Part shown: piece by piece, positions 1 to 64,000 of the stretch
Layout of the letters: each line of letters starts with the position of its first letter
Numbering within the stretch: position 1 is the stretch's first letter
Assembly: GCA_045159875.1 (NCBI GenBank)
Contig: CP067995.1
Coordinates: 1,504,001-1,568,000, forward strand
Origin: a cyanobacterium endosymbiont of Rhopalodia gibba
GTDB taxonomy: Bacteria > Cyanobacteriota > Cyanobacteriia > Cyanobacteriales > Microcystaceae
Direction of reading: 5' to 3'
DNA: 64,000 bases
Translations under genes and position numbers: made by a program
The notes under the pieces: generated by a model
What the model was told of the DNA's origin: nothing
Databases searched by the model: none
What the model saw: the letters and a program-made list of their open reading frames with translations, nothing else

Positions 1-1636
1 AAGTAAAATCAAATAATATCATCTTATTTCGTAAACGTTCTTTGATTGTAGTAATTAACTATTAATTGAGAAATATTTAAAACTGTTTAATATTTTTTGT
101 TCGGCTAATATTTTAAATTTATTTATCTAAAAATATTTCTAATTTTAGAATAAATTTTATTTAAATAAATTAAAGTAAATGGACAAATAAAAAATTCTAA
201 GTAATAGATATCTTCATTGCAATTAATTACTTAATTCAATAACCTGCAAACTATTAAAAATTTAATTTTAATTGAATTAATCCTCTTCTCAGGAGTGATA
301 AAATAACGAAAAGTACATAATTTTTCCATTTTAGCTAAATTTTTTTTTGTTAGTTGAAGTAGAAAAAATCAATATTATTGAATAATAATTAGCACAAAAT
401 AATGATACTTTTCTGTAAAAATTAAATACTTCCGTACACAAAAAATAGATGTCACAGTCTATATCCTAAATATGTGTTGTTTAATCCAAAAACTAAACTT
501 AACCAAAAATATTCTATGTCTTTAAAATTTAGATAAATAGTGTTTAAATATTGAGGTAAGATAAGATACAGTTAAAAAATTTCAATTTTTAAACTTAGTT
601 TTTACTGAAAAAACTAGATCTATTTAACCATGTTTTTTAAAACCATCAAAGCAACTAAAAGAAAATAAATTTATAAAGAAAATAAAATTAATTGAGAGTA
701 CTAGGTACATTAAGACGTTTATTTTTTTTATTTGTAAATATTTATTAGAAAATATTTTTTCGTCTTTTAAAGTATTTTTTATTTAAAATATTTTTTTAAT
801 CTATTTTAAACTTATAAAAATATTTTATTTAATTTTTCTTAAAATATACGCAAAAATTTTAGATTTTAAATCTATTTAAATTTACCAATAAGCCTAAATT
901 ATATAGTCAACTCAACTGTTAAGTTGAGCGATCTTAAAAAGAATTATACTGCTCAACTCAACAAAATATAAGTGTCACCAAAGACTATGCCAAACAGTTT
1001 ATCATCTATGTAAAATAAGCAAATTTAAAGTAAAAAAATAAAAAATAACTGTGATAAACCCTCTTACAATAAACCTTTAAATTTTAATCGTAAGAGGGTT
1101 TAAATATTCTATAACTTTAATTTTTTTAAAAATAAAATTTAAAAAATTTAAAAATACAGTCAAAATAAAAAGTTTGTAAGTTATTAGCTACTAATTTATA
1201 AAATTAAGTCGAAAAAAACCAGAAAAACACTTTTAAAAAACATCGAACTGGAAGGAGATACTTACAATTTTTTTATATCAGAATAAAAAGATACTCAAGG
1301 CTTGATTACAAAGCTATAAAAGTTATAATAGAACAAGTCTAATTGACACATAGAAATAAACTAAGAGATTAAAAAACTAGAAATGGATAGAAAAGTTTTT
1401 CTGGATCAAAAAACGATACATTGACAACTGATGAGTAATAGGTAGTCTTGATTGTAGAGAGAGCAGGATGAAGATAATAGATAAATAACAACATTTTCTG
1501 TTCTGAGAAAGATTAGTGAAACAATAATGTCCTATTCTTTAGGTAGGGAAGCTTGCACCATATGCTGATAAGTTATCCTTAAAATCAGTTATCTCAGAGT
1601 TAGGACATCCCTTTTCTTGACACTTTTATACTTTTT

Positions 1637-2101
1637 ATGTTGACTATTATTGGCTGTGGTAATCTAAATCGATCTGATGATGCTGTGGGAGTCGTCATTT
1701 CCCAAAACCTTCAAGAATTTCTTTTAGAACATCCTGCTTCCAATGTTCGTATTTATGATTGTGGAACGGCTGGAATAGAAGTTATGTTCCAAGCTAGAGG
1801 TAGTCAGAAACTAATCATTATTGATGCATGCTTGACTAATTCCCCTCCAGGAACTATTTTTGCAGTCCCTGGAGAGGAGTTAGAGAACTTACCTGCACCA
1901 AGTTATAACTTGCATGATTTTCGGTGGGATCATGCCTTAGCAGCCGGACGCAAAATTTTTAAAAATGATTTCCCTCAAGAGGTAATCGTCTACTTAATTG
2001 AGGCAAAAAACTTGGAACTAGGATTGGAGTTAACTCCTCCAATACGAAAAGCTGCTACAGTAGTTTTAGAAAGGTTAAAAAAGCAAATTTTAAATTGGTG
2101 A
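1637..2101 (+). CDS. hupW: Uptake-hydrogenase maturation protease HupW
   Basis: Intact 154-aa ORF with GCGNLNRSDDAVG, DCGTAG and NLHDFRWDHAL, matching cyanobacterial HupW as I recall it. Confidence 0.88.
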   Translation: MLTIIGCGNLNRSDDAVGVVISQNLQEFLLEHPASNVRIYDCGTAGIEVMFQARGSQKLIIIDACLTNSPPGTIFAVPGEELENLPAPSYNLHDFRWDHALAAGRKIFKNDFPQEVIVYLIEAKNLELGLELTPPIRKAATVVLERLKKQILNW

Positions 2102-2105
2102 CAAC

Positions 2106-2654
2106 TTAAGTAAAATGTTTCTCGAGTAAATTATCCACTTGTCTAATACTGACCTGATTATATTCAATTTTATCGGGAAAAACTACTATATTCGGTCCTT
2201 TTTTACACTGTTTAAGACATCCCGTTAACCTAATTTCTACTTGATTGCCTAAACCGCGGTCAACTAATTTGTTTTTTATTTGTTGATATAAGGTTCGTCC
2301 TCCTCGCTCCCAACAGTTAGCTTTTTTACAGACTAAAATCTTCTTTTCACTAGCTTTTTCCGGCATAATCATTACACAGGGTTCTTGAGGTTGAGTTAAA
2401 GTTTTAATAGTTTTTGCTCTAAGCTTAAAAATTCCCATCCTACCCTTTGTTTCTCTAGTTCCTTGAACTTCTAGCCAAGCTCTAGGAGAAAGCTGGGTAT
2501 CTAGGCAAACTCCTAATTTTTCAGGGATTTCAACCCAAAATTCCCTCGAAGTCACTCTAATACGCAGATATTTAGTTTTGACTCCGTCTTTCATGACAAA
2601 GCTTTCTAATTGACCAATAAGGCGGAAGGAAGAAATTGTTAGAAACTTTGACAT
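2106..2654 (-). CDS. Thioredoxin-like (2Fe-2S) ferredoxin-domain protein
   Basis: C-terminal CKKANC...TGCLKQCKKGPN motif with an N-terminal OB-like region. Confidence 0.85.
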   Translation of the reverse strand: MSKFLTISSFRLIGQLESFVMKDGVKTKYLRIRVTSREFWVEIPEKLGVCLDTQLSPRAWLEVQGTRETKGRMGIFKLRAKTIKTLTQPQEPCVMIMPEKASEKKILVCKKANCWERGGRTLYQQIKNKLVDRGLGNQVEIRLTGCLKQCKKGPNIVVFPDKIEYNQVSIRQVDNLLEKHFT

Positions 2655-2699
2655 GCTTTTTTATTTATTAATGAAGTGATTGATAATTAAGTTTATTAG

Positions 2700-2930
2700 T
2701 AATACTAATACTGATGTAACTAGTAGATTAATTCTTAACGAGAAGTTAATCATCGCTTGACCACATTCCAAAGCTGGATAACAAAAATAGAATTAGTTAG
2801 ACTTGTAAGAGTTGATTAGTCCAGCAATGTCAGGGAATTTATAAATTTTGAAGACAAATGATATACATTTCAACGATTACTCCAGTCAGCTTCTATGACT
2901 TAAGGTCGATTCTGAGGAAAGACTAGCTTA
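2700..2930 (-). pseudogene. Asr1405/Asl0597-family small protein, degraded
   Basis: Minus strand reads VIEADWSNR*NVYH..LQNL*IP*HCWTNQLLQV..IQLWNVVKR*LTSR*ELI, with stops and frameshifts; the family normally lies directly upstream of this ferredoxin. Ends approximate. Confidence 0.75.
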
Positions 2931-3170
2931 ATTTATCGATGTCAACAAATAAATATATTTTTGATTATTGCTTTATATAGAAAACTAGATAAATATTTAT
3001 TATTTTCAATAAAACAAATTAGTGTCAAAGACAATTCAGAATTAGAGCAAATCTGGGTTTATCCGTTTTCACCCTAAGCCTAATTTTTTTAATATATTTT
3101 GGGGTATCGATAAACCGTTACTAAAATGAGGTATTTTAGATATGGAAAGTTTAATATAAAGAAGGAAACA

Positions 3171-3734
3171 ATGAAAACGACAACTGCTCATGCTCAGGGT
3201 TTGGTACGGGCTTTTGGAGAAGTGGGGGAAAACTCTGTCTTACTAGACAAGAGTGTTACCATTCCCATTTGTGAAGGATTAAACATATTGATAGCTAGTT
3301 TTCAAGGACTATACCTTCAATATGAAAAGCATCATTTCGTTGTAGAAGGTTCGGAATTCTACTCTTTACATGAATTTTTTAACGAAAGCTACGATAATGT
3401 TCGTGGTCATGTTCACGACCTCGCTGAACGGTTAAATGGACTCGGAGGAATTCCCGCTGCTAGTTTTAGTAAATTAGCTGAATTGTGTTGCTTTAGCCCT
3501 GAAGCAGATGGGTCTTACGGCTGCCGCGAGATGGTAGAACATGATTTAGGAGCAGAACAGGAAGTCATCAAACTACTCCGTAAACAGGCTGTTCAGGCTG
3601 AAAGCTTAGGAGATAGAGCAACTCGTTATCTTTATGAGCAAATTCTTCTTAAAACAGAAGAACGAGCTTATCATTTGGATCATTTCTTGGTTAGCGACAG
3701 CTTGACTCTAGCTTTTATTAATGACGGAAACTAG
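3171..3734 (+). CDS. dps: Dps-family ferritin-like DNA protection protein
   Basis: [18 protein letters not shown] and HDLAERL motifs; start moved to ATG 3171 behind an AAGGA SD-like site. Confidence 0.92.
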
Positions 3735-3783
3735 AACTTCCCTAAGATTTCCCTAAGGAAAAACAAACAGTGCCTGATTGAAG

Positions 3784-3809
3784 AAACTCCCATTTCTTAA
3801 TGGGAGTTT
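3784..3809. terminator. Hairpin between convergent dps and cobW (probable terminator)
   Basis: AAACTCCCATT-tctt-AATGGGAGTTT, 11-bp stem. Confidence 0.7.
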
Positions 3810-3817
3810 TCATCTTT

Positions 3818-4849
3818 CTAGATTAGTGCACACTCAATCTCTTCCAATGTTAATTGACGACCAATAAATACTAATCTAGTTTGGCGCGCTTCATTAAATT
3901 TCCAAGGACGATCATAAAAGGTATCAAAGCGATCACCGACTCCTTGTAAAACTAACCGCATGGGTTTAGATGGAACATTTACAAACCCTTTGATTCGATA
4001 AATTTCTTGGGTCTTGACTATTTTTTTAAGTTGATTGACTAGGCTTTTTATCTCAAATTCTTGATCTAAAGTTACTTGAACCGAATTAATATCATCATCA
4101 TGATTGTGCTCTTCTTCCTGATCATGATAACTAGGACGATTCTTTAAATTATCCTCAACAGCGGCATTAAACCCTAATAAAATATTAGGATTAATTTCCC
4201 CGTTATCACAAAAAACCACTTTGACTCCTGGTCTTAATTCTTGTTTTAACCATTCTTTGACTTGATGAAGCTGAAACGGTTTAATTAAGTCAGTTTTGGT
4301 CAACAATACTAAATCTGCACAGGCTAACTGATTTTTAAATAACTCCTCAATTGGGGTTTCATGTTCTAGATTGGGGTCAGCCTGTCGTTGCGCTTCTAAG
4401 GCAGCCAAGTCCTTCACTAAAGTCCCTGAAACTAAAGCTTGAGTATCTACCACTGTTACCACTGCGTCTACAGTGGTACTGTTACGAATTTCTGGCCACT
4501 GAAAAGCTTTAATTAAAGGTTTTGGTAATGCTAATCCAGAAGTTTCAACTAGTACAAAATCAATTTCCTCACGCCTTTCTAATAATTTTTGCATAGTCGG
4601 AAAAAATTCTTCTTGGACAGTGCAACATAAACAACCATTGGTCAATTCAATAATATTAGTATTTGAGTTTTCATCCTCATCGCAAATTTGACAATCCCGC
4701 AAAAGTTCTCCATCTATACCTACTTCCCCAAATTCGTTAACCAAAACAGCAATTCGTCTTTGTTGATTATGTTGTAATAGATGACGAACCAATGTTGTTT
4801 TACCCGCTCCAAGAAAGCCAGTGATAACCGTAACAGGGATTTTATGCAT
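3818..4849 (-). CDS. cobW: Cobalamin biosynthesis GTPase/metallochaperone CobW
   Basis: GFLGAGKT Walker A, NEFGEVGIDG, GCLCC metal motif, ETSGLALPKPL, short His/acidic patch and CobW_C domain; start at MHKIPVT. Confidence 0.9.
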   Translation of the reverse strand: MHKIPVTVITGFLGAGKTTLVRHLLQHNQQRRIAVLVNEFGEVGIDGELLRDCQICDEDENSNTNIIELTNGCLCCTVQEEFFPTMQKLLERREEIDFVLVETSGLALPKPLIKAFQWPEIRNSTTVDAVVTVVDTQALVSGTLVKDLAALEAQRQADPNLEHETPIEELFKNQLACADLVLLTKTDLIKPFQLHQVKEWLKQELRPGVKVVFCDNGEINPNILLGFNAAVEDNLKNRPSYHDQEEEHNHDDDINSVQVTLDQEFEIKSLVNQLKKIVKTQEIYRIKGFVNVPSKPMRLVLQGVGDRFDTFYDRPWKFNEARQTRLVFIGRQLTLEEIECALI

Positions 4850-4994
4850 AATAAAGTTTAGCACACGGCTAAATGATATTTTTATCAACAATTATCCTTA
4901 AAAAAACTTAAAAATATCAAAGAAACTCGTTGATTTTTAGTCGTATTTTTTATGGTATCATCTTAACTCAAAAGTAGCGTAACTATGTTTTAAT

Positions 4995-5957
4995 TCAATT
5001 GAAATTAAATACGAGAGATGCTAAGATTAACACGCCAAATCCTAAACGATACCAAACAAAAATCCAAGTATTACGGTTTTGTAAATAGCTGGTTAACCAA
5101 GCAATGGCTAAATAGGAAAAAATTGTTGAAGAGATAACTCCAATAATAACAGGAAATAAGATTTCTCTAGAAAAGCCTAGGACTAAAACTTCTTTGAATT
5201 CTGCGAATCCTGCTATAGTAATGGCTGGGATTCCTAATAAAAAAGAAAACTTAGCTGCCGTTGCCCTTTCCAAATTCATAAATAATCCGGCCATTATAGT
5301 AGACCCTGAGCGAGAAACTCCTGGAATTAAAGCCAGAGTTTGGGCTAGTCCCATTAATACTCCGTCTTGTAATGTTAGTTCTTTAAAATCTCGTTTATGA
5401 GTTCCTAACTTTTCTGACAAAGCTAACATTACAGCCATTACAATTGAAGCAATTGCGATAGCCCCTACACTTCGTAATGGAGAATTATCTAAATCAGAAA
5501 CCAACACTTTCCATAACAATCCAAAAAAAACAATGGGTAAAGTTCCCAAAGTAATACCTGCCGCCAGTTGAAAATCATAAGATTTATAGTCCGAGATGTA
5601 GATAGCTTTCGCCATTCCTTCAATAATGTTTGTTAAATCTGACCAGAAATACCATATTACTGCGGTAATACTTCCTAGTTGAATCACTGCTGTAAAAGAT
5701 ACTCCAGGATCACCCCATCCTAAAGCTAAGGGGACAACTTTTAAATGAGCCGTACTGCTAATAGGCAAAAATTCTGTTAATCCTTGTACCATTCCTAACA
5801 CAATAGCCTGAAGCCAGTTAAATTGAAAAATGGGAGTATCAGAAACTTTTAGGGAAGTGGATTGGACAGTTGACGTAAACCCCAAACATAAGCTCAATCC
5901 ACCACTGAAAGCAAAAAAAGCGGCTAATTCTAATGGTCTGTGTTTTGGTTGAGTCAT
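4995..5957 (-). CDS. uppP: Undecaprenyl-diphosphate phosphatase UppP/BacA
   Basis: QGLTEFLPISSTAH and PGVSRSGST motifs; multiple TM segments. Confidence 0.95.
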   Translation of the reverse strand: MTQPKHRPLELAAFFAFSGGLSLCLGFTSTVQSTSLKVSDTPIFQFNWLQAIVLGMVQGLTEFLPISSTAHLKVVPLALGWGDPGVSFTAVIQLGSITAVIWYFWSDLTNIIEGMAKAIYISDYKSYDFQLAAGITLGTLPIVFFGLLWKVLVSDLDNSPLRSVGAIAIASIVMAVMLALSEKLGTHKRDFKELTLQDGVLMGLAQTLALIPGVSRSGSTIMAGLFMNLERATAAKFSFLLGIPAITIAGFAEFKEVLVLGFSREILFPVIIGVISSTIFSYLAIAWLTSYLQNRNTWIFVWYRLGFGVLILASLVFNFN

Positions 5958-6399
5958 AATAATTGAAAGATTTTTATAAATTTAGAGGATAAAAGTTTCA
6001 GCAATTTTATCAATAAATACTTGATGTCTAAGACTTTTCTCGAAAAATTGAGAAAACTAGAAATTTATCTTAGTAATGACCAATAAATTTAAGCCTAATT
6101 ACCCATTAAAAAACTAAGTTTTGGAAAAAATTGTCAAAGTCATCTAATTTTATACTTGAAAAACTGCTAGCTCATGTATTTTCTCTTAAATATCTCGGAA
6201 TTAAGGATAATTTCCAGTGTTTCAGTATTATATTTAAATAATGGTGAAATTTAATCCCAACATATTTACCTTAAACGTAAAGTTTTAGAAAAGAAAGTTT
6301 AAATCTTAGAATATTCTCCTAAGTCTCTCGTATCAGTTCTCTATGAACTTAAAGCTGTCTCTGTCCCTTCCGACTCCCTTCCCTTACCTTTTTTCTGAA

Positions 6400-6990
6400 A
6401 ATTTGTTTTTAAGGGAATTATCGCTGATAAAACTCGATCAATAATCTGGAAAAGCCTTGAATAAAGCGTAATGTCTTACAGCAGAGCTAGGAAATGAACT
6501 CAAATTAGATCTGGTTAAAATTTCTGGAGTAGATTTTTTAATGTAATCATCCCTTATTACTCTCGAAAGTTAAATTTGTAAAAGATCTCAACATTAAGTT
6601 GTCATCTAAGGATTTCTTTTTGTATAAAATTTATCATCACTCAATCTTAATCCTTTATTCTTAATAGTCTTCCTAACATCACACAGGATCTTCACACTTA
6701 TCCAGGGAATTTTTACAAAAGCGATTATCCAGAAAAGTAAATTTCTTAGTTTTATACAATAGCATTTTACGATTATTTATTCCAAAATAGCCAACGACTT
6801 TCTCGATTACCAAATGATTTTCGGCGAGAATGTGCCTATCGCATTAATACTACAAATGTCTTTAATTTTATCTCTACTTTAACAGATAATTTAGTAAACT
6901 AAATGGCTAAACGCGCCTTATAGAAACGAGATGATGTAAGAATACCGTAAAGTAATTTCTCTAACTATTTTGCAAATACTCAATTCCTAA
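6400..6990 (+). pseudogene. Formylglycine-generating-enzyme (SUMF1/FGE-sulfatase) domain protein, degraded
   Basis: Fragments AELGNELKLDLVKISGVDFLM (cf. EDLGNGVKLEMVxIPGGxFLMGS) and RLPNDFRRECAYRINTTNVFNFISTLTDNLVN (cf. [32 protein letters not shown]) separated by stops. Ends approximate. Confidence 0.7.
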
Positions 6991-9133
6991 TCTAAACATT
7001 TTTGTATCTTACTCCCGTCGATTTTTTACTAAAAAAACTTATATTTGTCATAAATAAACTGCTATTCAGTTTTATAAAGTATTTTTAATTATTGATTTTT
7101 TATCTTAATTACTGATTTATAACTCCTATCTTTTTTCTAAGCTAATAATCTTAGCTTTTGTCTATTATGGACTCATAATAAATAGATTAAAAGGACAATA
7201 TTTTTTTATCGAATGCAAAGACCATAATTCCAATAAAATAGGTTTTTCAATTTTATTGAAAAAGTTAACACTTTTGTTTTGCTTATATTTAGTCTTTTTT
7301 GTCCTTTGCTTATTAATCTTAATTAAGAATAAAAAACAATAAGTAAACGCTATACTAGAACTATTATTTTTTTATATTCTAGTTTATTTAACTTGTTTAT
7401 TGAATAAAATAAAGTTCTATGATGAGATTAAGTGACTTATTTTTAATATTAAAAATATTAAAAATAATTTAAATATTAGCGTTATTTTTAGTTGACTATA
7501 TTAGTAGTTTCAATATATTATTCAGCAACTACAATCTAAATAATTAGATAGGCAGTTTTTTATTATACTTATATATTTTCTAAATAGAATATATAAGTAT
7601 AATAAAAATTTATATTTTAAGATGAAAAATACAAAAAAAACTACTATTTTTTTTAAAAGCCCATAAATATAGTACATTTTCTAGATTAAGTAGTTGATTC
7701 TTTGGCAAGAAAATATAACTCATCTATTAATATACTTCTATAGTACAGGCAATGATTTTATATTTCCAACTTTACGAATATAAATTTATGAATTATTCTA
7801 ATAACTTTCTTGCCAATCATGTCTAAATCTAATATCTGTAAAGCAGCTGCAGTACTACATTGTCCGGTAGGGACCAATAATCAAACTTAACGGAAGTTCA
7901 AAAGTATTTTGTAGATTTATTCTGATTCTCTTAATCTTTCGTATAATTTTTTGACAGTTATTTTAGTCTAATTGTATTAGTAAACTCTAAAGCTTAAAAC
8001 ATAAAATTAAAAATCTAAGTAACATTATTGAGTATCAATTAGAAAAATAAACTTAGCTAGTCTGTACTTTTAATGATAAAAATATTGTTTTTTGATAAAA
8101 TTTATTAGGTATTAATTATAAATCAAGTTGAAAATATAAATTAATAATTTGCATTTTATAGTTATATACTTAACCAAATATTAAAGTTAAATATTTTTTT
8201 ATCTAAATAACAATAAAATTACATGTCATAAAAAATATTTAGTTTAGCAGATAAACTTTTAATTTTAAAATTTTAAAAAACTCTATCATACCAGCCATTA
8301 ATTTATCGAAAAAATACTTATACTGGATGTATATAAGTTTATTTTTAAACTATATTAACAAAGTTAATTTAATATAGTTTAAAAATAAATTTAATGAAGA
8401 ACTATATTATTCACGATAAAGTCAAAGAACATAGTAAGTCACTAAAATTTAAAGCAGTATAATACAAATCAATAATGCTATTTTAGTAGCAACTACATTT
8501 AATTGAATAGAGTTATTTTTAATAATTAATATTTATTAATGTATAAAATTTAAGTCAATTTCAAGAAAACACATGAATAAATATAAGTTTAGTACTTACC
8601 TTAATTTTAATTTAATTAAAATTGGATTATCCTATTTAGTGTTTATTTAATTAAATATTTTTATTTTTTTTAGAAAAATAAAAATATTTAATTAATATCT
8701 ATCCACAAGAAATATATAAAAACTTCTAAATGTTTTTAACAGACTGCAAATCTAGTTAAGCTAAATTAGCTTTAATAATTTTTAAAATATAATATACATA
8801 TAAAAATATCACGTACTATCTTAGGTTTTTCTACTATAAAGGCAGTAATTTATCAATCGACAAAAATATTATTCTGTGAGTTATCTGGTCATGTTTTAAA
8901 AAAATTATTGAGATTTTAGCTAATTTAACAACATGTTTAATTATTTAAAAATTTTATTTTTAATAAAAATTAGAAATAGTTAATAACTTTATTGAAAATA
9001 CGTATAGAGATAATGAGACGATTAATGGACAGAGTTTCTCTAACTAAATAATGAGGAAATAATAAACCAAAGTCAGAAAATCAATTAAAGTGTGATATAG
9101 CGCGTTAATCAAAATGTTAGAGAAACATACAGC

Positions 9134-11044
9134 ATGCACATAAGTGAAATCACTCATCCCAACCAGTTACATGGTTTATCGCTCCGACAACTAGAGGACA
9201 TCAGTCGTCAAATTAGAGAAAAGCATTTAGAAACAATCGCTGCTAGTGGAGGACATCTAGGGCCTGGCTTAGGAGTAGTAGAACTCACTGTCGCCCTTTA
9301 TCAAACCCTAGATTTAGATCGGGATAAAGTTACCTGGGATGTAGGACACCAAGCCTACCCCCATAAGATGTTAACTGGTCGTTATAATCGTTTCCATACC
9401 CTACGGCAAAAAGACGGCATTGCCGGATATCTAAAACGTTGCGAAAGTCAATTTGATCATTTCGGGGCCGGGCACGCCTCTACAAGTATTTCTGCCGCCT
9501 TAGGAATGGCATTAGCTAGAGATGCTCAAGGAGAAGACCATAAAGTTGTAGCAGTAATTGGAGATGGAGCATTAACTGGAGGAATGGCCTTAGAAGCTAT
9601 CAACCATGCTGGACATTTACCCAATACAAATCTTATGGTTGTCCTCAACGACAATGAGATGTCTATTTCTCCGAATGTAGGAGCTATTTCTCGCTACCTC
9701 AACAAGGTGCGTCTGAGTGATCCAGTTCAATTCCTTTCAGACAACCTGGAAGAACAATTTAAACAGCTTCCTTTCTTTGGGGGCTCTTTTACACCCGAAA
9801 TGGAAAGGGTTAAAGAAGGGATGAAACGTCTAGCAGTTCCTAAAGTAGGTGCAGTAATTGAAGAATTAGGCTTTAAATATTTTGGTCCAATTGACGGACA
9901 CAATCTAGAAGAGTTAATTGGTACCTTCAAACAGGCCCATAAAGTCTCCGGCCCCGTTCTTGTTCATGTTGCCACTATCAAAGGAAAAGGTTATGACCTA
10001 GCTGAAAAAGATCAAGTAGGTTACCATGCTCAAAGTCCCTTCAACTTAGTTACTGGCAAAGCTCATCCGTCCAATAAACCTAAACCTCCCAGTTATTCTA
10101 AAGTTTTTGCTCATACCCTCACTAAACTGGCAGAAAATGATCCTAAAATTATTGGAATTACTGCTGCTATGGCTACGGGAACAGGATTGGCTAAACTTTA
10201 TGCTAAGCTTCCTAACCAATACATTGATGTAGGTATCGCTGAACAACACGCCGTTACCCTGGCTGCTGGACTCGCTTGTGAAGGAATGCGTCCCGTTGTA
10301 GCTATCTACTCCACATTTTTACAAAGAGCTTACGACCAAGTTCTCCATGATGTTTGTATTCAAAACCTTCCCGTTTTCTTATGTCTTGATCGCGCCGGAA
10401 TTGTCGGCGCAGATGGACCGACTCACCAAGGAATGTATGACATCGCCTATCTACGATGTATTCCTAACTTGACTATCATGGCTCCCAAAGATGAAGCAGA
10501 ATTACAACGAATGGTGGTGACAGGAGTTAATCACACTGATGGACCGATCGCTATGCGTTATCCTCGTGGTAGTGGTATTGGAGTTCCTTTAATGGAAGAA
10601 GGTTGGGAACCTTTGTCCATCGGTAAGGGAGAAATTCTCCGTACTGGAGATGATGTTTTACTTTTAGGTTATGGCTCCATGGTAAATACAGCCTTACAAG
10701 TGGCAGAAATTCTCGGAGAATATGGCATTGAGGCAACAGTAGTTAATGCCCGTTTTGTTAAACCCTTAGATACGGAATTAATCTTTTCCCTCGCTCGACG
10801 TATTGGAAGAGTAGCTACCTTAGAAGAAGGTTGTCTCATCGGCGGTTTTGGTTCAGCAGTAGCTGAAGTCTTGTCTGATAACGGCATTTTAATCCCCTTG
10901 AAGCGATTTGGTGTGAACGATCACCTAGTTGATCATGCCACTCCAGATCAATCTAAAGCAGATTTAGGGTTAACCAGTCCCCAAATTGTCGAACAAATTC
11001 TACAGGTTTTTTTTAAGAGTCTTCAACCGTCCGTAATAAGTTAA
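9134..11044 (+). CDS. dxs: 1-deoxy-D-xylulose-5-phosphate synthase
   Basis: 636 aa; [22 protein letters not shown] motif, [21 protein letters not shown]. Confidence 0.99.
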
Positions 11045-13304
11045 GACAATTGAGTAAATGGACGTTATTAAAGTTATTAAACGAACAATGGGGAAGTTCG
11101 TCGTTGAACTCTAGCCTTTAATCACACGCTCAAATATAGTAACTAATTATTTTTAATGTGTTTATGCCTACCTAATTAAATTAACAAGAATAGGGGCTTG
11201 TTATTAAGCCTCTATAAATTATCCATTATTAACTGAAAATTTTAGAGTTATTAAATCTTCATCACAGTGATAAACTTCTAAGATGACAACATTATTTTGT
11301 ATCCTCCTAGATTAAATGTGATAGACTAACAAAAAAAATATCAGTCTAATAATACCCTTTTTCTAGGAAAATTAAAGTAAGTTCAGTTATGAACCTATTT
11401 TTATAATCAATTTAATTTTGATTAAACTGAACCAATAATGTGTAATTAATAAGTAAAATATCAATTCAAGATATTTTATAATATAGATTATACTAAGTTT
11501 ACGAGCCGATAAGTTTTTTTTTAGTTAATCTTAATTGGTTAATCCATCCCACTGTTTTGAAAGTTGTTTATCACTCAAAATAGATAATAATTATTTCAGT
11601 ACCATGTCTAATTTTTTTGCCCTATTTTAGGTAAAAAAATAAACCTTTCTAAAATTAGTTAGCTAACTTTAATGATACTGATATTTAGTGTAATTTATAT
11701 TTGAAATACAAGATATTTTTAACTATCAATATTTATTTTATTTAACTAAGGCAACTTTTTACTTTTTTACTAGTATTTAAAACTCCTATCTAAGAATTAA
11801 GCTTTAGTCATTTAATAGATTACTAACGAATTTTATTAGATAAAATTTGTTTACTATTATTTCGGTTTATGGCGTAAATTTATTCACAAATTTTTTATAG
11901 AATTTGCTAAGATCTATGACAACTTTCTAAATCTTAGTTATAACTTTTTACCCCAAGCTCTTATCTATTTTCCTGTTCTTTAAGATTTTCTTGTTTCTAT
12001 AATTCCTACTTTCACTCCTTTATCTAAATTTACTAGAGTACTAGGAAAAATTATTAGGATAATTTTATACTTTGCAAAGAAGTAAACATATAGTCAAGTG
12101 AGCGCTATTTCTTGTAAAAATCAGTAATGATATTTTAGTTCTTTTGTTAAAGAACTAAAATATAGATGAGATAACACTGCAGTCAATTATAAATGGAAAA
12201 GTATAGCAGAATCTAAAAAAATAAAAAATCAAATTTTTTGGCATATAAAATATGTTGATAATTAAACAAAAATAGCTTAATTATATAGAAATAATATTAC
12301 TCAATAATAATATCAATTATACGTACTTTGCAAAAATAACAAAAAAGATATAAATATTAAATAAAGAGACAAGAGTGAATAGTTTTAAAAAACTATTTAG
12401 ACAAAACTAGGTTTAATAAAAAGTCAAATTTTCTATAAAATTCTAATTTTAGAATAGAAAAAACTGGTTTAATTAGTGATTAAAAAGCAAAAAAATTACT
12501 AGTTTAAGTAAATAAAGTATTTGTAATAGAGATTTATTTAAATCTTAGTTATATCAAAGTTTAGTTTTTCAATGAAAACTAGTAGATATTATTATCTATA
12601 GTAATTTACCTCCTTATAAAGAAAGAACTTTTATAAAAAAATAAAAAAAGTTAAATGCGAACTATGATATTTTTTACTTTACTCTACGAATTCAAACAAA
12701 ATCAAGAATTGGTGGTCTGTCGCAAAAACTTTACTAAAACAAATGTTATCTAAATTGAAAACACTTAAAGAGTGTGTAGACATTGCTTTAAAAGCTGTAC
12801 AATATTTTCTTTATTTTTTAACAGTAAAAAATGTATTGATTGCTAAAGAATTCGTCAGTATTTGACGTAGTTATTCTTTTTTTTAAAAAAACACTGTGTA
12901 AACACTTAGTAGAAATTTCTGATTATATATAGATAATTCTGATAAATTTCATTGGTTATACTGTTAAGTTTCTATATAAAATTTATTTTAACTAATACAA
13001 TAATAATTAGCTCTTATTATCTGATTACACTGTAGAAAGTAATGAAGTTAGTAATAAAATAAAATGATGGATTTAGATAACATATTTATGAAATGGCATT
13101 GAATAACCATTTTTAAAACGATCAAATTTTATGAGGGAACAAACTAGATGCATTCAGTTTGTCTTATTTTAATACATAAATTTTTTATTACTCTATCAAC
13201 CTAATTTTACTAGATGTTAAACATCCAAATAAATTTAGTCTATCTCTTATATAACCTTCGCTTAGTAGGGAGAAACTCAGCCACTTTTAAGCAGAATATC
13301 CCGA

Positions 13305-13350
13305 CTTAAAAAGAGTTTAAATTTTTGTAAAAATTTAAACTCTTTTTAAG
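13305..13350. terminator. Perfect 22-bp-arm inverted repeat immediately after the grxC stop
   Basis: CTTAAAAAGAGTTTAAATTTTT-gt-AAAAATTTAAACTCTTTTTAAG. Confidence 0.6.
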
Positions 13351-13351
13351 A

Positions 13352-13630
13352 TTATGTAGCTTTTAAACCCGTTGTAGTCAAGAGAGCATCTAGTTTACTC
13401 ATTGATTCCAATGAATATAATTCATCACATCCACCAATAGGTTCATTATTAATAAAAATTTGGGGAAGACTACTACGACCTTCAGCTCTTTGTTTCATTT
13501 TTTCCTTTGCTTCATAATCTCCATCAATACAATATTCAGTATACTTTACTCCCTTTTTATTGAGTAAGGCTTTAGCTCGAATACAGAAAGGACAGGTACT
13601 CCAAGTATAAATTTCAACGTTAGCAGTCAT
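13352..13630 (-). CDS. grxC: Glutaredoxin 3
   Basis: CPFC active site, LPQIFIN, IGGCD. Confidence 0.95.
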   Translation of the reverse strand: MTANVEIYTWSTCPFCIRAKALLNKKGVKYTEYCIDGDYEAKEKMKQRAEGRSSLPQIFINNEPIGGCDELYSLESMSKLDALLTTTGLKAT

Positions 13631-13807
13631 TTTGATCCTGAATCTAAGTTTTTAGTTTTAAATCTAAATTGTACTAAAATTTACCCCGAGATTAGTTAAC
13701 CATTACCTAAAAACGAAGTAATAGGAACATTTTTAGTTAAGAATTGAAGGTCTAGATAGGTTATTCTAAAATCTAGACTAGTACCTGCTGTCACGTTGGT
13801 CAAACTT

Positions 13808-15580
13808 ATGAAAAAGTTATTATTCTTCAGTTTATTTATTATAGGGCTCTGGGTAGCTCTGTATAATTTCAAGGGACTAGCAAATCAAGGGGAATTTGAT
13901 TCGATAGTGATTAATTTTCGTGAAGATGTTCCTACCTCAGTTATCAGTAAACAATTAGGAGCGATTAATAAACAATATAAAAAGACTGTTAGTCTCAATA
14001 GTATTTTTTCTGCTGATGAACACATCTACACTGTATCAGGGGATAAAACGTTCCTTAAGCTGATAAAACAGTCTTCTATCAAAAAATATATTGAATACTC
14101 TGAACCCAATTATATTTATAAGTCTTTAGAAATCCCCAACGATCCAGACTATAGCAAGCAATGGAACTTGCATAGCATTCATATTGAAAAAGCTTGGGAA
14201 AATAGCAAAGGGGAAGGAATCACTGTTGCCGTTATTGATACAGGAGTTAGTAGAATTCCTGATTTACGACAGACAGAATTCGTTGAAGGGTACGATTTCG
14301 TCAACGATCACACCGATGTCTCTGATGATAATGGTCATGGAACTCATGTTGCTGGAATCATTGCCCAATCGACGAACAACAAGTATGGAGTGGCTGGTAT
14401 TGCCTACCATGCTAAGATTATGCCTCTCAAGGTTCTTGGTGGTGGAGGTAGGGGAACTGTTGCTGATATTGCTGAAGCCATTCGCTTTGCTGCTGATCAT
14501 AATGCCGATGTGATTAACTTAAGTCTTGGAGGGGGTGGTGAAAGTCAAGTTATGAAAGATGCTATTAACTATGCTTACTCAAAAAGTCTTGTTATTATTG
14601 CTGCTGCGGGGAATTCCAATCAAAATGCTGCTTCCTATCCTGCCCGATATCCTAAAGTGATTAGTGTTTCTGCTCTAGATGCGGCTGGTAAAAAGACAAC
14701 TTATTCTAATTATGGGGCTGGAATTGATATTTCTGCTCCTGGCGGTAGTGAAACGGGAAAGATTATTCAAGAGACAATTAACCCTCAGACGGGAAAATCG
14801 ATTTTTGTCGGGTTCCAGGGGACGAGTATGTCCGCCTCTCACGTCGCGGGTGTAGCGGCTTTAATTAAGGCTTCTGGTATTAAAGAACCATCTGAGGTAT
14901 TAGCTATCCTTAAACGGTCCTCTCGTAATGTTCCAGAAGATCCTTTTAACCACTACGGGGCAGGACAATTAAATGCAGGGAAAGCGGTTTCCTTAGCCTT
15001 TAAAGGTCAAATTATCTTCCGTGACTTTTTCCGATGGATGCGCGATAATGGCCACCTTGCCCCTCGTTTTTGGATTGATGATGATGTAGTGGCGTTAGTT
15101 CCCAAACTATTAATGCTTGTGGGGTCTTATCTGTTGGCTTGGTTCTTAAGGGTCTATTTTCCTTTTCCTTGGACTGGACCTCTAAATTGTGGGCTAATTT
15201 TGGGAAGTTCAGGATTGTTTTTTCTCCAAGGAATCTATATTTTTGATTTACCTCAATGGCCCTTCAGAGTTATGGGAAGTTCTATTCCAGAATTGGCTAA
15301 TTCTATTCGCGGAACTTCTTTACTAAATCCTTTTTTAGCTAGTATTTTAGTTCCTTTTATTGTGATATTTTTTTTATTAGGTTATATACCAGTAAAATCA
15401 TTTGTGTTGGGAATTTCTTTAGGAGTCGCTTCTTGTTTGACAGTTCATGCTGTTATGAATCCTGCCGTTTTAGGAATACCTTCAGTAGATATTTCTAGAA
15501 TTTTTTTAGGAGTCAATGTTATTCTGTGTTTTGGATTAGTTTGGTTAATAGTGAGAAAAGAAGATAAAACCGCACAATGA
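13808..15580 (+). CDS. Membrane-anchored subtilisin-like serine protease (S8) with C-terminal multi-TM domain
   Basis: VAVIDTG, HGTHVAG and GTSM catalytic motifs; N-terminal signal/anchor; hydrophobic C-terminus; start at ATG 13808. Confidence 0.93.
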   Translation: MKKLLFFSLFIIGLWVALYNFKGLANQGEFDSIVINFREDVPTSVISKQLGAINKQYKKTVSLNSIFSADEHIYTVSGDKTFLKLIKQSSIKKYIEYSEPNYIYKSLEIPNDPDYSKQWNLHSIHIEKAWENSKGEGITVAVIDTGVSRIPDLRQTEFVEGYDFVNDHTDVSDDNGHGTHVAGIIAQSTNNKYGVAGIAYHAKIMPLKVLGGGGRGTVADIAEAIRFAADHNADVINLSLGGGGESQVMKDAINYAYSKSLVIIAAAGNSNQNAASYPARYPKVISVSALDAAGKKTTYSNYGAGIDISAPGGSETGKIIQETINPQTGKSIFVGFQGTSMSASHVAGVAALIKASGIKEPSEVLAILKRSSRNVPEDPFNHYGAGQLNAGKAVSLAFKGQIIFRDFFRWMRDNGHLAPRFWIDDDVVALVPKLLMLVGSYLLAWFLRVYFPFPWTGPLNCGLILGSSGLFFLQGIYIFDLPQWPFRVMGSSIPELANSIRGTSLLNPFLASILVPFIVIFFLLGYIPVKSFVLGISLGVASCLTVHAVMNPAVLGIPSVDISRIFLGVNVILCFGLVWLIVRKEDKTAQ

Positions 15581-16644
15581 TTGCAGTATGAGAAAGCTAA
15601 AAAATGATTACTGAAATCTATTTTTTAACTTGTTTTTTATATAAAAACGGATTAATTATATAAAATCAACTAGTACAATGCTCAGTCAAGAAACTCAGAA
15701 GATAAAATTGACGGAGTTTCTCAATCTATATATTTTTATTATTCGTCAACTTCAATTATTGAAATAGGCAATTATTTCTAAGATACAATGCTTAATTATT
15801 TCGAAGCTTTTTACGCCAATTAGCTAATTTTAATAGTTCTTATACCTAGCCTAGGTTTTTATCAAAAATCTTCCAAGGCTTTCTTTTGAACGGTGTATTT
15901 TTGAAATAATTAGAAATATCTTACAAATTTAAGTTTTATTTTGTTTATTGCTTAAATATTCTTAATTTTTAAGCAAAGTATATTTGTTTTTATTTAACTA
16001 AGACAATTTTTTTTTGATAAATATTGTTAAACTTTTAGCTTCTCGTTTAAAAGTTTTACTTTTGAGCACTAGGTTGCTTCAATAGGCACAATCTATCTGC
16101 TATTATTTTAACTTGCTATACTAATTTTTTCAGAAAATTCGTAGAGAATTATTCAGAATATATACTTACCTCTGTAATTTCAATAAAAGCCTTATGATAA
16201 ACTTATTATTTTATTGTTCAATTACAACAACTTAAATATCTAAGTTTTTAAATTTGTATTTTAAAATGTAAATTTTTAAAAATCATTTGTATTTATTCTC
16301 CACTTACCCCATTGCTTTTAACTACATTTTTATATATGACTATTTAAGACCTCTTCAATAATTTTTATCTTAAGTCTTTCAGTTTATATTCTTTTTTGCT
16401 TAACCTTTCAATACATTGATTGAGTCTCATTTAACGACAGTCTATCTTGAAATAGACATTGGTTTTCTCTGTCCAAGACAAATCTCTAACAGTTCGTTCA
16501 TTATTTTTGTGAAGGTTTTTAGTAGCTAAACTACAATAAATACAAGTTACTGAAGAATAACACCCTCAGTCCTTTCAAGTCATAAAATTTTTTCGTTGCC
16601 TAAACCTAGGGAAAAACAGAAAATAAATAGACATTTTTCTCTAT

Positions 16645-17904
16645 TTAATTTGGCTGACGAAAAAGTGCAAAAACAGAAGTATAACCATGTAAAAAAGTTT
16701 GTTCCCCTACCGGGCCAATTTCTCCGTTACAGAAAAAGCCCCCCAAAGGTAGTTGGGGCAAATAACGACGGAACAACCCTGAATCAAAATTTGGCTGGTT
16801 ATAAAGAGCTTCTCCACGTCCTAAACAAGAAAACATTAACGCGCCCTGAACTTTTTTGTCTAGTTCGCCAGAAGTGACATAAGTCCTGAGAAGAAGTTCT
16901 AAATCATCTGCCGAAGTTTTAGCATCGCGCAGATGAAATTGAATCCGTTGACCTGGACGAACGAGATTGCCGATAGCAATCGCCCCTACTCGCGGATCAA
17001 TCCCAACCAAGTGGCGAATCAAAAAATCTCCAGATTGTAAATTGTATTTAAATTCATCGCTAACAACCCCAATGAACAGAGAATGTTTAGCTAATTGACG
17101 ATCATCTTTATCCAACGTTTTAATTAACTCTCTAAGAGATTCTAAAGGAGAGCGATGAACTATGGGTTGAGCCATATTTTCCAGCTTTCCCAACTGTAAA
17201 ATAACATTGCGTCCCCCTTTCGTAATTTGATAGGGCTGACCAATAGGACGACACCCTTGAGCAACAATAGATTCAACTATAATCTTTCCATTCAAGGCTA
17301 GTCCTACAGTTCCCTGATGACATAGCTTAAGCTCTGAACGTTCTGAAGTATAATAAAACAAAGTACTTTGAACATTCATAACCCCTGTACTCGCTAGTCC
17401 ACCAATTTTTACTGAATTTGGGTACGCAAAATCAAGTCCAGCTAATAAATCATTAATTCCTCGGAAAAAGGGATCAGACAAAAGAATAAAATGGGGGTTT
17501 TGTTGAAGAGGAACACCCACAAGTTTACTCCAAGCATCGGGGGGACTGTCGAGATCGGGTAAATTTTCAGGAATAAGATAGAAGGCTTGAACATCAACCT
17601 CCGGTAAGCTAGCAACAGTAAGACTCAGAGCAGGTCCACTTTCAACCTCAATAATTTGGGTAGAATTCTCCACGCCAATTGCTCCCCCGCCACTACAGCC
17701 AATAAGAATGGGTAAAGATAACTTTTCCAGAATTAGGGAAATTAATCTAGAATAATCGCTAGCATATGCCGAAGAAATAAATAAGATACCCAAATCAGGG
17801 GATTGAGATAAAGATTTTTTAACTCTGTCTACAACTTCCGTGACTGCTGCTTCTAGTGATGGACGGATGGATAAAGCATTAACCCACTGCATTTGATTGA
17901 CCAT
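16645..17904 (-). CDS. FIST N/C sensory domain protein
   Basis: VAQGCRPIG, FSCLGRG and GFFCNGEIGP motifs. Confidence 0.92.
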   Translation of the reverse strand: MVNQMQWVNALSIRPSLEAAVTEVVDRVKKSLSQSPDLGILFISSAYASDYSRLISLILEKLSLPILIGCSGGGAIGVENSTQIIEVESGPALSLTVASLPEVDVQAFYLIPENLPDLDSPPDAWSKLVGVPLQQNPHFILLSDPFFRGINDLLAGLDFAYPNSVKIGGLASTGVMNVQSTLFYYTSERSELKLCHQGTVGLALNGKIIVESIVAQGCRPIGQPYQITKGGRNVILQLGKLENMAQPIVHRSPLESLRELIKTLDKDDRQLAKHSLFIGVVSDEFKYNLQSGDFLIRHLVGIDPRVGAIAIGNLVRPGQRIQFHLRDAKTSADDLELLLRTYVTSGELDKKVQGALMFSCLGRGEALYNQPNFDSGLFRRYLPQLPLGGFFCNGEIGPVGEQTFLHGYTSVFALFRQPN

Positions 17905-18225
17905 AAAAAATTAACAAAATTACAAAACGACAAGTAATTATAGAGCAACAAAAAGAATTATTAGTTAATAAACACAGATAAGATAGAATCACTTCGATAA
18001 TTATGTCTTAAGAGCTCAATCAAAGACAGAGAAATTTTGCGATTCAGTCAATTCTTAAAATCCACTTTTCTTAGGAGAAGATTGGGAATTAATCATAATA
18101 TAAATAGGTATGGGTGGAAGAGGTATCTATAACCATGAGATGAGTCGTGACACAGATAAATCCGTTAGGATAAACTGGACTCTCGATACCTATAAAATTA
18201 AAGTCAAGAAAACAAACGAGGAATC

Positions 18226-18450
18226 ATGGGTAACATCGAAAATCAAATTGAACGAGAGAGACAAAACGCTAAAATCGTTTGCAGTATCGAAGGAGATAGT
18301 TCTGGTGATTGTGCTGCCGCTTGGGATGCCGTCGAAGAATTGCAAGCAGAGGCTTCTCACCAAAGACAAAAAAAACTTACTAAAACCCCTTTTGAGACTT
18401 ATTGTGATAATAATCCTGACGCGGTTGAATGTCGAGTTTATGAAGACTAG
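18226..18450 (+). CDS. cp12: Calvin-cycle regulatory protein CP12
   Basis: 74 aa with N-terminal Cys pair, AWDAVEEL core and C-terminal YCDNNPDAVECRVYED; GAGG SD upstream. Confidence 0.96.
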   Translation: MGNIENQIERERQNAKIVCSIEGDSSGDCAAAWDAVEELQAEASHQRQKKLTKTPFETYCDNNPDAVECRVYED

Positions 18451-18606
18451 CGGTTAAGACACTGGCAGATTCCGTCTGTTGTCCATTGACCGATATCATA
18501 ACCTAGCGGCAGTGAACAATCTAACCGTAGATCATCACTGCTGTTCTGAGCGGAAAAGACATCCCTTTAAAATGATTAGAGCGTTTTTTGAGGAACTTAA
18601 AACAAA

Positions 18607-19236
18607 ATGGAAGAACTATGGTTTCGTCCTTTAGTTTGGACTGATTATCGGTTAGCGATGTCATTCATTGTTATAATACCCACAATTTTGATTATCTGGT
18701 CTCTAGTTCGACAAGCAGAAGCCATTAGTCGTCTTCTCATTATTTATTGGCGAGTGGCTAGTTTATTAATGATCACAGTCTATTTGTTGGTTCCAGCCTG
18801 GGGGATCGAAAACTCTGCTTTTGAAAATCTTTGTGGACAAATTGGCTTTATCACTGCTTTGGTCGCTCGTATTCTTATTCCCATTTCCCTTTGGTTTTGG
18901 GTGGATCTTAACGACGAAATCAAGGATTTACCTCCGAGCTTTCTAAAGTTAGTAGTTGTCTCCTGGCGTTGGGCAATGACAGTTTATTGTAGTTTAGGGG
19001 TCATCGCTAGTGTTCCTTTTTTGTCCTGTGCCTTTTCCCTAGACTTACTTTCAAGTCCCTTCTGTCAAGTTTGGATTGAGGCTCCTTTGGGATATCGTTC
19101 TATTGTTCATAGCGATGCCACTCAAGGATTTATCGGATTTTTAGGCCTGTTAGGATTGTCGGTATATGTTCTTTATTTTGCCTATTTTCTCTTAATCCGA
19201 CTTGGTAAGCAAGGACGCTTAGCTCTTGAACAGTAA
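18607..19236 (+). CDS. Conserved cyanobacterial membrane protein (DUF3177-like)
   Basis: WFRPLVWTDYRLA...YWRVASLL...RLGKQGR pattern; several TM helices. Confidence 0.75.
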   Translation: MEELWFRPLVWTDYRLAMSFIVIIPTILIIWSLVRQAEAISRLLIIYWRVASLLMITVYLLVPAWGIENSAFENLCGQIGFITALVARILIPISLWFWVDLNDEIKDLPPSFLKLVVVSWRWAMTVYCSLGVIASVPFLSCAFSLDLLSSPFCQVWIEAPLGYRSIVHSDATQGFIGFLGLLGLSVYVLYFAYFLLIRLGKQGRLALEQ

Positions 19237-19879
19237 AATAGAGTGGAAGTGGTACGAATTTAGAATTGAAAACTCAGGAAAAATAATTACCTGAGCCTTC
19301 TTTTAATAAATAAAAAAATAAAGATTTAAACCTTTATTTTTTAAAGTCAAACAATTGAATTTTTTGCTCTCTAAAGTTAATAACAAATCCTGCTATTAGA
19401 CACTAGAAAATTTAAAAGAGCCTAATCCAAATTTTAATTTTTTAAAGTTTTTCCGGCTCTTTGATGAAAATAACGGGTTTCAAGATTTAAATTTCTTTAA
19501 TTTTGAAATCTGCTATTGTTACTATTGATTGTTTGTCTAGTCCCTATATAACGAAATAGTCCTTAGTATTTGTAACAAGAACTTACTGAGGAACAAATAA
19601 AAAATTTTAAAGGCAATGAGAATTGAATCATTAATAGATTTGATACTCCCCCAGACAAATCGTACAAGCTTACAGCACAAGTTTCCTCATCTGATAATTA
19701 AGATGCTACTATCGACTATCTATCAGCTGAAATATATCTTTTGTTAACTAAGTATTTTTCCAGATGTTTATTAGACTTGTTCTAAAGTCTAGTTTTTCTA
19801 GCTTTATCGTTAAACTTTAATTTATTTTATACCGATCCATTGAACATTATGGGTACTACTCCAACATTTAATACTGTAG

Positions 19880-20287
19880 CTAGAAAAATTGTTGAAAGAC
19901 TTTTAGGGACTCTAGATGCTGATTTTTTTGTTGTAATTGGGTAACAATTGAATTGCAAACTAAATCACATAAAGAAAAAACTAAAGGGTTCGCAATTGCA
20001 TAAATTACATTAACCCCCTGTTGGGTTCGTGTCACAATTCCTGCTTGGGTGAGAAGTTTTAGGTGTTTAGATACATTTGCTTGTCCTAAACCCGTAATTT
20101 CAATAATCTCAGAGACATTTTTTTCCCCTTTTTTAAGAGTGCAGACGATCTGTAATCGACTAACTTCAGATAAAATTTTAAAAAAATCCGCAATCATACC
20201 CAAAACAGCTGGAGATAAGTTAGACGTCTCAGAGTCCACCGATAATGCTATCTCTATTACTGATTGTGAGTTAAAGCTTTGAAGCAT
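19880..20287 (-). CDS. ArsR/SmtB-family transcriptional regulator
   Basis: FKILSEVSRLQI and GLGQANVSKHLKLL helix-turn-helix. Confidence 0.92.
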   Translation of the reverse strand: MLQSFNSQSVIEIALSVDSETSNLSPAVLGMIADFFKILSEVSRLQIVCTLKKGEKNVSEIIEITGLGQANVSKHLKLLTQAGIVTRTQQGVNVIYAIANPLVFSLCDLVCNSIVTQLQQKNQHLESLKVFQQFF

Positions 20288-21124
20288 ATTGCTATAGAGT
20301 TTACTAACTGAATAGTCATATTAACTTTTTGCAGTATAGCTTGATTTACCGCTAATTTGTCATATTACTAGATATTAGTAGGTTAAGGTGATCGTCAAGA
20401 TAAGGGGATAAAAACTTAAATCATTATGGAATAAATCTTCTATGGGAATAGTTAATGGAGTAATTTCATCAAAAACATTGAAATAACAAAATAAATAGAA
20501 AATATCAAAAATAATGTTGAATAGTCTTTTTAATAAAATGCGATTATCAAACAAAGTTTTTATTTAAAAATACTGTAGAAAATAAATTTTATTAAAATTA
20601 AACTGATGCGAGATAGTTTAAATAGAAAAAAATCCAAAAAAAGTAGTTTTTTTAAAGTAATAGAAGTTAATGTAGACTGATTTAAACAAAATTTATTTTA
20701 TGCCTATTTACGTTTACTTTTTAAAATATTTATTTTAAAAAGTAAAGATAGACTATGTTAACTTTAGTTTATTTTTATATATAAAATACTGACTTAATAG
20801 GTACTCAATAATATCAAGCAAAACTTAGCAAATAAAATTATTATCGTTATTTTTTAATTTTACTAGATCTAATTCAGAAAATACATATTATCTAATCCAC
20901 ATAATCTTAATCCAAGCTGACTCATTTAATAAGAGCTGATTTTTTTAAAAAAATTCATGTACATTTAATATAAATCTGAGTAGACGATTATGCTGTACAG
21001 GATAGTTTACATGAATAATTAAATTAATACATATTAGCCAATATTAACCTACATTAATGTTTTTTTTGGTAAGAAATATCTATCATGGTAAAGTGATGAA
21101 AGCACCTACGCGAATTGAAAAACA

Positions 21125-21304
21125 ATGACAACCCATTTTATTACTGCTGAAGTCAGCCTTCAAGAAAATACCTTAAGATTACATGAAGAGATTGAAGCTG
21201 AACTTGAAAAACAAGGAGAACCTCTTCGCTGGGCGATCACAGAAGTAGACACTAAAAAACAAATTGTTCACATAGAAGGAATTATTACAAATAGCAATAA
21301 GTAA
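21125..21304 (+). CDS. Small conserved cyanobacterial hypothetical protein, 59 aa (below the ORF-track size cutoff)
   Basis: MTTHFITAEVSLQENTLRLHEEIEAELEKQGEPLRWAITEVDTKKQIVHIEGIITNSNK; the GEPLRWAIT motif is one I recognise from cyanobacterial small proteins; ends 11 nt before the next gene. Confidence 0.8.
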   Translation: MTTHFITAEVSLQENTLRLHEEIEAELEKQGEPLRWAITEVDTKKQIVHIEGIITNSNK

Positions 21305-21315
21305 AATTCACTATA

Positions 21316-22401
21316 GTGGTTCATCTTTCTTATACCGTCGTTTTAATTGTTCCCACCGGAATTGGGGCTGCTATTGGGGGTTATGCGGGAGATGCTCTTC
21401 CTGTTGCCCGTGCTGTCTCCCAAGTGTGTGACCGCTTGATCACACACCCAAATGTTCTTAATGGAGCACAACTCTACTGGAATCTTCCCAACACCTTTTA
21501 CGTTGAAGGATATGGACTTGATCGCTTTGCTCGAGGAGATTGGGGACTGCAACCAGTTCATCAAAACCGAGTTGGTTTAATTTTAGACCAAGGTTTAGAA
21601 CCAGAATTACAAACACGTCATCTACAAGTTGCTGATGCTACTAGAGCTACTCTAGGATTAGACATAACCGATTATATCCTTACCGACACTCCTCTAGAGA
21701 TTGAACTACGTATCGCTTCTTCTGGGATAAGTTGGGGAACTATTGGTAACCCAGATAGTTTACTCAGAGCAGCAGAAACATTAATCACCCAAGCCAAAGT
21801 CCAGGCAATCGCAGTTGTTGTCCGTTTTCCCGATGAGCTTGACAGTTTAGCTTTAGATAGCTACCGTCATGGTCAAGGAGTTGATCCCTTAGCGGGAGCA
21901 GAAGCAGTTATTTCCCACTTAATTGTCCGTAAATTTGGTATTCCCGCTGCTCATGCTCCTGCTTTAATGCCTCTACCCCTTGAGCCAAATCTTTCCCCCC
22001 GTGCCGCAGCCGAAGAACTTGGTTATACTTTTTTACCTTGCGTTTTAGTGGGGTTGAGTCGCGCACCTCAGTTTGTTTACACAGGGGGAGTGGATTTTAG
22101 TTCAACACTTGTGGATTCTGTGATTTGGGGAAATCAAGTCGATGCAGTAATTATTCCAGAGACTGCTTGTGGAGGGAGTGCTATTCTCAGTTTTAACCAG
22201 GAGAACACCCGTATTATTACGGTTGCAGAAAATCGAACCAAATTACAAGTTACCCCAGAGTCCCTCGGAATTCAGGCGATTAAGGTAAACTCTTATTTAG
22301 AGGCGTTAGGTGTTTTAGTCGCTCATCGTGCTGGGATCAGTGTTAGTGCCTTGCATCCTACTGTCTCATCCCTTAATTGTTTCTCTAAAACTCGTGACTA
22401 A
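21316..22401 (+). CDS. DUF3326-family protein
   Basis: IVPTGIGAAIGGYAGDA, THPNVLNG, GVDPLAGAEAVISH, AAAEELGYTFLPC. Confidence 0.88.
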   Translation: MVHLSYTVVLIVPTGIGAAIGGYAGDALPVARAVSQVCDRLITHPNVLNGAQLYWNLPNTFYVEGYGLDRFARGDWGLQPVHQNRVGLILDQGLEPELQTRHLQVADATRATLGLDITDYILTDTPLEIELRIASSGISWGTIGNPDSLLRAAETLITQAKVQAIAVVVRFPDELDSLALDSYRHGQGVDPLAGAEAVISHLIVRKFGIPAAHAPALMPLPLEPNLSPRAAAEELGYTFLPCVLVGLSRAPQFVYTGGVDFSSTLVDSVIWGNQVDAVIIPETACGGSAILSFNQENTRIITVAENRTKLQVTPESLGIQAIKVNSYLEALGVLVAHRAGISVSALHPTVSSLNCFSKTRD

Positions 22402-22987
22402 TCCTAAATTGTCTGACATAGAACCGTTAACTCGTGAGCAAATTTTAGTAGTAATGGGGGTAACAGCAGTTATTCTTTTAATTATTGCTAAAGTTTGGCA
22501 GAAAATATGGTCTGTTATCCTACTAGATGTTCAATTAACCTCCAACGCTATTTTAGGTGGTTTAGGGGTAGCAGGGGGAATTATTGTCACTAGCAGCATT
22601 ATTTATTCTCTCTGTCCAGCCTATCGTCAAAGTGCAGACACTTACTTTAAATTGATAATTCGACCGTTGATTTGGTTAGATTTAATTTGGTTAGGATTAT
22701 TACCAGGGTTAAGTGAAGAACTGTTGTTTCGTGGAGTAATGTTGCCCGCATTGGGATTAAATTTACTGGGAGTGATTCTGTCAAGTGTCGTCTTTGGTGT
22801 GCTTCATTCAAGTGGGGCGCAACAGTGGCCTTATGTAGTTTGGGCAACGACAGTAGGATTTGTGTTAGGTTATAGTGCTTTAGTGACGGGGAATCTAGCG
22901 GTTCCTATCATAGCCCACATTGTTACTAATTTAGTATCTAGTAGCTTGTGGAAAATTAGTAAGTCGGTGAAAATACATTCTAATTAA
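22394..22987 (+). CDS. CPBP/Abi (CAAX-type) intramembrane metalloprotease
   Basis: EELLFRG, FGVLH and AHIVTN motifs; probable GTG start overlapping the upstream stop. Confidence 0.9.
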   Translation: MTNPKLSDIEPLTREQILVVMGVTAVILLIIAKVWQKIWSVILLDVQLTSNAILGGLGVAGGIIVTSSIIYSLCPAYRQSADTYFKLIIRPLIWLDLIWLGLLPGLSEELLFRGVMLPALGLNLLGVILSSVVFGVLHSSGAQQWPYVVWATTVGFVLGYSALVTGNLAVPIIAHIVTNLVSSSLWKISKSVKIHSN

Positions 22988-23004
22988 TAATTGATAGTTA
23001 ATAT

Positions 23005-23451
23005 ATGAAAATTCAATTTCGAGAATTTAATCCTTTTGATCTATGGATTTGGCTAGAGTTTAAGACTATTCCTTCATCTATGGAAAGACAATATATAGAG
23101 GAAGTATTTAATTCCTGGTTTTATTTAGGAAAGTTGGGTGCATTTAACGCCGAAAATTTACAAGTACAAGACCAGGGAATTGATATTAGTTATATGGAAT
23201 ATGAGACAGGTACAGCTAACAGTGTTATGATGGCTCCGATGCACAATATGACAGAGTTTCAATATCGAGGAGTTTGGGGACGCTGCTGGTTTGATTTAGG
23301 AACCAGCGATTTAATTGCTGTGGATATTTTGATTAATGCTTTAGAGCAATTAAGTAAGGAGTACGTTACTATCAATAGGTTGATTATTGGTGGTGAAAAT
23401 AAAAATTGGAAAGTTGATGATAAAAATGAATCAATGTTTATTGAAAACTAA
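23005..23451 (+). CDS. DUF3531-family protein
   Basis: FREFNPFDLWIWLEF, GAFNAENLQ, WFDLGTSD. Confidence 0.8.
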   Translation: MKIQFREFNPFDLWIWLEFKTIPSSMERQYIEEVFNSWFYLGKLGAFNAENLQVQDQGIDISYMEYETGTANSVMMAPMHNMTEFQYRGVWGRCWFDLGTSDLIAVDILINALEQLSKEYVTINRLIIGGENKNWKVDDKNESMFIEN

Positions 23452-23691
23452 ATTTTAGAACTCATTTTATTTTCTTAAATATTGAATATTAATTTTTTTC
23501 AAAACTAGAATTAGCTAAGTGGAGAAGTTAAAAAACTATATAATAGTCATGATTTTGTTTCAATAAGTTTGATGACTCTTCCATAGGTTTTCTATAGATT
23601 TTATCGGTTGATTTTAACACAGACAAGTTATGCTGAAAATAATAGAAAGTTTTTTAAAAATCACCTAAAGAGGTATTTTAAAGACAAGCAC

Positions 23692-25410
23692 ATGGCAACG
23701 TCACGACTTCGACAACTGGGTCAATATTTACATCCTTACTGGAAACAAGTGTTGTGGGGAACAGGCGCATTATTTGTTGTTAACGCTCTAGGGGTTTATA
23801 TTCCTCTACTAATTCGAGATAGTATTGACGATTTGCGGAGGGCGTTTAGTTTTGACCAAGTATTGTTATATGTTCTCCTAATGTTAGTTTTAGCGACTAT
23901 TATGTGGATAATTCGCATGATCTCGCGCCTCATAATTTTTCGAGTGGGTCGTCAGGTAGAATTTGACCTCAAACAAAGGATATTTGAGCATTTACTAACC
24001 CTAGAACCTGCCTATTTTTCTACTAATACCTGCGGCGATTTAATTAACCGAACTACCAGTGATGTAGACAATATTCGTCGTTTGGTGGGCTTCGCAGTAT
24101 TGAGTTTAATTAATATTATTTTTGCCTATGCTTTGACTCTTCCGGCGATGTTAGCCATTCATGTTCCCCTAAGTTTATTGACGATTACTGTCTATCCGGT
24201 GATTCTATTTACGGTTCAGATCTTCAGTAGACAATTACAATATCAACAGTTTAAGGTGCAAGAAAGACTGTCTGAAATTAGTGAATTAATTCAAGAAGAC
24301 ATCGGTGGCATGGCTTTAATTAAAATTTATGCTCAAGAAGCTAACGAAATTTATGCTTTTGACCAACTAAACCAAAAACTACTAAAGGCTAACTTAAAAC
24401 TCGCCCAAATTCGTAACTTTCTCTTCCCTATCATTGAAGGGTTATCATATATCAGTCTATTACTGTTGTTAACTTTTGGAACTAAAGCAATCACTGAAGG
24501 AACTATCAGCATCGGGGATTTTGTTGCTTTAATTATTTTAGTAGAACAGTTAGTATTTCCCACGACTTTACTGGGATTTACAATTACTGCCTATCAACGG
24601 GGAGAGGTGAGTATTGATCGAATAGCAGCTATCTTTCAAGCACAACCGAGAGTTCGCGATCGAGATCAACTTAAATCTATCTCTTTATCAGAGATTAAAG
24701 GTAAATTAGTTGCCCTTAACCTCAGCTATACTTATCCTGGGACAAAAACCCCAACTTTAAACAAAGTTAATATGACGATTAATCCTGGAGAAATGGTAGC
24801 GATTGTTGGTCCAATCGGTTGTGGAAAATCTACCTTAGCCAATACCTTACCCCGTTTACTTGAGATTGCTCCAGGACAGTTATTTTTAGATGATTATGAT
24901 GTCACCGAGTTACCTTTAGCCCAATTACGGGAAGCAATCGCCTATGTTCCTCAGGATAGCTTCTTGTTTAATACTTCTATTGAAAATAATATTCGTTACG
25001 GGGATCATCTTAAAGAACGATATGAAGTAGAAAAGGCAGCTAAACAAAGCTATATTCATCAGGAAATTATGAATTTACCTCAAGAATATGACACTCTCGT
25101 TGGAGAGAGGGGTATTATTCTTTCAGGCGGTCAACGACAACGTACTGCTCTAGCTAGAGCTTTATTAATGGATGCTTCAATATTAATTTTAGACGATGCT
25201 CTATCGAGTGTTGATAATAAAACTGCTACCCAGATTCTAAATAGTCTTTGCAAGGAACAGGGTAAGACTATCATTTTTATTTCTCATCATTTATCAGCTG
25301 CAGCGCAAGCAGATCGTATTTTAGTTATGGATAAAGGAAAAATTGTTCAGAGAGGAACTCATCAAACCTTGTTGCAACAACCTGGGTTGTATCAGTCTTT
25401 TTGGAATTAA
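23692..25410 (+). CDS. ABC exporter, fused permease/ATP-binding (MdlA/MsbA-like)
   Basis: N-terminal TM domain, GPIGCGKST Walker A, LSGGQ signature, LILDD Walker B; start at MATSRL. Confidence 0.93.
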   Translation: MATSRLRQLGQYLHPYWKQVLWGTGALFVVNALGVYIPLLIRDSIDDLRRAFSFDQVLLYVLLMLVLATIMWIIRMISRLIIFRVGRQVEFDLKQRIFEHLLTLEPAYFSTNTCGDLINRTTSDVDNIRRLVGFAVLSLINIIFAYALTLPAMLAIHVPLSLLTITVYPVILFTVQIFSRQLQYQQFKVQERLSEISELIQEDIGGMALIKIYAQEANEIYAFDQLNQKLLKANLKLAQIRNFLFPIIEGLSYISLLLLLTFGTKAITEGTISIGDFVALIILVEQLVFPTTLLGFTITAYQRGEVSIDRIAAIFQAQPRVRDRDQLKSISLSEIKGKLVALNLSYTYPGTKTPTLNKVNMTINPGEMVAIVGPIGCGKSTLANTLPRLLEIAPGQLFLDDYDVTELPLAQLREAIAYVPQDSFLFNTSIENNIRYGDHLKERYEVEKAAKQSYIHQEIMNLPQEYDTLVGERGIILSGGQRQRTALARALLMDASILILDDALSSVDNKTATQILNSLCKEQGKTIIFISHHLSAAAQADRILVMDKGKIVQRGTHQTLLQQPGLYQSFWN

Positions 25411-25489
25411 TATCAACTAGAGAAAGTCTGCAACTAAAATGTTAGAATCTTTTAAAATTTAGCTAAGGAAAGGAACTAAGAGGGCAAAT

Positions 25490-25930
25490 AATAAAATTTA
25501 ACGCTTATTTTCCTAAATTTGACTGTGAATTGTTTAGCTATTCGGCCTTATTGCACCGATGTAAGCGCCAAGTATAACTCAAAGATAAAAACTCTTGGAT
25601 AAATTTAATTGTCAATTTTACTTGGTGACTATCTTATGTAAATGAGAACTACTTTTAACTGTTAATTTCGTTTTTGTTCTAACTCCAAAGTTCATGCCAA
25701 ATAAACTCCATCAATACCAATATAAACAAACCCTGATGAATTAATTGTACCATTGAGGAATTAAACTGACTTCTCAACTGGCTTAAATTAGGGGAATAGC
25801 CTATTCTTCAGAGTCTCCTTAATAATTTTAGGATAAACTCCCGTCACTTCATAGATTTAGTAATCAGCCCGCCAAAATTGACAGTGGACAGCTTGAACAT
25901 GGAGTTGATTGGTAAATTTATAAATTTATC
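25490..25930 (-). pseudogene. Unidentified degraded CDS
   Basis: GC-richer patch with broken protein-like fragments on the minus strand (QLHVQAVHCQFWRADY, YEVTGVYPKII, YTWRLHRCNK); family not recognised. Confidence 0.35.
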
Positions 25931-27575
25931 AACGTAAGTAACTTATTTTTGGGTAAAGGTAAAATCACTAAGAACCTCTAAAGAAAAACTTTACTTAAAT
26001 AACTCAAGAGAGGTTTGAGAATGACCTTATAAATCTAACATTGTTATGGCTAAATTAGTTTTTATATTAATTAGTGGAAAAATAATTTAACTAAGATAAG
26101 ATAACTGCTACATAATTTTTAAAACCATCTAGATAATATTAACTAGAACAGCAAATTAGTTCTGATATACTGCCAACATAAAGATTAGGAAAAGTTCCTG
26201 ATTTTAGAGTAGGCTGTTATGGAAAATTATACAGTTTGTAGAAATTTTGTTTATAGTCTTGGAACGTTTATTGAGCTTGTATAGTTAAGTTGTACTAAAA
26301 TTACGATATAAAATTATCTGAATAAAATGCTAAGTATAGTAACTTAGAAGTTAAAAACTTATAAAATTTATAAATCCATAATCTCTTCTTTTTATTAATT
26401 TAAATTAATTACTGATACCTTCCATATTAAAGTAGATAATAGTTACTCTAATTTGAAGATTATGTCAGTCTAGAGTTTTCCAGCTACTATAAATAATTTT
26501 TTAAGGCTAATCAGCTAATTTAAATACTCCTGACATCCGGTCCAAGTTTTTAGAATAAATATTCTAAATTTCTCTTTTAATTAGAATATTTTTAACAAAA
26601 TTAGTGATATCTTGCACACTTGCTTTAATTTTGCATTTTTTTACCTAAATTTTTTTAATTTTCAATCAAATATCTTTTTTCTTGATTCTGTTCTTTTTGT
26701 TAGTCTTTTAAGCTATTTAGTTTCTTGTTTAAGGTTTTTTATCTTATTTGTAATTAGATATTAACTTATTTTATAACATAAAACTTATTTACTATTAATG
26801 GAATTTTTGACATTAATTAATCAATAATATTTATATAAAGTTTATAGAAATATGAACTAATTTTTTTAATTTTTATCAAGACTTATTTTTTTGTAGAAAA
26901 TAGATATTGTATATTTTTTTAGTCTATAATTTTTATGCTTATTATTATGTCATAATAGTTGATATTAGATAATAATAAATCTATTAATGAATAATATCAA
27001 TTATTAATTATATTCCCTGTAAGATTATCTATATTTATTAGAATAATTATCCTACTTTATTAAATTAATAGACATTAATAGTAAGTTATTTATTTTAAAT
27101 TAAAAATAATTATTATATATCTATTTTTAGTTTTTAGAGGCTAATAATAAAATCGATAGGACTATAAATAATTTTTAACAATTATATTATCTATGAAGTT
27201 AATTTATTATTCTAATTTTTAGTCCATATAATCTGATTATCAATTCTTATAAACTACAGCTTTATTTTTAAACTAATTTTTAATACAAAAATAAGTAATT
27301 TTTATATTAATCTAAGTCAGAAAAATATTAATTAAATAAGTTTAAATTGAAATAAATATCTAATATTTATTTCAATTTAAACTTATTTTTTACGTTACTG
27401 AATAATGATTAATATAAAAAATTTTATATTAATTTATCATTTCTTATGATAAGTTAGCTTTAATTTTAATAAATACTAAAAAATATTCCATCTAATACCT
27501 CATCTTAGACTAAGAGATAAAATTTAAACTTGAAGATACAAATATTTGGATTAAAAAAATTTAAACATTTTAAAT

Positions 27576-28870
27576 ATGTTTTTATTTTTTAACCGGTTTT
27601 TACGGCTAGCACTGATTAATATTCTCTCTAATCTGATAGTTCTCTTTACAGGATTATTCAATGTTACCTTTTTCGTTTATCTATCTAGGAGCCATTCATC
27701 ATCTAGTTGGCGTAACTTTAACTATAGTTATTTTTTCAACTATCTTTACCTTACTTTAGAATTTCTTCGCATAGAAACAACAGAGTTAACTGATCAAGCT
27801 GTCTAAAGATGATGTGCTGCTGGCCTTGCTAGGCAATGGACTATTAGCTTTAACTTTAGGATTAGAAATTCTTCCCTTACAATATCTATTAAAGATATTA
27901 GACTTTTTCCTCCTCAATGCAGCCCCAATGCTTAAAGCATCTGCCCAAGCTTACTATGAGGCATAAATTCTAGGTGTACCAGTGTTTTTTTAAATTTTGT
28001 TCTTATTGATTAGTTTTTAAGACAGGAATAAAATGGGACAGTTTTGTCTATGTCAATTAGAGGTAATAGAACTAATATTGTCTTCGATTATCTATTCATT
28101 GTAGGTTGGGTTTTAGACAGTATTGGTGCAAGGTAAATAACTTCTATTCGTTAAGTTTTAATGGCACTAATAGGACTTATCTTTTGCAGTAAAATTGGTC
28201 AATTCATTAGATATAATTAAGATAATTAAACAACCTAAACTTAGTATTCTGAGAAAACCTTTGGCGATCAATAGAGAACTATTTGTTCGTACTTTAGTTC
28301 TCATAGCTGCCTTTTTTCTATTTACTAAAATAAGTACAGAAATGGGAATAAAAATCTTAACCCAAAATACTGATACTTTATTGTCACAGATATTTTTCTT
28401 AACAGTGTATTTAATTAATGGATTAGCTTTTCCTACTAAATATTTAGCTAGAAATTTTCAAAAAAAAAGTCAAATAAGACTTACTTTTTCTGTTAAAACT
28501 GGCAGGAATAACTGGCTTAAGTTTAGGACTAATATTAGCTATAGATCTTGTGGGGTTTCCCCAACCTTTATTTACTTGACTAACTAACCATCAGGAAATT
28601 TTTTTTCTTAGTTCTCCTGTCTATTGGCTCTCGTCTGTACTAGAAGCAGGTTCGATTTCCTTTATTTTAGATGGCTATTTTATAGAACTAGCTGAAGGAG
28701 CAATCTTACGTAAGATAGCTTTAATTTTTACTTTTTTTGAGTTTATTTCTTTAGATATTATTGCTTGGCGGTTTAACAAAAATTATTTATTATAATTAAC
28801 TTTATCTTACTTTAAGCTCCTCATAGCTGTTATACTCAGTTTAAAAGTTCTCCGAATATTAAAAGACAAA
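27576..28870 (+). pseudogene. dinF: DinF-type MATE efflux transporter, fragmented
   Basis: RFLRLALINILSNL.., FNYLYLTLEFLRIETTELTDQAV, NRELFVRTLVL and FILDGYFIEL fragments in several frames over about 1.3 kb with stops. Confidence 0.85.
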
Positions 28871-28882
28871 TTTTTATTTAAA

Positions 28883-31222
28883 ATGAATATTTTACAAGAC
28901 AAATGGGAAATAAAATCTTCTCCATTAATTCCCCAGTGGTTTTTAAAAATTGTTAAATTCTATACTCCTCATTCGGAAGGAAAACATGTTGCTAAAATTT
29001 TATGGCAACGAGGAATTCAAAACAAAGATAAACTTATGGCTTTCGTTGATCCTAATGCCTATCATCCAACTAGTCCCTTTGCTTTTGGAGAAGAAATGAA
29101 ATTGGCTGTCAAACGCCTTAAAATGGCTTATAAAAATAGAGAAAAAGTAACTATATGGGGAGACTTTGATGCTGATGGGATTACGTCAACTAGCGTTCTT
29201 TGGGAAGGACTAGGGCAATTTTTTTCTCCTCATCTTCAACTTGAGTATTATATCCCTAATCGTATTACAGAATCACACGGATTAAATTGTCAAGGAATTG
29301 AAAAATTGGCAGTATCAGGAACCCGGTTAGTTGTGACTTGTGATACAGGGAGTACCAATTTAACTGAAATTGACTATGCTAATGAGTTAGGCATTGATAT
29401 AATTATTACAGATCATCATACTTTACCAGATAATCGTCCTCCTGTTATTGCTATTATCAACCCTCGTTACTTTAGCACTAATCATCCTTTATTTAATCTA
29501 TCAGGAGTAGCAGTAGCCTATAAATTAGTTGAAGCATTTTATCAAGAATTACCTGATATTCCTCAAGATCCATTAGAACAATTATTAGACTTAGTTGCTA
29601 TCGGGCTAATTGCTGATTTAGTTGAGTTAAAAGGAGACTGTCGTTATCTAGCACAAAAAGGTATTCAACACCTGCAAAAACAGCAGCAATTTACAACTCG
29701 TCCAGGAGTTGCTAAGTTATTAGAGTTATGTAAAAAAAATGGTGATCGACCCACTGATATTTCCTATGGCATTGGACCAAGAATTAATGCCATTAGTCGC
29801 ATTTATGGAGATGCTACATTTGGGGTTAAATTATTAACTAGTCGCGATACAAAACTTTGTCATAAACTCGCTTTAAAAACTGAATTAGCTAATACAAGAC
29901 GGAAAGAAATACAACAAAGAGTTTATAAAGATGTTAAAAAGAAACTATCTCAAATTGACTTATCAACCGTGAGAGTTATTGTCTTAGAAGATCCCCAATG
30001 GGAAAGCGGAGTTCTAGGGTTAGTTGCCGGAAAAATTGCTCAAGAACATAGTCGTCCAACAATTTTATTAACCACAATAGAAACAAAAAATGAAGACCAA
30101 ACTAAAGTCATAAAAATGCTTAGAGGTTCGGCGCGCTCAGTTAATCAAATAAATTTATATCAATTACTGGATTATCATAAAACTTTGTTACATCGTTTTG
30201 GAGGACATCCTTTTGCTGCAGGGTTAAGTTTACCTCTAAAAAATCTAACTTTATTTAGAGAAGGTATTAATCAACAATTCCGACAACAAATCGATCATAC
30301 TAATTATTTACAAACAACTATTGAAGTGGATTTAATTGTTACTGTTGTTGACCTAGGACAAAATTTATTTCGAGAATTAAAATTATTAGAACCTTGTGGA
30401 ATAGGCAATTCTATTCCTATTCTTTTAATAAGAAATTGCTGGTTTGATAATATTCACAATAAAAATATTGAGGACGAAACAAGAAACAAAATACAATATA
30501 TAAAGACAATTTTTGAAATTTATGATTTTTCTAGTACCAAAGGATTTCCTGGAGTTTGGTGGGAACATTATAAAGATGAACTTCCTTTCGGTAAACCCCA
30601 AGATGCTATTGTTGAATTATATTTCAATTCTTATTATAAACGTTATGAAGTTAGATTGATTGCTATTAGAGACTATGTAGCTAACATTGAAATTAATCAA
30701 AATACTAACTGTTTATTAGATTGGCGTAATAAAGAATGTCAAGAATATTCAGAAAAAGTAAATGCTCAAATTCAAGTATTACAAGAATGTCCTAAGAGTT
30801 GGGATGAACTTTTAAAAATATATCATCAAACTCAACAAAACAAACTTAAACTTGCTCTTGCTTATAATTCACCAAAATATCTAAATTCTATACAAGTTTG
30901 GCAACAACTATTAGGAATTGCAAAATATTATAGTCGTACTCACAAGGTGGTCAACATAAGACAAATAAAGACAAAATTAGACCTCAGTGATTGGACCCTA
31001 AAACTTGGATTAGAAACCTTACATAAATTAGGGTTTAATTCTAATATAATAGAAGAAAACTTAAAGTTTAGATGGGAAAATCAAATTGCTAATAATGCTC
31101 ATAAAAAAGTTAGTCAATTTCTAGAAGTAGTTGAAGAAGAACAATTTCAGCATAAATATTTTTCTAAAATTTCTCTTGAGTGTATTCAAGAAAAAATATC
31201 CATAAATAACAAAAAAATATGA
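28883..31222 (+). CDS. recJ: Single-stranded-DNA exonuclease RecJ (long cyanobacterial form)
   Basis: GDFDADG, TCDTG, TDHH (DHH), GSARS, GGHPFAAG (DHHA1). Confidence 0.95.
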   Translation: MNILQDKWEIKSSPLIPQWFLKIVKFYTPHSEGKHVAKILWQRGIQNKDKLMAFVDPNAYHPTSPFAFGEEMKLAVKRLKMAYKNREKVTIWGDFDADGITSTSVLWEGLGQFFSPHLQLEYYIPNRITESHGLNCQGIEKLAVSGTRLVVTCDTGSTNLTEIDYANELGIDIIITDHHTLPDNRPPVIAIINPRYFSTNHPLFNLSGVAVAYKLVEAFYQELPDIPQDPLEQLLDLVAIGLIADLVELKGDCRYLAQKGIQHLQKQQQFTTRPGVAKLLELCKKNGDRPTDISYGIGPRINAISRIYGDATFGVKLLTSRDTKLCHKLALKTELANTRRKEIQQRVYKDVKKKLSQIDLSTVRVIVLEDPQWESGVLGLVAGKIAQEHSRPTILLTTIETKNEDQTKVIKMLRGSARSVNQINLYQLLDYHKTLLHRFGGHPFAAGLSLPLKNLTLFREGINQQFRQQIDHTNYLQTTIEVDLIVTVVDLGQNLFRELKLLEPCGIGNSIPILLIRNCWFDNIHNKNIEDETRNKIQYIKTIFEIYDFSSTKGFPGVWWEHYKDELPFGKPQDAIVELYFNSYYKRYEVRLIAIRDYVANIEINQNTNCLLDWRNKECQEYSEKVNAQIQVLQECPKSWDELLKIYHQTQQNKLKLALAYNSPKYLNSIQVWQQLLGIAKYYSRTHKVVNIRQIKTKLDLSDWTLKLGLETLHKLGFNSNIIEENLKFRWENQIANNAHKKVSQFLEVVEEEQFQHKYFSKISLECIQEKISINNKKI

Positions 31223-31291
31223 CTATAATTTATTTCATAAAATACAATACATAAGGCAATATAATAGAATTATGCATGGAACTAAAAAATC

Positions 31292-31558
31292 ATGAAATCT
31301 TTAACCTACCTAATGACTATAATAATGATTGCTTTCTGGTTGGGAGTGTTCGCTATTTTTTCTATTCAAAATATTACTGAAATTTCTTTAAAGTTTTTAT
31401 TTTTTAAGTCTATTAAACTTCCCATTGGAGTATTATTATCTTTCTCTATGGGGGGGGGGATGGTTTTGGGATCACTAGCTACTATATTATGGGAACGTTC
31501 TAAATATTTATCTCAAAGAGGTTCAAGGAAAAATTCTAAAGAAATTGATGATTTTTAA
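31292..31558 (+). CDS. LapA/DUF1049-family small membrane protein
   Basis: AIFSIQN..I.LKFLFF.SI.LPIG pattern with two TM helices. Confidence 0.75.
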   Translation: MKSLTYLMTIIMIAFWLGVFAIFSIQNITEISLKFLFFKSIKLPIGVLLSFSMGGGMVLGSLATILWERSKYLSQRGSRKNSKEIDDF

Positions 31559-32438
31559 TTTCAATTGAATCAATGTACATGTTAGTCCAATGTTTGATTA
31601 CAAGTAGTAGAGTTACGTCAGACAATTGAAGGGCTAATTCTAATAGCCATAAAAAAGTTATTTATTGATGCTGTCATTAGAATAAAAATAAGAAAGTCAA
31701 GAAAAAAATAATTTAAAATAGTTAAAATTTTAACAGAGAATTTATAGACAAAGTCAAGAAAAGAGTAAATAAGATAACCTTAATATTACTTGACTTAAAG
31801 TATAATAAGTAAAATTTTTGAAGGGTTTAGAACAAAAAATATTTCTATTTTATTGTTTTCTATGATTCAAAAATTTGACTTTATACAGAGTAAAAAAAAT
31901 TTCATTTAAAAAATATCTTTAATTTTTTAATTAAAAACTGTTATTTGACAACTAAAGTTTTGTTAAATAGGTTAGTTAAACCGACTAAAACTAGTTTAAC
32001 TTATTGAGATTTATGATGAATCTATTTGCTAAGTGTTAGTGTTTATGTGATCCCTGTTAAGTAACAGTAGATTACTATAATAACAGTAATTACAACAAAA
32101 TAGAAGTTAAAATAACTGCAGATAAAAATAGTAAATTTACTTAAATAAAAAAACAAATTGAATTAGACTTAATATTCGCGATTCGTTGGTAGTTTCTTGA
32201 CTTAGTAGAACTGATAATATTGGTAATATAGAAGTTATTAAAATCTTTAAGAATCTAATTTTTTAGAAAAATAATTAATTTTAGTAAAAAGAAAAAAACA
32301 AAAAAACTTTACCAACTGAATAATAGCAATATTTCTATTGTTTTAATTAAAGTAAATGGAAAAGTTTTAGAAGTAACTGCAGTAAGTAGAATTTATGCTA
32401 AAGTGACCGGATTTATTTTGCTTGTTGATTATCTTATT

Positions 32439-32981
32439 TCAACTGTATTGCAATACATAAAATGTTATAGCATTATTCCCATAATATTTTTTTTGACAAA
32501 TTTCTAACCCATTGATTGTCATTGCCTGCCATAATTTAGGATTGTGTTCTACTGCAATTTCTCCGTCTTTTTTTAAAAGTTTATAAGTTTCTATTGCTTC
32601 TAAAACAGGTTGATACAATTTACTAGTATAGGGCGGATCAAAATAGATATGATTAAATTCTTGTCCTTCTAGGGTTTTTAGTCCTTTTAGAACATCACCT
32701 TTAATAACTTTGAAATTCTGATTTGTCGTCGCAAATTTCTGCCAATTTTGCTTAATAATTCGACACGCTTTCTCATATATTTCAATACCTATGACTTCAC
32801 TTGCACCACGACATAAAGCTTCTGCACCCATTGAACCATTTCCTGCACATAAATCTAGCCAACGACATCCGACAATTGAACCTTGCCAAATATCAAATAA
32901 AGCTTTTCTAACTTTAGCAGAGGTAGGACGAGTTAATTGTCCAGGTAAAGTGGTTAATAATTGATTTCCATAAATTCGCAT
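32439..32981 (-). CDS. rsmD: 16S rRNA (guanine966-N2) methyltransferase RsmD
   Basis: TRPT..KVR, LDLCAGNG, EALCRGA, DPPY. Confidence 0.93.
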   Translation of the reverse strand: MRIYGNQLLTTLPGQLTRPTSAKVRKALFDIWQGSIVGCRWLDLCAGNGSMGAEALCRGASEVIGIEIYEKACRIIKQNWQKFATTNQNFKVIKGDVLKGLKTLEGQEFNHIYFDPPYTSKLYQPVLEAIETYKLLKKDGEIAVEHNPKLWQAMTINGLEICQKKYYGNNAITFYVLQYS

Positions 32982-33290
32982 TCTAGTTAATAGTTAATTA
33001 AAGAGATATTGATTAAGAACTACCGATAAATACAAAAACATTAGCTAAACTACCCAAAAATGTAACAATTATCAATCAATACTACATGACTAATAAATTC
33101 TTGACCATCTAACCATTTTCATGAATCATCGGTTGTTTTTTCTGATTTTGCTTGTCTTAATTATAAAATACTAAAATGCTGATCTAGTCTACCTAATTCT
33201 GAATGTAATTTTATCTAAAAAAACTATTGATGGCTTTTAAGATATTTTTAAGTAAGTAAATGACTGCAATTGAAGCCTGACCTATTGCTC

Positions 33291-33911
33291 TTAATTAAGT
33301 AAACTCACAAAATTAGATAGGCTTTTTAAGCCATAATCTGAAGATTTTTCAGGGTGGAATTGCACTGCCATTAAATTATCAAAAGCGATTGCTGCTGTTA
33401 CCGTTTGACTCCCATGAGTAACTGTTGCTGCAGTAACACTTAGATCAAGTGGATCAACATAATAAGAGTGAACAAAATACACATAAGGATTAGGGGGTAA
33501 ACCTTGCCATAAACATAAATTAGGTTGAGTAAATTCCAATTGGTTCCAACCTATGTGAGGAATGCTAAGATAAGGTTCAGAACGAAAACGACGGACCTTT
33601 CCAGGAATAATTCCTAACCCTGGTTCTTTCCCTTCTTCAGAAGTATCAAAAAGAATTTGTAATCCTAAACAAATTCCTAAGAAAGGTTTTTTATTAGCAA
33701 TTGCCTGCTTAATAGGATTAACTAAATGGCGCGCTCGTAGATTTTGAACTGCCGGATCAAAAGATCCTACTCCAGGTAAAACAATTCCAGCAGCTTTAGC
33801 AATTGTGTTAGGAGAATCAGTGATTTTTGGGGTTATCCCTGCTTTTTCGATTCCCTTACAAACAGAGTGTAGATTTCCCATGTCATAGTCAATAACTGCT
33901 ATAAAGTCCAT
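33291..33911 (-). CDS. hisH: Imidazole glycerol phosphate synthase glutaminase subunit
   Basis: DYDMGNL, LPGVGSF, GICLGLQ, YFVHSY, QFHPEKS; start at MDFIAV. Confidence 0.97.
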   Translation of the reverse strand: MDFIAVIDYDMGNLHSVCKGIEKAGITPKITDSPNTIAKAAGIVLPGVGSFDPAVQNLRARHLVNPIKQAIANKKPFLGICLGLQILFDTSEEGKEPGLGIIPGKVRRFRSEPYLSIPHIGWNQLEFTQPNLCLWQGLPPNPYVYFVHSYYVDPLDLSVTAATVTHGSQTVTAAIAFDNLMAVQFHPEKSSDYGLKSLSNFVSLLN

Positions 33912-35299
33912 ATTGTAAAAATTAATCAAATAGATGCTTTAATCCCATTCTAGGGCAGAAGAAACCATTACTAGGATTGTATTAACTTTACTTAATTTCA
34001 AATTCAGCTACCCAATGAACTTTCTAGTTCGTCGGAGGTTATTCGAAGATGTGTATAAAATAAAGCTATTGAAGGAGTATTTATTCAAATACTCCTTCAA
34101 ACGGTAATTCTTCCCATAATAGCTAGGTTCTCCCGATAATTTAGTTATCTAATTAAATATTAGAAGAGAATGAAATAAGCTTGAAAGCACGATTAATTTT
34201 AAAAAATAGTTTTCTAATTTTTTAAAATATTTATTGGTTTCTATGTATGAAGATTAATTTGTTTACAAGAAATTTTATCATCAAGTAATCCGATATTGAC
34301 GGCAATTTAATTATTGCAGTTATGAATTATTTGTTTATGTCTTTATTTTTAATCAAAAAATATATTTATATTTTGATACTAGTTCGATATTTTAATTTTT
34401 TTTATGTATTAAGATCAATTTCGATATCCAATCAAAAATTAGATATAAAAAAATACTTAACTTAATTAGAATAACTTACTCATTTAGAGACACAGAAAGT
34501 GAAAGGTTTTAAAAAATGAGAACTATGAGTAGAGTAGAACCTAGTAATTTACCTGTAAAAAAAATAACATTAATTGATTATAAGAAAAAGTTTTTTTCTA
34601 AAAAAATTTAAAAAAAATCATTAAATGGTTTTAAATAAGTCATTAATAAGTTACCAATATTTTATAAACTACTTAAATAAGTTTACCAACGACTGGAACA
34701 ATTTTAATAACAAAAACTCAGTCAAATAAAAGTTTAACTGTTCTACTATGAACATATATTCTTGTATGAGTTAATTATCGGCAAGGTTTTTATTATACAG
34801 AAGGTACCAATTAATACTTTTATCTCAATGAAAATTGATCTTAACTCATTTTTATCAAAACTGTTAGGTTAGAAAACTTAAAATAAAAAAAATAATCATT
34901 GAAGAACTAATAGTAAAATTGCAATAGTAAAAGCGTTAAGTCAAGATAGTAGAGATAACAATTAGAATTATAGTTCTAATTGTTATCTCTTAGCTCAATT
35001 AATTAAAATATTGAGTTTTAAACTATCTCTTCTACCATTCTACAATCAAAGAGATAAATTTAATTTTTAAGTATTTTAAATTATTAATTTTCATAGTTTA
35101 AAGGCTTAATATATGCCCTTATACCAAAAGACTTTAAGTTGAATTAAATACAAGTTATAAACTATTACAAAGATAACCTAAAGAAAAAATATATGATTTT
35201 TATCATAAAATTACACAGTATTATATTTTATTTTTTATAATTACTGTTACTCCACCAACTATGCCCCTTTCTTTTATAAATAAGCTGTTTTTAACAGCT

Positions 35300-35640
35300 T
35301 TATAAGTTTTGTAAATAAGAGGACTTGTTAGTAGCGATTACGGGTGAATTTTTTATACAGTGGTACATTGGACGAGAATTAATAAATTCTATACTAGGAT
35401 TTTGTAGTGTTATATTAACATCTTTAGTAAAGACTTATACGTTGGCATAGATAAAAAAGACTTCTGTTTATTTTGAATTTCAATGGAATAAAAAAAAATC
35501 TAACCAATTCATATCTTATACAGGAGACATTTTAAACGTATAAAAACAATTTTACGAGAAGGTTTGCAACATAGAAAAAATCTGCAATTGGAATTTTTAT
35601 CTATTTATATAAAAACTATCCTGACCGAGAAAACTTAAAC
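35300..35640 (+). pseudogene. Degraded CDS, possibly a PAS/sensor or regulator fragment
   Basis: Fragments DLLVAITGEFFIQWYIGRE and RHFKRIKTILREGLQHRKNLQLEF between stops; family uncertain. Confidence 0.3.
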
Positions 35641-36347
35641 TTTAAGATAAATTATTACTTACGAGAAACCTATTATAGAAATCAAATAATAACATGTTTT
35701 TATTTGATTAATGAGACGGACAAGTACAGAAGAAAGTAGTTTAATTAATACTTGATTTAATACAAAACTAGCTGAACTTGGTGTTTTGTATAGTCCCAAG
35801 AAAATTTAACTCTTTGGAATACTGTTGGTTATAAATAAATTAACTGTCTTTAATTTCATTGAAAACTTAGAATTTTTTGCATAAAAGCTGATTTATTATC
35901 ATTAATTGTTTCTGCTCTTACTCCATCTTTGGAAATAGATGTTATTTTTTTTGATACTGTTAAATCTAATGGAATAGACTGACCAAACATAGTGCACTTA
36001 TGTACCATCGATAATGGTAATTAATATAGTTTGTCCATCATAAGTTAATTTTCAATTCAGAGACTGTTACTAAACGAAACTTTAAGTAAGTCACATAATA
36101 AGAAAATACAGTTTTTTTAGGTAACTTCTTGACTTTTTTACTTTAAGCCACTTAGATGTTTTTTGAGAATGTTAGTTTAGCGCAATACATCATACAGTTA
36201 TCTTAAGATAACTATTATAAATAGTCTCCTATGAATTCTTTCAAATGAAGAACAATTTGAGTAATTTGCCGCTCTTATTATCTTTCTCGAATTCAGAGAA
36301 AAATTTGTTAAACTTAGAAAATTATAATGGTTGACTGAATTCAAGGT

Positions 36348-37589
36348 TTATCTAAGCAATTGAGGCATTTTTCCGAGTAATCCTGTCATTAATTGTAAAG
36401 AGAACCGTTTAACTAAAGGAAAAGTATTAATTAACCATAATCCAAACCGACGCAATATCATTAATAACCACCACTGATTAGAAAATAAGCGATTCAAAAA
36501 GTCAGTAACCCACAATATGATCCAATTCTCGCTTCTACGCCAGCGTTCATAACGTTTCAACACCTTTAAACTTCCGATATCTTCTCCTTGTTGATGGGCT
36601 TTTTGTAAAACTTCTGCTAAAGCCGCCACATCCCGAATTCCCAAGTTTAACCCCTGTCCTCCCAAAGGATGACAGCAGTGTGCAGCATCCCCGACTAGAG
36701 CAAGCCTGTGGTCTGTATAGCGCTCACTTTGCATTAACTGAACCGGAAATATAAAGCGATCACTGACTAATTCTAATTCTCCTAAAAGTCCTCCAGTCCG
36801 TCGCTGTAACTGACTTAAAAACTCTATTTCGTCTAATTCTTTAATCGTTTTTGCTTGGGCATGAGGAGCTGTCCAAACAATCTGACAACGATTTCCAGGA
36901 AGGGGTAAAATCCCCATAGGTCCCGAATACCAAAATCGTTCAAATGCTATGTCATTGCTCAAGGAGTTATGTTTGACGGTGAAAGTAACACAAGACTGCC
37001 AGTATTTCCACCCTTGAGTTTTAATACCTACTCCTAAACGTATTGGCGACTTTGCTCCGTCAGCTCCTATCACTAATTTACTACGGATTTGCTGTAATTG
37101 TCCCTCCACTTTAACCTTTACTACGGCCTCTGTATCTTGATAGTCCACGGCTATCACTTCAGCCGGACATAGCCATCGAATTTCAGAGGAATCGGCAATC
37201 GCCGTTTGCAGGGTTTCTAGAATCACTTGATGTTCCCCCACATAGCCTAGATAATCTGTTCCAATATCGGTAGTTTTAAACTCAACCACCTGTGGATAAT
37301 CAGCATCAGAAAGGCGAATAGAATGAAATTTTCCAACTTTGGGAAGTATTTTTTTCCAGATCCCAATTGCATCTAAAATACGCACAGACAGTAGGGAGAG
37401 AGCATAAGCTTGAGGTTTGCTGGCGCCCTTCATCTGGACCTGAGCCTCAACAATAATGATTTTTAACCCAGATGTTTTGAGGGCTGTAGCTAAAGTAGTA
37501 CCAATAATCCCTCCTCCTACAATAGTAATATCGTAGTCTGCAGTGTGGTTAGAGAGTGAAATAGAGGTGTCTAGCTGATCGACAGTCAT
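36348..37589 (-). CDS. ubiH: UbiH/COQ6-family FAD-dependent hydroxylase (probably plastoquinone pathway)
   Basis: IVGGGIIG, IGADGAKS, LVGDAAHCCHPLGGQGLNLG; start at MTVDQL. Confidence 0.88.
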   Translation of the reverse strand: MTVDQLDTSISLSNHTADYDITIVGGGIIGTTLATALKTSGLKIIIVEAQVQMKGASKPQAYALSLLSVRILDAIGIWKKILPKVGKFHSIRLSDADYPQVVEFKTTDIGTDYLGYVGEHQVILETLQTAIADSSEIRWLCPAEVIAVDYQDTEAVVKVKVEGQLQQIRSKLVIGADGAKSPIRLGVGIKTQGWKYWQSCVTFTVKHNSLSNDIAFERFWYSGPMGILPLPGNRCQIVWTAPHAQAKTIKELDEIEFLSQLQRRTGGLLGELELVSDRFIFPVQLMQSERYTDHRLALVGDAAHCCHPLGGQGLNLGIRDVAALAEVLQKAHQQGEDIGSLKVLKRYERWRRSENWIILWVTDFLNRLFSNQWWLLMILRRFGLWLINTFPLVKRFSLQLMTGLLGKMPQLLR

Positions 37590-37689
37590 TTTTAAGTATT
37601 TCTTCAGAAAAGTATTTAAAAACATATATTTTTTAATTGTGACGTGAATTTTCTTAATATGCAATGTCATTAATCTACATTTTTATTTA

Positions 37690-39150
37690 GGACAAAGTAT
37701 TTTGGCATTATGACCATAAGGTTAAAATTTAACTGCCCATAGAGGGTCAATGTCTGATGTTTAACGTCTGACTTCTACTAGATTAGCTACTCCGATTGTT
37801 AAGAATAGTTCCACGAGAATCCCAAAACTCACATTTTGGACTGATTTCAGAACAGTAGAGTTTTTTCTACTTCAGGGGGAATAACCAGCTATCAAGGAGC
37901 TATTTTTTTATTAACGGACTCTATATGCATCTTTTGGAAAGTCGTCAGGAGATAAGTTAAGGCTATTGTCAGCCATAATTAATTTTTGTTGTAAATGAGC
38001 ATAATTGCGGACAACAAGAGATATTTTGTATATTTCGTGCTGAAGACCTTGCATTTCTTTGTCAGTAGCAATTTTTATCGGCCGTAAAATCTCAATTTAA
38101 TTTGCTGTCTCGATAAGTTACTGCTGAAGGGACAAACATAAGTTACTAGAAGATATTCCCAAATGATCTGAATTAATATTCTGGTTTGCCAAAGCTTTTG
38201 AAGTTTTTTGTTGCAAAAGTTTGATTAAATTACTTTTGATTTCTTTAATAATCTCAATTTCTCAACTTTCATCTAAAAATCTATCCTATTCTTTAGAAAG
38301 TTCAATATTCACTGCCTGAAATTGATGTAGAAGATTTTGATAGCGGGAGGATTCACTTAAGACACTGACTACAATCGTCTTTTAAGGAGATAGCCCTAGA
38401 TAGTATTGTATGATAAATAAGTTTCTTTGATTTTGGTTTGAGTATCAAAATCTAAACTTCTTAACCAGTTAAAATATAGAGAAAGTTCTTGGTATTTCTC
38501 TTGAAGCTCTGTAAAAACTAGATTGCTGACGCAACCATTGTAATTTCTTTTGATTTTAACTTACTTCCTGACTTAATTGGAAAAATTGCCTAGTTATAAA
38601 CTTTAATTTCTTAGTCAACCCGAATATTCTCTTATTTATTGCCCTAATAAATATAAAATTGAGCTAAATGGGCTAAGATAAATTTTTTGAGTATCCTCAT
38701 GTTAAAAAGTCACCTCCATGAGGTTCTCTATTTTTAGGAGTTTAATGGTTGAAAAAACTTGTTTCCCTTAAACTGAATTATAGTACCCTAGGTAAGGATT
38801 TTTTTTGAGTTATTTTTAATAGAACTATACCATACACCATAACTTTTTAAAACCTCAATTTTTCTCACTGAATAAATTTTTATCTTAAAATATTTTTGTT
38901 GCTATTAAAGTCTTCTGATAATTTTTAAAATGTCCTCAATAAATAAGATTTTATCTTACCTTTCAAGTAGTTACTCTTATTAGTATTTCCAAAATCAGGA
39001 AGATTATCAATAGATAATTATATCCTTAGCGTACTGTCAATCTTCCTGGTTTTCTTTGAATTGTCTTTTCCAAATAAAAGCCTCCTCTGTTATTTTTATC
39101 TTTTAGGGGAATAATCAAGTTTTTATTACTATCGTTTATCGGAAACTTCC
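37690..39150 (-). pseudogene. Wzc/GumC-type polysaccharide chain-length regulator, degraded
   Basis: Minus-strand fragments KKLQWLRQQ, RYQNLLHQFQAVNIELSKE, VRNYAHLQQKLIMADNSLN and SFGILVELFLTIGVANLVE fit the coiled-coil plus TM2 layout; many stops; 5' end uncertain. Confidence 0.65.
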
Positions 39151-39249
39151 TCATAACACACTCACATTTTACATCAATATCAAACACAAGATTTAGACGC
39201 CTAAACATAGGTTATACTTTCTTGAATTCTTATTAAGCTAATCTATACT

Positions 39250-39525
39250 TAATGAATATTGTCTATATGAACTTATGGACAAGAAGCAAAGACTTTTCTA
39301 TTTATTAGGCTGACAATGAACAGCAAAACGAAAGAAATAGAAATGGTGATACTTTCAAGTTTTCAATTACAAAGATTTAAGAGAAATGGACATTTGCAGA
39401 AATAATTACTTCTTGCCGTCCCCAAATGTCTTTTTGGATTAATCCCAAATAATTAAAGAATCAGGCTCTTTGGCAAGCCGGATAGCACACTTCAGAAGAA
39501 ATAAATTATCATGAAGCATAGTTAA
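39250..39525 (+). pseudogene. Unidentified degraded CDS 3' fragment
   Basis: Fragments KWTFAEIITSCRPQMSFWI and NQALWQAG*HTSEEINYHEA*. Confidence 0.4.
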
Positions 39526-39551
39526 AACTTCGTCAATAAGTCGCAGAAATT

Positions 39552-40472
39552 TTAACTATGCTTCATGATAATTGTCAACATCTTCTCCCCTAATATTTTT
39601 GGTTGTTCTATCATAGACATATGACCACAATTAGCCAGTTCAATAACATTACTCCCCTGAACCTCAAAAAGAGGATGAAAACTAGCTAAATAGCGAACAT
39701 ATTTAGGCTCCATTACTGTGTCTTTGTCCCCAGCCAAAAAATAAACAGGTTGTTGCAAACGGGATACTATCTGGGGAAGTAAGTGAACCTCAGTCTCTGT
39801 TGTAGAATCAAGTAAAGATCCCAAAGCAGCTTGAGAATCTGCCTTAAGCAAATCTAGAACCCGTTGTCGTCCCCAACGTCTTTCTAAAGGACGGGCCATC
39901 ATAAGACGAGAGAAAACTACATCAATTAGAGGCACATAAGATAACCAACTGGGTCGATATTTGATTAACCGTTCTCCGGCTGAGCGGAACCGTTCAAATT
40001 CTTCCTTGAGATAAATTCCGCCCCCTGAATTTAGGCAAATAACTCCTTGAACAGTTTCAGGACAAATATCAGCCCCCCACAAGGCAATACTACCCCCCAA
40101 AGAATGGCCAATAAGCCAAGCTCTCTTAATGGCAAATTTTTGTAGGATAACACTTAAATCTTGAGCATAAGCCCCTAAGCTATAAGGAGAGATATTTTTA
40201 GTAAAACTAGGGGGGGCTTGCTGAAACGAAGTTCCCCAATCGATTACCCTGTCTCGATTTAAAGCTTTTCGAACTTGCTGAGAGTCACCAAACCCTCGGA
40301 GATCATAAATTAGACAAGGATAGTTAGGTGCTAATTGCTCAATTAACGGAAACCAATATTGACGGCTCAATAACCATCCATGAATAAAAATCAGTACAGG
40401 GGTAGATGCTTGAAAAGAGGTGGATGTTAGCTCATAGGCGTGAGAAATTCCCAAAATGTCGATGGTTGGCAT
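39552..40472 (-). CDS. Alpha/beta-fold hydrolase
   Basis: FIHGW, YDLRGFGDS, GHSLGG nucleophile elbow, CGH. Confidence 0.92.
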   Translation of the reverse strand: MPTIDILGISHAYELTSTSFQASTPVLIFIHGWLLSRQYWFPLIEQLAPNYPCLIYDLRGFGDSQQVRKALNRDRVIDWGTSFQQAPPSFTKNISPYSLGAYAQDLSVILQKFAIKRAWLIGHSLGGSIALWGADICPETVQGVICLNSGGGIYLKEEFERFRSAGERLIKYRPSWLSYVPLIDVVFSRLMMARPLERRWGRQRVLDLLKADSQAALGSLLDSTTETEVHLLPQIVSRLQQPVYFLAGDKDTVMEPKYVRYLASFHPLFEVQGSNVIELANCGHMSMIEQPKILGEKMLTIIMKHS

Positions 40473-40618
40473 ATTTTTATCCTAACCTGATGAGAAGGCA
40501 TTTTGATCAATATGGTGATTTAAGAAAAAATTTACAATTTGGTGTCCGTTTAAAAACTACCCGAATAACTTAAATACAGTATAAATTAAAGAGAACATCA
40601 AAGCTTAGCCGTGTCGGC

Positions 40619-41164
40619 ATGGTCTTTTGGAAACGATTATTTAGTAACCCTTCTGATTCAGTCACCTCTGTCCTAATTTCGAAGTTTAACGGAGAACCTC
40701 TAGAAATAAAAGGCGAGACAAACAGTCAACGACGCATTTTCTTAAGTACCGAACGGGACATCAATCTCTACGAACTAGAAAAATTATGTGATGCTGTTGG
40801 CTGGGCGCGTCGTCCTTTACGGAAGGTGAAACAAGCCTTAAATCATAGTTTTCTCGTAGTTTCTATGTGGGAAGTTGAGAAAAATCGGAGGCGCTTGGTT
40901 GGATTTGCCCGTGCAACTTCCGACCATGCTTTTAACGCCACAGTTTGGGACGTGGTTGTCCACCCAAGTTACCAAAATAAGGGACTTGGGAAAGCTTTAA
41001 TCAAATATATGATTAAGAAACTTAGAAATAAGGATATTAGTAATATTACTCTGTTTGCTGATCCTCAGGTAATAGATTTTTATCGTCGTCTGGGATTTGT
41101 TTTAGAACCTGAAGGCATCAAAGGGATGTTTTGGTACCCCAACTTAGACATCTCCAAAAATTAA
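40619..41164 (+). CDS. ycf52: GNAT N-acetyltransferase (Ycf52/NSI-like)
   Basis: [43 protein letters not shown]. Confidence 0.85.
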
Positions 41165-41216
41165 GATTTAACCCTGATGATATGTATGAGGGTTTTAGGT
41201 TAATCTTTGGTAGAGG

Positions 41217-41246
41217 TTGATGATTTTTAAGTATTTAGGCTATAAT
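41217..41246 (+). promoter_or_regulatory. Sigma70-type promoter of tRNA-Pro
   Basis: TTGATG, 18-nt spacer, TATAAT, ending 14 nt before the tRNA. Confidence 0.65.
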
Positions 41247-41260
41247 GAACAGGCGCGATG

Positions 41261-41338
<78 letters not shown>

Positions 41339-41647
41339 AACTGGATTACTTGCAACTGTACTGCCTTTGATGTTCCATCACCTCTATGAATGTAGGTTTG
41401 TTATGATGGGATAAAGTTGGGTAGGAACTAGGTTTTAGCGAATTTCGTCCTACTGTGAGTAGAGAGCCGGTTGCCTGTAAAAAAACTTTTTAATCTCAAC
41501 TACCTCGAGTAGTAAAGTCACTATGAAAACAATAGATTTGTAAGAGATAAATCTTCTAAACCTAAACTTGTGCGAAAAAAATTAGTTCGTTTTTATCGTT
41601 TATTAAGAATATATAAAGTCAATTATAGAATGTGAGGTTAACTTCTT

Positions 41648-42412
41648 ATGAGATCATTCATCCGTAGCAGTATTACTCTAGGATTAGTTGGAGGTTCTGT
41701 TATGATTTATTCTTTGTTAAATTCTAGTCTGAGTGTTTTGGCATTAACTCCAGAACAAATTGTAGAAAAACTCAATCAAATCCCTGTATTTACTATTGGT
41801 AACAGTAAAGAAATACTATTGTCTACTGACAATAACAAAAAAACATTTGTCACTTATCTGAGTCATCAGGATGCTCAGCAGGTTGTTGAGCAAATCACTA
41901 AAGAAAATCCTGAAAGTAAGGTAGAAGTAATTACTATTCCTTTAGGTAAAGTTTATGAATTACTAAAAAATAAGGAAAAAAGTCAATCTCAAGAACCTCC
42001 TGATTTATTCACCTTTATTCCTTTAAAAAAACAACTCCCATCAGCTCTATCAATTCTTAAGCAAGAAAATCCTAGTGCTAAAAATTTTCCTGGAATTCCT
42101 TTATTTTATGGAATGATAAAAGTTGATGAACAAGAGACTTTTCTATCTGTAAAAGATGGAGAGAGAAGTTTTACTCCTTTTTATTTTGAAAGAGAATCTC
42201 TACAGAAATTAATCGAAAATATTAGACTACAACAACCTAAATTTGCTTCATCTATAGAGGTTAAAGTAACTCCATTGGGTGGAATTGTTTCAGCCTTTGA
42301 AAGTAACGACAAGAAACAAGAAGATTTCGTAAAAAGTGTGGTACTCATCCCTTCCCAAGAGTCAGCGAAGAAACTACTAGAAACATTTAAACAAAATCAG
42401 GAAACAAAGTAG
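41648..42412 (+). CDS. tic22: Tic22-family periplasmic chaperone, copy 1
   Basis: Signal peptide ending VLA, then LTPEQIVEKLNQIPVFTI, IPLGKVYE, FPGIPLFY, PFYFERESL. Confidence 0.85.
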   Translation: MRSFIRSSITLGLVGGSVMIYSLLNSSLSVLALTPEQIVEKLNQIPVFTIGNSKEILLSTDNNKKTFVTYLSHQDAQQVVEQITKENPESKVEVITIPLGKVYELLKNKEKSQSQEPPDLFTFIPLKKQLPSALSILKQENPSAKNFPGIPLFYGMIKVDEQETFLSVKDGERSFTPFYFERESLQKLIENIRLQQPKFASSIEVKVTPLGGIVSAFESNDKKQEDFVKSVVLIPSQESAKKLLETFKQNQETK

Positions 42413-42510
42413 GAATGAAAATTCCAGTAATGTCATTAATTTCTTAACACAAAAAACAATTGCCCATCAGTTTTTAAGAAGTATTAGAAGTATTAAATTG
42501 TTATAAAAAT

Positions 42511-43239
42511 ATGAAAACTTTAATTCGTTGGGGTGCTACTCTAGGATTAGTTACTAGTACAGTTTTATGTTTTGGCTTTAAGCCGTCGCGCTCGGCTTTT
42601 GCCTTGCCTCAAGAAGAAATTTTCAAGTTACTCCGTGGAATTCCCGTTTTTATGTTAGTAGACGATAAAAATGTCCCATTGGGAGGGAAAGTAGATGAAA
42701 AAACAGTGTTTACTAACGTTTTTATGAGTAAACAGAATGCCCAAGAATTTTTGCTCCAACTTGGAAAAGACAAACCCGATATTGCCGATCAATATAAAGT
42801 AGAACTTATCTCTTTAGGTGCAATCTATGAGGTTTCTCAAAAAAATTCTAATGAATCCCAGCGATTGGCACTTCAATATATTCCCACTAAAACTGAAGTT
42901 GAGGCTGCTAAGCCTATTCTAAGTGAAGATAGGAAAGAATATAGAGGGGGTGTTCCCCTATATATTCTTAAAGGAGGACCTGAACAAAATTATCTAACAA
43001 TCAAACAAGATGAGGAAACTATTGTTCCTATATTTTTTGAAAAAAAGACAATTCAACAAATTATTAATAACTTAAAACAACAGGAATCTGAGCAAGTTAC
43101 TAATCTTAAAATAGAAGTAATTTTACTGGGAAATTTAATTGGTACTTTGGAAAAAGAAGATAATGAGTTTTTTAGAAAAATTAGGTTATGGCCATCCCAG
43201 GAAATGATGAGAATCATTCAAGAAAATCGCCAAGATTAA
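42511..43239 (+). CDS. tic22: Tic22-family periplasmic chaperone, copy 2
   Basis: MKTLIRWGATLGLV signal ending AFA, then IPVFML, ISLGAIYE, GVPLY, PIFFEKK; directly upstream of prmC as in other cyanobacteria. Confidence 0.87.
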   Translation: MKTLIRWGATLGLVTSTVLCFGFKPSRSAFALPQEEIFKLLRGIPVFMLVDDKNVPLGGKVDEKTVFTNVFMSKQNAQEFLLQLGKDKPDIADQYKVELISLGAIYEVSQKNSNESQRLALQYIPTKTEVEAAKPILSEDRKEYRGGVPLYILKGGPEQNYLTIKQDEETIVPIFFEKKTIQQIINNLKQQESEQVTNLKIEVILLGNLIGTLEKEDNEFFRKIRLWPSQEMMRIIQENRQD

Positions 43240-43247
43240 CGACGCTA

Positions 43248-44171
43248 ATGGAAAATTCGACAGGAGACAGTCAAAAAACTACTGTATCGGGATCGGAGCT
43301 AGCAACTTGGCGAAGTCAGGCTAAAATTGAGTCAATCGTCGCTAATATTTCTCCTGAAGAGGTAGATTGGTTACTTCAAGAAGTAGCAGAGTTAGATCGA
43401 CTTTCATTGAAGTTAGAATTATTTCGGCAGCGATCACAAATTTGCCTGAGATTTTCTTTATCTCACTTGGACCAATTATGGCGGCATCGTCTGAAAGATA
43501 GAGTTCCTATTCAATATCTTGTAGGTGTAACTCCTTGGCGTAACTTTTCACTGAAAGTTGCTCGTGGAGTTTTCATTCCTCGCCCTGAAACCGAGCTGCT
43601 TATTGACTTGGCCGTTCAAGCAGTACAAAAGAGTTCCGTCCCTAACTTAAACTCAGGACATTGGGTGGATTTGGGGACTGGTAGTGGCGCGATTGCAATT
43701 GGATTAGGGATGGTGTTTTCCAAAGCAAAAATCCATGCTGTTGACTATAGTAAAGTCGCTTTAGCTGTTGCTAAAGAAAATGCTAAAAACTTAGGACTTT
43801 CTTCAAAAATCCAATTTTATAAAGGATCATGGTGGACTCCTTTGGAAAAGTTGAAAGGTAAAATTAGTGGGTTAATATCTAATCCTCCTTATATTCCTAC
43901 GAAGATACTGTCTCAACTTCAACCCGAAGTCAGATACCATGAACCATATTTAGCCTTAGATGGAGGCAAAGACGGTTTAGAGGCAATCCGCTATTTAGTA
44001 GATAGTGCTCCTAATTATCTTCAGTCTGGGGGAATTTGGTTAATTGAAATGATGGCGGGTCAGGGAAAAAGTGTAGCTCAATTGTTGAAAGATTCTTCCG
44101 ATTATCATTCTATTGAAATATTGCCAGATTTAGCAGGAATTCAACGTTTTGCCTTAGCTTATCGGACTTAA
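43248..44171 (+). CDS. prmC: Release factor glutamine methyltransferase PrmC/HemK
   Basis: IPRPETE, DLGTGSGAI, SNPPY, LDGG.DGL; start at ATG 43248. Confidence 0.96.
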   Translation: MENSTGDSQKTTVSGSELATWRSQAKIESIVANISPEEVDWLLQEVAELDRLSLKLELFRQRSQICLRFSLSHLDQLWRHRLKDRVPIQYLVGVTPWRNFSLKVARGVFIPRPETELLIDLAVQAVQKSSVPNLNSGHWVDLGTGSGAIAIGLGMVFSKAKIHAVDYSKVALAVAKENAKNLGLSSKIQFYKGSWWTPLEKLKGKISGLISNPPYIPTKILSQLQPEVRYHEPYLALDGGKDGLEAIRYLVDSAPNYLQSGGIWLIEMMAGQGKSVAQLLKDSSDYHSIEILPDLAGIQRFALAYRT

Positions 44172-46066
44172 TTAGACTGTTTAATTAATGTTTCTCTATC
44201 TAAAATTGTTTGTGTTTTTATCCGAATTAATCGGTAAGCAATACTTTCCCCAATAACTTGATAATCAGACGGCTTTAAGGCTAACTGTTCAAAATATTTA
44301 GGTTGAGCCACTATCAAGATAGTCGGTGATATATTTTGGTGATTGGCTTGCTCATTAAAATATTCAATTGCTCTACCACTATAGATATCAGTTTCAGTAA
44401 TAGAATCAACGGTTTGTTGAGTATAATAAGTTATACTCGGACGCATAAAACCAATAAAAACCAACTTTTCCCCTGGCTTTTGTTCTTGTTTTACCAAAGT
44501 TCCAAGTTCTCTTAGAGGAAGTTGTCGTTGACTGTCAACAATCGGAGCAAAAGGAAGTACAACCCAACTAAAAAAAGTAACAAACCCTAATAAATTTGCT
44601 GCCCAAATCCAGCGTCGATGATGTTTCCAGAACAGTAAAATCAAAATACCTAAAGTGGAAAATGACAAAATAATTCCACTATGGATGGGGGCACCTGATT
44701 CTTTTAATAACTCTCTAAAATGAGGCATCATTGAATCATAGCCAATAATTTTAGGGCTGATAACACTTGCAATAGCTAATCCACTTAAAATTCCCGCATT
44801 AGCTAATCCGCTAAGCCAAAATAAAATTGTCCAAATTCCTGACCATTTTTCTCCTTTTGTTGCCATTTGTTCACTCCAAAACAGTGCAACCATAATAGCT
44901 GCAGCTGGTATTAAAGGAAGAACATAACCTGCTAATTTAGTGACTGAACTTGAAAAAAATAAAAATATAACCACAAACCACACTAAAGCGAATAAACCTA
45001 GGTGATTTGAACGATCAGAAGAAACCCAAAGTCTCCGTTTCCAAAAACGTAAACGAGCAATAGCTAATGGCAAGAAAATTGACCAAGGAACTAATCCAAC
45101 TAAGACCACAAAAAAGTAATAATACCATGCCCCAGGGTGGCGACTAACAATACTAGTGAATCTTTGTACATTGTGCAGTCCAAAAAAAGTATTAATATAT
45201 TCTTGACCGTGTTTTAAAGTAATAAGAACAAACCAAGGAACAGTAATAACAATAAAGCTCCCAATTCCCAATAACCAAGGAGTCTCTTTTACTACTTCAA
45301 CTAAGCGCTTAACAAATAACAGAAATACAATGACAATAATCCCTGGGAGGACAATTGCTACAGGACCTTTAGCTAAAACACCTAAGGCCATAAATACCCA
45401 ATATCCCACATACCACCAATTTCTCAAGGATAATCCTAATTGCTTAGTAGAATCCTTTTTAGGATGAGCATAACCAATAAAAAATGAAAGTAATGCTAAT
45501 CCAATATTGCTAGACAAGAACATATCAGAAACCGCTGTTCTTCCCCACGCAATCCAGAAAGGATTAAAAGCAACGATAGCTGCTCCTAAATTAGCTGAAA
45601 ACCATAATTTAGATGGAGCGCTCTGTACTTTCTCTTTTGTGGAAGAGTGGAAAGGTCGAAAGCTAGGAAATCCAAAATTGTGTAAACTGTAAAAACTTAA
45701 ACCTACTAAAGCAATCGCAAATAAAGCCGAGGGAAAACGAGCCGCCCATTCACTGACCCCAAATAGTTTAAAAGATAAAGAGACTAGCCAATAAGTTAAA
45801 GGCGGTTTATCAAAGCGAGTTTCGCCATTCCAATAAGGAGTTAACCAATCTCCTGTTACGTGCATATGACGAGATGTTTCAACAAACATAGGTTCTGTTT
45901 TATCAATTAACCCAATAGCTCCTAAATCCCATAAAAAAGCGATCCAGCTAATTAGTGCCAGCCATAAAATAGAAAATATCCAGAGTATTTTAGAAGATTT
46001 TTTTAAAAAATTATATTTGCCTATAATCTGTTTATACACGTTTATTTTATTCATAAGAATATCCAA
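44168..46066 (-). CDS. ArnT/PMT-like (GT-C) membrane glycosyltransferase
   Basis: TPYWNGETRFDKPPLTYW, AARFPSA, LAKGPVA, HPGAWYYY; many TM helices. Confidence 0.9.
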   Translation of the reverse strand: MDILMNKINVYKQIIGKYNFLKKSSKILWIFSILWLALISWIAFLWDLGAIGLIDKTEPMFVETSRHMHVTGDWLTPYWNGETRFDKPPLTYWLVSLSFKLFGVSEWAARFPSALFAIALVGLSFYSLHNFGFPSFRPFHSSTKEKVQSAPSKLWFSANLGAAIVAFNPFWIAWGRTAVSDMFLSSNIGLALLSFFIGYAHPKKDSTKQLGLSLRNWWYVGYWVFMALGVLAKGPVAIVLPGIIVIVFLLFVKRLVEVVKETPWLLGIGSFIVITVPWFVLITLKHGQEYINTFFGLHNVQRFTSIVSRHPGAWYYYFFVVLVGLVPWSIFLPLAIARLRFWKRRLWVSSDRSNHLGLFALVWFVVIFLFFSSSVTKLAGYVLPLIPAAAIMVALFWSEQMATKGEKWSGIWTILFWLSGLANAGILSGLAIASVISPKIIGYDSMMPHFRELLKESGAPIHSGIILSFSTLGILILLFWKHHRRWIWAANLLGFVTFFSWVVLPFAPIVDSQRQLPLRELGTLVKQEQKPGEKLVFIGFMRPSITYYTQQTVDSITETDIYSGRAIEYFNEQANHQNISPTILIVAQPKYFEQLALKPSDYQVIGESIAYRLIRIKTQTILDRETLIKQSN

Positions 46067-46093
46067 TATAAATATTTTTAATAACTGAGATAA

Positions 46094-46762
46094 CTAAAAG
46101 CTACGATATTTTGTGTCAACAGTTTTCAAAAGAAAAATAGACAAGGTAAAGGCGAGATAGCCAACGCAAAAACCAGCAATAATATCTGTTGCCCAATGAA
46201 CGTGTAAATAAAGACTCGCCCAACCCATAAAAAAAGTTAAAATAGTGGATGTACTATAAAGATAAACAGTTAGTTTAGGAAACTTGGATGAAATCAAATA
46301 AGAAATATATAAATATAGCATGAAGTTACCAGAAATGTGACCACTAGGGTAACTGTTTCCTTGAACATCAATTAATCCTGGAGCAGGACGAATTCGATCA
46401 AATAAGGGCTTTAAAAGCTTATCAGTCAAGATAAGAATTCCCAGAGAAGAAACTGCTAAAACTTGGGCTTCTTTTAAACAACGTTTCCAGAATAAAAAAC
46501 CTAAACTGCCTAAAACAAAAAAAATAACAACTTCAGCTTCTCCCGACATATAAGAGACTCGCGCAAATTCAAATAAACCAGGTTGACGAAAGTGGCAAAC
46601 CCATCGTATAAAAGTTTCATCCCAAGCATCAAGATTTCCCCGAATAACTTCTTGATTCAGCCATGATAGTAGTAATAAGACAGTCACAAATGATGCTAAA
46701 GTCTTATTTTTTATTGCTTTGCCAATTTTCTCCATCACACTCTTTCTTAGCTTTAGCTTCAT
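46094..46762 (-). CDS. PAP2-family membrane phosphatase
   Basis: KPLFDRIRP (C1), YPSGH (C2), SLYLHVHWATD (C3 variant). Confidence 0.88.
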   Translation of the reverse strand: MKLKLRKSVMEKIGKAIKNKTLASFVTVLLLLSWLNQEVIRGNLDAWDETFIRWVCHFRQPGLFEFARVSYMSGEAEVVIFFVLGSLGFLFWKRCLKEAQVLAVSSLGILILTDKLLKPLFDRIRPAPGLIDVQGNSYPSGHISGNFMLYLYISYLISSKFPKLTVYLYSTSTILTFFMGWASLYLHVHWATDIIAGFCVGYLAFTLSIFLLKTVDTKYRSF

Positions 46763-46999
46763 ATCTAGTTAGAGGTTAAAATTTGAGTAAGTATCACCAT
46801 ATAATAACACTCGGATTTATAAACGGCTTAACTTTGACTTAATATGGGATTATCATGATCTTTTCTAAAAACTAATTATCAATAATTCTATAAAAACAAG
46901 TTATCTTAAAAGAATAAAACATCTTGTTCATCGGGTAAAAATTGTCATTATCATTGCCTCTGTGAGGAATTCTTAAGCAAATGGTTAATGATAAGATGA

Positions 47000-47850
47000 G
47001 TGTAACGAGGTTGAATTTTTTCCATCGAAGCTATAAAAAAACTCACACTCATGTAGGAGCTTTATTGTGAGATACATCTGAAAGATTAGAAACCTTCATT
47101 AATTTACTATTCAGACTTCCAGCGTATTAAAATTTGGGTGGAACAATTCCCGGTGGATAAATTCCCTTCAACTAAGGGTTAATAACTCTCTTGGTTTAAG
47201 GGGTAAATCAAGTAACCAAGCGAATGTCGCCTTAATTAATTTAAACTTGGGATGTAATTTTTGTTATTCAATTAACTATTGAAGTTTAGATTTAAAGAAA
47301 TTAGGGAACAGTTGATTATCTACAAAATTGTTGAAGGGATTAACCTACTAAATCTTAATTCATATCTTCTTTCCATGATAGAAAAAAAGAAAAAAGAGCT
47401 TAGATTTAACTCATTTCAAGAGAACCACTAATCATATCCGAATTTTACTTGTAAATTAATGATATTGGCATATTAAAGAATTTATCTTCTTAACAGAATT
47501 GGGCTATTGTTTCGATTATTACAAAAATGAAAAAACACTAACGAGTAAAGAATTTCAGAAAAGATTGTAGAAGTCTGTAATAGTGTTCTAGTGACAAAAA
47601 GAGATTTAGGAGTAGAAATAATTTATCAACTGGTTCCCGTGCAAAAAAAATATACTGTTCAATTATGGAATTCTAAGAGAATACCCATCATTATCGCCAT
47701 CTAAAATAATAGGCAGCACATTTCATAACTCCTGTCCGACTTATACCGAAGTCAATGATATTGCTGATATCGAAGACTTTATCATTTTTATTAAATTGGT
47801 CAAGATTTTGGCTAAAATTGTTCAGTATCTGGAATATATTGAATTGCCTA
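47000..47850 (+). pseudogene. Probable M28-family peptidase, degraded
   Basis: GC-richer patch with broken frames; late fragments WNSKRIPII and TYTEVNDIAD loosely resemble FWxxGYPAI...YHxxxDT. Weak match. Confidence 0.35.
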
Positions 47851-48328
47851 ACGCACTTCTCCGTTCAAAATTAAGGACACCCAAGCCTAAAGTTACGCTC
47901 TTGTTATTTTCAATAAATCTTAAACTTACAGCATACCGTCACCCTTACAAGGTAAAATGATCTCTCTTTATTAGTTTCTATAAATTACCCTTTTAGTCCC
48001 TAATTATTCTTACTTTCTGTGAAAGAATTTATCATTATCTTTATTTTATTTAGGGACCAATTTTTTCGTAAATTAATAAATAGAAAATTTACTTTTTTAC
48101 AACATTAGTCAAGCAAACTTAAATTTATTTGATTAGAGGTAATTTAACTTTACTTATGGAAGCTATTTTAGCTTTTGCATTTTAGTAATCCCATTAATGT
48201 ATATGAAACAAACCAATTAAACTTACTTTTTAAACACTTATTAAATTGGTTAACAATTATTAATTGACAAGTAAAAAAATGGGTTAATTTAAATAAACTT
48301 AAGACATTAAAGTAGTTTAAACAAAGTG

Positions 48329-48493
48329 CCTACGCCAATGTTCCTAAGAGTGAATTTTCAAGTTTTTTTGTGACAAATAACCGCATTAAAAGTACAAAGT
48401 AGATTCTTCAAGAGACTTATTTGCCAATCGAACTAAAAAATTAATAAAACAGGGTGAGTATTCAACGTAGAAACTCAATAAATATTTTTAATT
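48329..48493 (-). pseudogene. Fossil duplicate of the hemH 3' end including the decayed CAB linker
   Basis: 48362-48493 aligns to 48567-48698 (about 80% identity by manual alignment) and continues as LKIHS*EHWRR. Confidence 0.88.
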
Positions 48494-48544
48494 GATATTT
48501 TTTTGATAAATCTTTAATATTTAATATCAATTTTTTTAAAAAAT

Positions 48545-49579
48545 TTAATATGTAATGTTTTGTGGTGTTTTTTTAGGACGAATAACCGCATCAAAAGTAC
48601 AAGGAGGTTCTTCAAGAGACTTAGTCACAAGTCGAGCTAAAGAATCGATAAAAATAGGGTGGGTATTTAACGCAGGAACTCGATAGAAATTTTTAATTCC
48701 TGCTTCTTTAGCAACTTCTCGATATTCGATATCAATTTCTTGAAGAGTTTCAATATGTTCCGAAACAAAACTAATAGGAACTACTAATAAGTCTTTGACT
48801 CCTTTTTTCCCTAATTCTTTTAAAGAATCTTCCGTGTAAGGTTTGAGCCACTCCACCGGACCGACTCTACTTTGATAAGCTAGAGTGAAATCATTTGGCC
48901 GATTGAGGGTTTTCATTATTAAGTGAGTACAAGCTTCGATTTCTGCTTGGTAGGGATCTCCGGCTTTATCAACATAACTTTGAGGAACTCCATGAGCGCT
49001 GAAAAAGATATGGATATGACGAGGATTTTCACATTTATCTAATTCTCGAGTAATTAAATCGGCCATCGCTGTCAAATAATCAGGATGGTCATACCAAGAG
49101 GGAATTAAAGTATAGTTAATTCGTGTAAGATCACTATCAGATTGCCACATTTCTTCAAGCACTCGGAAGCTAGATCCACTGGTGCTAATGGAAAATTGGG
49201 GATACAGAGGAAAAATGACTAGACGCTCTATGCTGTCTCGTTTAATGTGATTGATTGCCTCTTCAATAAAGGGGTGCCAATAACGCATCCCAATATAAAT
49301 TTGAGCATCTTGCCCAATTTCTGCTAATTTTTTTTCCAAAGCTTTCCCCTGAGCTTCAGTAATCCTTCTCAAAGGGGAACCTCCCCCAATTTGCTCATAA
49401 TTTTTCTTAGATTTTTCGCTTCTTAACCGAGAAATCAACCAAGCTAAGGGCTTCTGTAACCAAGGGAAAGGTAATCGAATAATTTCTGGGTCAGAAAATA
49501 GATTAAATAGAAAGGGGCGAACATCTTGTAATTGTTCTGGTCCCCCTAAATTCAGTAATAAAACCCCGACGCGAGCCAT
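48545..49579 (-). CDS. hemH: Ferrochelatase, 344 aa, lacking the C-terminal CAB domain
   Basis: [54 protein letters not shown]; ends [11 protein letters not shown]. Confidence 0.97.
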
Positions 49580-49706
49580 AATTTTATGTAGATAAATAAC
49601 ATTTTCAGATTCTTTGTTAAGTTTAACAATATATAGGCTCAATATTGAGATTTCAATGACAAAATACTCATAATCTAGTGAGTTACATAAGTCAGGGGAT
49701 AACGAG

Positions 49707-50331
49707 TTGGTCACGATTTTTTTAAGAACCTGGAGTCGTCAATATCCTTGGTTACATAACACTATTTCACCTTCAACACTCAGAGATGTTGAACGGGAAA
49801 TAGTGTTATGTAACCTTACAATTGAAAATATTCCTATGAAATCTGATACTGGGACTTTAGATTTATGTTATAGCAGAGGTCAAACCACTAACTTTCTTTC
49901 TACTAAACTGGACTTAACGTCTCATCAACTCTCCTATTTCAGGCAGTCAAAGCGGTTTTTGGGGTCAATTATGTTTACGAATGAGCTAAAAATGCCTTTT
50001 GCTCAATTGAAATGTGGTTGAGTTCATACTAGTTTTGCTCTTGTTGCTCTCCACAAAATGTAAGCTAAGCAGCTTGAAAAAATTTTTTACAAGTTTATCA
50101 GATTTTTAACCATAAAGGGGTTTTGACTATAATTGATCTATATAAGCCAACTAAACATTTCGTCTATTTTGTCCATCTTTAACTATTTTTATATGGATAT
50201 TTGAAATGAAGACAGCCTGGAAGTTACTTAACATTGACTTAGTGACAAAGTTCACTTCAGTAGATTTTAGAGGTTGTCAACAACTACTTTATGGAAGAGG
50301 AAGTTTGCAAGTAATTCAAGTTAAGAAATAA
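49707..50331 (+). pseudogene. Class I SAM-dependent methyltransferase (UbiE/COQ5-like), degraded
   Basis: [23 protein letters not shown] (eroded motif I), VHTS..ALHKM*, IFEMKTAWKLLNIDL, RGSLQVIQVKK*; stops and frameshifts. Confidence 0.85.
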
Positions 50332-50373
50332 GATTAAAAATGCACCCTCCATTATATTGAGGTAAATAAACGA

Positions 50374-50931
50374 ATGTCCAAGACCAAATTATTACAACCT
50401 GATTTAGTTTTGGGAGATACTATTCTCGGTCTAACACCAGAAATTCTCACTCATTATCATATTAAAGGATTAGTCTTGGATGTAGACGAAACCTTGGTTC
50501 CCCTCCAACAAAGTCAAGTCTCCCAAGAGCTTGAGCAGTGGATAGAAACTATTAGACAGATGACTCCCATTTGGCTAGTCAGTAATAACTTAAGTGAAGG
50601 TCGCATTAGGAGAATTGCCAATACCTTAACCCTCCCCTACTTATTGGGGGCAGTAAAACCTTCTCGACGCAAATTACGGCAGGCTGTCCAGGCAATGAAA
50701 CTCCCAGTTAATGGTGTGGCTATGGTGGGTGATCGATTATTTACTGATATTCTAGCTGGTAATCGTTTGGGAATGTTCACCATCCTCGTCAAGCCTATAA
50801 CAGATACTACTGTGGCTGATCGTTACTACCCAATTCACAATTTTGAAATCTGGCTATCTCAAATCTTGGGGGTGTCTCTGATAGTCTCACAACATAAATT
50901 TACTAAAAATGATCGATCTTTAAAAGGCTAA
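50374..50931 (+). CDS. yqeG: YqeG-family HAD IIIA phosphatase
   Basis: LDVDETL, VSNN, KPS, VGDRLFTDILAGNRLG. Confidence 0.92.
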   Translation: MSKTKLLQPDLVLGDTILGLTPEILTHYHIKGLVLDVDETLVPLQQSQVSQELEQWIETIRQMTPIWLVSNNLSEGRIRRIANTLTLPYLLGAVKPSRRKLRQAVQAMKLPVNGVAMVGDRLFTDILAGNRLGMFTILVKPITDTTVADRYYPIHNFEIWLSQILGVSLIVSQHKFTKNDRSLKG

Positions 50932-50999
50932 GCTAATTTTGAAGAACTTGATTTCCCACTTTAGGTTAGCTTTTTCGAGAAGAACTTAGCCCTATCATT

Positions 51000-51720
51000 C
51001 TGAAATACTAGCTCATACTTGAAATGGTCTGACAATATTTGATGTGATATAACCACTATAAAAGTTTCTTGTGTGAGAAGTTATTTCTCCCCGACAAACA
51101 TAGTGTACAAGATACAATATCTACATCCTTTTTTTCGCGTGAATAGATTTTATATACAATAAAGGCAAACAAATCAATATCTATTACTAGCACCTCAAGT
51201 ATTTTAAATCAAACGGATAAGTCTTTCAGTTTTGTTTGATTTTTTACGAAAGTTTCTTTTTCTGTTTTCTAAGTCTTCATGAAGTAATTCTCATATTTCT
51301 TCTAAAAGAAGAAGTACAATTTGAACATTTTTTAAAGTTTTTATAGACAAATTAAAGGTTTTTTCCTCTTGTGAGCATCTCTACTTTTGGGAAAATAAAA
51401 CGCAGTTTTTCAACAGAACATACTTGTTGTTGAGTTATTTTCATGTCTTCTAAAAGCCTTCCACTTAAGATCTTTGAGTCACGGCTGTTGTAATATTTTT
51501 CGATTTTATTGACTGTAATAGCCTCTCGGTCTCCGTGTCAACAATTGAGGGTAACTCATTCTTATTATCCAGCAAATACATATGTTGTAATCTCTTCAAT
51601 GAGAACATGACCACAAATTCCTGTCCTCGTTACGCAAAGATTTATTCCCCGGATAACCTTGAGAATGTTTATTTATGGATGGTTATCGGACTGTATATGT
51701 ATTTCATATGACGGCAGAAA
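51000..51720 (-). pseudogene. Unidentified degraded CDS
   Basis: Coding-like composition with only short open segments (e.g. RGQEFVVMFSLKRLQHMYLLDNKNELPSIVDTETERLLQ); family not recognised. Confidence 0.3.
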
Positions 51721-51771
51721 GCTAATGTTGGTTATCTATACAAGATCTCTCTGGTCAGAGATAAATTAAAA

Positions 51772-51805
51772 AGTGTAGAGATATTTTGTCAAATATCTCT
51801 ACACT
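51772..51805 (-). terminator. Hairpin downstream of the PfkB kinase gene
   Basis: AGTGTAGAGATATTT-tgtc-AAATATCTCTACACT, 15-bp stem followed by a T run on the minus strand. Confidence 0.75.
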
Positions 51806-51827
51806 GAATTGCTAATAGAAAAATTTT

Positions 51828-52817
51828 TTAACTTGTTAGTAAAGATTTTAATTCCTCAGTAGTTAAACGAGGTCCATAATTAGTAACAATACGAGAAGAA
51901 GCCCGTGAAGCGAGATCGCCGGCTTGGCTATAGGTCATACCATGGGTGATTCCATAAAGAAATGCTCCCGCATACATATCTCCTGCGCCAACGGTATCAA
52001 TAGCCCGGACGGGATAGGGAGCAATTTCAATTAATACCTGACCATCAAAAACTAATGATCCCTTCGAGCCACAGGTGATAGCAAACCCCTTAGCTATAGT
52101 TTTTAAATAGGCGATTATCTCGGAAACATCTTTCGTATTAGATATTTTTTCGGCTTCTGCTTGATTAGCAAAAATAAAATCTAACCCAGAGCCAATAATC
52201 TTTAATAGCCCATTTTTAAAAAACTCCACTATGTTTGGATCAGATAAGGAAAAAGTGGTTTTTACCCCTGAAGTTTTTGCAATTTCCCTAGCTTTAATGG
52301 CTGCTGCTTGAGCAGTTGGGGAAGTGACTAAATATCCTTCTAAATAAAGATATTCAGAGTCAGAGATTGCTTCGAAGATTAATTCTTGTTCGGATAAATT
52401 GCTCGAAATACCTAAAAATGTATTCATGGTGCGATCAGCATCGGGAGTCACCATAACTATGCATTTTCCAGTGCTTTCCTTTTCGCTATCATCATTGTGT
52501 TCATTAGTGTCTAACCCACACTTGCGTAGATCTTCCAAATAAAATTTTCCTGCTTCATCCGCCGCCACTTTACAAGAATAAAACCCGTTACCACCGAATT
52601 GACTAAGAGCTATCATGGTGTTAGCAGCAGAGCCTCCACTACTTTGCTTACACGGTTGTCCATTAAGTTTTTTTAGTAACTTCTCTTGATGGACTTTATC
52701 CACCAGAGTCATGACACCTTTATCGATGTTTAATACTTGAAGTAATTCTGGTGAAACTTTAAATTCTATATCTACTAAAGCGTTACCAACACCATAAACA
52801 TGATATTTTTTCTCCAT
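51828..52817 (-). CDS. PfkB-family carbohydrate kinase (adenosine kinase-like)
   Basis: GNALVD, SGGSAANT, YLEGY, DTVGAGDMYAGAF; start at MEKKYH. Confidence 0.92.
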   Translation of the reverse strand: MEKKYHVYGVGNALVDIEFKVSPELLQVLNIDKGVMTLVDKVHQEKLLKKLNGQPCKQSSGGSAANTMIALSQFGGNGFYSCKVAADEAGKFYLEDLRKCGLDTNEHNDDSEKESTGKCIVMVTPDADRTMNTFLGISSNLSEQELIFEAISDSEYLYLEGYLVTSPTAQAAAIKAREIAKTSGVKTTFSLSDPNIVEFFKNGLLKIIGSGLDFIFANQAEAEKISNTKDVSEIIAYLKTIAKGFAITCGSKGSLVFDGQVLIEIAPYPVRAIDTVGAGDMYAGAFLYGITHGMTYSQAGDLASRASSRIVTNYGPRLTTEELKSLLTS

Positions 52818-53857
52818 GAATACTTTCTTGTCTAACGACAAACCTCTAAAATGTTCAATCATATTTTAGGACAACATAGAGCATTCGCATTATAACTTTA
52901 GTGAATTGAGCAGTAAACAAGATTTAATACAAGCTACCAATTAAGGTCAAGAGAAACTATTTTTATAATGTTAATTAATGTAGTTTTTTTAAAAAAATAA
53001 AAGTAGCTAAACTCCATAATTATCTTGTCTGAAATTTATTGTGTAATTGGTTGATAATATTTTAGAGATACATGACTAAATCAATTAAACTTTTACAAAA
53101 ACCGATTAAAATTATTTCAGACTTGGAATCATTGAATAAAAATAAAATACTATAAACTATTTTTATGACTTTAATAATAACTTAATCTTCAAGGTTAAAG
53201 GGTCTTGAAGTTAAGGAAAGTTACTCTACAAAAAAATACTCAAAAAATCTTTAAATTAAGAAATAATGGCGATATAGATAAAAATTCTTGATCTTATCTA
53301 TTAAACATAATCCTAAAAAGACAACAATATTTGCTAATCAAAATGTAGGTATTCGAGCTAAAATATAAACATTTTGACTATAAAATAGATATCAATACTA
53401 ACTACAAATGATCTTTTTAACGAGATTATTAACGACTTTTTAAAACTACTTAGTTAAAAAGTTAAGTAAAATATAGCAATAGCAGCTAAGTAGAACTAGT
53501 GCGGCTTTAATCTTACTGTCAATAGGCTAAGTTAAACTTTCTATTACTGTTGATAAGCTTATTCTAATTGAGAATAGTAATAATTTTGTTATTTCTAGTT
53601 TAGAAGAGCTAGAATCATCAAAAGATTGTCATTGTTTTTAGTTACGTAAATTGTCCGTTCTTTAATCTAAGGTTTATTCATCTACAGAAACTACAGTTAT
53701 TTAATAGACTTACATAATCGCTTCTCTTGTTTATTCATGATTCAAAAACAAAGGAGAAAAAACAGATACTACAATTTCTGCCTTCTCTCCCTATGTAAGT
53801 CTTAAGTGACTTAAGGCTAAATACTACTAATTTTTACTACCAGATACCTAAACAATG

Positions 53858-55150
53858 TTATTGACCTATAGCTTGGACGTTGGCTTCTTTAGAGTTCGTT
53901 ATTTGTTGTTTAAGTACTTCAAATGCTTTATTAAACTGGGGATCACCAAAACTTCCAATTCGCTCTCGATCTTGTTGGAGAGCTTTGCGTTCGTCGTCGC
54001 TCAATTCAAATATGACATCAGGGTCAATTCCTTGTTTATTAATATCTCGGCCATTGGGAGTGAGATACTTAGCGATGGTAACAGCTAACCCAGATCCATC
54101 CCCTAATCCCCGAACAGACTGCACTAAGCCCTTACCAAAAGTTTGAGTTCCTACAATCATAGCGCGTCTATGATCTTGTAAAGCTCCTGATAAAATTTCA
54201 CTAGCACTTGCTGAGCCGCCATCCACTAGTACCACTAGTGGTTTATCTGTTAAGGCGCGATTACTAGCTCGTTGTTGCTCTTCTTCTCCACCACGATTAA
54301 CTGTTGAGACAATTTTTCCTTCATCAAGCCACATTCGAGCGATTTCGATGCTTGAATATAGCAGTCCCCCAGGGTTGGAACGAAGGTCTAAAATATAGCC
54401 GTTAACCTGTTCGGCTTCTAAATTTTTAATAGCCTCTCTCATTTCTTGACCAGCTTGACTACTAAATTGAGTTAGACGAATGTAGCCAATTAACCCAATA
54501 GGAGTTTGTTGAGAACGAGAGCGAACAGGGTTTAGCTCTATGCGCGCCCTAATAAGGGAATAATCAGTTTCTTCAGCACTACGGCGAATCGTTAAAGTTA
54601 CTTCACTGCCTGGCTTACCTCGAATTAACTTAACAGCATCTCCGACGTCCATACCCTTAGTGATTTTGCCATTAATTTTTGTAATAACATCTTTAGATAA
54701 AATTCCGGCTTTAAATGCTGGGGTATTTTCAATGGGAGCGACCACCATCAATTCGTTAGTTTCTTCATCTTTGGTAATTTGAATACCTACTCCAGTTAAT
54801 TCTCCTGAAGTATCAATTTGCATATTTTTGAATTCTTCAGGATCCATAAATCGGGTATACGGATCTTCAAGCCTTTCGAGCATTTCCCGAATCGCCTTAT
54901 AAGCGTCCTTCTTGTCAACATAAGGACGCTTTAAATATTCTTGACGAATAGCTCGCCAATCTACCTGATTAAACGTTGCGTCAACATAGGTCCTGTTAAT
55001 GATCTGCCAGACTTCATCAACTAATTCTTTTGGATTATCTTGAAAAAAAGCTTGACTCTGGGAGAAACGGAGTCCTCCACCTGTGACTGCAACCGCAGTC
55101 AAGACAGCCGCGGTCGCGCCGAGAATTAGTCCGCGTTTTTGATTAACCAT
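53858..55150 (-). CDS. ctpC: S41 carboxyl-terminal processing protease, CtpC-like
   Basis: PKELVDEVWQI N-terminus, PDZ domain, DLRSNPGG, SASASE, TFGKGLVQ; the paralogue call is less certain than the family. Confidence 0.8.
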   Translation of the reverse strand: MVNQKRGLILGATAAVLTAVAVTGGGLRFSQSQAFFQDNPKELVDEVWQIINRTYVDATFNQVDWRAIRQEYLKRPYVDKKDAYKAIREMLERLEDPYTRFMDPEEFKNMQIDTSGELTGVGIQITKDEETNELMVVAPIENTPAFKAGILSKDVITKINGKITKGMDVGDAVKLIRGKPGSEVTLTIRRSAEETDYSLIRARIELNPVRSRSQQTPIGLIGYIRLTQFSSQAGQEMREAIKNLEAEQVNGYILDLRSNPGGLLYSSIEIARMWLDEGKIVSTVNRGGEEEQQRASNRALTDKPLVVLVDGGSASASEILSGALQDHRRAMIVGTQTFGKGLVQSVRGLGDGSGLAVTIAKYLTPNGRDINKQGIDPDVIFELSDDERKALQQDRERIGSFGDPQFNKAFEVLKQQITNSKEANVQAIGQ

Positions 55151-55367
55151 AAGCCTAAATTTATGCAAAGATAAAAGGGTAAAGAGATTTTTTACTAACT
55201 GCGTGTCAACTGTGACACTTGAACCTAATAGTGCAACCTGGTATACCTTCTACATATTGAGTTGTTTAGTTCATAGGGACAGACAAAGAGACAGACAGTT
55301 GGTTATTTTCTGATTAGAGTACTTTCCTCTAGTTATAACATCTTTTGAAAGTAGGTACAGTCATCCT

Positions 55368-56147
55368 ATGATGAATAATATACCAGTTGATATTGATTCC
55401 TTGAAAAGTAGGAGACAAACTTTATCTATTCAGCGACGATTAAAAGTATGGCAAGGGGTCTGGCGTTTTTTAGCTCTTTTGGGGATGGTGGGGGGATTAG
55501 TCTGGGTGGTCAGTTGGCCTCATTGGGTTATCAAAGACAAATCACAAGTTAAGATTGTAGGAAATCAACTATTGTCTTCAGAGAAAATTCGGCAGCTTCT
55601 TAAGCTATCTTATCCTCAGTCTATTTGGCAACTCCCCCTTCATAAATTGACCCAACAATTGAAGGCAGAACCCCCATTGAAAGATATTTATCTTACTCGT
55701 CAACTTTTTCCCACTCAAATAACTGTTATTGTCAAGGAACGACAACCTATTGCTATGGGGACTTCTTCTCAAGGGGATGGATATCTTGATGCCGCTGGAG
55801 TCTGGATTCCTAAAAATTTCTATAAAGAAGATACAGAAGTTAAGACAGAACAAGACCTCACGGTACTCGGTTTTGAACCTCAGTATCGTTCCCATTGGCT
55901 TGAGATATATCACCTAATTCTTCAGTCTCCTATAAACATTATGACGGTAGATTGGCGAGACCCAAGTAATCTGATTTTACAAACTGAATTGGGAACTGTT
56001 TATTGTGGTCCTTATAGCGATCGCTTTCAGGAACAATTGCAGGTTTTAGCTAAAATGAGAGAACTTTCGTCCCGTATTCCTTCAAGCCGTATTTTTTACT
56101 TAGATGTAACCAATCCTCGGTCTCCTTCGGTGCGTCTAACTCCTTAG
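55368..56147 (+). CDS. ftsQ: Cell division protein FtsQ/DivIB
   Basis: Single TM, POTRA-like region, KERQPIA; directly upstream of ftsZ. Confidence 0.93.
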   Translation: MMNNIPVDIDSLKSRRQTLSIQRRLKVWQGVWRFLALLGMVGGLVWVVSWPHWVIKDKSQVKIVGNQLLSSEKIRQLLKLSYPQSIWQLPLHKLTQQLKAEPPLKDIYLTRQLFPTQITVIVKERQPIAMGTSSQGDGYLDAAGVWIPKNFYKEDTEVKTEQDLTVLGFEPQYRSHWLEIYHLILQSPINIMTVDWRDPSNLILQTELGTVYCGPYSDRFQEQLQVLAKMRELSSRIPSSRIFYLDVTNPRSPSVRLTP

Positions 56148-56244
56148 TCTAATTTTCTGATTAATACCCTAATTTTTAACTATTTATTCGCAAATTTTCA
56201 CTTACTTTTAACGAAAACAATTATGCTTATAACATAACTAAAGA

Positions 56245-56273
56245 TTGACAAACTCTCACTAGATTTTTAGTGT
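56245..56273 (+). promoter_or_regulatory. Candidate sigma70 promoter of ftsZ
   Basis: TTGACA, 17-nt spacer, TAGTGT. Confidence 0.5.
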
Positions 56274-56442
56274 ATAAGAATGAGATAAGTCCGTGCAAAT
56301 AGTAAGCTCTTATGTGTAGGTGAATGTTCAACCCGTTGCATAGGTATACTAGATCCAACATTTACCAACTATATTTTAGACTAATTAAACGGACTGTCGT
56401 CTAACTTTTTTGCAACTGTTCCTAATCAATCGTCAATACAAA

Positions 56443-57702
56443 ATGACCTCTAATGAAAAACTGATTTCTAGCAATTCGAGTCTTGATAAGACTCAATCTT
56501 CCGAAGTGTCAAATACAATGGAAGATTGTCATATTCACAATAACAGTCTACTCTTCCCTCAGTTTAACGATCCTTCAGAATCCCTTATAGAAGACACCAG
56601 GAGCAACAGAATAGTGCCAAATAACGTTGCTAAAATAAAGGTCATTGGCGTTGGTGGCGGCGGATGTAATGCAGTTAACCGTATGATTGAAAGTGCCTTA
56701 ACTGGAATTGAGTTTTGGGCCATCAACACTGATGCTCAGGCTCTTTCTCAATCAGCGGCGCCTCAACGTTTACAGATTGGGCAAAAATTGACTAGAGGTC
56801 TAGGAGCTGGCGGAAATCCATCTATTGGGACTCAAGCTGCTGAGGAGTCTCGGGACGAAATCGCTCACGCTTTAGAAAATACTGACCTTGTGTTTATTAC
56901 AGCTGGTATGGGTGGGGGAACTGGAACAGGAGCAGCTCCTATCGTTGCCGAGGTGGCAAAGGAAATGGGCTGTCTAACGGTGGGGGTTGTCACCCGTCCT
57001 TTTACCTTTGAAGGACGACGGCGTACTACTCAGGCGGCAGAAGGGGTCAATAACCTGCAAAATAATGTTGATACTCTAATTGTCATTCCTAATAACCAAT
57101 TACTACAAGTCATTCCTCCAGACACTCCTTTACAAGAGGCATTTTTGACAGCTGATAATATTCTGCGACAGGGGGTACAAGGAATTTCGGATATTATTAC
57201 AATTCCTGGTTTAGTTAATGTAGACTTTGCGGATGTTAGGGCAGTGATGGCTGACGCAGGATCAGCATTAATGGGACTAGGAACAGGTTCAGGAAAATCC
57301 CGTGCCAATGATGCGGCAGTACAGGCAATTTCTTCTCCTCTATTAGAACATTCAATTAAGGGAGCTAAAGGGGTTGTCTTTAACATTACTGGGGGTACTG
57401 ATCTCACCCTTCATGAAGTAACAACAGCTGCTGAAACCATTTTTGAGGTAGTTGATCCCGAGGCCAATATTATTTTTGGAGCAGTTATTGATTCAGTGTT
57501 ACAAGGAGAAGTAATAATCACAGTTATTGCGACAGGTTTCAGTGGAGAATCTGATAATGTAGCTTCAAAAACAGTAAAGAACACTTCTACACGAAGAGTA
57601 AACAACACGCAAAATACCAAAACTCCTGAGCCAGAATCTCCTAAGCCAACAGGGTTAGATATTCCAGACTTTCTTCAACAACGTCGTTTTCCAAAACGTT
57701 AG
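56443..57702 (+). CDS. ftsZ: Cell division protein FtsZ
   Basis: [24 protein letters not shown]-terminal LDIPDFLQ; start at ATG 56443. Confidence 0.99.
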
Positions 57703-58302
57703 TTAATTAATAAATATATTTTGAATAACTTTTATCAAAAACAATATAATATTTCTTTAAAGTCAACCTTAGAAATATGAAACTTTTTAGAATTTTGGTT
57801 CGCGTTCCATTTTAAGTCTGGCAAAACATTAATCTAAGTAATTTTATCAAGAAAATTTTATTTTTACTGAAAAGTCTCCGCAGTTTCACCGATACATCGA
57901 TAGTTTTGTATTAGCTGTCCCGACTTTGATGTATATCAAACTAAGTTAAATAATAATGATAAAGAAGATTAATAATAAATTAAAGTTAATTCAAAAGAAA
58001 ATTTATAGATTCATAAATCTTATAAATCTTCAACTACAAATTTTTTTTATTTGGTATTCTACCAGTTGATTTAACATCGTAAGTTGAGTACAGTCAAATT
58101 TTTTTTAATAAAAAGAAAACACAAAATATCTAATTTGATCGAAAAAACATATAGATAATAACGTTAGATTATCTCAGATTTTTAAAGATAGAGTCTTTAA
58201 CTGAGAAGATTGTTGGCCTGGAAGAAAAACTAAAACTGATGGTCTAATTGTGATAAATGTTGTTAAGTTTCAAAAATTATTGAAAATAAGTGAATTTAAG
58301 AA

Positions 58303-58341
58303 AGCTTTCAGGGTAAAATTAATAATTTTACCCTGAAAGCT
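58303..58341. repeat. Perfect inverted repeat, 19-bp arms
   Basis: AGCTTTCAGGGTAAAATTA-a-TAATTTTACCCTGAAAGCT. Confidence 0.9.
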
Positions 58342-58871
58342 ACAAATAAAACTAGGAATGTCCTGAAGTCCAGAGATATATAGGATTCTATTTTTTTCTA
58401 ATTGGCTTTAACCTAACTCTAAGTTAATCAAGAACTATATATCAATTTTAACTTTTAAATATCTTTTCTTAAACTTTGTTAATTTCTAATATAAATGGAA
58501 ACTATTTTTTTATTTAAAAATCTCTTATTGTCTAGATTTTACCTCGAACTCTTACAAGAGTATCTAAACTTTTTTCAAGTAATGCTATTTTCGTCAGTCC
58601 TAAACTTTTTTGGCACATTTTTATTTCTCTATCTAATAAGCGACTTTCAGTCCTGTATATATTTGCTCATGTGTTGGCATATATCTTAATTTGTGAGTTA
58701 CTTTTTTAAGTAGTTTATCAGTTAATAAAGTTTTTCTCTTCTTTATTTAAAACTCTTATTTTTAATATTTTTATCTCTCTCTTCTTCTGATTTACTAGAT
58801 TTTTTCATAATTTCTTTACTATAACCAGAATTTACTGCTACAGGGAACAACTTTTTTTTAGACTTCTTTCT

Positions 58872-58913
58872 TAGGATATTTTCAAAATAATATATTATTT
58901 TGAAAATATCCTA
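58872..58913. repeat. Perfect 42-bp palindrome
   Basis: TAGGATATTTTCAAAATAATA|TATTATTTTGAAAATATCCTA. Confidence 0.92.
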
Positions 58914-59856
58914 CACAATTTTAACTTTTCATGTATTTACTTTGGATTTTAAACAAACGAAGATTTAAAGCTAAATAAAGTTTTGTAGGTATTTTTTGAT
59001 CTAAATTATTTCTTTCTTACTAAGAGTTAGTATTCTCATGACTAAATTAAGTACAATTTATTATTTACATAAATTTTTTTGACAATTTTATTGTCATAGA
59101 TACAAGTCATATAAATAAAACTATTCCTATTTCATTTAATATATAAAGATTGAAAATGGTTAATTATCCTCAATTTAGAGTCTTATGTATTAAACTCAAT
59201 TTAGTATTTGATATCATAGTCCTAAATTAAATTAAAATACTATATATTGTTATTAATTTTTTAAAAAAATGGTAACAATATTTTTTAAAAAGTTTTTCAA
59301 AGACTGTATAATTACCGTGATTTAAAAAGTTAACTAAGATTAAAATGTAAACTTTTTCAAGAAAATTTTGAAGATAGTGTGTCGTCAATAGAGACAATTT
59401 TATCGATGTAGTACGACTAGGTTTTTCTAAAAATTTATTTTTTTTAGACTATAAAAATAATTTTGTCAAGCTTCAATAGAGTTAGTATTAAATTGAATCT
59501 ATCTATATTGAAAAAACATAATTTCTATAAAAATTCAGGAAGAAAAAGTAAATCAATAATTATATGCAAGAAGCAGGATTTATCGAGGTCTGGTACTATG
59601 AATATAAAACATTACTTTAATACTTGGCGAAATACTTTATAGCATAAATTATTTTTTAATATACTTAAATATATTATCCCTATAATGCTTTAACTGATTG
59701 TTTTTATAGCATTCTTAAAAATTGCTTTGTAACATTTTTTTGCATTAAACATCTAGATATATTTTACCAGTCGATTAATTATTAACTAGTAAACATTGAA
59801 TCAGTTTATGTTAGTTTAGGTAGTCTACTCAATAAAAAAATATCCTGGTAAAAACC

Positions 59857-61218
59857 ATGAAGATTTCAGCCAGAGGAAGCACAAATTCTCGCCAATTAGC
59901 TCTATTAATTCTCAAAGAAATTGAACAACGGGGAGCTTATACTGATATTGCCCTTGGCCAAGCTTTCAACCAAACTAATTTCGAGCCAGGTGATCGCGCC
60001 TTGGTCACGGAATTGGTCTACGGCATTGTCCGACGACGACGCACCTTAGATGCTTTAATTAATCAACTAGGCAAAAAATCTGCCCATCAACAACCACCAA
60101 ATCTTCGTTTAATACTACATCTTGGCCTCTATCAATTGCGCTATCTTAATCAGATTCCTTTATCAGCAGCGGTTAACACCAGTGTTGACCTAGCTAAAGA
60201 AAATCAATTACTATCTCTTTCAGGCGTAGTTAATGGCATCTTACGTCACTATATCCGCCTAAGTAAAACTAAAATTGAGCCTTTAATCCTACCTGATCAC
60301 CCTGTTGAAAAATTAGGTGTCCTCTATAGTTTTCCCAATGAGATCATCGAACTTTGGTTGCAGCAATTCGGGGAAGATACAACTGCCAAACTATGTGAAT
60401 GGTTTAACCAATCTCCTCATCATGATCTACGGATCAATCCTTTGACAACTACGCTAGAAACTGTTGAAGCGCATTTGAAACAAGCTAACATCAAAGTAAT
60501 GAGCCTAAAAGATGTTTGTCAAGGATTAAGATTAATTGGTAAAACTGGAGCTATTAAAGAATTACCAGGATTTAAAGAAGGATGGTGGACTGTACAAGAC
60601 AGCAGTGCGCAATTAGTAACCCATTTACTTGATCCTCAACCCTCAGAAGTAATTATTGATGCTTGTGCTGCCCCTGGAGGAAAAACTACCCACATCGCTG
60701 AATTAATGCAAGATCAAGGAATAATTTTTGCTTGTGATCGCACTCCATCAAGATTGAATAAACTACGAGCCAATGCCCAACGATTACACCTAAAATCGAT
60801 TAAGATCGTCACAGGAGATAGTCGTCAATTCAACCAATTCACTGCAATGGCTGATCGAGTTTTATTAGACGCTCCCTGTTCAGGACTAGGAACCTTACAT
60901 CGACATCCTGATATTCGTTGGCGACATAGTCCCGAAAAGGTCCGACAACTATCGAAATTACAGCAAGAGTTATTGGAGAAAACGGCAACCTGGGTAAAAC
61001 CCCAGGGAATCTTAGTTTATGCTACTTGTACCCTTAATTGTTTAGAAAATGAATTAATTATCAAACATTTTCTTGATACCCATACAAATTGGCACATTGA
61101 ACCACCATCATCCCGTTCGCCCTTGTGTAATTGGGTAACTTCATCAGGATGGATAATAATTTTGCCCCATCAGCATCGAATGGATGGCTTTTTTCTAGTG
61201 AAGTTAAAGAAAGGTTGA
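59857..61218 (+). CDS. rsmB: 16S rRNA (cytosine967-C5) methyltransferase RsmB/Sun
   Basis: NusB-like N-terminus, VQDSSAQ, DACAAPGGKT, DAPCSG, YATCT, DGFF. Confidence 0.96.
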   Translation: MKISARGSTNSRQLALLILKEIEQRGAYTDIALGQAFNQTNFEPGDRALVTELVYGIVRRRRTLDALINQLGKKSAHQQPPNLRLILHLGLYQLRYLNQIPLSAAVNTSVDLAKENQLLSLSGVVNGILRHYIRLSKTKIEPLILPDHPVEKLGVLYSFPNEIIELWLQQFGEDTTAKLCEWFNQSPHHDLRINPLTTTLETVEAHLKQANIKVMSLKDVCQGLRLIGKTGAIKELPGFKEGWWTVQDSSAQLVTHLLDPQPSEVIIDACAAPGGKTTHIAELMQDQGIIFACDRTPSRLNKLRANAQRLHLKSIKIVTGDSRQFNQFTAMADRVLLDAPCSGLGTLHRHPDIRWRHSPEKVRQLSKLQQELLEKTATWVKPQGILVYATCTLNCLENELIIKHFLDTHTNWHIEPPSSRSPLCNWVTSSGWIIILPHQHRMDGFFLVKLKKG

Positions 61219-61289
61219 TAGAACCTCCATGTGCGTGCAAAGTCCTTCATTATAGAAATAGGAAAAATCAGAAATAATTGGAATTGACC

Positions 61290-61703
61290 ATGAAAAGTGT
61301 TCAGAAAAAGAAACAACTCCTCAAGATTTTGATTGGTGCTGCTTGGATTGACGGATTAATCCAGAAAGAAGAACGTGATTATTTGAACAAAATGATAGCT
61401 ACTCAAGGTCTTGCCGATGATCAAGAAATTGCTGTTCTTTTATCTGAACTTAAGCCAGTTCAACCCAGTCAGTGTTACCAATGGTTAGAAGAGTATTTAG
61501 GCGGTAATCCTACTACTAAAGATTATCAAAAACTACTTGAATCTATTAGTGGTTTAATTTACAGTGATGGTGATGTGCAGATGCAAGAAGCCCAATTGTT
61601 AACTAAATTACAATTGCTTGACCCGTCTCAAGATTCTTATAAATCTTCTTTTGAGAAGATACTAAAAACTATTCAAAAGTTATATAAAAAGGCTATTAGT
61701 TAA
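61290..61703 (+). CDS. TerB-family protein
   Basis: LIGAAWIDG..Q.EE and LIYSDGDV...E repeated TerB motifs. Confidence 0.85.
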   Translation: MKSVQKKKQLLKILIGAAWIDGLIQKEERDYLNKMIATQGLADDQEIAVLLSELKPVQPSQCYQWLEEYLGGNPTTKDYQKLLESISGLIYSDGDVQMQEAQLLTKLQLLDPSQDSYKSSFEKILKTIQKLYKKAIS

Positions 61704-62096
61704 AAAAAATTCAGGCTAAAAACTATCTACCAATAATCTTATTACCGATCATTAAATTAATTTTTTAACTATCAAAATAACAACCACAGTCTATTCATTT
61801 TAATAAGGCTCTGTTTTAGATACAATGAAGTTGACAACTGCTCTAAAAGGTAACCGTTAATATTTAAGACTATAGTTGTTGTTTAAACATGCATGCGAAC
61901 AAATAAAGCTGATTTATCTTTCTGACTATCTCTTGGTTTCAGGCTAAAAAGACAAGTTTTCTGTAGGTGGTTAGTCAAAAAAGAAGTTAATAAATATAGT
62001 TTTAAACATTCCGATTGATCTAAATTAATTTTTAATCAATCTAAGTGTTTTAATCTAAAAACACTTACGAAGTGAAATTTTATAAATTAGTTTGAC

Positions 62097-62138
62097 TAAA
62101 TAATTACTTATCTTCAACTGAAGATAAGTAATTATTTA
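62097..62138. repeat. Perfect inverted repeat, 20-bp arms
   Basis: TAAATAATTACTTATCTTCA-ac-TGAAGATAAGTAATTATTTA. Confidence 0.9.
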
Positions 62139-63122
62139 TATTTTTTGTTTATAGAGCTTTTCCAAGAGTTCTTGAGCAATAAATTTTGAATCTTTAAAAA
62201 ATTGGTCAGTTAAATTCCTGCATCAACCCAAAAACAATTTTACGGTTATTTATGTTCTCTGGAGTTAATTTAAAAACTAATAATTCACTGCAATTGTTTA
62301 TCACTAAATTTAGTTTAAATTCTTAACACTGTTACAGAGAATTTTATATCCATCCAATCTACAATCTAAGTTTTTAAAAACTCGGTATGCTCTACTGAAA
62401 GACTGATAGAAAGTCTCTATTGGAGCAGAAACAATGAAACTAATTCGTGTAATTTTTCCTTTCCCAGGATACAAGCTTCACACAATGATTATCGCTAACT
62501 AGATTAGGAAATACTTTTTGCACTTATAATAAGTTCAATTTTTCAAAGATCCGATATCATAGCCAATAAAAAATAATTATTATAAGTATAATATCGCCTA
62601 TTTTTTAAATAAAAATTAAATTTTTTTAAAAAAAGCTAATACTGTTAATCAAAGAATGTAATAATAATATTGTCGTAATTTTTGATATAAGTACTCTAGC
62701 TCGCAAAATACTTTAGTAGGATCAAGACAGACCTTTATATCTAAAGTACTAGATCTTAATAAACGCTATTTTGAGCATACAGCTTTTTTGATCGACCAAA
62801 CCATCTCTTAGATATTTTAAGTATCGAGATAAGCTTTAATTTTATTAATTTATCTATCTATTAGATGATAACTCTTTTAAAAATATTAATAAGCAGTTTG
62901 TGTACATTTTAGAAATTTATCAAAAAATTTATTATTTATCGTCTAAAAATTAATTTTTTTTATATTTTCTTTTATTTTATACATATTTTCGAAGATAAAG
63001 TACACGGTCAAAACTTTCTCTATCTTAGCTTTATTTGTGTTACCCAAGCTTTTTTTTAAAGTTAAAAATATTTAATATAACTTATACCAACTAGTTTTTT
63101 ATCTCTTTTTTAAGCTTTAAAT

Positions 63123-63175
63123 TTTCTGGTGCTTTCTGGTGCTTTCTGGTGCTTTCTGGTGCTTTCTGGTGCTTT
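63123..63175. repeat. Perfect tandem repeat (TTTCTGGTGC)x5
   Basis: Five exact 10-bp units plus a partial unit. Confidence 0.95.
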
Positions 63176-64000
63176 TTGTAACCTTTATAGTTATAATATA
63201 ATTTCTTATCAATCTGTTTTATAAGATAAAATCTGTATGCTAATATTTAAACATTAGGAAGCATTTTCAAATAACACTCTTATAAGATATCTGCAAATCC
63301 ATACTAATTTTTTTATTTAAATCAAAGCTATAAAATCTCCTATTATTTCTTGATTTTTTTAAATATCAATTTAAACTTCATATATCTATAGCACAACGAA
63401 AGAATATCAGTCTAGTTTTAGAGTTTCATAAGAAATGATAAAATATTTAAGTAAGTTCTAAACTGACAACAATCTACACTCAACACTAATAAAAGAATAA
63501 CTAGCTACTTTTACATCGTCGACATTAATTACTTGAGTAATAAAATAAAATAGTGGACTAGATAAAAAATTTTAACTTTAATTGTCATATATTTTTTATG
63601 GTAGAACTACTTTAGTTAATTTTTTCAAAAAGAGTATTTTCTATCGTAATAGAATGAGAAATAATCTGGATCTAGATTAATTAAATCTTTATCATATCTA
63701 ATCTAAAATAACCATGGTTATAACGTATAACCATTCACTATCTCTGTTACTCTTAAGTTTAAAAAATTTAGAAAGCTAATCTAAACTAAACTTTATATGA
63801 CTAAACTTTATCCATCTAATCCTAGACTACGCAAAAACTTAATTTAGAAAAAAAAGATTATTTTAAATACTTCTATGATAAGCCAGGTAATAGACCCGAT
63901 ATCCCTAACATTGAAGGAGCTCCCAATCTATCGCGCATTGTTTTAATAGACTACGACAAAATCTATGCTGTGCGCAGGGTAGATGTTATTTCCAAAGCTC

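Follow-up and report, generated by a model that had tools for sequence, protein, structure and literature searches.

Among the closest described relatives of the genes analyzed here is Tic22 of Anabaena sp. PCC 7120 (alr0114; PDB 4EV1). According to Kasmati et al. 2013 (PMC3652856, citing Tripp 2012), this protein is located in the periplasm and at the thylakoids and forms cross-links with Omp85, and a plant ortholog can take its place. Outer-membrane defects have been described in a tic22 mutant, in an account stating that 'Tic22 acts as periplasmic shuttle' (PMC9705863, citing Brouwer 2019). In plastids, Tic22 functions in import (PMC3652856). Our literature search returned no paper linking Tic22 with 'spheroid body', 'Epithemia' or 'UCYN-A', and a paper that mentions both Tic22 and Cyanothece does so in unrelated passages.

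We analyzed a window of 64 kb from the 3.06-Mb genome of a diatom's nitrogen-fixing endosymbiont (G000), which hosts two neighboring Tic22-family genes. Very probably, these are inherited Sec-exported periplasmic Tic22 chaperones that represent two old paralog classes and are kept by purifying selection. Two adjacent full-length ORFs lie on the forward strand between tRNA-Pro and prmC, exactly where the original prediction had placed them. The upstream copy, hereafter class A, occupies positions 41648..42412 and encodes 254 aa; the copy adjoining prmC, class B, occupies positions 42511..43239 and encodes 242 aa. The upstream edge of this slot is a tRNA-Pro with anticodon TGG (41261..41335, forward strand, detected with ARAGORN). 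It is preceded by two conserved flanking genes, a GNAT acetyltransferase gene (40619..41164, forward strand; Pfam Acetyltransf_1, E 2.6e-17) and an alpha/beta-hydrolase gene (39552..40472, reverse strand; Pfam Abhydrolase_1, E 7.7e-26). The downstream edge is prmC, which encodes the release-factor N5-glutamine methyltransferase (43188..44171, forward strand) and scores 218.1 bits against the NCBIfam PrmC equivalog model TIGR03534 (cut-off 199.1). The listed prmC ATG gives a 52-nt overlap with B, the model match begins only at ORF residue 59, and the orthologs in G001 and G006 (307 and 309 aa, respectively) start just past the Tic22B stop. Judging from these sequences, the true start of prmC is probably the ATG at 43248. 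In a scan of positions 41100-44300 we detected 6 promoter-like sites, compared to 9.5 expected from shuffled sequences, and no terminator-like site between A, B and prmC. The absence of terminator-like sites is compatible with a single operon, although we did not count it as evidence. The suggestion that the genome is shedding genes fits the surroundings of the pair, with low ORF density, bins of low G+C content and broken or missing neighbors in sister genomes. Just 25 ORFs of at least 200 aa occur within the window, several 2-kb bins have a G+C content of 0.22-0.25, the nearby pfkB is interrupted by an in-frame TAA in both G003 and G004, and the FIST gene was not found in G004.

Both ORFs belong to the Tic22 family, in agreement with the assignment made from the translations alone. 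Class A matches Pfam Tic22 (PF04278) with 92.2 bits (E 4e-26, model positions 44-240 of 244) and class B with 101 bits (E 8.5e-29, model positions 44-239 of 244), far above the gathering cut-off of 23 bits. No other Tic22 match occurs in the whole 3.06-Mb genome. All four motifs that had been named can be read in both translations: IPVF is identical in the two copies, LGxxYE appears as LGKVYE in A and LGAIYE in B, G[IV]PL[FY] as GIPLF and GVPLY, and PxxFE as PFYFE and PIFFE. Both proteins also retain all 7 invariant columns of an alignment of 58 sequences; 12 further columns are nearly invariant, among which we looked at A32 and P46 of A. The two copies are strongly diverged, with 30% identity over 248 columns, and neither shows signs of decay. 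They have no internal stops, and both align over their full length to Anabaena Tic22 (4ev1_A; residues 33-242 of A, E 6.3e-16, and residues 33-236 of B, E 1.7e-15). AlphaFold2 models reach a mean pLDDT of 84.6 for A and 85.1 for B, with a pTM of 0.80 for both. When these models were compared to known structures with Foldseek, only four Tic22 structures (4ev1, 8xks_I, 4e6z and 8xqw_Q) had an E of 0.001 or lower, and the matches ranked after them had an E of at least 0.02. In relatives, the annotation "Tic22 family protein" is already in use.

For the Sec-type signal peptide that had been proposed, each protein shows the expected features when judged by rules of thumb. The predicted peptides span residues 1-32 of A (41648..41743, forward strand) and 1-31 of B (42511..42603, forward strand). 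Each has an n-region with a charge of +2, a 12-residue hydrophobic window (mean Kyte-Doolittle value of 2.02 in A and 1.84 in B) and small residues at -3/-1 of a putative cleavage site, VLA|L in A (following residue 32) and AFA|L in B (following residue 31). In the alignment of 58 sequences, this site falls on A-L columns that vary little or not at all: the column of A32 is nearly invariant and that of L33 invariant, and the corresponding A31/L32 columns of B are conserved. The N-terminus is modeled with a pLDDT below 50, at residues 1-29 in A and 1-28 in B. In charge and pI of the mature proteins we saw no class-specific signal between A and B. In the endosymbionts, both proteins are somewhat more basic than their counterparts in G002 and G005, a shift that an A+T-driven gain of lysine would produce.

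The pair is not a peculiarity of the endosymbionts. A tandem Tic22 pair is present in all seven other genomes of the genus, and in each of them it lies at this same site. The order A-B-prmC recurs in two relatives with large genomes, G002 (5.2 Mb) and G005 (4.6 Mb), with orthologs that are 76% (A) and 76% (B) identical to the window copies in G002, and 62% (A) and 61% (B) identical in G005. G002, which is photosynthetic, carries the PSII reaction-centre genes psbA and psbD and also nifH. Overall, the A orthologs are 62-92% identical across G001-G006 and the B orthologs 59-91% identical across G001-G007. The original prediction had conceded in an aside that the pair may simply be inherited, and the same pair at the same site in relatives shows that it is. 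The proposed link to symbiosis, instead, is not supported, because G002 and G005 carry A and B together as well.

Beyond the genus, the flanking genes keep their places. The abhydrolase gene is found at the same relative position in G001, G003, G004, G006, G008, G021, G038, G053, G054 and G056, the GNAT gene is syntenic in the same set, and the tRNA-Pro occupies the same position in these genomes and in G027. In 24 of the 30 genomes for which we fetched the loci, prmC is immediately preceded by Tic22, and the single-copy genomes G038 and G056 have the complete order abhydrolase-GNAT-tRNA-Pro-Tic22-prmC. By our own tally, 24 out of 89 family genomes have tandem Tic22 pairs; among the 86 that bear Tic22, 58 have one copy and 28 two or more. 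The slot composed of tRNA-Pro, one to three Tic22 genes and prmC is ancestral in the family.

We then considered the phylogeny of the Tic22 classes. In the carefully built tree, the A copies of G000-G006 group into a single clade (support 100/100) and the B copies of G000-G007 into another (support 100/98). The B clade of the genus is nested in a family-wide B clade (support 100/100). The deep relations among the classes have weak support (93/85), with long branches meeting there. This tree suggests that classes A and B are older than the genus. We rejected the possibility that A is a fast-evolving ortholog of the upstream copy of G007 (AU test, P-value 3.6e-6, lnL 57.2 worse), in a test whose constraint held the eight genus-g1 upstream copies together, involved long branches and was named after the tree had been seen. 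We also dropped the idea that A is closer than B to plastid Tic22. Against the chloroplast Tic22 model of NCBIfam (TIGR00995), B scores higher than A (136.5 and 96.9 bits, respectively), and the Foldseek values are alike; a phmmer search against the PDB matched 8xks_I with an E of 3.2e-12 for A and 7.8e-3 for B. Both TIGR00995 scores lie below the cut-off of 413.15 bits, and by this measure A and B are homologs of the plastid Tic22 subfamily rather than members of it.

Both copies are under purifying selection in the five small endosymbiont genomes, where both genes are intact and full length in every case. The maximum likelihood dN/dS of A is 0.190 and that of B 0.159, compared to 0.079-0.228 for seven control genes in the small endosymbiont genomes, and pairwise NG86 estimates range from 0.10 to 0.30 for A and from 0.09 to 0.27 for B. 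With such values across five genomes, it is reasonable to conclude, with caution, that both copies are needed. A rate shift tied to symbiosis was not borne out: compared with G002, the path on the endosymbiont side is 3.41 times as long for A and 3.33 times as long for B, within the span of the controls (1.67, 1.70, 1.72, 2.03, 2.85, 3.02 and 4.68), albeit in the upper half of only seven genes. There may thus have been a modest rate shift of both copies on the endosymbiont lineage. A is the faster copy, with a median pairwise omega (0.228) that ranks first among the 9 genes. The difference is largest in G004, whose A is 71% and B 86% identical to the window copy, with an omega of 0.22-0.30 for A and 0.09-0.19 for B in the pairs that include this genome.

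Family, fold, signal-peptide features, synteny, orthology, selection and the presence of Omp85 are established directly for A and B. Within this frame, the two classes would have arisen by tandem duplication in the slot between tRNA-Pro and prmC long before the diatom symbiosis. Both would still be needed in the endosymbiont and hence be retained by purifying selection. We infer holdase activity, hand-over to Omp85 and any division of labor from the family. By analogy with Anabaena Tic22, each protein is most likely an ATP-independent holdase, which would pick up unfolded outer-membrane (beta-barrel) proteins at the Sec exit of the plasma membrane, carry them across the periplasm and hand them to the POTRA domains of the single retained Omp85/BamA. 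At 30% identity, A and B probably differ in clients or compartment, in a division of labor that would predate the endosymbiosis and be unrelated to the import of host proteins. The candidate partner is encoded by a 794-aa ORF, the only PF01103 match in G000, with POTRA domains at approximately residues 194-456; G007, G002 and G051 have 3-5 Omp85-family matches. We predicted the complex for A alone, using the POTRA region 190-456 (alignment of 26 rows) and mature Tic22A 33-254 (58 rows), and obtained no answer (score 0.00), which informs neither way. As for expression, the whole 4-kb stretch lies inside contigs of 13-17 kb in the RNA-library runs X1 and X3, and contigs of this kind cannot serve as proof of transcription. 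In a different study, runs X5 and X6 gave short contigs that cover parts of both genes with 90-99% likeness, which is only a weak hint. The word 'Tic22' is absent from 5 supplement files of PMC12377750 and from 1 supplement file of PMC11131595, in both of which tables that list only identifiers could still include A and B.

One alternative is that the two classes are split between compartments, with one serving the periplasmic route to Omp85 and the other the thylakoid lumen or the plasma-membrane side. Cyanobacteria use Sec-type N-termini for periplasm and thylakoid-lumen destinations alike, and the N-termini of A and B are similar and of this type. The double location of Anabaena Tic22 (PMC3652856) also speaks for such a split, as does the fact that isolated diazoplasts still have visible thylakoids (figure legend in PMC12377750). 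We nevertheless regard it as unlikely, since no sequence feature of A versus B separates the destinations, all 7 invariant columns are present in the two classes alike, and a single gene is enough for most of the family.

A broader version, which we hold to be quite unlikely, is that the Tic22 classes are distinct chaperones, differing in clients or compartments, and that two nitrogen-fixing endosymbioses kept different subsets of them through different remodeling of the envelope. The subsets would be A and B in the diazoplasts of rhopalodiacean diatoms and the third class B' alone in the UCYN-A-like genomes, that is, in independent endosymbioses from one family. If so, the retained paralog would mark which routes of outer-membrane or lumen biogenesis the endosymbiont still runs.

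It is very unlikely that the copies are redundant and the second a passenger that genome reduction has yet to remove. One copy does suffice in 58 of the 86 Tic22-bearing family genomes, and the land-plant paralogs Tic22-III and Tic22-IV are judged unlikely to differ much in function (PMC3652856). In addition, one of the 11 members of the 90% cluster of A, from a close relative, is a truncated product of 206 aa that is 99% identical and ends 48 residues early; A may be dispensable in some line, or this record may be erroneous. However, with an omega of 0.16-0.19 for each copy over five lineages, neither drifts neutrally, both remained full length in all five small genomes while their neighbors decayed, and 30% identity between classes that predate the genus is a poor fit to redundancy.

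The original prediction had further speculated that one paralog was recruited for trafficking at the host interface, which would be an early stage in evolving import of host proteins with the help of Tic22. Although plastid Tic22 does act in import (PMC3652856), both copies are kept in five out of five reduced genomes while Omp85-family matches drop from 3-5 to 1, and A evolves somewhat faster than B, above all in G004, this is highly improbable, because photosynthetic large-genome relatives equally have the A and B pair, the rates and omega of both genes are inside the control range, only 6 candidate host proteins are reported from the E. clementina diazoplast proteome (Frail et al. 2025, PMC12377750), and all three UCYN-A-like genomes have a single Tic22 despite 368 host proteins reported as imported in that lineage (PMC12377750). 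The reported large-scale importer has fewer Tic22 genes, not more, and the presence of two Tic22 copies in a young nitrogen-fixing endosymbiont does not signal emerging organelle-type import.

The reading of A and B as inherited chaperones of two old classes can be set against the known systems. With Anabaena Tic22 they share the Pfam family and the fold (Foldseek E of 3.3e-16 with A and 2.1e-19 with B, TM 0.66-0.78). Their predicted signal peptides would match its periplasmic architecture, and Omp85 is likewise encoded in the genome of the window. Identity in the structural alignment is only 23-24%, however, and the window differs in having two diverged tandem copies. Chlamydomonas Tic22 (PDB 8XKS, 8XQW) has the same fold (Foldseek E 1e-12 to 1e-14, probability 1.00) but is part of a plastid import motor complex (Orf2971/Ycf2-FtsHi). 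The land-plant pair Tic22-III and Tic22-IV resembles A and B in consisting of two long-conserved paralogs with similar evolutionary rates (PMC3652856), although it derives from an independent duplication in eukaryotes, is encoded in the nucleus and acts in plastid import.

Further close counterparts are found in free-living relatives (G002, G005, G007, G008, G011, G021, G040, G051, G053 and G054), whose tandem Tic22 arrays in the tRNA-Pro/prmC slot share locus and orientation with the window and contain one to three copies. The content of the slot varies between one and three Tic22 genes from four or more classes, and lines of the family differ in which classes they have lost. This pattern could guide experiments on what sets the paralogs apart. 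G007 and the fetched genus-g3 genomes (G009, G040, G051 and G052) have B' and B instead of A and B, G008 has A' and B, and G053 and G054 have A'-A plus a third copy. The three UCYN-A-like genomes (1.4-1.5 Mb) carry B' alone, away from prmC. G002 and G005 have a combination of A and B identical to that of the window.

Two complete genes of the Tic22 family, A (41648-42412, 254 amino acids) and B (42511-43239, 242 amino acids), lie on the forward strand between tRNA-Pro(TGG) (41261-41335, forward strand, 5' of A) and the prmC open reading frame (43188-44171, forward strand), whose product matches the NCBIfam PrmC equivalog with 218.1 bits against a cut-off of 199.1. Both exceed the Pfam Tic22 cut-off of 23 bits (92.2 bits for A and 101 bits for B), and both align over the whole mature length with Anabaena Tic22 (PDB 4EV1; E 6.3e-16 and 1.7e-15, respectively). 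AlphaFold2 models built from a 58-sequence alignment reached a mean pLDDT of 84.6 for A and 85.1 for B (pTM 0.80), with disorder limited to the first 28-29 residues, and their Foldseek matches at E <= 0.001 were the four PDB Tic22 structures only. The two proteins share 30% identity, and all four Tic22 motifs named in the original prediction are present in both translations. The family assignment was thus correct, as was the description of two full-length, divergent genes between tRNA-Pro and prmC. A and B are the only Tic22 matches in the 3.06 Mb genome (3,064,642 bases, two contigs). As genes they were already known, and near relatives of A are labelled 'Tic22 family protein' in several public records of rhopalodiacean endosymbionts.

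The longest prmC frame starts 52 nt inside B (43188-43250). In two sister endosymbionts (G001 and G006) the orthologous gene is shorter by some 20 codons and begins directly after the B stop codon, and the PrmC model match starts at residue 59 of the window frame. The true start is probably the ATG at 43248, directly after the B stop. Since the two sister orthologues start at this point, it is plausible from the gene layout that A, B and prmC share a transcript; a sequence scan found no terminator-like sites between them. Stretches of A and B are matched at 90-99% likeness by contigs from the RNA libraries of a second study, a weak hint of transcription.

Both N-termini combine a pair of basic residues with a hydrophobic core and small residues at positions -3 and -1, and by this rule of thumb cleavage is predicted after residue 32 of A (between VLA and L) and residue 31 of B (between AFA and L). 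The cleavage-site columns are invariant or nearly invariant across 58 Tic22 proteins. The features of the proposed Sec-type signal peptides are therefore in place, and they strongly suggest that A and B are exported. According to the account in PMC3652856 (citing Tripp et al. 2012), Anabaena Tic22 is located in both periplasm and thylakoids, can be cross-linked to Omp85 and is replaceable by a plant orthologue; PMC9705863 (citing Brouwer et al. 2019) states that it 'acts as periplasmic shuttle' and that the tic22 mutant is sensitive to lysozyme and salt. Judged by their homology to it, A and B most likely act as holdases exported through Sec. The window's genome has a single Omp85 gene (contig C1, 327816-330197), a 794-amino-acid frame whose POTRA domains span about residues 194-456, with the barrel from 457. 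Omp85-superfamily matches number three in the congener G007, five each in the congener G002 and in G051, and one in the UCYN-A-like G032. A and B would deliver unfolded outer-membrane proteins to the sole Omp85 of the window's genome; if they divide clients or compartments between them, that split would have become fixed well before the symbiosis began.

The original prediction raised, as speculation, a meaning of the pair specific to symbiosis; phylogeny and synteny do not bear this out. Tic22 is present in all 31 related genomes scanned, and the tandem two-copy arrangement occurs in each of the seven other genomes of the genus, which range from 2.5 to 5.2 Mb. One of them, G002, encodes photosystem II reaction-centre genes (seven matches) as well as nifH and thus represents a normal-sized photosynthetic genome. 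In the family as a whole, Tic22 was matched in 86 of 89 genomes; the remaining three are 71-81% complete. By a hand tally of the scan table, at least two Tic22 genes occur in 28 of the 89 genomes, belonging to 7 of 19 genera; in 24 of the 89 they lie within 3 kb on one contig, and two genomes (G053 and G054) have three in tandem. In G082, a TGA divides a single frame into two matches, which were tallied as one gene; this sole, split Tic22 (contig C67, 41869-42515) is possibly a pseudogene or a sequencing error.

The full order abhydrolase (reverse strand), GNAT, tRNA-Pro, Tic22 and prmC is kept in the four sister endosymbiont genomes, in two other genomes with two Tic22 copies (G008 and G021) and in two with one copy (G038 and G056). 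Loci were fetched from 30 genomes, and in all but six of them (G031-G033, G053, G054 and G085), hence in 24, Tic22 lies immediately 5' of prmC. The slot between tRNA-Pro and prmC is therefore ancestral, and the Tic22 array within it has expanded and contracted.

We inferred the phylogeny of 66 Tic22 proteins by a careful maximum-likelihood analysis, which omits many members from the 89-genome scan and from which four long-branched rows of other families (G023, G024, G028 and G030) were dropped beforehand. The tree resolves four supported groups. Class B (100/100) is the copy adjoining prmC in genera g1-g5. Class B' (100/95) comprises the upstream copy of G011 and of the g3 genomes fetched (G009, G040, G051 and G052), a separate g4 gene and the sole copy of genus g25. 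Class A (96/85) includes the upstream copy of the window's genome and six congeners (G000-G006), the middle copy of G053 and G054 and the single copy of G013, and class A' (100/99) the first copy of G053 and G054, the upstream copy of G008 and a third, unlinked copy in G009. The seven A copies of the genus form one clade (100/100), in which G005 (4.6 Mb) and then G002 diverge before the five reduced endosymbiont genomes; the B copies branch in the same order. The upstream copy of G007 is placed beside B', within a 99/90 clade with B and B'. An AU test rejects its grouping with the other seven, a grouping picked after inspection of the tree (P-value 3.6e-6). In the simplest history, the genus ancestor would have held A, B' and B; G007 would then descend from a branch that lost A, and G005, G002 and the endosymbionts from one that lost B'. 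Classes A and A' may be ancient or merely fast-evolving, as deep branches are weakly supported (93/85) where long branches meet.

Genus g8 (G014, locus L042; G034, locus L056) has a tandem Tic22 duplication of its own. The great length of the stem that leads to the copy adjoining prmC there (1.18 changes per column) marks a rapidly diverging duplicate that arose independently of classes A and B. An A-type Tic22 on a 3,097,436-bp ENA contig (P0010) is 60% identical to A and 53% to the G005 copy; the contig has no match among the genus genomes searched, and may come from a further small-genome relative.

The sequence around the pair fits a genome in decay. The R. gibba spheroid-body genome is described as one chromosome and one plasmid totalling 3,064,602 bp, with low coding density and raised pseudogene content (Abresch et al. 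2024, PMC11131595). In agreement with this, the 64-kb window holds only 25 open reading frames of at least 200 amino acids, and G+C is 0.22-0.25 in the 2-kb bins at 1, 6001, 12001, 26001, 34001, 58001 and 62001, compared to 0.33-0.40 in gene-rich bins; both observations fit large stretches of decayed, non-coding DNA. The PfkB-family kinase gene (51828-52862) is intact in the window and has one in-frame TAA in each of the G003 and G004 orthologues; gene decay proceeds independently among sister endosymbionts. The FIST-domain gene (16645-17904) was found in seven of the eight genus genomes searched, including the window's own, and not in G004 (2.5 Mb) with the window query.

To measure constraint, we aligned the codons of A, B and seven control genes of the window (S41 peptidase, FtsQ, DUF3177, FIST, PfkB, PAP2 and PrmC). 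The pfkB alignment omits G003 and G004 (in-frame TAA), those of FIST and PAP2 omit G004 and G005, respectively (no orthologue found), and that of A omits G007 (no A-type copy). Across the five small genomes, maximum-likelihood omega (GY+F3X4) is 0.190 for A, 0.159 for B and 0.079-0.228 for the controls; median pairwise NG86 omega is 0.228 for A, the highest of the nine genes, 0.174 for B and 0.076-0.208 for the controls. The ratio of the mean LG path to the small genomes over that to G002, both from the shared node, is 3.41 for A and 3.33 for B, compared to 1.67, 1.70, 1.72, 2.03, 2.85, 3.02 and 4.68. A and B are therefore under clear purifying selection and do not stand out in rate: their rates follow the overall acceleration of the endosymbiont lineage, and they show no extra shift beyond the range of seven controls, a number that leaves room for a modest one. 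A is the looser copy. Between G004 and the window, A is 71% identical and B 86%, and pairs with G004 have an omega of 0.22-0.30 for A and 0.09-0.19 for B. Orthologues of A in the endosymbionts of Epithemia turgida, Rhopalodia gibberula and Epithemia clementina share 92%, 92% and 81% identity with it, and that of 'Cyanobacterium sp. uoEpiScrs1' 71%. The cluster of A at 90% has 11 members, ten of them 251-254 amino acids long. The other member (P0031, on a 3,106,524-bp NCBI contig) is 99% identical to A and its product ends at residue 206 of 254; either the gene has begun to decay in this very close relative, or the record holds an error of assembly or annotation.

The pair is thus real, though a symbiosis-specific meaning is unsupported: it represents ordinary inheritance under ordinary constraint. 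Our search of open-access papers and preprints found none linking Tic22 with 'spheroid body', 'Epithemia' or 'UCYN-A'; co-mentions with Cyanothece exist, in unrelated passages where examined. The variable array and its different retention in two N2-fixing endosymbioses are a minor comparative point that we did not find in print.

That comparison also bears on the suggestion that the pair is a step towards organelle-like protein import. Genus g25 of the same family comprises three genomes of 1.4-1.5 Mb, all with nifH and none with photosystem II reaction-centre genes. This combination is the signature of UCYN-A and, together with the genome sizes known for UCYN-A, suggests that they are UCYN-A-like. 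Each has one Tic22, of class B' and away from prmC. Frail et al. 2025 (PMC12377750) report 368 host-encoded proteins for UCYN-A and 450 for the Paulinella chromatophore, but, with comparable coverage of the proteome, only 6 candidates for the E. clementina diazoplast. Import is thus slight or absent in the lineage with two Tic22 genes and extensive in the lineage with one, the opposite of what would follow from the speculation in the original prediction.

Follow-up and report, generated by a model that had tools for sequence, protein, structure and literature searches.

Several endosymbionts of rhopalodiacean diatoms encode a ferrochelatase (HemH) without its C-terminal extension (BMC Genomics 2026, PMC12903740). 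The sections of that study drawn on here give HemH lengths of 387, 371, 376, 344, 342, and 342 aa, with truncation by 40 or more amino acids, describe the extension of the 376-aa protein only as dissimilar, and link the state of the tail roughly to the status of the chlorophyll pathway. The HemH lengths in our five reduced genomes (387, 371, 376, 344, and 342 aa) agree with these values, and loss of the HemH tail in this endosymbiont group is already published (2026). A duplication scar was not found in print: neither the main text nor the two supplementary files of PMC12903740 use 'tandem' or 'duplication' of hemH. Compared to the sections of that paper drawn on here, our analysis differs in that the 376-aa extension is identified as the second copy of a tandem duplication read out of frame, and in that loss of the chlorophyll-binding CAB helix is placed before the duplication, an order that those sections do not discuss. 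Chlorophyll genes are also unevenly preserved among spheroid-body genomes (all broken in one, 9 of 10 intact in another; PMC5638926), which resembles the split in chlG and chlH among the reduced genomes analyzed here.

In Synechocystis, ferrochelatase consists of a catalytic domain (residues 1–324), followed by a linker and then the CAB domain (PMC3563542). An engineered CAB-less enzyme of Synechocystis PCC 6803 (delta-347) is soluble, monomeric, and active with a higher kcat (PMC3563542), and removal of the CAB domain together with the linker inactivates the Synechocystis enzyme (Sobotka et al. 2008 and 2011, as cited in PMC3563542). The HemH described here, from genome G000, likewise retains the catalytic core and has no CAB helix, but it is cut about 10 residues earlier than delta-347, after RPKK (~residue 337), with the distal NMKMYPQERW also gone, and hence does without the distal half of a linker termed essential in the literature. 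Whereas delta-347 was engineered, the G000 protein comes from natural decay in a cell without a chlorophyll branch competing for substrate. Plant ferrochelatase 1 is a further CAB-less form, a plastid isoform of cyanobacterial descent that supplies haem outside photosynthesis. It is an old, maintained paralogue beside a CAB-bearing isoform, whereas in the present case the sole copy of hemH lost its tail by recent decay.

Structure and conservation of hemH

The window, the whole 64,000-nt stretch of DNA that was analyzed, is part of G000, a 3.06-Mb genome in two contigs. It carries hemH on the minus strand (48545..49579), encoding a 344-aa ferrochelatase that starts with MARVGV at 49579 and has an intact core and no CAB helix. 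The TAA stop codon (48545..48547, minus strand) lies six bases beyond the junction of a tandem duplication (see below). The enclosing open reading frame extends further upstream (48545..49714, minus strand), where a GTG at 49714 is a possible gene-caller start that gives 389 aa, the form in which the G000 protein appears in the database (P0001). HemH is a near-full-length match to the Pfam ferrochelatase family PF00762 (E = 1.9e-122; 408.7 bits, cut-off 27), with residues 4–321 corresponding to profile positions 2–316 of 317. Human ferrochelatase aligned with residues 3–323 (E = 4.8e-75), and 'fsahg' and 'ehietl' in HemH stand opposite 'fsahs' and 'dhietl' in the human protein; we take the conserved His of SAHG and the HIETL motif to have catalytic roles. 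The dN/dS ratio of the core (codons 1–336) was 0.05–0.12 in 28 of 28 genome pairs and 0.05–0.09 when free-living pairs were considered alone, showing strong purifying selection on this part of the enzyme. A search of G000 for a second ferrochelatase found none.

Using the limits of the linker given for region II (~residues 325–346; PMC3563542), we found that the G000 protein is conserved up to RPKK (~residue 337), beyond which TPQNITY stands in place of the distal NMKMYPQERW, and a complete linker is not present. The C-terminal hydrophobic helix with the E-x-x-N-x-R motif is absent from this protein, which stops at residue 344. A profile search for the CAB domain (PF00504) gave no match at the hemH locus of any of the five reduced genomes (G000, G001, G003, G004, and G006), and the same search, as a positive control, picked up the HemH tail in the free-living G002 and G007. 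An earlier, sequence-only reading of this DNA had claimed an intact catalytic core with the CAB tail gone at 344 aa, and both the PF00762 match and the C-terminal alignment bear this out. Judged from these comparisons, G000 HemH is a naturally CAB-less ferrochelatase, predicted to insert iron into protoporphyrin IX. A promoter and terminator scan of 47900–49900 returned nothing above shuffle expectation and no terminator-like site behind hemH, and a structure search by sequence retrieved no solved cyanobacterial ferrochelatase with linker or CAB domain.

The HemH C-terminus in related genomes

HemH was matched in all 31 related genomes and the end of the gene was read in 30 (G024 gave no locus). 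A CAB tail with the E-x-W-N-G-R helix is present in 25 of the 25 non-reduced relatives examined (G002, G005, G007–G023, and G025–G030), where HemH is 387–388 aa long. The non-reduced set includes three genomes of the same genus (4.6–5.2 Mb), and these also carry the tail, which speaks against its absence from the closest free-living relatives.

The five reduced genomes (2.5–3.1 Mb) differ in this region. HemH of G004 (387 aa) retains EVWNTR, that of G001 (371 aa) ends in a scrambled, hydrophobic tail, that of G006 (376 aa) has an extension, and the proteins of G003 (342 aa) and G000 (344 aa) are truncated. In G006, the frame passes from the linker into the second copy of the duplication out of frame and adds 29 junk residues, resulting in a length of 376 aa; the 'dissimilar extension' of one endosymbiont is thereby accounted for. 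Five additional sequences come from the protein database (P0002–P0006). Two of them keep the frame at 387 aa, with the motif Glu gone in P0005 (AKIWNTR) and both Glu and Arg gone in P0006 (ADIWNAG), and P0002, P0003, and P0004 are cut just past the RPKK position.

A second, distant ferrochelatase-like gene (24–28% identical) was found in most non-reduced relatives and is absent from all five reduced genomes.

A tandem duplication behind hemH

The end of hemH is duplicated head-to-tail, with the two copies directly adjacent and the junction at 48553/48554. Unit 1 (48554..48758, minus strand; aligned part 48567–48758) lies within hemH and ends ...RPKKTPQNI. Unit 2 (48337..48553, minus strand; aligned part 48362–48553) is decayed and non-coding, with four stop codons, and is 75% identical to unit 1. 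A repeat search returned three collinear blocks at a spacing of 204–205 nt, with identities of 89% over 36 nt, 79% over 53 nt, and 73% over 108 nt, and pairwise alignment of the two copies gave a mean column identity of 82%. Comparison of the region with itself recovered the tandem repeat with a local alignment score (153; 192 nt aligned per copy) far over that of 1000 shuffles (18.8 ± 2.5, maximum 33), and the size of the repeat is therefore ~190–205 nt. The sequence-only reading had described a repeat of ~130 nt located ~205 nt downstream: the duplication itself is real, but it is longer than described (192 nt aligned), and its copies adjoin without a 205-nt spacer.

At the junction, linker codons for QEHW are joined to codons for EHIETL, and GAACAT occurs at both sites. 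Compared with copy 1 of G006, copy 1 of G000 has lost ~13 nt near 48566, in the distal linker. In genes without the duplication, the corresponding unit measures 218–221 nt and is not a multiple of three. The ancestral unit may have measured 218 nt, 221 nt, or 213 nt, the last being in frame with 5 nt gained later.

Contigs of X5, a run from another study, cover 48004–48449 (two differences) and 48508–48658 (no differences). The second of these reaches across the junction and the stop codon, and no joints are reported. Copy 2 is not covered by the contigs of X6. Both copies were found in one contig in X1 and X2 only, a sample that is possibly the source of this DNA, and in no single X5 contig. 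The X2 contigs that span the region derive from an RNA library, although contigs cannot show transcription.

Self-comparison of other hemH regions identified the tandem repeat in G006 (period 218/219) and G003 (212–215) in addition to G000 (205/204), and no tandem repeat in G001, G004, G002, G005, and G007; three of eight same-genus genomes are therefore carriers. The junction (...AACATT/ACATATT..., slash at the join) is identical in G000 and G006, and nearly so in G003. A species tree built from 13 syntenic genes around hemH (12,438 nt) has the topology (G004,(G001,(G006,(G000,G003)))), and both of its internal nodes are 100% supported, making G001 the sister to the duplication-bearing clade. 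Because the duplication is found only in G006 and (G000, G003), it maps to one branch after the G001 split, and it provides a shared derived marker of this clade. The comparison of 3' ends across the endosymbionts thus shows a duplication common to G000, G003, and G006, and a CAB-less state that is also present in G001.

The linker ghost and the sequence at the tail position

The end of unit 2 preserves a ghost of the distal linker (region II; 48329..48364, minus strand). Its translation, NLKIHS*EHWRR, corresponds to NLKIYPQEHWRG in G001 and to NMKMYPQERWQWG in free-living relatives, and the linker ghost proposed by the sequence-only reading is confirmed by this match. The stretch at the CAB-coding position (48200..48328, minus strand) aligns with G001, G003, and G006 at 0.68–0.72 identity. 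The G001 tail is 0.69–0.72 identical to the copy-2 tails of G000, G003, and G006, close to the values between second copies of different genomes (0.72–0.74). Identity between copy 2 and copy 1 is 0.75–0.86 overall (G006: 0.86; others: 0.75–0.77), whereas the tails are only 0.31–0.43 identical to working CAB DNA, and none of 16 local-alignment tests of tail against working CAB DNA survives correction (lowest p ~0.02). A tblastn search with full-length HemH downstream of the G000 gene matched copy 2 and the linker and not the CAB part. Instead of decayed CAB sequence, the tail might be DNA of another origin that a deletion placed here, which would change the mode of CAB loss and not the order of events. 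A ~31-nt deletion over the E-x-x-N-x-R codons, invoked in a hand alignment, was dropped as a candidate, a single 9-mer being its sole support.

The HemH tail of G001 (CSFLTTVLFLVYLSSLTYLLAN; locus L033) remains hydrophobic and includes an (ACTT)n run. Its rate of evolution relative to the other tails is approximately neutral, and this tail is therefore probably junk and not a retained membrane anchor. Further downstream in G000, the ~1.4 kb behind hemH (46950–48330) holds no open reading frame of at least 60 aa, and tblastn of the neighboring genes of four relatives on this interval gave no match except a short stretch common to a 72-aa open reading frame of G001. The spacer between hemH and the next gene ranges from ~0.85 kb to ~1.8 kb across the reduced genomes.

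Proposed order of events at the hemH 3' end

Based on these data, we infer that the CAB stretch was probably destroyed before the duplication, which would be a later scar in the hemH of a reduced, non-photosynthetic cyanobacterium whose features agree with those of nitrogen-fixing endosymbionts of rhopalodiacean diatoms. G001 has no duplication yet shows the same ruined tail, and copy 2 is far closer to copy 1 than the tails are to CAB, so the CAB stretch was most likely dead first. With photosynthesis lost, the chlorophyll-binding helix would no longer have been useful, and in the common ancestor of G000, G001, G003, and G006 its coding stretch would have been ruined by deletion, frameshift, or decay. 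The protein would then have ended in junk shortly past the linker, the state that G001 appears to have kept. Later, in the ancestor of G006 and (G000, G003), a head-to-tail duplication of ~218–221 nt would have arisen, its ends adjoining the two GAACAT repeats in the EHIETL codons and the linker QEHW codons. With a unit that is not a multiple of three, translation would have run out of frame into copy 2 and reached an early stop, and each lineage would then have seen its own decay of copy 2 and the distal linker. The 344-aa protein of G000 would result from the loss of ~13 nt together with the TAA that closely follows the junction. The resulting enzyme, with the core (residues 1–324) and about 13 first linker residues up to RPKK, is predicted to insert iron into protoporphyrin IX without chlorophyll-linked control, and such an enzyme suits G000, whose magnesium branch (chlH, chlG) is broken.

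It is unlikely, in our view, that the duplication arose separately in G006 and in the ancestor of G000 and G003, promoted by the GAACAT repeats at a freely varying 3' end. In a maximum likelihood tree of the copies (220 nt), copy 2 of G006 groups with copy 1 of G006 (support 93.7/90), the two share G006-specific states, and the second copy of this genome is the least diverged (0.86 vs. 0.75–0.77), all as expected from separate origins. This grouping may reflect either a separate G006 duplication or gene conversion between tandem copies, which accounts for the pattern equally well. Approximately unbiased (AU) tests rejected none of three copy topologies (p = 0.10, 0.18, and 0.91), including monophyly of the three second copies (p = 0.10). 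However, the same odd join (...CATT/ACATATT...) is found in G000 and G006 outside the short repeat, which points to a single origin.

The sequence-only reading had assigned the duplication a causal role: it would have struck a full-length hemH and set a stop before a live CAB stretch, with the tail eroding afterwards. Being out of frame, the duplication does cut translation short (after 29 junk residues in G006), and the linker ghost is located exactly where this account predicts. It requires, however, that the duplication preceded the G001 split and then collapsed to one copy in G001. Tandem copies are readily lost by recombination, and the duplication may have been present in the four-genome ancestor and have collapsed in G001 in this way, as one extra event that leaves no trace. 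Against this, G001 is the outgroup to the carriers and shows no trace of a duplication with CAB already gone, and the tails are much further from CAB (0.31–0.43) than copy 2 is from copy 1 (0.75–0.86), although both would have been neutral from the same moment. We therefore regard a causal duplication as quite improbable and favor CAB loss before duplication, in which the duplication later scarred a gene end already free to vary and did not cause the loss of the tail. Finally, although contigs spanning both copies in one piece come only from the possible source sample (X1, X2), nothing was found in favor of an assembly artefact that hides a full-length gene. This is hardly conceivable, given that the copies differ by 25% and would therefore be neither collapsed nor created by an assembler, that X5 contigs bridge the junction and stop and cover part of copy 2 with 0–2 differences, that diverged versions of the duplication occupy the same place in G003 and G006, and that G000 has no other hemH.

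Photosynthesis genes and the fate of the CAB tail

In G000, psaA/B, chlG, and chlH are interrupted by stop codons, and only remnants of Photo_RC were found; the chlG and chlH pseudogenes lie outside the window (G000:C1:457115-457928 and 2150745-2154626). G003 resembles G000 in these features. Photosynthesis and, in G000, chlorophyll synthesis have been lost, in agreement with the non-photosynthetic cell suggested by the sequence-only reading. G000 and G003 carry chlG and chlH as pseudogenes, but both genes are open in G001, G004, and G006, placing decay of the chlorophyll branch on the G000 and G003 branch, later than that of the CAB tail. Given that G001 and G006 are without the CAB tail yet have chlG and chlH open, CAB loss is not a simple tracker of chlorophyll-pathway loss.

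The hemH case is one of ordinary reductive evolution by a tidy mechanism, and it confirms that a cyanobacterial ferrochelatase can do without its CAB tail once photosynthesis is gone. The natural truncation points at ~residue 337 could be used to gauge how much of the linker the enzyme needs. More tentatively, the endosymbiont clade could display the ferrochelatase C-terminus at successive stages of natural deletion, which we consider less likely than not. The series may run from a tail with frame and motif kept (G004, EVWNTR), through one with the frame kept and the chlorophyll-ligand residues replaced (P0005, AKIWNTR; P0006, ADIWNAG), and may continue with a scrambled, still hydrophobic tail (G001) and a tail cut after RPKK (G000, G003, and three database proteins). 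If this is true, the enzyme would not need the distal half of the 'essential' region II in vivo, and the CAB tail would have been lost before chlG and chlH, both open in G001 and G006. The tail would then serve chlorophyll-protein assembly and not control of the haem/chlorophyll branch point itself.

Three remnants of HLIP/Scp one-helix genes were found in G000 outside the window (G000:C1:2451703-2451882, 2633388-2633522, and 1761168-1761434). In the first, the motif reads ETLNVC and a stop codon falls three residues short of the end; the second has KHLNVR at this position, and the third contains several stops. All three were found by tblastn with one-helix proteins of relatives and missed by the PF00504 scan of G000, which is too insensitive for short one-helix proteins; the reading that G000 has no HLIP was dropped after tblastn recovered these degenerate remnants. 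In G001, an open gene (G001:C1:999105-999224; locus L038) encodes a one-helix protein with an intact ETLNGR despite the CAB-less HemH of that genome, and its G000 counterpart is the degenerate remnant at 2451703-2451882.
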